Shown: one piece after another, positions 1 to 24,144 of the stretch
Layout: each line of letters opens with the position of its first letter
Numbering within the stretch: the stretch's first letter is position 1
Assembly: GCA_020629595.1 (NCBI GenBank)
Contig: JAHDDA010000002.1
Coordinates: 2,129-26,272 of the forward strand
Length of the DNA stretch: 24,144 nucleotides
Origin: Chitinophagales bacterium
GTDB lineage: Bacteria > Bacteroidota > Bacteroidia > Chitinophagales > UBA2359
Direction: 5' to 3'
Made by a program: the position numbers and the translations under genes
Notes under the pieces: model-generated
What the model saw: the letters and a program-made list of their open reading frames with translations, nothing else
What the model was told of the DNA's origin: nothing
The model's database searches: none

Positions 1-989
1 CCCATTTGTTGGTAACGTTTAATTTTATTTAAAATTTGATCGGGTGTTCCAACCAAAGCCGCACCACAGCCCGACCTTGCTCTACCAATCCCAGTCCATA
101 AAATATCTTCTGCAAAACCATCGGCATCTGAAATTTCTCTCATTCCTGCCTGTCTTGCTACCCCTAAACTTTTGGCATCTAAGGCTCTATTTCTAATTTC
201 TTCTCCTTTTTCTACTTCTAACTTCGACATTAGCTGTTTTGCATAAGCTCTTGCCTCTTTTTCCGTTTCACGAACAATTACGTGAATACGCAAACCAAAG
301 TCAACTTTTCTATTATATTCAGCAGCCTTATTGCTCATATTCAACATTAACTCTTGTAATTTAGTCTCTGTTTCAGGCCACATTAAATAAACATCACAAT
401 GTTCAGCACATAAATCAACACCTGGAGGAGAATACCCACCAAAATACAATAATGGTCCACCATTTTGCTGGTATGGCTTTACTGGATTTGTAGGCAATTG
501 AATATTATAAAACTGACCACTAAAATCTATAAAATCTTGAGTCCATGATTGTTTCAAAATTTCTATTACTTCTCTAGAACGTTGGTATCTATCGGCTGAA
601 GATAAATCAGTTCCTGGTAAGTTTGAAGAAATAATATTTATGGTTAACCTACCTTTTAAAATATGATCTAAAGTGGCAATTGCTCTTGCTAACATTGGAG
701 GATGCACCTCACCACAACGTATGGCGGCTAATAAATTAATATTTTTAGTTAATGGTGCTACTGCTGAGGCAAAAGTCCAAGTATCTTGCCCGACTTGATA
801 CGATGATGGACATAATATATTTCTAAATCCTAACTCATCAGCTTTCAAAAGTATTTTTGAGGCATTTTGCCAGTTACTTTTATATTGCATAGGCATTTCT
901 CCCAAAAAATCAGTATCTCCATTACAAATTGGTGCAAACCAAGAAATTTCCAATTTATTCAAATTTGCAGAACGTATATTTATAGCCAC
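1..989 (-). CDS. LLM-class (luciferase-like) flavin-dependent monooxygenase, SmoC/SquD sulfoquinovose monooxygenase-like; 3' end runs off the window
   Basis: Not in ORF track. Manual translation of the minus strand gives an open frame from GTG at 989 (in-frame TAG at 993-995; TTG at 962 is an alternative start) to base 1: ...EISWFAPICNGD...GFRNILCPSSYQVGQDTW...LLAAIRCGEVHPPMLARAIATLDHILKGRLTINIISS...PYQQNGGPLLYFGGYS...CDVYLMWPET...DFGLRIHVIVRETE...LWTGIGRARSGCGAALVGTPDQI. LLM family is secure; the SQ-monooxygenase subfamily call rests on recalled similarity. Confidence 0.9.
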   Translation of the reverse strand, partial: MAINIRSANLNKLEISWFAPICNGDTDFLGEMPMQYKSNWQNASKILLKADELGFRNILCPSSYQVGQDTWTFASAVAPLTKNINLLAAIRCGEVHPPMLARAIATLDHILKGRLTINIISSNLPGTDLSSADRYQRSREVIEILKQSWTQDFIDFSGQFYNIQLPTNPVKPYQQNGGPLLYFGGYSPPGVDLCAEHCDVYLMWPETETKLQELMLNMSNKAAEYNRKVDFGLRIHVIVRETEKEARAYAKQLMSKLEVEKGEEIRNRALDAKSLGVARQAGMREISDADGFAEDILWTGIGRARSGCGAALVGTPDQILNKIKRYQQM

Positions 990-1017
990 ACTCTATTGTT
1001 TTGTAATTTCGCAATAT

Positions 1018-1860
1018 ATGCAAGATAAAAACTCAAACTTAAATAAATTTAGTTTTAAATCCATATTTCTAAATGATAATTTTATTATTTGGATAATAGT
1101 TATTGATGCCATTTTAATTTATTGCGATGGTTTTGGAGGATACGATTTAAACAAAATAAGTAATTACATCACTATTTTTTATGTAATTGAAGTATTAGTG
1201 AAGTTACACCATTATGGTTTTAAGAAATATTTCTCAAGTGGATGGAATAGGTTTGATTTTGCTATTGTAGCCATTTCAATAATAGATTTAGTAAGTCATT
1301 CTTTAATTGGATTATCGGCTCTGAGAGTTTTTAGAGTGGTTAAAACGCTTAGGTTAATTAAATTTATTCCTGATATTGATAATATTTTAGCAGGCTTAAA
1401 AAGAGCAATGGCTTCTTCGGTTTTTGTTATTTTAATTTTTGTAATTTTCTTGCACATTAGTTCTGTTTTTACTACAAACTTATTTAAAGAAAAATCTCCC
1501 GAACACTTTGGTAATACAGTAAAATCTACCTATTCCATTTTTAAAGTAATTACTTTAGAAGGTTGGTTCGATATATCAGAAAGTGTAGCTCATTCATTTG
1601 ATTCCAAAAACCCAAATGACGAAACAGGGGTTGAAGAGGTAGATGGAAACGATATGAGAGCAGTAACAACTACAATTTTCTTTATATCTATCGTATTTTT
1701 TGGCGGAATTATTGGAATTTCATTAATAAACTCCATTTTTGTAGAAACAATGATGAGTGACAATAATGATCCTGTAAACGATAAACTTAAAGATTTAGAA
1801 GGGAAATTAGCTAATTTAGAGGACAAAATAGACTTATTACTTTCTCAAAAAAACAAATAA
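1018..1860 (+). CDS. Bacterial voltage-gated cation channel (BacNav/Ion_trans 6TM family), filter TLEGWFD
   Basis: Six hydrophobic segments, S2 FxxExxxK, S3 WNRFDF, S4 with basic residue every third position (LRVFRVVKTLRLIK), pore HFG...FKVITLEGW, S6 ending FVETM, C-terminal heptad coiled coil (KLKDLEGKLANLEDKIDLL). Confidence 0.93.
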   Translation: MQDKNSNLNKFSFKSIFLNDNFIIWIIVIDAILIYCDGFGGYDLNKISNYITIFYVIEVLVKLHHYGFKKYFSSGWNRFDFAIVAISIIDLVSHSLIGLSALRVFRVVKTLRLIKFIPDIDNILAGLKRAMASSVFVILIFVIFLHISSVFTTNLFKEKSPEHFGNTVKSTYSIFKVITLEGWFDISESVAHSFDSKNPNDETGVEEVDGNDMRAVTTTIFFISIVFFGGIIGISLINSIFVETMMSDNNDPVNDKLKDLEGKLANLEDKIDLLLSQKNK

Positions 1861-1861
1861 A

Positions 1862-2410
1862 ATGCCATCAGCTTTTGCCCATAGCCTTGTTGCTTTTACA
1901 TTCTCAAAATTTGTAAAGGCAAAGTATTACTCAATTAGTTTATTATTTTGGGGAATTTTTTGTAGTTCTATTCCAGATGCAGATGTAATAATGTTCAAAT
2001 TTGGCTATGATTATAGTCACTTTTTAGGACATCGTGGCTTTTTTCACTCATTAGCGTTTTGTTGTTGTCTTGCTGCTTTTATTACTTTGGGTTATTTACT
2101 TTTTACAAAAACTAGCATTAAGAGAGGAATAGTCATTTTCATATTCTTGGCACTTTGCTCTTGTTCTCATGGACTTTTAGATACTTTAACAAGTGGTGGT
2201 TTAGGCATTGCTTTATTCTCTCCATTTGATGATACACGCTATTTTGCTCCGTTTCGTCCTATAAAAGTCTCTCCTATTGGTATCGAAAAATTCTTTTCAG
2301 AGTGGGGTTTAAAAGTGTTAATTAGTGAATTTAAGTGGATTGGCGTACCTTGTATAATTCTTATAGTTATTCAATATTTAGCTAATAAAATTTTCAATTT
2401 TTCTAAGTGA
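1862..2410 (+). CDS. Membrane-bound metal-dependent hydrolase, YdjM/DUF457-like
   Basis: Motifs AHS, PDAD, GHRGFFHSL, SHGLLD, GLGIALFSPF typical of the family; hydrophobic helices; starts 1 nt after the channel stop. Confidence 0.85.
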   Translation: MPSAFAHSLVAFTFSKFVKAKYYSISLLFWGIFCSSIPDADVIMFKFGYDYSHFLGHRGFFHSLAFCCCLAAFITLGYLLFTKTSIKRGIVIFIFLALCSCSHGLLDTLTSGGLGIALFSPFDDTRYFAPFRPIKVSPIGIEKFFSEWGLKVLISEFKWIGVPCIILIVIQYLANKIFNFSK

Positions 2411-3042
2411 AAGCAATCTTATTTATAACATTTTTTACTTGTTTTAACCTATCGGGACAAGAAATTTTAGACAGTTTAATTCAGCGTAATTTATTAGAAG
2501 AAAACAGCGTTAAATTTGGAAAAAATAAAGTATTTACTAAAGATTTAGAAACAGAAGCATTTACAGCCATTTCTTTTTTTGAAGAATTAACAAGCACGAA
2601 AATAAAACTAAAAAGAGCCAATATAAACACTAGTTTAAACTGCCGACCAACTTTATTTTCTTTACTTTTTAGAAAGCAAAACAACAGAAAATACATTGTA
2701 AGAGTAGCAAGAAAACCTAAAAATGGAAGCATTACAATTGATGGTGCTAATTTTAATGCGAAAGTTGGTGTTTTAGCTCACGAATTTAGCCATATTATTG
2801 ATTATTCTAATAGAGACTTTTGGGGAATTTTAAAAAGGCTATTAGATTATAGAAGTAGTAAAACTATTGAACTTTACGAAAAAGAAATAGATAAATTGAC
2901 TATTTCTAAAGGATTAGGCTTTCAGCTTTTAGAATGGTCGAAATACGTATTACAAAACCCAAATGCGAGTGAAGAATACAAGAAATTTAAGAAAGAAATA
3001 TATTTAGAACCCAACGAAATAAAAGAAGAAATGATAAATTAA
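2407..3042 (+). CDS. Secreted hypothetical protein with HExxH motif (putative zinc metalloprotease fold)
   Basis: GTG start overlapping upstream TGA (GTGA); signal-peptide-like N-terminus (MKAILFITFFTCFNLSGQ); GVLAHEFSHIIDY followed by a downstream E-xx-x-D (YEKEID). Confidence 0.7.
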   Translation: MKAILFITFFTCFNLSGQEILDSLIQRNLLEENSVKFGKNKVFTKDLETEAFTAISFFEELTSTKIKLKRANINTSLNCRPTLFSLLFRKQNNRKYIVRVARKPKNGSITIDGANFNAKVGVLAHEFSHIIDYSNRDFWGILKRLLDYRSSKTIELYEKEIDKLTISKGLGFQLLEWSKYVLQNPNASEEYKKFKKEIYLEPNEIKEEMIN

Positions 3043-3066
3043 AGACGTAGTAAATCCACGCCTTTA
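3040..3066. terminator. Hairpin between convergent genes (possible bidirectional terminator; also REP-like)
   Basis: Minus strand TAAAGGCGTGG-ATTTA-CTACGTCTTTA forms an 11-bp stem with two G-U pairs, between the stops at 3042 and 3090. Confidence 0.5.
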
Positions 3067-3089
3067 ATTTATCATTATAATTTTCAAAT

Positions 3090-4046
3090 TTAAGCATTAG
3101 ACAACTCAAACTCTCGAGCAGCAATGTATCTTTCAGCTTCAAGTGCAGCCATACAGCCTGTACCCGCCGCCGTAACAGCTTGTCGATAAACGTGATCTTG
3201 CACATCACCACCAGCATAAACGCCAACCATATTTGTTTCCGTAGAGTCTGCTTTGGTAACTAAATATCCATTACTATCCATATCTAAAACTCCTTTGAAT
3301 AAATCGGTATTGGGTTTATGACCTATTGCCACAAAAAAACCAGTTAAAGGAATTTCCGAAACTTCTTGAGTTTTATTGTTGATTATTCTTGCACCTGTAA
3401 CCCCTTCATCTCCTAAAACTTCTTGTGTTTCGGTGTTCCAATGAACAATAATATTTTCAGCCTGATGAACACGTTCTTGCATAATCTTAGAAGCACGCAT
3501 TTCATCTCTACGCACCAACATGTGTACTTTATTACAAAGTTTTGATAAATATAATGCCTCTTCAGCAGCAGTATCACCAGCTCCAACAACAGCTACATCT
3601 TGCCCTTTGTAAAAGAAGCCGTCACAAACAGCACAGGCAGAAACTCCACCACCTGCATCACGTAAACGAATTTCTGACTCTAACCCCAACCATTTGGCAG
3701 ATGCGCCTGTACAAATTATAACCGTTTCTGCTTCAATAGAGGCTTCTTCAGCATCATCTACAAAAATTTTGTGTTCTCCTTCTTTAAAGTCAACTTTGGT
3801 AACCATTCCAAAACGAATATCCGTTCCAAAACGATCAGCTTGTTTTCTAAAGTCTTCCATCATTTCAGGTCCCATTATTCCAGCAGGATAACCAGGATAA
3901 TTTTCTACTTCTGTGGTATCCATTAATTGACCTCCCATTTTCATACCCGTTACCATAACTGGGTTTAAACCTGCACGAGCAGCATAAATTGCGGCTGTAT
4001 ATCCAGCAGGACCTGAGCCGATAATTAAACATTTTACTTTTTCCAT
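3090..4046 (-). CDS. trxB: Thioredoxin-disulfide reductase
   Basis: IIGSGPAGYTAAIYAARA, GGQL, redox motif SACAVCDG, VVGAGDTAAEEALYL, GDVQDHVYRQAVTAAGTGCMAAL. Confidence 0.97.
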   Translation of the reverse strand: MEKVKCLIIGSGPAGYTAAIYAARAGLNPVMVTGMKMGGQLMDTTEVENYPGYPAGIMGPEMMEDFRKQADRFGTDIRFGMVTKVDFKEGEHKIFVDDAEEASIEAETVIICTGASAKWLGLESEIRLRDAGGGVSACAVCDGFFYKGQDVAVVGAGDTAAEEALYLSKLCNKVHMLVRRDEMRASKIMQERVHQAENIIVHWNTETQEVLGDEGVTGARIINNKTQEVSEIPLTGFFVAIGHKPNTDLFKGVLDMDSNGYLVTKADSTETNMVGVYAGGDVQDHVYRQAVTAAGTGCMAALEAERYIAAREFELSNA

Positions 4047-4082
4047 ATCAATAATATCATCCCAATGGGAATTTTTTAAAAA

Positions 4083-5741
4083 TTAAACTTTCCTTTTTAC
4101 GCCTGCAAATTTAAAACTATTTGTAAACTTGCTCACAATTAAATTAAAAATGAAAAACACACTAAATCCAAGTGCAAAACGGCTAATTATATCACCATAT
4201 TTACTAAAGAAAGTAAAATCTGAGTTTGCAAGTATTTTTTTTCTAATTACAGCATCTTCATTATACTTTGTTGCTTGGTGAATTATACCTTTTTGATCGA
4301 TAAAACAAGAGATTCCAGTATTAGCCGAACGAGCTATTGACCTTCTATTTTCGATTGCTCTTAATGATGCATATTTTAAATGTTGCTGATGCCCAGGTGT
4401 TTCTCCCCACCAAGCATCATTTGTAATTATAAAAATTAAATTTGCTCCTTTTCTTATATACTCAGTTACATATTCGGCATACACCGACTCGTAACAAATT
4501 ACTGGTGCAACGCCAATTGAATCTTCATTAAAAAAAACTTCTCTTTCGTTTTGCATTCCCAAACTTCCAGCAATTCCACCTAAATCAATAGCAAAATTGT
4601 TTAAAATTGTACCAAAAATTTGAGGGTAAGGCATTCTCTCAACACCTGGTACTAATTTTGATTTAATATAATGTTCTACTTCAATATTTTTTGCATTTAA
4701 TTCAATAGCGGCATTGTAAACATCGTAATAATTTCCTTTATTGTTTTTAAACTCACGTGCAGTTATTGATTCGTTTTTATTCTTATATTTTTGAAGGCTT
4801 GTTACGCCAGAAACTAAGGTTAAATTAGGGTAACTTTCAAGTAACTTTCTACATTCAATAATTGGAAAAGATTGCTCTAACTCGTGTAACCAAACAGATT
4901 GAGGTAATGAAGTTTCTGGGAAAACAAGGTAATCTGTTTTTTCATCTAATAGCCTTTTTGATAAAGAAACAAACTTTTCCATTTGTGCAAATTTCTGACT
5001 TCTATCCCATTTTTCGTAAGGATCAATATTGGGTTGAAGCACCACAATATCAATTTCTTTACCTTTTGGCTGATAGGTATTGAAAAGAAAAATTGAAACA
5101 ATTATTGGAAAAATAATTAAGGTTAAAGGCGTTTTAATTGTTTTAAAAAGGAAGCCATAATTTTCTACAATATTATTTGAGTTTGGAATAAAATTTTTAG
5201 CATTTTTTAATGCTTGAAACATAGAAATATTGACCAATAAAACCCATAATGTACCACCCGAATTTCCAGTGTATTCATACCATTGAATAAGTTGCGGAAC
5301 TTCAGCAAAAACGTTTCCTAATGTGAGCCAGGGCCAAGAAATCTCCCAAATTTGATGTATATATTCAAAACTTAACCAATAGGCAATTAATGCGGAAATT
5401 CCAACAGAATTACCTAATCTTTTTTTAGTTATATAATAAAGTAAAATGGGCAAAAACATTAAAAATGAATTGGCTATATTTGCCATTATCGCACCCCCTA
5501 AAGATGCATTTTTAACCCACCAAGTTGTAAGAACATTCCATACGATAAAAAAAATATACGTGGCGAAAAATAACTTGCGTTTTGGGTTTTTGTAATTAGA
5601 ATTGGCAATATTTTCTACTACAAATAACAATGGCAACCAAGCAATAAATATTAATGGAAAAAATAAAGATGGCGACCAAGCTAACCAACTTAAAACGCCT
5701 CCTACAACAGCTAAAAAGTAATTTGATTTTAATAATTTCAT
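4083..5741 (-). CDS. lnt: Apolipoprotein N-acyltransferase
   Basis: Multi-TM N-terminus, PWLTLG motif, nitrilase-fold triad FPETS (E), KSKLVPGVE (K), ICYES (C), ITNDAWWG, RAIENRRSIARSANTGIS. Confidence 0.95.
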   Translation of the reverse strand: MKLLKSNYFLAVVGGVLSWLAWSPSLFFPLIFIAWLPLLFVVENIANSNYKNPKRKLFFATYIFFIVWNVLTTWWVKNASLGGAIMANIANSFLMFLPILLYYITKKRLGNSVGISALIAYWLSFEYIHQIWEISWPWLTLGNVFAEVPQLIQWYEYTGNSGGTLWVLLVNISMFQALKNAKNFIPNSNNIVENYGFLFKTIKTPLTLIIFPIIVSIFLFNTYQPKGKEIDIVVLQPNIDPYEKWDRSQKFAQMEKFVSLSKRLLDEKTDYLVFPETSLPQSVWLHELEQSFPIIECRKLLESYPNLTLVSGVTSLQKYKNKNESITAREFKNNKGNYYDVYNAAIELNAKNIEVEHYIKSKLVPGVERMPYPQIFGTILNNFAIDLGGIAGSLGMQNEREVFFNEDSIGVAPVICYESVYAEYVTEYIRKGANLIFIITNDAWWGETPGHQQHLKYASLRAIENRRSIARSANTGISCFIDQKGIIHQATKYNEDAVIRKKILANSDFTFFSKYGDIISRFALGFSVFFIFNLIVSKFTNSFKFAGVKRKV

Positions 5742-5749
5742 TGCTAATG

Positions 5750-5757
5750 CAAAAGTA
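5750..5757 (-). promoter_or_regulatory. Bacteroidetes -7 promoter element TACTTTTG upstream of lnt
   Basis: Exact TAnnTTTG match followed by CA, 8 nt before the lnt ATG. Confidence 0.55.
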
Positions 5758-5827
5758 TTAGCTTTTATAAATAATATGAAGTTAAGAATTATTAATTTTC
5801 ATTAAACTCTAAAAGTAAAGTATTCAC

Positions 5828-6490
5828 TTAAGTAGCACTTAAAACAATTACAAATTCTCCTTTCGGTTTTTTGTTTTCAAAATGTTGAGCAACTTCAACT
5901 AATGTACCTCGAACTGTTTCTTCATACATTTTAGAAATTTCTCTTGAAACCGATACTTTTCTTTCTTCTCCACAAAACTCTGCTAATTGCTTTAAGCATT
6001 TGACAATTCTATGTGGCGATTCATAAAGTACAACTGTTTTTGATTCTTGAGCAATGGCTTTAATTCTAGTTTGTCGTCCTTTTTTTTGAGGTAAAAACCC
6101 TTCATAAACAAACTTTTCACAAGGAAAACCACTCATTACAACAGCAGGCACAAATGCAGTAGCGCCTGGCAAACAAGTAATTTCAATATTTTCTTCTATA
6201 CATTTTCTCACTAACAAAAATCCTGGATCTGAAATTGCAGGCGTTCCAGCATCTGACACTAATGCAATTTGTTGTCCATTTTTTAAGGCTTCTATATGTT
6301 TTTCTAAAACTTTATGTTCATTATGGGCATGAAAAGATTGTATGCTGTTTTCAATAGCGAAGTGTTGCATTAATCTTTTAGTAACTCTTGTATCTTCTGC
6401 TAAAATTAAGTTTACTTCTTTCAGAACTTCAACAGCTCTAAAAGTCATATCTTTTAAATTACCAATTGGTGTTGGAACAATGTAAAGCAT
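5828..6490 (-). CDS. rsmI: 16S rRNA (cytidine1402-2'-O)-methyltransferase
   Basis: LYIVPTPIGNLKDMTFRAVEVL, LAEDTR, LVSDAGTPAISDPG, YEGFLP, YESPHR, RE(I)SKMYEE, KGEFV. Confidence 0.97.
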   Translation of the reverse strand: MLYIVPTPIGNLKDMTFRAVEVLKEVNLILAEDTRVTKRLMQHFAIENSIQSFHAHNEHKVLEKHIEALKNGQQIALVSDAGTPAISDPGFLLVRKCIEENIEITCLPGATAFVPAVVMSGFPCEKFVYEGFLPQKKGRQTRIKAIAQESKTVVLYESPHRIVKCLKQLAEFCGEERKVSVSREISKMYEETVRGTLVEVAQHFENKKPKGEFVIVLSAT

Positions 6491-6495
6491 TTACT

Positions 6496-6969
6496 TTATT
6501 CTTGATATAAATCTAATGGTCTATTAATACTTTCTTCTAAAGAAATTAGCGTTTCTGTTCTTTGAACTCCGTCAATTTGTTGAACCTTATCATAAATAAC
6601 TGTTCTTAAATGATCTGTATCTCTACAAATAATTTTTACAAGTAATCCGTAACTCCCAGTTGTATAATTAGCAGTTAAAACCTCTGGAATTTTAACCAAT
6701 TCTTCAACAACACTTTCATATTTTGAACTTTTTGTTAAGTAGATTCCCAAAAATGCAGTAATATCATAGCCTAAAAGTTTGTGATCAACCTTTAATTGTT
6801 GCTGTAACGCAATTTTCATTTGCTCTAACTTTTTAATTCTTACGTGTACAGTTCCACCTGAACAATGTAATCTTTCTCCAATTACACTATACGGGGTTTT
6901 AGCATTTTTAACTAAGATTGATAAAATCTTTAAATCAAGCTCATCATATTCTAAATCCTTGTCTTTCAT
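6496..6969 (-). CDS. Lrp/AsnC family transcriptional regulator
   Basis: D-LDLKILSIL...A..PYS.IG..L..S.GTVHVRIKKL HTH and C-terminal RAM domain (TTGSYGLLVKI...GVQRTET). Confidence 0.93.
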   Translation of the reverse strand: MKDKDLEYDELDLKILSILVKNAKTPYSVIGERLHCSGGTVHVRIKKLEQMKIALQQQLKVDHKLLGYDITAFLGIYLTKSSKYESVVEELVKIPEVLTANYTTGSYGLLVKIICRDTDHLRTVIYDKVQQIDGVQRTETLISLEESINRPLDLYQE

Positions 6970-7075
6970 TTACTAATTTTAAAAAAATCAAAACAACCAA
7001 GAGTAAAAATAAACTATTTTTAATAAAATACCATTTTTTTAGTTGATTTTAAAACTATTTTTTCAAAATTTCAAA

Positions 7076-8224
7076 CTATTCATATTTCTTAGCTAATCTA
7101 AATGCAATTTCATCTACTTTCTGAATTACATATTTTATCTCATTATCTGTTAAACTCGGATACAATGGTAAAGTAATTGTTGAATCGCCAATGGCTTCTG
7201 CAATAGGAAAGTCATCGTAATCATAGCCGTATTTTTCTGCATAATATTGCATTAAGTGAATGGCTCTATAATTTACTGCACAACCAATTCCAGCTTTTTT
7301 TAGCTCTGTTAAAAATTCATCTCTATAAACTGGCGAAACCCAAATAGTATAAATGTGGCGTGCGTGGCGTGAACCTTTTTTAACATCTGGAATGGCTATT
7401 AAAGGATGGTCATCAAACGCTTCATCATACACTTTACAAATGGCTTCTCTTATTTGTAAGTTACCCAATAAATTATCTATTTGATTTATTAATAACGAAG
7501 CCTGTATATTATTCATATTGAATTTGAAGCCTAAAAACTCCATTTCATAATGTACATAATCGTTTTTATCGTGGCGTTGAAAGGCATTTTTATTAATACC
7601 ATGAATACGGGCTTTTTTTAACCAATTGGCGTATTCCAAATTATTGGTTACAACACAACCACCTTCTCCACAGGTCAAATTTTTGGTAGCATAAAAACTA
7701 AAACAAGCAAAATCACCTAACTCTCCTACTCCATAACCTTCTCTTTTACCTTCAATACAATGGCAAGCATCTTCAATAATTTTTAGCTTATGTTTATCGG
7801 CAATTTCTTTAACTTTTTTCATATCGCACATTTGACCATACAAATGCACAGGAATAATGGCTTTAGTTTTAGGTGTTATTGCTTTTTCAATTTCCGTTTC
7901 TTTAATTATGCCTGTTTCATCGCTTACATCTACAAAAATTGGTTTTGCCCCAACTTGCTCAATAGCGTTTGAAGTAGCCACAAAACTCATTGGACTTGTT
8001 ATTACTTCATCGCCAGCTTTAACACCAATACACTTCAATGCCATAATAAGCGAATTGGTACAGGAATTAGTGCCAATTGCATATTTTACGCCCAAAAATT
8101 TAGCAAATTTTCGTTCAAATTCTTCAACTACTTTTCCAGTAGTAAGAAACAAAGAATCTAAAACTTGAAGACAATTTTCTTTATCTGTTTGTGATAAGGA
8201 ATGTTTATAAAATTCGACTTTCAT
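7076..8224 (-). CDS. DegT/DnrJ/EryC1/StrS PLP-dependent sugar aminotransferase, ArnB-like
   Basis: GDEVIT, FVATSNAI, PIFVDV, KAIIPVHLYG, IIEDACH, FSFYATKNLTCGEGG (PLP lysine), GFKFNM. Confidence 0.93.
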   Translation of the reverse strand: MKVEFYKHSLSQTDKENCLQVLDSLFLTTGKVVEEFERKFAKFLGVKYAIGTNSCTNSLIMALKCIGVKAGDEVITSPMSFVATSNAIEQVGAKPIFVDVSDETGIIKETEIEKAITPKTKAIIPVHLYGQMCDMKKVKEIADKHKLKIIEDACHCIEGKREGYGVGELGDFACFSFYATKNLTCGEGGCVVTNNLEYANWLKKARIHGINKNAFQRHDKNDYVHYEMEFLGFKFNMNNIQASLLINQIDNLLGNLQIREAICKVYDEAFDDHPLIAIPDVKKGSRHARHIYTIWVSPVYRDEFLTELKKAGIGCAVNYRAIHLMQYYAEKYGYDYDDFPIAEAIGDSTITLPLYPSLTDNEIKYVIQKVDEIAFRLAKKYE

Positions 8225-8226
8225 TA

Positions 8227-8934
8227 CTAAAATTGAGGTTGAAAAATAATTTCTTTCGATGCTTTTCCGTATCTAAACAATACATCAAGAATACTTAAAT
8301 AAGGAATAAAATTACTATTATTTTGCTTGTAAATTGGGTGATTGTAGTTATGATAAACCAATTCAATGTTATTTTCTTTAAATGAGGTTTCATTCATATA
8401 AGCTTTTGAAGCTGGACCAGATAAATAATGACTTGCATTTAATGATTTACAAATATTAACTAAGTGTTCAGTAGCATTTGAATAAGGTTCGTATTGCAGA
8501 TTGGAACTCTTTAAAATTTTGGTTTTAATTTCTAAGTAATCGGCAATAGATTGACAAATTTCGACATTTAAAGCTGATAAATTTCCAAACTCACTTTTTA
8601 AGCAATTACTTAACAGCAAAAATACTTCTTCAAAATACTTTTCTTTCCTATAACTTTCTTTAATGAGCCACAAATGCTGTTTTATCCATTTGTTTTGTTG
8701 GTAATTTATACTTATTTCATTTATCAGTTGCTTATAATTTCCTTTAGATTGAATTGGTATAGTCAATAGTTTTTTTTCTCCTTTTAAGTTTAAAAAATAA
8801 TTTCTATTTCTCCAATCTCGGCGAGTGTATTGCACATTATCGAAATAAACAAATGTATCTACATTCATCATCATATTAAAATGCCCCAACCAAGGAATAT
8901 AAGAAGGTTGTAATATGACAACTTTGTTAGCCAT
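8227..8934 (-). CDS. WbqC family protein
   Basis: ILQPSYIPWLGHF, FVYFDNVQY..RDWRNRN, LTIP, YLSGPASKAY, YLSILDVLF. Confidence 0.93.
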   Translation of the reverse strand: MANKVVILQPSYIPWLGHFNMMMNVDTFVYFDNVQYTRRDWRNRNYFLNLKGEKKLLTIPIQSKGNYKQLINEISINYQQNKWIKQHLWLIKESYRKEKYFEEVFLLLSNCLKSEFGNLSALNVEICQSIADYLEIKTKILKSSNLQYEPYSNATEHLVNICKSLNASHYLSGPASKAYMNETSFKENNIELVYHNYNHPIYKQNNSNFIPYLSILDVLFRYGKASKEIIFQPQF

Positions 8935-9802
8935 TTATTATTTCTTCAATTTCGTAAGTGAAAGGTTCTTTCCTATTTTGATAAGAAACACATTTATAAA
9001 ATAAAATGCTTAAAATAAGTAATAAAACTAAAAGAGGAATAAAAAGATAAAGATTATACAAAAGTGCAAAAACGGAAAAAAAACTCAATAAAATCAATGA
9101 AAATTTTAAAAGCTCTTTGAATTTAAAGCCAAAACCAAAGCTTGCAAAAGCAAATAGTTTCAATAACTTTCTAAGATTATATTTACTTTCTCCTATATTT
9201 CTGTTTTCTTGATTCACAAAAATAGTATCATATTCAACTCCAATATTCGCAAATATTCCTGCATAAAATGGAATTATTTTAGGATACTTTTTAAGTTTTT
9301 CTAAAACATCTTTATTAAATAACCTTAGCATAGCTTGATCTTTAGGAATATCTAAACCAGAGGCAAAATTTATCCATTTCCAAAAAAAAGAAGAAGTAGT
9401 TTTCTTAAAAAAAGAGCCTTTTTTTTGTTTTCTAATGGTATAAATAAGTGGCTTTTCGTTTGAAATTTTATCTAATAATAGCTTAATATTTTCAGGTTTA
9501 TCTTGTAAATCACTGTCCATTAAAACACAATAATCTGAGTTTGTATTATCCAAACCTGCCATAATAGCAATATGATGTCCAAAGTTTTTGGTAAACTTAA
9601 TTACCTTAACGCTTTTATCTTTTATGGCTAATTCTTTGGCAATTTTAAAAGTATTATCATTGCTTCCGTCATCTACAAAAATTAAGTAATTACTAAACTT
9701 TTGCAAATCCTTTTCCCAACACTTTTTTATTCTATTATATAAAGCCAAAACGTTTTCAGCTTCATTGTAAAGTGGTGCTATTATGGTTAATGTTGGTTTC
9801 AA
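8927..9802 (-). CDS. GT2 polyprenyl-phosphate glycosyltransferase, ArnC/GtrB/DPM1-like
   Basis: TTG start; PLYNEAEN, FVDDGSNDNT, NFGHHIAIMAGL, MDSDLQD, R..GESKY, C-terminal membrane helices. Confidence 0.9.
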   Translation of the reverse strand: MKPTLTIIAPLYNEAENVLALYNRIKKCWEKDLQKFSNYLIFVDDGSNDNTFKIAKELAIKDKSVKVIKFTKNFGHHIAIMAGLDNTNSDYCVLMDSDLQDKPENIKLLLDKISNEKPLIYTIRKQKKGSFFKKTTSSFFWKWINFASGLDIPKDQAMLRLFNKDVLEKLKKYPKIIPFYAGIFANIGVEYDTIFVNQENRNIGESKYNLRKLLKLFAFASFGFGFKFKELLKFSLILLSFFSVFALLYNLYLFIPLLVLLLILSILFYKCVSYQNRKEPFTYEIEEIING

Positions 9803-9815
9803 GAGAGTATAAAGT

Positions 9816-9956
9816 TTATTTTAATTCGATTAAACACTTTCTTACTTCATCCCAAGTATAAAATTTCACTTTGTTTTCATTAATAGATTTCATTCTATTA
9901 GCCAACAATTCTTTATGTTCAACTGAAATACTTACATTTTGACTATTCTTTTTCAT
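9816..9956 (-). CDS. Small 46-aa ORF, putative addiction-module (antitoxin-like) component, possibly truncated
   Basis: Below ORF-track cutoff. MKKNSQNVSISVEHKELLANRMKSINENKVKFYTWDEVRKCLIELK*; pattern EHKELLxxR...TWDEVR resembles the C-terminal half of TIGR02574/Unstab_antitox proteins; same strand as neighbours. Confidence 0.55.
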   Translation of the reverse strand: MKKNSQNVSISVEHKELLANRMKSINENKVKFYTWDEVRKCLIELK

Positions 9957-9975
9957 TGAATCTATTTTAAGAAAT

Positions 9976-10000
9976 AGACGTAGCAATGCTACGTCTCTAC
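9976..10000 (-). repeat. GTAG-type REP-like palindrome
   Basis: Minus strand GTAG AGACGTAGCA T TGCTACGTCT: GTAG tetranucleotide followed by a perfect 10-bp inverted repeat. Confidence 0.75.
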
Positions 10001-10106
10001 TAAAATAATTTACTTTTTAAAATATCGTAAAGTTTTTTCTTCAAGAGATTGATAAAGTTCGAGTTACAAACTCTCACAAGCAATCTTTTATGAGAATTGT
10101 TACATT

Positions 10107-10889
10107 TTATAAGGCACTCACTAAAAAGTAAGGATTTAGCAAGTTTTCTTTGTTATATTTTAAAGGTTTTTGAGTTTTGGCATTAATAACGGTTGCACCA
10201 GCACACTCAGCAATTACTTGTCCTGCTCCTGTATCCCACTCCATTGTTGGGGCAAAACGTGGATACATATTGGCTTTCCCTTCTGCTACAAAACAAAATT
10301 TTAAAGAACTTCCAGCCGAAACAAACTCTATGTTAGGAAACTTTTCTTTTTGTTGGTCAACGAAGTTTTGTGTATCTTCATTTAAATGCGAACGGCTAGC
10401 CATTACAACGCAAGTATCGCCAGTTGGTGCTTTTGCCGAAATAGTAGATTTTACACCATTTTCAATTTTATAAGCACATTTATCTTCGCCTTTTCTAGCA
10501 AAATAAGTAGTTGATTTTACAGGTAAATCTATAACACCCAAAATTGGTTCGCCATTATGAATTAAAGCTATATTTACCGTAAACTCACCGTTTTGCTTAA
10601 TAAATTCTTTTGTGCCATCTAATGGATCTACTAGCCAAAAATATTCCCAATTTTTACGGTCTTTGTAAGCAATTTCTTTGCTTTCTTCCGATAAAATTGG
10701 AATTTCAGGATAATGTTTTTCTAAACCTGTAACAATCACATCATTTGCCGCTTTATCAGCTTTTGTTAATGGTGATTTGTCTTCCTTAATCTCCACTCCG
10801 AAGTTATCAGAGTTATAAATTTCTAAAATTGCTTCTCCTGCTTTTTGAGCAATTTCAATTAATATTTTCTCGTCAATCTTATTTAACAT
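10107..10889 (-). CDS. cysQ: 3'(2'),5'-bisphosphate nucleotidase
   Basis: KEDKSPLTKAD, ILSEE, WLVDPLDGTKEF, EFTVNIALI, SRSH, GSSLKFC.VAEG, YPRFAPTMEWDTGAGQ. Start moved to ATG 10889, overlapping the rfbD stop. Confidence 0.95.
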   Translation of the reverse strand: MLNKIDEKILIEIAQKAGEAILEIYNSDNFGVEIKEDKSPLTKADKAANDVIVTGLEKHYPEIPILSEESKEIAYKDRKNWEYFWLVDPLDGTKEFIKQNGEFTVNIALIHNGEPILGVIDLPVKSTTYFARKGEDKCAYKIENGVKSTISAKAPTGDTCVVMASRSHLNEDTQNFVDQQKEKFPNIEFVSAGSSLKFCFVAEGKANMYPRFAPTMEWDTGAGQVIAECAGATVINAKTQKPLKYNKENLLNPYFLVSAL

Positions 10890-11752
10890 TGAGTTTCTTT
10901 GTTTAATAACTTTATACAATTTTTGACTGCATCTTTCCAATAAGGGGGCGAATATCCTACATTTTTTACAAATTTATCAATAGAAAGTAGGCTAAATTTT
11001 GGTCTTGGTGCTGGAAGTGGGTATTCTGAAGTAGGAATTGGTGAAACTTCACAATTTAAGCTTGCTTCTTTCATTATATATTTCGCAAAATCATACCAAC
11101 TTGCTGTTCCCGAATTTGAGAAATGAATTAGCTCAATCTCATTTTCTGAAATTCCTTTTTCAATACAAGTTAAAACGGCTTTTGCTAAATCTTTTGCGTG
11201 TGTTGGTGTAGAAATTTGGTCGTTTACAACAGTTAATTTTTCCTTTTCTTTGCCTAAACGCAACATAATTTTCAAAAAATTATGACCAAATTGACTGTAA
11301 ACCCACGAAGTTCTAAAAACTATTCCTTTGGGTTGAATTGCTAATATTTTTTCCTCGCCTAATTGTTTCGATTTTCCATAAACACTTAATGGATTCGTTT
11401 TGTCATTTTCAGTATAAGCACTTTCAGAAGAACCATCAAAAACATAATCAGTTGAAAAATGAATGAGTGCAATATTGTTTTTCTTACAAAGCTTTGCCAA
11501 ATTCTCAACAGCCTTAGTATTAGTTAAATAACATTTTTCTTGTTCTTCTTCAGCCAAATCAACTTTTGTATATGCAGCACAATTTATAATAATATTGGGT
11601 TCATATTCATTTAATTTACTTTCAACCAAGTTAAAATTGGTAATATCACAATCGGTAGAATTAGAAAACTGCCATTCAAATTTACTATTTTTCGCTAGTA
11701 ATTGAAATTCTTTTCCTAATTGTCCGTTTGCTCCTGTTAGCCAAATTTTCAT
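10883..11752 (-). CDS. rfbD: dTDP-4-dehydrorhamnose reductase
   Basis: MKIWLTGANGQLG, NCAAYTKVD, HFSTDYVFDG, YGKSK, RTSWVYS, DQISTPT, APRP. Start moved to ATG 11752 (track start runs into rfbC). Confidence 0.96.
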   Translation of the reverse strand: MKIWLTGANGQLGKEFQLLAKNSKFEWQFSNSTDCDITNFNLVESKLNEYEPNIIINCAAYTKVDLAEEEQEKCYLTNTKAVENLAKLCKKNNIALIHFSTDYVFDGSSESAYTENDKTNPLSVYGKSKQLGEEKILAIQPKGIVFRTSWVYSQFGHNFLKIMLRLGKEKEKLTVVNDQISTPTHAKDLAKAVLTCIEKGISENEIELIHFSNSGTASWYDFAKYIMKEASLNCEVSPIPTSEYPLPAPRPKFSLLSIDKFVKNVGYSPPYWKDAVKNCIKLLNKETQC

Positions 11753-11804
11753 ATACTGAAAATATAAGTAAAACTGGGAAAACCCTGTTCGTTTATTTAG
11801 TATT

Positions 11805-12362
11805 TTAAACTTTAAATGTGCTTTTATCAAACTCTTCCAAAGTCTGAAAATTCAAATCTCTGTCGTTTACAATTTGTTTTTCAGTTGGAATTTGCCAATC
11901 AATTTTCAAGTTTAGATCGTTTATTTTTATGCCGTCTTCGTATTTTTTAGCATAAAAATTATCGCATTTATAATGAAACATTGCCATTTCAGATAGCACC
12001 GAAAAACCGTGTGCAAATCCACGTGGAATCAATAATTGTTTCTTATTTTTAGCCGAAATTATTACTTCAAACTTTTTAAGATAAGTTGCAGAGTTTTTTC
12101 GTAAATCTACTACAACATCTAGCACTTTTCCTTGTAAAACTTCTATTAATTTTGCTTGTGCGTATTCTCCCCTTTGAAAATGTAATCCTCGAATAACTCC
12201 ATATTCAGAAACAGAAATATTATCTTGAACAAATTGATAATTCAGTCCTAATTTCTGAAATGCACTTTCATTATGTATTTCAAAAAAATAACCTCTTTCA
12301 TCTCCAAACACTTTTGGTTCAATTGTATATAAATCTTTAAATCCTGTTTCAACTAAATTCAT
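11805..12362 (-). CDS. rfbC: dTDP-4-dehydrorhamnose 3,5-epimerase
   Basis: PKVFGDERGYFFE, FVQDN.S.S, RGLHFQ, QAKL, DVVVDLRKNS, LLIPRGFAHGF, YKCDNFY. Confidence 0.97.
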   Translation of the reverse strand: MNLVETGFKDLYTIEPKVFGDERGYFFEIHNESAFQKLGLNYQFVQDNISVSEYGVIRGLHFQRGEYAQAKLIEVLQGKVLDVVVDLRKNSATYLKKFEVIISAKNKKQLLIPRGFAHGFSVLSEMAMFHYKCDNFYAKKYEDGIKINDLNLKIDWQIPTEKQIVNDRDLNFQTLEEFDKSTFKV

Positions 12363-13435
12363 AAATTTTCTGAATTTTCGTAACGCAAGGCGTCTTTAAT
12401 AAGTTTGAAAAACAAAATTAATACTGTAGCAATCATTAAAGCACCAATTATAGCAACAGCATAAAAAATAATTGGTATAGGATATAGTTCTTTCAAAGGT
12501 AGTTCTGGATAATCTATTATTTGAATTATTGGTTTTGAGCTTTCTAACTCTAATTTAGCCAACTCAAATGCCTGAACAGATTCTTTGTATAAATTTGAAG
12601 TAATTTCAGCTTCTCTTTCCATTTTTGCTTTGGTCAAATATTCATCGGGTGTAAGTGAAAAAGCACCCATTCGTAAAGTGTATTTATTCAACCATGCTCT
12701 TAAAGTCGCCTCTTTCTCTTTCAGTAAATTATTTAAGGAGTCAACTCTTGAAGCCAACATATCATTGTTTTCTTGTTGTGTTTGCACCGATTTTTGAGAA
12801 TAAAAATCTCTTAAATTTTCAACTAATTTTACGGTAAAACCTTGCGTAAATGCTTCATTATTCGTTACGCATTTTGTTACTACAACGCCATTATCTGAAA
12901 CAGTAACTCTAATTTTATCTTTTTTCAATTCCTTTATTGCTTCCGAAATAAAGTGCATTTCATTTTCTGCAAAAACATCTGTATCAAAAACATCATTAAA
13001 TGCTTTTGCTTCTACTCTACCGCTACTATTTTTAACTAATTTTTGATAATGGTTGATGAATAAATCTTTTTTGCCATTAATAGTATGTTCATTTAGCAAA
13101 GTAGTTTTTAACATTCTGTTTGAAGCCAATAACTCTGCTAAAATTTCGGCATTCATTCCACCGCTACTTGAGCCACCACCCACGTTAAGCCCGAAAGAAT
13201 TTGCCATTCTAAGCAAATTACTTACTTTCCCTCCACTAGATTGGTTGGTCATAAAAGTTAAGCGAGCTTCGTAAGTTGTTGCTTTATTAGCAATGTACCA
13301 GAATGTTAATCCGCAAAAAACTACTATAAAAAAAAGGTAAACATACCATTTTCTAAATAGCTCTTTGAAGTAATCAATAGCAACTACAATTGAATTACTT
13401 GATTTTTTATTGGTATTTTGTTGCGTTTGGTTCAA
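12359..13435 (-). CDS. Wzz-like polysaccharide co-polymerase / chain-length determinant
   Basis: TTG start; N- and C-terminal TM helices flanking a coiled-coil periplasmic region; IQIIDYP before the last TM; no kinase domain; follows the SLBB gene. Confidence 0.8.
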   Translation of the reverse strand: MNQTQQNTNKKSSNSIVVAIDYFKELFRKWYVYLFFIVVFCGLTFWYIANKATTYEARLTFMTNQSSGGKVSNLLRMANSFGLNVGGGSSSGGMNAEILAELLASNRMLKTTLLNEHTINGKKDLFINHYQKLVKNSSGRVEAKAFNDVFDTDVFAENEMHFISEAIKELKKDKIRVTVSDNGVVVTKCVTNNEAFTQGFTVKLVENLRDFYSQKSVQTQQENNDMLASRVDSLNNLLKEKEATLRAWLNKYTLRMGAFSLTPDEYLTKAKMEREAEITSNLYKESVQAFELAKLELESSKPIIQIIDYPELPLKELYPIPIIFYAVAIIGALMIATVLILFFKLIKDALRYENSENL

Positions 13436-13462
13436 AATTTAATGGTGTTGCATATTTCAGAA

Positions 13463-13487
13463 AAACGTAATAATCCTTCGCTTCTAC
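13463..13487 (-). repeat. Degenerate GTAG REP-like copy
   Basis: Minus strand GTAGAAGCGAAGGATTATTACGTTT aligns without gaps to the 9976-10000 element at 18/25 positions. Confidence 0.45.
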
Positions 13488-13493
13488 AAAATT

Positions 13494-16151
13494 TTAATTT
13501 CTAACTTGTTGTACAATTACTAAGATTGATAAAATTGCCGTTACTTTAGAGGTAAAGCTCTCAAAAGCATCGTTCCAATTTCTTCTTTCTCTTTCCTCTA
13601 ATCTTATAGCTTCACGTTTTTTACGATCTGTTAAATCTACAAAAACTGTTGCACCTTCTTCTACCTTTGGATATTTTTTGAAAAAGAAAAACGATTGAGT
13701 TCTTTCAATTTCACCGTTTGGTTGTTCAACATAGGTTTTTAGTCTTTTACCATAATCTCCAAAACCTGCACCATATTTTCTAATATAATGGCGTGCATCT
13801 TTAAGTTTTCCGTCAAAAGGAACTTTAATAACTGTTGCAACCGTATCGTAATCAAAATGTTGCATTTGTCCACGAATGGTAACAATATTTTCAATTTTAG
13901 GGATGTGTAATGAATCTAAATCGCTTAAATAATAATCGTAAGGCGAATTATTTGGATTATTTAAGACTTCTTCTACATCTAATAAAACCTTTGCATAAAA
14001 AACAGGTTCGTGTATTATTTCATCTGTTTTTTTAATCTTAGATTTCTCTTCTTCTCTAAAATTTTCTAAAAACTCTTTTTCTTCTATTGAAAGTTCTTCA
14101 GGTCGTTTGGCTCTATATAAAACAGAAGCATTTTTGTGTGCCGCCGAAGTTAAACCACCTGCACGTTTTATTAAAGAAGAAACTTTTTCGGTTTTACTTG
14201 TTAAAGCATATTCTCCAGGCAAAACAACTTCGCCAGTAAGCATAACTTTTTGTTGTGTTTGAAAATTTGGATTTCTACGAATAAAAACCTTGTCATAAGG
14301 TTTCATTTCAAATTTTGCATCTTGCTCATTTACCTTTAAGTCAAGACCTATTTCTATTTGCTTAATAGTAAAATAGGCATCTTTCTTAGAAGTTTCTCCT
14401 TCAAAAGCCGCTAATCTAGAAACTTCAACAATACTGCCGCCTGCTTCTCTGGAAATTCCACCTGATAAATAAATAAAATCTTGAAGCGTCATTCCTTCTA
14501 CATATTCATATTCTCCTGGCACACGCACTTCTCCTGAAATTTCTACTAATAAATCTTGTCTAAATACTTCTTTTGAAACAAAATAAATTGAATCTTGACG
14601 TTCTAATAATATATTTTCTGGTGAATTTTGATTGATTAAAATTTCAGAAGGTGTAAATGGAATTACATAACGAGAATAATCTTCATCTCTCATTCTGAAA
14701 ACATAGGCACGATTCATATCTGCATTTTCTAAAGGTCCTCTTGCTCTATAAATTAAATCTGACAATCTATCGTTTTCACTGAATTGATATTTCCCTGGCG
14801 CACGAACAGCTCCACCAACTACAACAAAATTATGCACATAATCTGGAATGGAATTTACAAAAATGGTATCGCCATTTAAAAGGTTGAAATCTCTACGAAC
14901 ATTCATTAAACTATCGTAAGGAATATCTAACCAAACTGATTTGTTATCTTCATAACGCTTTACAGAAATTGTTCGAGTGAAGGCTTTTGGATTTAATCCA
15001 CCAGCATATTTAATCAAATCTTTAAGTGTTTCGCCTTCCTTCAATTCGTAATTAAAAGGGCGTTTTACTTCACCAGCTATATGCACAACTTTTCCTACTG
15101 GCGGTACAATTATATAATCATTATCGCCTAAAAAGTTATCTTGTTCTGAGTTTGGATTATTTAGAAACTCATAAACATCTAATATTTGTTCGGTCTTTCC
15201 GTTTCGTTTAATCATTATATTTCTAACCGAACCAATATCGTTTGGACCATCGGTAGCCACCAAAATATCGAAAGCAGAATAAACTGAAGAAACTCGGTAT
15301 GTTCCTGGGTTAAAAACTTCTCCTGCAACATTAACTCGAACTCTACGGTTTCGAGTTAAAGAAATGGCAATATCATTATTTTTTTGCCCGTAAACACTAA
15401 AAATCCTATCCTTTATTAATTCTTTTGCTTCGGAAAAACGCAAACCTTTAACTGTTACTTGCCCAACAAGCGGAATATCTAAATTTCCATTTACATCTAC
15501 TTGGTAAGTTGAATTTAATTGACGATAACCCCATAAAATAACGGTTAACTCATCGCCTGATTTTAGTTGATATTCGGCTGGTGGATTTACGATAAAATCG
15601 TCTTCTGGTTCAATAGAAATAAAGTTTTTTCTAAAGTAATCGTGACCATATAAATTTGCTTGTGGTAAAGCAGTAAATTTCTTAAAAATTGCCTTTTTCT
15701 GATTGGCAATATAGGCTTCTAAAAAGGTAATATTTAATGCTTCAGGGTCGTTTGCATTCTGAATTTTGAACTTCATTAACTGCAAACTATCTTGCATTGC
15801 ATTAATTTGTTGCAAATCTTTTAATAAATCATCTGAAACACCAATTAACTCTAAAATTTCTGGATTGGCGAATAAAACTTCTTCATTTAAATTTACTGTA
15901 TCAATACCAGGAACTAAATTTTGAGATTGTAAATATTTATCGTAATTACTTTCTAAATAAGTTTGGTATTGTTCTTTTGAAATATCGGCATTTTGACTTT
16001 GTGCATAGTTGTTAAACACATCTTGTTCAAAACTCTGACCATTGTTTGTATTCTGATTTAAACCTCCTATTGGATAATTGTAAGTTTGTGCTGAAACGAC
16101 AATATTAAACAATAGAAAATAAAAAGTTATTTGTAGAAATAATGATTTCAT
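13494..16151 (-). CDS. Polysaccharide export protein with Poly_export and multiple SLBB domains (Wza/KpsD-like)
   Basis: YQLKSGDEL, IPLVGQV.V.GL...EA; repeated SLBB starts VAGEVFNPGTY, IAGEVKRPFNY, VGGAVRAPGKY, ISGEVRVPGEY, LTGEVVLPGEY; signal peptide. Start moved to ATG 16151 because the track's TTG lies in the promoter element. Confidence 0.92.
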   Translation of the reverse strand: MKSLFLQITFYFLLFNIVVSAQTYNYPIGGLNQNTNNGQSFEQDVFNNYAQSQNADISKEQYQTYLESNYDKYLQSQNLVPGIDTVNLNEEVLFANPEILELIGVSDDLLKDLQQINAMQDSLQLMKFKIQNANDPEALNITFLEAYIANQKKAIFKKFTALPQANLYGHDYFRKNFISIEPEDDFIVNPPAEYQLKSGDELTVILWGYRQLNSTYQVDVNGNLDIPLVGQVTVKGLRFSEAKELIKDRIFSVYGQKNNDIAISLTRNRRVRVNVAGEVFNPGTYRVSSVYSAFDILVATDGPNDIGSVRNIMIKRNGKTEQILDVYEFLNNPNSEQDNFLGDNDYIIVPPVGKVVHIAGEVKRPFNYELKEGETLKDLIKYAGGLNPKAFTRTISVKRYEDNKSVWLDIPYDSLMNVRRDFNLLNGDTIFVNSIPDYVHNFVVVGGAVRAPGKYQFSENDRLSDLIYRARGPLENADMNRAYVFRMRDEDYSRYVIPFTPSEILINQNSPENILLERQDSIYFVSKEVFRQDLLVEISGEVRVPGEYEYVEGMTLQDFIYLSGGISREAGGSIVEVSRLAAFEGETSKKDAYFTIKQIEIGLDLKVNEQDAKFEMKPYDKVFIRRNPNFQTQQKVMLTGEVVLPGEYALTSKTEKVSSLIKRAGGLTSAAHKNASVLYRAKRPEELSIEEKEFLENFREEEKSKIKKTDEIIHEPVFYAKVLLDVEEVLNNPNNSPYDYYLSDLDSLHIPKIENIVTIRGQMQHFDYDTVATVIKVPFDGKLKDARHYIRKYGAGFGDYGKRLKTYVEQPNGEIERTQSFFFFKKYPKVEEGATVFVDLTDRKKREAIRLEERERRNWNDAFESFTSKVTAILSILVIVQQVRN

Positions 16152-16157
16152 TAGGTG

Positions 16158-16165
16158 CAAAGTTA
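16158..16165 (-). promoter_or_regulatory. Bacteroidetes -7 promoter element TAACTTTG for the export/rhamnose operon
   Basis: Exact TAnnTTTG followed by CA, 6 nt upstream of ATG 16151. Confidence 0.6.
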
Positions 16166-16211
16166 AAAATTCTATTCCGAAAACGAGGATTATTTCGTTA
16201 AGGTATAATTT

Positions 16212-17924
16212 TTATTTAGAATTTCTTAAAACTTCAAAAAAATGCTTTAAAACCTTGGCACTATATTCACCATCTGTTTTAATTTCAATAAGTTTTGCTT
16301 TTTCCGAAGGATTATAAAACAAATTCAAAATAGATACCAAATCTTTTTCATTATCGCAAAAATGATAATCAACATCGAAAGCCTCACATATTTTTTCGGC
16401 AGTTTGGGCGTGTTTGTGTTCAAAAAAGTTTTCTAAATGTCCCGATTTTTGAGGACCAGGAATAATTCTAAAAATATTTCCTCCTGAATTATTTATTAAA
16501 ATTATACGCAAATTATTGGGTAAAAATTTATTCCATAAAGCATTAGAATCGTAAAAAAAAGCTAAGTCTCCAGTAACGTGTGTTACAATTTTTGTATTGC
16601 AACTATAAGCAAAACCTGCGGCTGTACTCATTGCACCGTCAATTCCCCCAACGCCTCTATTGGCATAATGCAACACATTTCGTTTGTCAATTTCAAATAA
16701 ATTTGCGTAGCGAACTGGTGTAGAATTTCCCCATTGAAAAATGCTATTTGGTGGTTGATGTTCAATAACTTTTTGTACTACTTTAAAATCACAAAATTTG
16801 CATTGAGTTAAAAAATACTCTTGTTGACGTGCTTTTAAGTCATCTAACTTTTTAAAATTTGAATAATATTTGTATGACTGCCAATTGTCTTCTTCAAAAT
16901 CGTCATCATTTTCATCTTTCAGATTTAGCAAAAAGTTCAAATCATTAGTGTTTAACAAATGCGTTAATTGCTTAAAAGTATCTTGGTGTTTATAATCATT
17001 GCGAATACTCCAATGAAATTCTGGTTTATAATTTCGCAGATAAACTTTTATCTTCTTTGAAACTATCATTCCACCAATTGTAACCACTAAATTGGGCTGA
17101 AATTTTTGTTTCTCCTCTTCTGTTATTGTATCAATAAATCTATCTATTGCTGGTAAATATGTACTGTACGAAAGATTTGAGCAACTTTCGGTCATTACCA
17201 AAACTTTCTTTTGTTTTGATAGTTCACTCAAAACATTATTCAACGATTTGTCTGCATTTAAACCTACAATGATTAATATTTTATTAGCATTTCTCCAGAT
17301 TTCAGATAATTCTATTAGCTGATTTTTAGAAAGTGTTTTTTGTGGCTCAAAGGCTTGTATATTTTTAGGTTCTGGTAAATCATTTTTTTCAACTAAATCG
17401 TACAGAGGCTCTGTAAATGGAACGTTAATATGAACTGGACCTTTGGCTGGAAGCTGAGTAATATTAATTGCTTCAACTACCGTACGTTCAGCAAACCAAA
17501 GTTTATCTTTTGCCGAAGTATCTTGTGGATATTGAAAGCTCTTTTTTATATAATTTGCAAAAATATTATGTTGTCGAATGCTTTGCATATCGGCTTGATC
17601 AATCCATTCACTTGGTCTATCGGCTGTTAAAACTAGCAAAGGCAATTCTTGATAATAGGCTTCGGCAATGGCTGGTGCGTAATTTAAAGCTGCTGTGCCA
17701 GATGTACAAACAATAGCCACTGTTTGGCGAGTGTGTTGTGCAATACCTAAAGCAAAAAAGGCTGCTGAACGTTCATCTACAATACAAATACACTCAATCT
17801 CTTTTATGGCATTGAAAGCAATAACTAAAGGTGCATTTCTTGAACCAGGAGAAAAAACTACTTTTTTGATTCCTTTAACGGCACAAAGTTTGGCAAGTTG
17901 AATGATTTCTTGTTTACTTGTCAT
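16212..17924 (-). CDS. menD: 2-succinyl-5-enolpyruvyl-6-hydroxy-3-cyclohexene-1-carboxylate synthase
   Basis: SPGSRNAPL, DERSAAFFALG, CTSGTA, LTADRP, NSTPVRY, NRGVGGIDG, GDLAFFYDSNAL, NNSGGNIF. Confidence 0.96.
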   Translation of the reverse strand: MTSKQEIIQLAKLCAVKGIKKVVFSPGSRNAPLVIAFNAIKEIECICIVDERSAAFFALGIAQHTRQTVAIVCTSGTAALNYAPAIAEAYYQELPLLVLTADRPSEWIDQADMQSIRQHNIFANYIKKSFQYPQDTSAKDKLWFAERTVVEAINITQLPAKGPVHINVPFTEPLYDLVEKNDLPEPKNIQAFEPQKTLSKNQLIELSEIWRNANKILIIVGLNADKSLNNVLSELSKQKKVLVMTESCSNLSYSTYLPAIDRFIDTITEEEKQKFQPNLVVTIGGMIVSKKIKVYLRNYKPEFHWSIRNDYKHQDTFKQLTHLLNTNDLNFLLNLKDENDDDFEEDNWQSYKYYSNFKKLDDLKARQQEYFLTQCKFCDFKVVQKVIEHQPPNSIFQWGNSTPVRYANLFEIDKRNVLHYANRGVGGIDGAMSTAAGFAYSCNTKIVTHVTGDLAFFYDSNALWNKFLPNNLRIILINNSGGNIFRIIPGPQKSGHLENFFEHKHAQTAEKICEAFDVDYHFCDNEKDLVSILNLFYNPSEKAKLIEIKTDGEYSAKVLKHFFEVLRNSK

Positions 17925-17969
17925 CTGATATTTCTGGTAACTATAAAACTATGTGTATAAACATTAATT

Positions 17970-18896
17970 TTATGGAAGTTGTTCCAAAATTCGATTCAAA
18001 TCTTCATCATTCATATATGGAATAACTATTTCTCCCCCTTTACCACTTGACTTAGGTTTTAAAGCAACTTTAGTTTCAAAAGTTCGGCATAAATCGTCTT
18101 GAATTTTTTGATAAGCGTAGGAAAGTTTTTGTTTTACTTTCTCTTTTTTATCCTTGGAAGGATTTAATTTTTCTACGCTAGAAACCAACTTTTCAACTTG
18201 CCTAACTGATAAGTTTTTTTCAATAATAATTCTAAATATTTCTAATTGAGCTTCAGGCGAACCCTCAGCTCCACATAATGCACGCCCATGACCAGCCGAA
18301 AGCAATTTTGCTTTAATTCCATCTTGAATTTCTGGTGGTAATTTTAATAACCTTAAAGAATTTGTTATAACTGTTCTAGACTTACCTACTCTTTCTGCTA
18401 AATCTTTGTGCGTTAAGCCAATGTCTTCTATCAAGGCGTTGTAAGTTAAAGCTATTTCAATTGGGTTTAAATCTTGACGTTGCACATTTTCAATCAATGC
18501 AATTTCTCGCATTTCTTGCTCATTAGCTTCTCTTATATAAGCTGGAATTTCTGTTAAACCTGCCAATTTAGAAGCTCTAAATCTTCTTTCTCCAGAAATA
18601 ATTTGATAAGCATTATCGGTAATTCTTCTAACGGTTATTGGCTGAACTACTCCATGTACTTTAATACTATTGACCAATTCATTCATTTGGTCTTCATTAA
18701 AATCTGTTCTTGGTTGAAAAGGGTTAGGCTCAATATGCTCCAATTTTAGCTTACCAACTGATTTTGCACTTTCATCTAGGCTTAAAGGCTTAGAAAGCAT
18801 TTCATTATCAGAAACACCGTATAATGCTCCTACACCAACTCCTAAATTTTTAAGGTTTTTTCCTAAACCAGTTTTTTTGCGTGTAACTTTTTTCAA
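17970..18896 (-). CDS. parB: ParB/Spo0J chromosome partition protein
   Basis: PNPFQPR, GVVQPITVR, IISGERRFRA, ALIENVQRQDLNPIE, RVGKSR..ITNSLRLL, AGHGRAL. TTG start. Confidence 0.96.
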   Translation of the reverse strand: MKKVTRKKTGLGKNLKNLGVGVGALYGVSDNEMLSKPLSLDESAKSVGKLKLEHIEPNPFQPRTDFNEDQMNELVNSIKVHGVVQPITVRRITDNAYQIISGERRFRASKLAGLTEIPAYIREANEQEMREIALIENVQRQDLNPIEIALTYNALIEDIGLTHKDLAERVGKSRTVITNSLRLLKLPPEIQDGIKAKLLSAGHGRALCGAEGSPEAQLEIFRIIIEKNLSVRQVEKLVSSVEKLNPSKDKKEKVKQKLSYAYQKIQDDLCRTFETKVALKPKSSGKGGEIVIPYMNDEDLNRILEQLP

Positions 18897-18946
18897 GATT
18901 TATGTTTTTCGAGGAAAATAAAGCAATTACTTAATATTTTAAAATA

Positions 18947-19726
18947 TTAATCAGATGCTAATTCCAGATTTTTACTAATAATTTCTTGTGCTAATTTAAA
19001 GTAATTTTTTGCACCAATACTTTTCCAATCATACATTAATACAGACATTCCATAACTAGGTGCTTCACTAATTCTGGTATTTCTTTGAATTATTGTATCA
19101 AAAACTAAATCTTTAAAGTGATCGGTTACATCAGCAACAACTTCTTTAGAAAGATTTGTTCTTTTATCGTACATAGTCATTAAAATTCCTTCTATGTCTA
19201 AGTTTTGATTAAGTCGGTTTCTTACTGCTCCAATTGTTTGAATAAGTTTTCCTAAACCCTCTAAAGCAAAATATTCACATTGTACTGGAATTAAAACCGA
19301 ATCTGCGGCACTTAAAGCATTTAATGTTATAATTCCCAAAGATGGAGAACAATCAATAATTACATAATCAAAGGCTTCTCTAGCTTCATCAATTATTTGC
19401 TCCTTCATTATGTAATGCTTTTTATCTACTGAAATAAATTCTACTTCAGCACCCGCTAAATCTATATGAGAAGGCATTACATACACATTGGGTGATTCTG
19501 TTTCAACCACACAATCATCTGGTTCTGCATTTCCTACTAAACATTGATACACATTATTTTCATCATCAGACTCTACTGATAAACCAGAAGATGAATTTGC
19601 TTGAGAATCGGCATCAATCAGCAATACTGTTTTATCTAAAAAACCTAATGCTGAAGCTAAATTTATAGCGGTTGTTGTTTTTCCAACTCCACCTTTTTGG
19701 TTGGCTATGGCTATTACTTTTCCCAT
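18947..19726 (-). CDS. parA: ParA/Soj partition ATPase
   Basis: ANQKGGVGKTTT deviant Walker A, LIDADSQAN, IIDCSPSLG, PVQCEYFALEGL, TMYD.R, RISEAPSYG. Confidence 0.96.
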   Translation of the reverse strand: MGKVIAIANQKGGVGKTTTAINLASALGFLDKTVLLIDADSQANSSSGLSVESDDENNVYQCLVGNAEPDDCVVETESPNVYVMPSHIDLAGAEVEFISVDKKHYIMKEQIIDEAREAFDYVIIDCSPSLGIITLNALSAADSVLIPVQCEYFALEGLGKLIQTIGAVRNRLNQNLDIEGILMTMYDKRTNLSKEVVADVTDHFKDLVFDTIIQRNTRISEAPSYGMSVLMYDWKSIGAKNYFKLAQEIISKNLELASD

Positions 19727-19734
19727 TTATTGTT

Positions 19735-20427
19735 TTAAATTTCTATTGTATCTCCTATTGCTGGCAAAATTAACTTTTTTCCTTCTTCTGAGAAGGTTTG
19801 TTGTGCCATAATCTTATCTAATTTAATATATCCAAAGGTATCGAAATGAACTCCAACTATTGTATCGCACTCTACAAAATCAGCAGCAATAACTGCTTCT
19901 TCAGGTCCCATTGTAAAATTGTCTCCAACAGGAAACACACAAAAATTTAATTTATTTTTTAATAAGGGAATTAACTTCATATCATACGTAAGTGCCGTAT
20001 CGCCCGAGTAATAAAAATTGCCTTCATTGGTATGAATTACAAAACCGCCAGGATTTCCACCATAAGTGCCATCTGGTAATACACTTGAATGTACAGCATT
20101 TACAAACTTAACGACAAATACATCATCAATAACAACAGTTCCACCATGATTCATTGGGTGCGAATTTGTTAGATTGTGTTTTTCGGCAAACCAACTTATA
20201 ATTTCAAAGTTAGAAATAATTTTAGCACCAGTATTATTTGCAATCTGAACAGCATCGGCAATGTGATCTTCGTGTCCGTGAGAAATTAAAATGTAATCTG
20301 CTTTAATATCATTTACATTAATATGAGCCGCCATTGGATTAGGACTTATAAATGGGTCGAAAAGTAAAACTTTACCACTTCTTAATTCAACAGAAAAACA
20401 AGAATGACCGTAAAAAGTAAGTTTCAT
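19735..20427 (-). CDS. Metal-dependent hydrolase, metallo-beta-lactamase fold (UPF0173-like)
   Basis: MKLTFYGHSCF, DPF, ISHGHEDHIAD (HxHxDH), AVHSS, YSGDT, VGDNFTMG, GVHFDTF. Start set at ATG 20427. Confidence 0.92.
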   Translation of the reverse strand: MKLTFYGHSCFSVELRSGKVLLFDPFISPNPMAAHINVNDIKADYILISHGHEDHIADAVQIANNTGAKIISNFEIISWFAEKHNLTNSHPMNHGGTVVIDDVFVVKFVNAVHSSVLPDGTYGGNPGGFVIHTNEGNFYYSGDTALTYDMKLIPLLKNKLNFCVFPVGDNFTMGPEEAVIAADFVECDTIVGVHFDTFGYIKLDKIMAQQTFSEEGKKLILPAIGDTIEI

Positions 20428-20461
20428 AGCAATCAAATTATTTAGATTTCAAAAATAAGAA

Positions 20462-21376
20462 TTAAACGGTAAAGTCAAAACCTCTTAACAAATCTTCTAC
20501 ATTCATTCGCTTTTTTCCAGCCAATTGTAAATCTGTTAAATAAACCCAAGCATCTTTACAGGCTACTTTTATATAAGTTTTGTTATCAGACTCAATAGTT
20601 CCTACGGTTGAAATATTTTGAGAATATTCAATGTTAACTTTAAAAACTTTAAATCTATTGCCTCTAAGTATTGTAAATGCTGAAGGATATGGAGATAAGC
20701 CCCTTACAAAGTTAAAAATTTCATCTCCACTTTTATTCCAGTTGATTTCACAATCTTCTTTAAAAATTTTGGGTGCGTGTTTTTCAATCTTAGTTTTAGG
20801 TTGAGGAGAAGTTTTAAAATTATCTTCTTCAATAGCTTTCACTGTTTTTAAAACCAATTCAGCACCAATATTCATCATTCTATCGTGTAATTCACCCGCA
20901 GTTTCTGCTTCTCCAATTGCCATTTTTTCTTGAAATAAGATTTCTCCTGTATCAATTTTTTGCTCAATAAAAAAAGTGGTAACTCCACTTTCTTTTTCAC
21001 CATTTATAATTGCCCAATTTATGGGTGCGGCACCTCTGTAATTTGGCAAAAGCGAACTGTGTAAGTTAATAGTTCCTTTAGGAGGCATTTCAAAAACTAA
21101 AGCAGGTAACATTCTAAAAGCAACAACTACTTGTAAATCAGCATTTAATGCCTTTAATTCTGCCAGAAACACAGGATTTTTTAGATTTTTAGGTTGTAAA
21201 ATATGTAGTCCTTTTTCTAAAGCATACTTTTTTACAGGCGAAGGATGCAATTTCTTTCCTCTGCCACGTTCTTTATCGGTTGCAGTAATTACACCAACTA
21301 TATTGAAACCATTTTTAACTAAAATATCTAAACTTGGAACAGCAAAATCTGGTGTTCCCATAAAAACTATGTTCAT
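20462..21376 (-). CDS. fmt: Methionyl-tRNA formyltransferase
   Basis: IVFMGTPDFAVPSL, VVVAFRML, INLHSSLLPNYRGAAPINWAIINGE.ESGVT, IDTG, VRGLSPYP, QLAGKKRM. Start set at ATG 21376. Confidence 0.97.
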   Translation of the reverse strand: MNIVFMGTPDFAVPSLDILVKNGFNIVGVITATDKERGRGKKLHPSPVKKYALEKGLHILQPKNLKNPVFLAELKALNADLQVVVAFRMLPALVFEMPPKGTINLHSSLLPNYRGAAPINWAIINGEKESGVTTFFIEQKIDTGEILFQEKMAIGEAETAGELHDRMMNIGAELVLKTVKAIEEDNFKTSPQPKTKIEKHAPKIFKEDCEINWNKSGDEIFNFVRGLSPYPSAFTILRGNRFKVFKVNIEYSQNISTVGTIESDNKTYIKVACKDAWVYLTDLQLAGKKRMNVEDLLRGFDFTV

Positions 21377-21392
21377 ATAATAATTTGAAAAC

Positions 21393-21434
21393 AAAAAAAC
21401 CGAACCAATGAGTTATAAACTCTTAGGTTCAGTT
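21393..21434 (-). terminator. Intrinsic terminator after the T9SS-substrate gene
   Basis: Minus strand AACTGAACC-TAA-GAGTT-TAT-AACTC-ATT-GGTTCGGTT followed by a run of T, about 26 nt after the stop at 21461. Confidence 0.7.
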
Positions 21435-21460
21435 ATTTAACTTTAATAATTGATAGAAGA

Positions 21461-22468
21461 TTAATTAAGTATAAATAATTTTTGTGTAATAACAATATTC
21501 CCCACCTCATCTTTTAAAATCGCAAAATACATATTTGTATTATACCCAATAAAATCAATGGGAAAAGCGTAAGTACCATTAGCTAATGCTTGAAAATCTA
21601 CCTTATCTAATACTTGTCCATTAATTCCAACAAAATCAAGTGTAAAAAACCCACCATTCGGAACACTTATATTTATATATTGATTTTGATTTAATTGAAA
21701 TTGATTTGGGAAAATTGAATAATCATTGTTTTTAATTTCAGTATCTGAAGTTGTACTATCTGTACCTCCACCACTAGTTCCAGGAGGTTCAGCACTAATA
21801 ATAAAAGTCAAATTGCATCCATTTGCATCAATAATAGTTGTGTTTAGAAAAGTTTCATACGGAAAACTGCCCAAATAATATTCATCAGTGTTAACACTTG
21901 CATTGTAAAACTGTCCTAATAAATTATCATAAATTTTATAAGGCTTTGTTCCATTAGAAATGGTGTATTTTACCATATAATAATCTTCAAAATAAATAAG
22001 ATCACTATCTACATTATAATTGGAGTCTGGTGGACAATTATCATTTTCAGTTCCTTTAGAACAAGGAGGCGACAATTCATTAATTTCTCCATAAGCTATT
22101 AAATTACCATCGGCATCGAATTTTGACATTTGCAATAAAATTGGTGTTCCTTCACTTTCAATAAAACTAATAAACTGCCCAGCATCTTCAATTTCATCAT
22201 TAAAGTTTCCTGTAGAGACTAAATAATACCCCATACTTTCATCTTCTTCAGAAAGCATTGCATCAGAAATTGAAATTATTACATTGAATATCCCAGATTC
22301 ATCGCAAATTAAATTATAAGGTATAGACAAACATTCTACGCAATCTTCGCCTCCACAATTTACATTATGCGGTTCTCCAAAATAATCAATTTGAACACAT
22401 TCTTGAGCATTTGTAAATTGAGCAAAAAGAAATAGCAGTAAAAAATTAAGTAGTGTTTTAAAATACAT
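21461..22468 (-). CDS. Secreted acidic hypothetical protein with probable T9SS type A C-terminal sorting domain
   Basis: Signal peptide ending TNA-Q; SprB-like ISNGTKPY turn; PGTSGGGTDSTTS linker; C-terminal SIFPN...G.Y...ITQKLFILN resembling a Por secretion tail (degenerate). Confidence 0.7.
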   Translation of the reverse strand: MYFKTLLNFLLLFLFAQFTNAQECVQIDYFGEPHNVNCGGEDCVECLSIPYNLICDESGIFNVIISISDAMLSEEDESMGYYLVSTGNFNDEIEDAGQFISFIESEGTPILLQMSKFDADGNLIAYGEINELSPPCSKGTENDNCPPDSNYNVDSDLIYFEDYYMVKYTISNGTKPYKIYDNLLGQFYNASVNTDEYYLGSFPYETFLNTTIIDANGCNLTFIISAEPPGTSGGGTDSTTSDTEIKNNDYSIFPNQFQLNQNQYINISVPNGGFFTLDFVGINGQVLDKVDFQALANGTYAFPIDFIGYNTNMYFAILKDEVGNIVITQKLFILN

Positions 22469-22508
22469 AAATATAAATTTTTAAATTTACCTCAGACAAT
22501 TAAAGAAA

Positions 22509-23108
22509 ATGAGTCTTTATAGAGTTTGGCACATTGGCAAAGATATAACAATTGGTATTTGGAAATTGGTTGAAAATACATCAACTTTAAAAAATAGTTT
22601 AAAAAATACAAATGTTGATTTTCCTAACTTTAAAAGCACAAAAAGACTCAATGAGTATTTGGCAACTCGCTGCTTGTTAAAAAAATTATTATATACAACA
22701 AAAATTGAATACTTAAAAAATGGTAAGCCAATTTTAACTGAATTTCCTGAAACTGAGATTTCAATTAGCCATTCTGGTAATTTTATTGTAATTGCTATAA
22801 GTAAAATTTATATTTTAGGAATTGATATTGAAAAAATTAGCAATAAACCTTTAAAGGTTTTATCAAAGTTTTTAACTAAGCAAGAAGCAAAACAAATTAA
22901 TAACTCATCATTAAAAGCAAGTATTCTTTGGGCTGCAAAGGAAGCAATGTTTAAGCTAAATGAAGTTGATTTAAAAAATTATGCAAATCAATTTAGTGTG
23001 CAAATACAAGAAAATAAAATTATTTGCTATATAGAAAAAAAAGAACAATTAAGCAAATACTTAATTGTTGGCAATTTTATCTTGTTTCTCGTTTATAAAT
23101 CAAAGTGA
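22509..23108 (+). CDS. 4'-phosphopantetheinyl transferase superfamily protein
   Basis: NGKP, ISISHS, GIDIE, WAAKEAMFK motifs. Confidence 0.9.
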   Translation: MSLYRVWHIGKDITIGIWKLVENTSTLKNSLKNTNVDFPNFKSTKRLNEYLATRCLLKKLLYTTKIEYLKNGKPILTEFPETEISISHSGNFIVIAISKIYILGIDIEKISNKPLKVLSKFLTKQEAKQINNSSLKASILWAAKEAMFKLNEVDLKNYANQFSVQIQENKIICYIEKKEQLSKYLIVGNFILFLVYKSK

Positions 23109-23110
23109 TT

Positions 23111-24144
23111 ATGAAAAGATTTATAACTTACATTTTAATCTTATTTGCCTCTTTTACGGCAATATTATATGCATTTGATTATGAATATTTATTTACAGCA
23201 ATAAGGGTAACTTGGCTACGTGGACAATCGAGTGTAGGTATTTATGATTATACCGTTCAAAATACAAGAGTAATTGAAAAAGGAAAAACCCAAGAATGGG
23301 AAATACATACAGATTATAACAAATTTGATTTATCTGAAGAAAACTTAGCAATTCACAAAGAACTACAATCAAATTCATTTTTGATTATTAAAGATGGTAA
23401 AATACTTAGTGAAAACTACTTTAATGGAACAGATAAAAATGAACGAACTGCTCTTTGGTCTATAAGTAAAACATACACAAGTTTATGTATTTTAAAAGCA
23501 ATTGAAGATGGCTTAATTGACAATGTAAATGACCCAATAAAAAAGTACATTAAAAATTGGAATATTGAGCAAAAACCAAGCTTAACACTAAGGCATTTAG
23601 CATCAATGTCGGCAGGTTTGTATTGGGAAGAAACAGACTTAATGCCTTGGTCTTTAATCGCAAAGTACAATTTTCATAACGATTTAGATAATCTTTCATT
23701 AAACAGTTTATACAGAATAGGAAATCCGGGCGAAGTACAACATTACAATTCTGGTGGAACACAAATTTTAGGAACTATTTTGAGAAAGCAAATGCCAAAT
23801 TCTAATTTATCGGAATATATCTCTAAGAAGTTTTGGCAACCTTTGGGCTGTGAAAACAATGCTTTATATATTCTTGATAGTGAAAATGGAGCTGAAAAAT
23901 CTTTTGGTGGAATGGTGGCTTCTGCTCGTGACATTTCTAGATTAGGACAAGTTATTGTTGATAATGGTTATTGGAAAAACACCCAAATTCTAACACCTGA
24001 ACAACTAAACTTAGTTAAAACAATGCCTTACAATAACCATTGTTATAATTATGGTTTGTGGAGTGGTAAATACAAAGGAATTAAATTTTACTTACAAGCA
24101 GGTTTTGCAGGTCAATGTGTTATTTCTATTCCTTCAGAAAAATT
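23111..24144 (+). CDS. Serine hydrolase, beta-lactamase/AmpC-like family; 3' end runs off the window
   Basis: Not in ORF track. ATG 23111 opens MKRFITYILILFASFTAILYAF...; motifs WSISKT (SxxK), LTLRHLASMSAGL, HYNSGG (YxS), ARDISRLGQ, AGFAGQ; frame open to window end. Confidence 0.9.
   Translation, partial: MKRFITYILILFASFTAILYAFDYEYLFTAIRVTWLRGQSSVGIYDYTVQNTRVIEKGKTQEWEIHTDYNKFDLSEENLAIHKELQSNSFLIIKDGKILSENYFNGTDKNERTALWSISKTYTSLCILKAIEDGLIDNVNDPIKKYIKNWNIEQKPSLTLRHLASMSAGLYWEETDLMPWSLIAKYNFHNDLDNLSLNSLYRIGNPGEVQHYNSGGTQILGTILRKQMPNSNLSEYISKKFWQPLGCENNALYILDSENGAEKSFGGMVASARDISRLGQVIVDNGYWKNTQILTPEQLNLVKTMPYNNHCYNYGLWSGKYKGIKFYLQAGFAGQCVISIPSEK

Follow-up and report, generated by a model that had tools for sequence, protein, structure and literature searches.

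The window, by which we mean the whole 24,144-nt stretch of DNA analysed here (C221:2129-26272), lies in a Saprospiraceae-like metagenome-assembled genome (MAG) that is 61% complete. The host belongs to the Bacteroidota, as the first-pass annotation had proposed, and its nearest named relatives are Saprospiraceae. The DNA of the stretch is present in 'algae metagenome' runs, which probably represent the source sample and are not independent support. At the left edge of the window, a minus-strand frame opens with a GTG at base 989 and is still open at base 3, beyond which it leaves the window; it comprises 329 codons with zero stops. This is the first part (1..989) of a luciferase-like (LLM) monooxygenase gene, identified by its ORF, Pfam and PDB matches, tree position and clade signature; the full gene spans C221:1996-3117 and has 373 codons. 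The first-pass annotation had described a frame of at least 329 codons with six sequence blocks, and all six are found in the translation (RNILCPSSYQVGQDT, AAIRCGE, LARAIATLDHILKGRLT, PYQQNGGPLLYFGGYS, CDVYLMWPET and WTGIGRARSGCGAALVG). The Pfam family PF00296 (Bac_luciferase) covers residues 15-328 with 177.8 bits (cut-off 27.9), and the homologues number in the thousands, the closest being 77-88% identical; because of this score and these homologues, the frame is, on the evidence of sequence, a real gene and no chance frame. Immediately to the left of the window, 100 bases (C221:2029-2128) are given as N, leaving residues 330-363 unread, among them the positions of Tyr341 and His343, which belong to the set proposed for sulfoquinovose (SQ) binding. 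If the gene is intact, C221:2029-2128 would be expected to hold an in-frame stretch like ...GIRSFIFSGYPH..., carrying both residues. The last ten residues that are visible do not align with the tails of the relatives, and an intact C-terminus is not proven.

Upstream of the monooxygenase, a divergent ion-channel gene (1018-1860, plus strand; Pfam Ion_trans) starts only 28 nt off. Any promoter of either gene must overlap coding sequence, the intergenic spacer between the two starts (990..1017) being 28 nt long, and no regulator adjoins it. The divergent neighbour supports in part the earlier claim that the monooxygenase is the first gene of its transcript; no RNA runs that would allow a check of expression are listed for the stretch. 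The partner genes that the first-pass annotation had placed left of the window are not there: this 2.1 kb of the contig holds menB, a convergent RNA 2'-O-methyltransferase gene and the beginning of the TamL gene. The monooxygenase stop codon and the menB start share bases (TAATG), and, judging from this arrangement, the monooxygenase is translationally coupled to a menaquinone gene; menB scores 478.7 bits against a profile cut-off of 378. The synteny of menB in relatives, examined for signs that the monooxygenase was inserted beside it, showed no conserved neighbours. The rest of the window carries a thioredoxin-reductase-like gene, Lnt, an O-antigen and dTDP-rhamnose block, a Wza-like exporter, a MenD-like enzyme and ParAB, and no sulfosugar genes were found elsewhere in it.

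A phmmer search of the PDB with the monooxygenase gave AtSmoC (7OLF; 419.5 bits, E 8.5e-125) as the best match and RoSmoC (7OH2; 417.5 bits, E 3.5e-124) as the second, with MsuD (181 bits, 2.6e-52), SsuD (151 bits, about 5e-43) and SfnG (81 bits, 1e-21) following. The first two entries represent the SQ monooxygenases of Agrobacterium tumefaciens (7OLF) and Rhizobium oryzae (7OH2); SmoC is active on SQ, inactive on SQ-glycerol or HEPES, and only about 30% identical to SsuD (PMC8795539). The six blocks had been said to match SmoC almost verbatim, and they are indeed identical or nearly so in the alignment with AtSmoC. The top NCBIfam model by score is that of SsuD, but the protein does not reach the SsuD equivalog TIGR03565 (218.4 bits against a cut-off of 518.2), nor does it reach NF001939 (203 against 510 bits) or the SfnG model TIGR04021 (136 against 383 bits); the query lacked the last 44 residues, which cannot explain the 300-bit shortfall against the SsuD model. 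Identity to E. coli SsuD is 31.6%, to the references from Ruegeria TM1040 and Rhizobium SL42 57-59%, and to SquD-type enzymes about 50%. In an exhaustive search of 1.84 billion representatives, full-length relatives were found at 45-61% identity and 268-427 bits, and the next full-length group reached at most 37% identity and 181 bits; this gap shows a discrete monooxygenase family, as far as similarity scores define one. Several source databases label close relatives 'alkanesulfonate monooxygenase'.

We built a maximum-likelihood tree from the window protein, its Bacteroidota relatives, representatives and references whose gene clusters were read here, with SsuD as the root. AtSmoC is not among the taxa, and the relation of the window protein to it rests on the PDB phmmer match. 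The representative P0123 was considered as a stand-in for AtSmoC and rejected: at about 1.25 bits per aligned residue, it resembles AtSmoC no more than the window protein does and so does not represent the Agrobacterium cluster. In this tree the SmoC/SquD superclade (support 100/99) is divided from the SsuD-type group by a long, fully supported branch. The Sphingomonad (Novosphingobium/Sphingomonas) SquD clade (100/99) branches first within the superclade, and the Bacteroidota clade that includes the window protein (98/97) is sister to the SMO-cluster enzymes of Ruegeria TM1040 and Rhizobium SL42 (97/90). With these enzymes as its sister group and SquD outside, the window protein is bracketed by canonical SQ-cluster enzymes. 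The PDB ranking and the tree thus agree with the earlier expectation that the protein groups with SmoC/SquD rather than SsuD or SfnG. In the Bacteroidota clade, sequences from Saprospiraceae and from Flavobacteriaceae are interspersed, which points to lateral exchange or mis-binning.

The same grouping is seen in individual alignment columns. We defined a signature of eight columns that are conserved in 12 non-Bacteroidota members of the clade and rare in SsuD-like proteins; the window protein matches 8/8, SsuD-like proteins 0-1/8 and SsuD itself 0/8, and under a wider definition all 20 readable columns are matched. The residues proposed for SQ recognition are Trp206, Arg236, His238, Tyr341 and His343 (PMC8795539). 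The window protein has the first three, the other two positions falling in its unread part; among its Bacteroidota relatives Tyr341 is present in 27/27 and His343 in 26/27. All five residues also occur in E. coli SsuD, so the set does not discriminate SQ enzymes. Within the superclade, His343 is kept in the Bacteroidota clade, as in the SMO references, and is replaced by Leu in the Spirosoma/Emticicia subclade. We know of no SQ-bound structure of SmoC.

In relatives, three long contigs show the order aldo-keto reductase (AKR), LLM monooxygenase, SSF symporter. We then surveyed the gene neighbourhoods of 80 named Bacteroidota loci, mostly from Saprospiraceae MAGs and marine Flavobacteriaceae, of which 73 have a downstream neighbour. 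In 51/73 loci the next gene downstream, in the same orientation, is the symporter; the AKR is immediately upstream in 27/73, and both lie within four genes of the monooxygenase in 26/80. A compact trio of AKR, monooxygenase and SGLT-type symporter is the usual setting in the 80 Bacteroidota genomes. A nearby PF01613 reductase, GH188 or GH31 sulfoquinovosidase (SQase) or menB was found in none of the 80 loci, and ssuABC or ssuE adjoins the monooxygenase in none of them. The Saprospiraceae loci have no flavin reductase linked to the monooxygenase. Six Flavobacteriaceae loci, among them those of two cultured bacteria, Croceitalea marina KCTC 52368 and Spongiimicrobium salis A6F-11, also contain a LacI regulator, a divergent PF03358 (SsuE-type) FMN reductase and a PF03601 putative sulfate exporter, a family also present in the Ruegeria and Rhizobium SMO regions. 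Genes for sulfatase fusions, GH78, GH95 and GH113 recur near the Bacteroidota loci. A Spirosoma plasmid encodes a clade member with 55% identity whose neighbours are SusCD, an amidohydrolase, an amino-acid permease, cytochrome c and SoxC, with no sugar genes. Given this non-sugar context, clade membership alone does not fix the substrate, and shifts of substrate inside the SmoC/SquD clade are possible.

In the genome under study, the corresponding partner genes are present and unlinked. By tblastn, an orthologue of the SSF symporter was located on contig C328 (64-69% identity) and one of the AKR on contig C348 (47-52% identity). Both are full-length, both lie in unrelated gene contexts, and both are reciprocal best hits of the genes adjacent to the LLM gene in five relatives each; monooxygenase, AKR and symporter genes are thus spread over three contigs. 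The reductase partner foreseen in the first-pass annotation accordingly exists in the genome, as this AKR, and is not located beside the monooxygenase. In the PDB the AKR matches YdhF-like reductases and SmoB (7BBY), with an E-value of 1.7e-52 for the copy in this genome and 7.6e-64 for the copy from a cluster. For the symporter, the closest matches are vSGLT and SGLT1 (about 1e-47), the sialate transporter reaching 5e-18. Uptake by SusCD had been suggested earlier; the conserved partner in the relatives is instead the SGLT-type sodium symporter, and the three ORFs of 1051, 562 and 492 aa that precede the symporter on C328, considered as SusCD candidates, turned out to encode a TPR protein, a protein of unknown type and an HU-like protein. 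Unlinked candidates for a flavin reductase are found on C78 and C190 (PF01613) and on C104 (PF03358).

Neither a GH31 nor a GH188 SQase was found in this genome, which at 61% completeness does not prove absence. The GH31 SQase predicted as a partner did not materialise: of the two GH31-family proteins, one is an ordinary alpha-glucosidase and the other is alpha-galactosidase-like, each matching enzymes of those types. The sole Gfo/Idh/MocA protein was likewise rejected as a GH188 enzyme, its match to 8QC2 (3.5e-9) being far weaker than that to an unrelated enzyme (2e-46). For the handling of sulfite, searches of the same 61% complete genome gave neither PF03601 nor a molybdenum sulfite oxidase; it has two genes of the TauE family, which is generic. 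We also profiled 40 relatives, in which LLM, AKR and SSF genes co-occur: LLM and SSF genes are found together in 8, LLM only in 2, SSF only in 2 and neither in 28. In three of the four mismatched genomes the gene lies at the end of a contig; the remaining one has a completeness of 75% and contains unread bases. The 40 genomes are related and not independent, and the profile is no formal test.

Clade membership, gene linkage in the relatives and the presence of partner orthologues in this genome are established. We infer the substrate, the products, the role of the symporter and the source of reduced flavin, and consider that the gene probably encodes an SQ monooxygenase in an SQase-less, 'scavenger' version of the sulfo-SMO pathway. 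The enzyme would be a two-component FMNH2- and O2-dependent monooxygenase orthologous to SmoC and SquD. [quoted passage not shown] The SmoB/YdhF-type AKR would then reduce 6-oxo-glucose to glucose. The module as proposed has no sulfoquinovosidase, so the bacteria would rely on other organisms to liberate SQ, a dependence in keeping with the presence of the DNA in the 'algae metagenome' runs that are probably its source sample.

A comparison with characterised systems shows which parts of this proposed pathway are shared. SmoC of A. tumefaciens C58 (Atu3279, 7OLF) and of Rhizobium oryzae (7OH2) has the same LLM fold family and belongs to the same clade; Trp206, Arg236 and His238 are conserved in the window protein and Tyr341 and His343 in its Bacteroidota relatives, where the monooxygenase is also paired with a SmoB-type AKR. 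In contrast to the smo cluster, the 80 Bacteroidota loci are without a smoA-type (PF01613) reductase, the ABC importer SmoEFGH and the GH31 SQase SmoI. They belong to another phylum, their importer is an SGLT-type Na+ symporter, which would transport SQ, and at the locus described here only menB is coupled to the monooxygenase. The loci of Ruegeria TM1040 and Rhizobium SL42 consist of a Gfo/Idh/MocA (GH188-type) gene, GntR, LLM, AKR, flavin reductase and TRAP, with a putative sulfate exporter further on. A sulfo-SMO cluster with the GH188 enzyme SqgA and TRAP has been described for R. denitrificans OCh 114 (PMC12780224, PMC10755693). Clusters of this Roseobacter/Rhizobium kind share with the Bacteroidota loci the adjacency of LLM and AKR and a PF03601 'sulfate exporter' nearby. 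They differ in gene order (LLM-AKR-flavin reductase, against AKR-LLM-SSF in Bacteroidota), and the Bacteroidota loci have SSF instead of TRAP and neither GH188 nor GntR. The Flavobacteriaceae have a LacI regulator and an SsuE-type reductase, whereas the Saprospiraceae loci link neither.

The Novosphingobium and Sphingomonas loci contain a TonB receptor, a GH31 or Gfo/Idh/MocA enzyme, LacI, AKR and LLM. SquD and SquF of the Novosphingobium squ (sulfo-ASMO) cluster fall in the same superclade, and the order of AKR before LLM together with LacI resembles the layout in Flavobacteriaceae. According to PMC12890257, which cites Liu et al. 2021, SquD relies on an SsuE-type reductase; this use resembles the PF03358 linkage in Flavobacteriaceae. 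SquD-type enzymes differ in lying outside the group of SmoC and the Bacteroidota and in being naturally shorter at the C-terminus, without the C-terminal extension. Moreover, the TonB receptor, the SQase (GH31 or Gfo/Idh/MocA) and the glycerol catabolism genes that belong to the squ clusters have no linked counterparts here. SsuD of E. coli (1M41, 1NQK) shares the fold, the two-component chemistry and the catalytic residues corresponding to Arg236, His238, Tyr341 and His343; it differs in that it belongs to a separate clade, the window protein scores below its equivalog cut-off, and the window gene has no ssuEABC context.

The Bacteroidota clade could consist of desulfonating enzymes of the SmoC clade that act on another sulfonate, a different 6-sulfo-hexose or a sulfonated algal metabolite, the resulting aldehyde being reduced by the linked AKR; we regard this as unlikely. 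Several observations would fit it: the searchable literature holds no biochemical data on any member of the Bacteroidota clade and no paper reporting an assayed one, no SQase is linked in any of the 80 loci, the Spirosoma enzymes with about 55% identity lie in non-sugar desulfonation loci, the published SQ-binding residues are also those of the promiscuous SsuD, and sulfatase fusions, GH78, GH95 and GH113 recur near the loci. However, characterised or canonical-cluster SQ enzymes stand on both sides of the Bacteroidota clade, and this clade, unlike Spirosoma and Emticicia with their Leu, keeps His343. A SmoB-type AKR and an SGLT-type hexose symporter are also what a route from SQ through 6-oxo-glucose to glucose would need, and the LacI-family sugar regulator of the Flavobacteriaceae clusters recurs in the Sphingomonad squ clusters. 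It seems to us distinctly improbable that the Bacteroidota trio forms a desulfonation route of its own for another algal sulfonated sugar or metabolite, which would imply a new specificity and the first sulfonate-carrying SGLT member.

A different question is whether the gene in this genome still takes part in SQ catabolism. The partner genes dispersed over three contigs, the C-terminal tail (about 10 residues shorter than those of the relatives and unlike them), the overlap of the stop codon with the menB start, and the lack of a copy in the same-genus genome G001 (69% complete) might all be explained if the gene were an orphan left by the break-up of the trio, decaying or no longer used for SQ, for example co-opted with menB. 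We consider this very unlikely. Neither a stop nor a frameshift interrupts the 329 readable codons, identity to relatives reaches 82%, and dN is 0.14-0.18 while synonymous sites are saturated, a state in which no dN/dS ratio can be computed and dN alone is given. Full-length AKR and SSF orthologues are kept in the genome, and functional SquD-type enzymes show that a short C-terminus can be natural. Furthermore, menB lies near the monooxygenase in none of the 80 loci surveyed, and, to our knowledge, no LLM enzyme has been linked to menaquinone synthesis, which also counts against an orphan gene. Finally, an ordinary SsuD/MsuD-type alkanesulfonate monooxygenase for sulfur scavenging, as suggested by the public names of close relatives and by the best-scoring NCBIfam model, is highly improbable in view of the score of 218 against 518 bits at the SsuD equivalog, 31.6% identity to and none of the eight signature columns in common with E. 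coli SsuD, the long, fully supported branch by which the phylogeny contradicts it, and the lack of ssuABC or ssuE beside the monooxygenase in every locus.

The scavenger sulfo-SMO pathway, if it operates as proposed, would extend the known range of this metabolism. The searchable literature assigns sulfo-SMO to Alpha- and Betaproteobacteria, Roseobacter and Novosphingobium, with Actinomycetota and Spirochaetota added recently; for Bacteroidota, it offers only 'sulfoglycolytic gene homologs' and a GH188 SQase from Flavobacterium sp. K172, and the supplementary tables examined from a 2026 ISME J survey make no mention of the phylum. This points to Saprospiraceae and marine Flavobacteriaceae as groups not yet credited with an SQ monooxygenase pathway, and to the compact, SQase-less version as new. 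If the enzymes act on SQ, Bacteroidota would be an overlooked sink for free SQ from other organisms, and SQ import by an SGLT-type symporter would be of a new kind. Bacteroidota would then be missed or under-counted wherever a survey demands an SQase or a SmoA-type reductase in the cluster or applies a 60% identity cut-off to Roseobacter SmoC, the window protein being at 57-59% to the two Roseobacter/Rhizobium-type references. The two cultured carriers, Croceitalea marina and Spongiimicrobium salis, make the SQ reading directly testable. Saprospiraceae and marine Flavobacteriaceae are typical bacteria of algal blooms and algal surfaces. Carriers of the monooxygenase are rare in the phylum (4/400 sampled genomes) and common in the family of the window's genome (9/24), and relatives of the gene occur in at least 560 genomes at species level.

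The pair formed by the luciferase-like (LLM) monooxygenase and the sodium/solute symporter is mobile and is found outside Saprospiraceae and Flavobacteriaceae as well, since the 34-kb plasmid pEMTOL05 of Emticicia oligotrophica, a cultured Cytophagales strain, carries the order LLM, symporter, GH95 (L029:6489-12417; L-numbers denote stretches of DNA around the monooxygenase gene or its homologues). In the Bacteroidota clade of the maximum-likelihood tree, sequences of Flavobacteriaceae (Maribacter, Allomuricauda) pair with those of Saprospiraceae with starred support (L040 with L041; L063 with L098), which indicates either that the module has passed laterally between orders or that contigs of metagenome-assembled genomes were mis-binned.

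A second plasmid, NZ_CP089541.1 of Spirosoma oryzicola, encodes a SmoC-clade monooxygenase with 55% identity to the window protein and a Leu at the position of His343, one of five residues proposed for sulfoquinovose recognition in SmoC (PMC8795539). The surrounding run (L115:1405-12378) is a desulfonation locus and consists of SusC, SusD, an amidohydrolase, the monooxygenase, an amino-acid permease, a cytochrome c and a SoxC sulfite dehydrogenase; both the SmoB/YdhF-type aldo-keto reductase (AKR) and the SGLT-type symporter are absent from this run, and the substrate of the Spirosoma enzyme may therefore be a different one.

Several other families recur beside the monooxygenase in relatives. 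One family lies within four genes of it in 8 of the 80 loci of the census (L074, at 572-3439, L045, L052, L066, L080, L094, L103 and L104); its members have a median length of ~500 residues and reach ~955, and in the 955-residue representative a sulfatase is fused to both a metallophosphoesterase and the C-terminal domain of a 5'-nucleotidase. Two genomes that belong to the same family (G024, L010:2-1474; G017, L011:2656-3879) have a GH113-like glycoside hydrolase convergent with the AKR-LLM pair; it could be an uncharacterised glycosidase belonging with the module. Close to the monooxygenase in four loci (L033:5959-6996, L040, L055 and L098) is a protein of ~340 residues with a weak alpha/beta-hydrolase match; derivatives of sulfolipid could be the substrates of this possible esterase.

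In the genome under study (G000), the end of the monooxygenase gene (G000:C221:1996-2028, in L002), which follows a 100-nt masked stretch, reads ...YFIVFKENIN. This tail falls ~10 residues short of the one conserved in the relatives (...TPLAAGKRQ), with which it fails to align, and the TAA stop codon overlaps the ATG of menB; a rearrangement breakpoint may lie close to the 3' end of the gene. At the other end, the monooxygenase gene and the ion-channel gene diverge from starts that lie only 28 nt apart (window 990-1017), so both promoters must lie inside the neighbouring coding sequence.

Elsewhere in the window, a 211-residue ORF (2407-3042, plus strand) had no match in Pfam or NCBIfam. A surface-polysaccharide block (7076-16160, minus strand) comprises a DegT-type aminotransferase, WbqC, GT2, an inositol-monophosphatase-family protein, RmlD, RmlC, a 358-residue ORF (12359-13435, minus strand) without a match in a Pfam scan, and a Wza/SLBB exporter of 888 residues. 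The 570-residue ThDP enzyme at 16212-17924 (minus strand; TPP_enzyme_N and middle domains) looks like MenD, and since its gene is ~15 kb away from menB, the menaquinone genes are scattered in this genome.

What the first reader, a model, noticed from the sequence alone, without database searches (positions are those of the whole stretch)
1552..1572. BacNav-family channel with a CavMr-like selectivity filter TLEGWFD: candidate native prokaryotic Ca2+ channel
Seen: filter residues 179-185 read T-L-E-G-W-F-D. Known: Na-selective BacNavs such as NaChBac carry TLESW; the Ca2+-selective CavMr of Meiothermus ruber carries TLEGWVD, where Gly at filter position 4 was reported to be important for Ca2+ preference. 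This filter differs from it only at position 6 and keeps the position-7 Asp. Inference: a Ca2+-preferring voltage-gated channel in a Bacteroidota species, where such channels are little studied. The voltage sensor looks intact (R-x-x-R-x-x-K-x-x-R-x-x-K).
Basis: partly seen in the sequence, partly recalled or inferred. Interest (0 to 1): 0.75.

Follow-up and report, generated by a model that had tools for sequence, protein, structure and literature searches.

The report
Bacteroidota voltage-gated channel, calcium-type filter
This is an intact bacterial voltage-gated cation channel whose pore filter (TLEGWFD) looks like that of calcium channels. It belongs to a separate, apparently uncharacterised branch of the bacterial sodium-channel superfamily that always keeps the key glycine, so it is a good but unproven candidate for a native bacterial calcium channel.

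Summary
Window 1018-1860 (+) encodes a 280-aa single-domain 6TM channel (Pfam Ion_trans). Residues 179-185, nt 1552-1572, read T-L-E-G-W-F-D, and S4 reads R103-R106-K109-R112-K115.

The protein is not a close relative of CavMr: 28% identity, with lower BLAST scores to the CavMr/NavPp group than to NavAb-like channels. In a maximum-likelihood tree it falls in its own well-supported clade, here called W. This clade is centred on Bacteroidota and sits outside both the sampled CavMr/NavPp clade and the canonical TLESWSM clade.

In W the filter is [TS][IVL]-E-G-W-[YNF]-[ED].

Selectivity stays open. Position 6, the one place it differs from CavMr, matters: CavMr V6T drops PCa/PNa from 218 to 40. 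Asp7 is dispensable. Gly4 in NavAb gives PCa/PNa <0.01.

My estimate is about 0.55 that the channel prefers Ca2+ over Na+. The scan noted a TVEGW channel, apparently of this family, before on other DNA (e1-4861028).

The parts
1018..1860 (+). Channel gene, 280 aa (P0001), single-domain 6TM voltage-gated cation channel
   Evidence: ORF. Pfam Ion_trans 2.2e-30, 106 bits. AF2 model pLDDT 89.7. Foldseek hits to CatSper, NavMs, NavAb and CavAb. dN/dS about 0.05 against the 74%-identical orthologue in L053, with dS saturated.
1075..1365 (+). Voltage-sensing domain S1-S4 (residues 20-116)
   Evidence: Predicted helices 20-37, 45-66, 75-92 and 97-116. E58 (S2) and D80 (S3) are invariant. N30, D48, F55 and K62 are at least 90% conserved in the clade.
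1306..1365 (+). S4 gating-charge helix (residues 97-116): R103, R106, K109, R112, K115
   Evidence: Sequence. R103, R106 and R112 are at least 90% conserved; position 109 is K or R in 97/98.
1375..1485 (+). S4-S5 linker and S5 (residues 120-156)
   Evidence: Continuous predicted helix 120-156.
1516..1551 (+). P1 pore helix (residues 167-178)
   Evidence: Predicted helix 167-178. Y172 and F175 are at least 90% conserved.
1552..1572 (+). Selectivity filter T179-L-E181-G182-W183-F184-D185
   Evidence: G182 and W183 invariant, E181 in 95/98, position 7 is E or D in 94/98, position 6 is Y65/N16/F12.
1564..1596 (+). P2 pore helix (residues 183-193). Ser187 replaces the clade's 90%-conserved Pro.
1597..1644 (+). 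Lineage-specific acidic extracellular loop between P2 and S6 (residues 194-209). The W183-to-G229 spacing is 45 residues against 29-30 in most clade members.
   Evidence: Spacing tally. 7 D/E against 2 K/R in residues 194-215. Only 48% identical to the orthologue but still acidic. Model pLDDT 66-82, no regular structure.
1645..1758 (+). S6 inner helix (residues 210-247) with the clade signature GG(229-230)-x-x-G233-x-S235-x-x-N238
1759..1857 (+). C-terminal neck (D248-N249-N-D) and heptad-like helix continuing from S6 (residues 248-280)
   Evidence: Single helix 210-279 in the model, as in full-length NavMs hits. D248 and N249 are at least 90% conserved.
1862..2410 (+). Downstream YdjM-family membrane protein gene. 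Its start is 2 nt after the channel stop, so it is probably co-transcribed.
   Evidence: Pfam YdjM 1.3e-21. The same luciferase-like | channel | YdjM order is found in L053, beside the 74%-identical orthologue, but not in 17 more distant loci.

Best explanation
The gene encodes an intact, depolarisation-activated cation channel of the BacNav (single-domain Nav/Cav) superfamily, presumably a homotetramer. It belongs to a distinct clade (W), found mostly in Bacteroidota. The W pore filter [TS][IVL]-E-G-W-[YNF]-[ED] has an invariant glycine at position 4, a near-invariant glutamate ring at position 3 and an acidic residue at position 7.

Four copies of E181 would form the high-field-strength ring. 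Gly182 leaves that ring exposed with a wide entrance. D185 and a lineage-specific acidic P2-S6 loop add negative charge at the outer mouth.

The most likely consequence is a pore that conducts Ca2+ in preference to Na+ (PCa/PNa >1, possibly much greater), giving voltage-controlled Ca2+ entry.

Shown here: gene integrity, fold, conserved sensor charges, filter sequence, clade-wide constraint on Gly4, and separate phylogenetic position. Inferred: tetramer formation, voltage gating and, above all, ion selectivity.
For: Identity as a channel:
- Ion_trans at 106 bits.
- AF2 model pLDDT 89.7 with S1-S6, P1 and P2 helices and a long S6-CTD helix.
- Structural matches to CatSper, NavMs, NavAb and CavAb.

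Functional constraint:
- dN/dS about 0.05 against the orthologue. The P-loop is 94% and S6 91% identical, against 74% overall.
- E58, D80, G182 and W183 are invariant; R103, R106, R112 and E181 are at least 90% conserved in 98 sequences.

Separate clade:
- Support values: W 95/93, CavMr/NavPp clade 97/94, canonical clade 100/99.
- Median BLAST bits to P0001: W 139.5, CavMr/NavPp group 75.9, canonical 88.6.

Gly4 is selected, not neutral:
- One change in 77 W rows, against at least 5 changes in 22 CavMr/NavPp rows.

Literature link between Gly4 and Ca2+:
- CavMr (TLEGWVD) has PCa/PNa 218; G4S gives 11.9 and G4D 7.7. NavPp D4G gains 41. TLEGWTD is still 40 in both scaffolds. D7M gives 144 (PMC7041947).
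- The 'beacon' rule says Gly at HFS+1 goes with Ca2+ selectivity in one-domain channels such as CatSper and CavMr (PMC10120453).
- The P-loop IFKVITLEGWFDI aligns with Cav3.1 domain I IFQVITLEGWVDI.
- Position 7 is Asp, not the Met that excludes Ca2+ in NavAb.
Against: - No member of clade W has been recorded electrophysiologically, as far as the searched library shows.
- The filter rule is scaffold-dependent. NavAb S178G (TLEGWSM) has PCa/PNa <0.01 and becomes Li+-preferring. S178G/M181A reaches only 0.47 (PMC12919392).
- Position 6 is Phe here and Tyr, Asn or Phe across the clade. That class of residue has never been tested. Even the mild V6T change cut CavMr selectivity five-fold and abolished monovalent discrimination.
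- The window's sub-lineage has lost the clade's conserved Pro187 and gained a 15-residue loop of unknown effect.
- Identity to CavMr is only 28%.
- Tetramer formation and gating are inferred from homology only.
Confidence: 0.55

Rival explanations
1. It is a voltage-gated channel that conducts mainly monovalent cations (Na+, perhaps Li+), or is non-selective with PCa/PNa at or below 1. Gly4 only widens the vestibule, as in NavAb S178G, and the aromatic residue at position 6 does not recreate the CavMr geometry.
For: - NavAb S178G has PCa/PNa <0.01 and PLi/PNa 2.18. S178G/M181A has PCa/PNa 0.47.
- CavMr V6T and G4S become K+ and Cs+ permeable.
- The W scaffold is as far from CavMr (median 76 bits) as from Na+-selective channels (89 bits).
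- Relatives are annotated automatically as 'voltage-gated sodium channel', which is weak evidence.
Against: - Position 7 is acidic, not the Met181 that the NavAb work identifies as the Ca2+-excluding residue.
- Absolute conservation of Gly4, with Glu3 and an acidic position 7, across a deep clade argues for a specific filter chemistry unlike TLESW.
- All natural one-domain channels with Glu/Asp-Gly at these positions that have been recorded (CavMr, CatSper) are Ca2+-selective.
Confidence: 0.33
2. It is a NavPp-like channel: Na+ permeates, but extracellular Ca2+ binds the acidic outer mouth (D185 plus the acidic loop) and blocks it. The channel would then work as a Ca2+-modulated Na+ conductance.
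For: - NavPp (TLEDWTD) has PCa/PNa 0.31 and is blocked by Ca2+.
- The window protein carries a strongly acidic outer loop, 7 D/E in residues 194-215, plus D185.
Against: - NavPp's behaviour depends on Asp at position 4. Changing it to Gly turned NavPp into a Ca2+-preferring channel with PCa/PNa 41.
- The window protein has Gly4.
- Most W members lack the acidic loop.
Confidence: 0.07
3. The gene product does not form a conducting voltage-gated pore: it is a decaying gene, a regulatory subunit or a sensor only.
For: The sub-lineage has unusual features: loss of Pro187 and a variable inserted loop.
Against: - Full-length ORF with all sensor charges, filter and S6 signature intact.
- dN/dS about 0.05, with the P-loop and S6 the best conserved parts.
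- Confident channel fold.
Confidence: 0.05

Closest known systems
CavMr (Meiothermus ruber; AnclNav group; Shimomura et al. 2020, PMC7041947)
   Same: Single-domain 6TM voltage-gated channel. The filter is identical at 6 of 7 positions (TLEGWVD against TLEGWFD), with Glu3, Gly4 and Asp7. There is an extended P2-S6 (L6) loop and a C-terminal helical tail.
   Different: Only 28% identity to the M. cerbereus orthologue. It falls in a different clade: CavMr/NavPp is monophyletic without it, 97/94. Position 6 is Phe, not Val. The L6 loop is acidic and Cys-free, whereas CavMr's has two cysteines. S6 reads GGIxGxSLxNSIFV instead of LNLFIGVI. In the CavMr group position 4 switches between G and D; in this clade it never does.
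Canonical NavAb-like BacNavs (NavAb, NavMs; filter TLESWSM)
   Same: Same fold (Foldseek TM 0.55-0.69). They are the best single-domain PDB sequence hits: NavMs 93 bits, NavAb about 73 bits. Sensor charge pattern, Asn in S6, and CTD helix are shared.
   Different: The filter has Gly4, Phe6 and Asp7 instead of Ser4, Ser6 and Met7. The canonical clade (100/99) excludes it. BLAST alignments to canonical members cover only about the first 174 residues.
NavAb S178G 'LivAb' (PDB 9UC3; PMC12919392)
   Same: It carries T-L-E-G-W in a homotetrameric one-domain pore.
   Different: It is an engineered NavAb with Ser6 and Met7. It is Li+-preferring and excludes Ca2+ (PCa/PNa <0.01). This shows that TLEGW alone does not predict Ca2+ selectivity.
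Domain I P-loop of T-type Ca2+ channels (Cav3.1, Cav3.2) and CatSper subunits
   Same: Cav3.1 domain I IFQVITLEGWVDI against window IFKVITLEGWFDI. CatSper (7eeb_B) is the top Foldseek hit, TM 0.67. Both have Gly at the position after the acidic ring.
   Different: These are eukaryotic four-domain or heterotetrameric channels with asymmetric filters. The similarity outside the P-loop is only at superfamily level.

Membership tests
Voltage-gated ion channel superfamily (Pfam PF00520 Ion_trans) | Profile match above the curated threshold | tested here: met
   106.1 bits against a cut-off of 25, residues 21-245
Voltage-gated ion channel superfamily (Pfam PF00520 Ion_trans) | S1-S4 sensor with basic residues every third position in S4 and acidic counter-charges in S2 and S3 | tested here: met
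   R103, R106, K109, R112, K115; E58 and D80 invariant; F55 and K62 conserved
BacNav superfamily (single-domain prokaryotic Nav/Cav) | One 6TM domain of about 250-300 aa with a T-x-E-x-W filter between P1 and P2 helices | tested here: met
   280 aa; filter 179-185 between helices 167-178 and 183-193
BacNav superfamily (single-domain prokaryotic Nav/Cav) | C-terminal neck plus helical bundle or coiled coil continuing from S6 | tested here: met
   Model helix 210-279. The matches are to full-length NavMs structures. This is a prediction only.
BacNav superfamily (single-domain prokaryotic Nav/Cav) | Homotetramer giving voltage-gated cation current | not testable with these tools
   Needs expression and patch clamp. 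No complex prediction was run.
AnclNav group (CavMr/NavPp clade of Shimomura 2020) | Branches inside the clade that holds CavMr and NavPp-type channels | tested here: not met
   The sampled CavMr/NavPp clade is monophyletic without it (97/94), and the window clade is separate (95/93)
AnclNav group (CavMr/NavPp clade of Shimomura 2020) | Sister-group relation to CavMr/NavPp rather than to canonical BacNavs | tested here: inconclusive
   The free tree puts it outside canonical + AnclNav (94/85). The AU test does not reject W + CavMr/NavPp held together (p 0.495). The Bacillus group and archaeal or short AnclNavs were not sampled.
AnclNav group (CavMr/NavPp clade of Shimomura 2020) | Filter with one or two more acidic residues than TLESW[AS][SM] (acidic position 7; G or D at position 4) | tested here: met
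   TLEGWFD; definition from PMC8677417
Canonical NavAb-like BacNav | Filter TLESWSM and placement in the NavAb-like clade | tested here: not met
   Filter differs at positions 4, 6 and 7. The canonical clade (100/99) excludes it.
Native prokaryotic Cav (functional class, sole member CavMr) | PCa/PNa much greater than 1 measured from reversal potentials | not testable with these tools
   Electrophysiology is required
Native prokaryotic Cav (functional class, sole member CavMr) | Filter residues reported as required in CavMr: Gly4 and Val6 | tested here: inconclusive
   Gly4 is present and clade-invariant. Position 6 is Phe, not Val. V6T lowers PCa/PNa from 218 to 40. An aromatic residue at position 6 has never been tested.

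The most novel reading that the evidence does not exclude
Clade W is a further major lineage of prokaryotic one-domain voltage-gated channels, beside the Bacillus-type, NavAb-like and AnclNav groups. It would be natively Ca2+-selective through a fixed E-G-W-(aromatic/Asn)-(E/D) filter. Voltage-gated Ca2+ entry would then be a conserved trait of many Bacteroidota. Here it would sit in an alga-associated bacterium that also encodes a Kv-type K+ channel, which together are the minimal parts of an excitable membrane. The clade would also give a second, independent natural scaffold on which to test the Gly4 ('beacon') rule of Ca2+ selectivity.
Probability: 0.3. Interest if true: 0.7.

Novelty: new variant of a known kind. 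Interest (0 to 1): 0.5.

Why it matters
Only one native prokaryotic Ca2+-selective voltage-gated channel (CavMr) has been characterised. Whether its Gly4-based mechanism is general is in dispute, because NavAb S178G does not become Ca2+-selective.

This channel belongs to a deep, separate clade in which Gly4 is fixed and position 6 is aromatic. That makes it a natural, independent test of the rule.

If Ca2+-selective, the clade would:
- show that voltage-gated Ca2+ signalling is widespread in Bacteroidota;
- supply compact new Cav templates for structural work and for use as genetic tools.

If not, it would show that a Cav-like filter sequence cannot be read as Ca2+ selectivity outside its scaffold. 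That would matter for genome annotation.

Tried and rejected
- A degenerate DNA pattern for the CavMr filter region found four Meiothermus/Deinococcota orthologues but not M. ruber itself. I used the M. cerbereus orthologue as the stand-in.
- NCBIfam has no model for either the window protein or the CavMr orthologue.
- Published reference sequences (NaChBac, NavAb, NavPp, archaeal AnclNavs) could be read in the eLife supplement but not loaded into the tree, because long sequences may not be typed in. Canonical and TFEDWTD-type references came instead from plasmid records and from Bacteroidota genomes. The Bacillus group is therefore missing from the tree.
- The window's neighbours are not found beside 17 more distant family members, so gene context gives no functional hint beyond genus level.
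- The listing of cluster members returned no organism names for ten clade members.
- Literature searches for TVEGW, TIEGW, IEGWY or VEGWY in a channel context, and for BacNav + Bacteroidetes + calcium, found nothing relevant. The eLife supplements hold no EGWYE, EGWNE, EGWFD or EGWYD bacterial sequence.
- No RNA holder was listed for the gene.
- I rejected the idea that the high PDB rank of T-type Ca2+ channels shows special kinship. Their scores are sums over four repeats, with the best single repeat at 50 bits against 93 bits for NavMs.

Full report
**Observation**

The + strand ORF at 1018-1860 encodes a 280-aa protein, P0001. Nucleotides 1552-1572 read ACT TTA GAA GGT TGG TTC GAT, which is T179-L-E-G-W-F-D185. 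S4 carries R103, R106, K109, R112 and K115 at every third position.

The protein matches Pfam Ion_trans at 106 bits against a cut-off of 25. An AlphaFold2 model built on a 98-sequence alignment has mean pLDDT 89.7. The model shows these elements:
- S1-S4
- a continuous S4-S5 linker and S5 helix
- P1 helix (167-178), then the filter
- P2 helix (183-193)
- an unstructured loop (194-209)
- one long helix (210-279) covering S6 and the C-terminal tail

Foldseek finds CatSper, NavMs, NavAb and CavAb as the best matches.

**Is the gene functional?**

Against its 74%-identical orthologue (P0002, locus L053), dN/dS is about 0.05, with dS saturated. The P-loop (94% identity) and S6 (91%) are the most conserved parts.

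In the 98-sequence alignment, E58 (S2), D80 (S3), G182 and W183 are invariant. N30, D48, F55, K62, R103, R106, R112, E181, N238, D248 and N249 are at least 90% conserved. The voltage sensor, filter and gate region are thus all under constraint.

**What family is it?**

Close relatives are few. Two metagenomic proteins at 74% and 71% identity share TLEGWFD and an acidic insert.

The next tier lies at 30-45% identity. It has about 135 single-domain proteins, taken from a 5.8-billion-protein search and a 1.84-billion-representative search. Nearly all carry [TS][IVL]-E-G-W-[YNF]-[ED].

Named members are Pontibacter sp. G13, a Bacteroidota MAG, a Bacteroidales MAG and one 'Candidatus Anammoxibacter' MAG. 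JGI annotates several automatically as 'voltage-gated sodium channel'.

In whole genomes the family is patchy:
- 13 of 24 genomes of the window's own family have a match.
- Only 26 of 401 Bacteroidota genomes have any BacNav-type match at E no greater than 1e-8. Only some of those matches are of this type.

**Relation to CavMr and canonical BacNavs**

I fetched CavMr orthologues from Meiothermus genomes. BLASTP of P0001 against the M. cerbereus orthologue gives 28% identity and 80 bits.

The CavMr-type group is very large, with at least 1,753 hits, including a Flavobacteriaceae member. Bacteroidota genomes also hold all of the following:
- CavMr-like filters (TLEGWTD, TLEGWID)
- NavPp-like filters (TLEDWTD)
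- canonical filters (TLESWSM)
- canonical-clade filters TLEGWA[DE]

A careful ML tree (IQ-TREE, LG+C20 PMSF) used 113 sequences and was rooted on the genome's own Kv channel. It resolves these groups:

| Group | Rows | Support (UFboot/SH-aLRT) |
|---|---|---|
| Window clade W | 77 | 95/93 |
| CavMr/NavPp clade | 22 | 97/94 |
| Canonical NavAb-like clade | 11 | 100/99 |
| Canonical + CavMr/NavPp + TFEDWTD together, opposite W | 35 | 94/85 |

The deeper relation is not settled. An AU test does not reject a tree with W and the CavMr/NavPp clade held together (p 0.495). The root rests on one long outgroup branch. The Bacillus group and the archaeal or short AnclNavs are not in the sample.

Median BLAST scores to P0001 tell the same story: W 139.5 bits, CavMr/NavPp group 75.9 bits, canonical 88.6 bits.

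W also has its own S6 signature, GG-x-x-G-x-S-L-x-N-S-I-F-V-[DE], followed by D-N-N-D. The other groups have L-N-L-F-I-G instead.

Shimomura's two sequence sets contain no bacterial EGWYE, EGWNE, EGWFD or EGWYD filter. No paper in the searched library mentions such filters in a channel. On this evidence the clade is uncharacterised.

**Is LEGW a neutral variant?**

No. Position 4 is Gly in 98/98 aligned clade members and in 76/77 tree rows. The one exception is a degenerate sequence, so there is one change on the tree.

By contrast, the 22-row CavMr/NavPp clade holds 11 G, 10 D and 1 N, with at least five changes.

**What does the filter predict?**

Published data, all from Shimomura 2020 (PMC7041947):

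| Channel or mutant | PCa/PNa | Note |
|---|---|---|
| CavMr (TLEGWVD) | 218 | |
| CavMr G4S | 11.9 | |
| CavMr G4D | 7.7 | |
| CavMr V6T | 40 | becomes K+/Cs+ permeable |
| CavMr D7M | 144 | |
| NavPp D4G | 41 | |

The authors conclude that Gly4 and Val6 are required and that Asp7 is not. A 2023 review generalises this. In its reading, Gly at the position after the acidic ring gives Ca2+ selectivity in one-domain channels such as CavMr and CatSper. It also notes that CavMr's extended, disulfide-bearing L6 loop may contribute (PMC10120453).

Against a simple reading: NavAb S178G (TLEGWSM) keeps PCa/PNa <0.01 and becomes Li+-preferring, and S178G/M181A reaches only 0.47 (PMC12919392). Gly4 therefore acts only in a suitable scaffold, and Met7 is a Ca2+-excluding residue in NavAb.

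The window protein has Gly4 and an acidic position 7, which are favourable. It has Phe at position 6, which is untested and sits at a position known to matter. It also sits on a third scaffold. I therefore put about 0.55 on Ca2+ preference, 0.33 on mainly monovalent or non-selective conduction, and small odds on NavPp-like Ca2+ block or loss of function.

**Lineage-specific features**

- The distance from W183 to the S6 Gly-Gly pair is 45 residues, against 29-30 in most of the clade.
- The extra loop is acidic, with 7 D/E against 2 K/R in residues 194-215. It is poorly conserved in sequence (48% identity) but stays acidic in the two orthologues. It is modelled without regular structure.
- Four such loops would ring the outer mouth. 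I infer that they raise the local cation concentration, especially of divalent cations. This is untested.
- Pro187, conserved in 90% of the clade, is Ser here.

**Context**

The host is a 61%-complete, 2.56-Mb MAG. The neighbouring thioredoxin reductase is closest to Chitinophagales and Saprospiraceae proteins. The DNA is held by three runs of one 'algae metagenome' sample from one study, which may be the source assembly.

The window is ordinary chromosome. It carries ParAB, Fmt, rhamnose and polysaccharide-export genes, Lnt and TrxB.

The channel gene is flanked by a divergent luciferase-like monooxygenase gene and a YdjM-family gene that starts 2 nt after the channel stop. This order is kept beside the 74%-identical orthologue but not in 17 more distant loci.

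The genome's only other Ion_trans gene is a Kv-type K+ channel with a TVGYGD filter.

**Verdict**

The Ca2+-channel idea is plausible but unproven, and it rests on weaker ground than 'differs from CavMr at one position' suggests. What the tools add is that this channel represents a separate, Gly4-invariant clade. It is neither a CavMr relative nor a canonical variant. That makes it a useful independent test of the Gly4 rule.

Earlier notes of this scan had covered the three other filter classes: canonical-clade TLEGWA[A/D/E], AnclNav TLEGWTD and NavPp-type TLEDWTD. One unchecked first-reader note describes a TVEGW channel that appears to belong to this clade.

Noticed in passing
L005:1405-2208 (-) = G000 contig C50: This is the only other Ion_trans gene in the genome. 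It encodes a 267-aa Kv-type K+ channel (filter TVGYGD; Ion_trans 140 bits plus Ion_trans_2). Its C-terminal tail carries two CxxC pairs (CSEC...CHSC), a possible zinc ribbon. With the Cav-like channel, it would give the cell both depolarising and repolarising voltage-gated conductances.
   Followed up: partly
window 2407-3042 (+): A 211-aa ORF with no Pfam family. It has a signal-peptide-like N-terminus and an HEFSH (HExxH) motif, so it may be a small secreted or lipoprotein metalloprotease. It overlaps the YdjM gene stop by 4 nt.
   Followed up: no
window 1862-2410 (+); L053:4106-4639: The YdjM-family membrane protein gene starts 2 nt after the channel stop. The arrangement luciferase-like monooxygenase (divergent) | channel | YdjM is kept beside the 74%-identical orthologue, but not in more distant relatives.
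   Followed up: partly
L032, L037 versus L038, L039 (Bacteroidota genomes G215, G395, G211, G207): Inside the canonical NavAb-like clade, channels with TLEGWAD or TLEGWAE are sister to TLESWSM channels. These are natural Ser4-to-Gly and Met7-to-acidic swaps on a Na+-type scaffold. They are natural counterparts of the NavAb S178G and M181 mutants.
   Followed up: partly
P0074 (1567 aa), also P0075, P0095, P0102: The best multi-repeat hits are two- and four-repeat channels. Their repeats carry NavPp-like filters (T[GL]EDWTD in all four repeats of P0074). The best single repeat scores 82 bits to P0001. Their origin, protist or bacterial, is unknown.
   Followed up: partly
P0059 and P0057-P0060, P0063 (Bacteroidales MAGs, about 360 aa): These clade members with a TIEGWFD filter carry an insert of about 100 residues, rich in Lys and Glu, between S2 and S3 on the cytoplasmic side of the voltage sensor.
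   Followed up: no
L004, L002, L003; P0262: Within Deinococcota the CavMr-type filter TLEGWVD (Meiothermus) is sister to a Thermus channel with the NavPp-type filter TLEDWTD. This shows how easily position 4 switches in that clade.
   Followed up: partly
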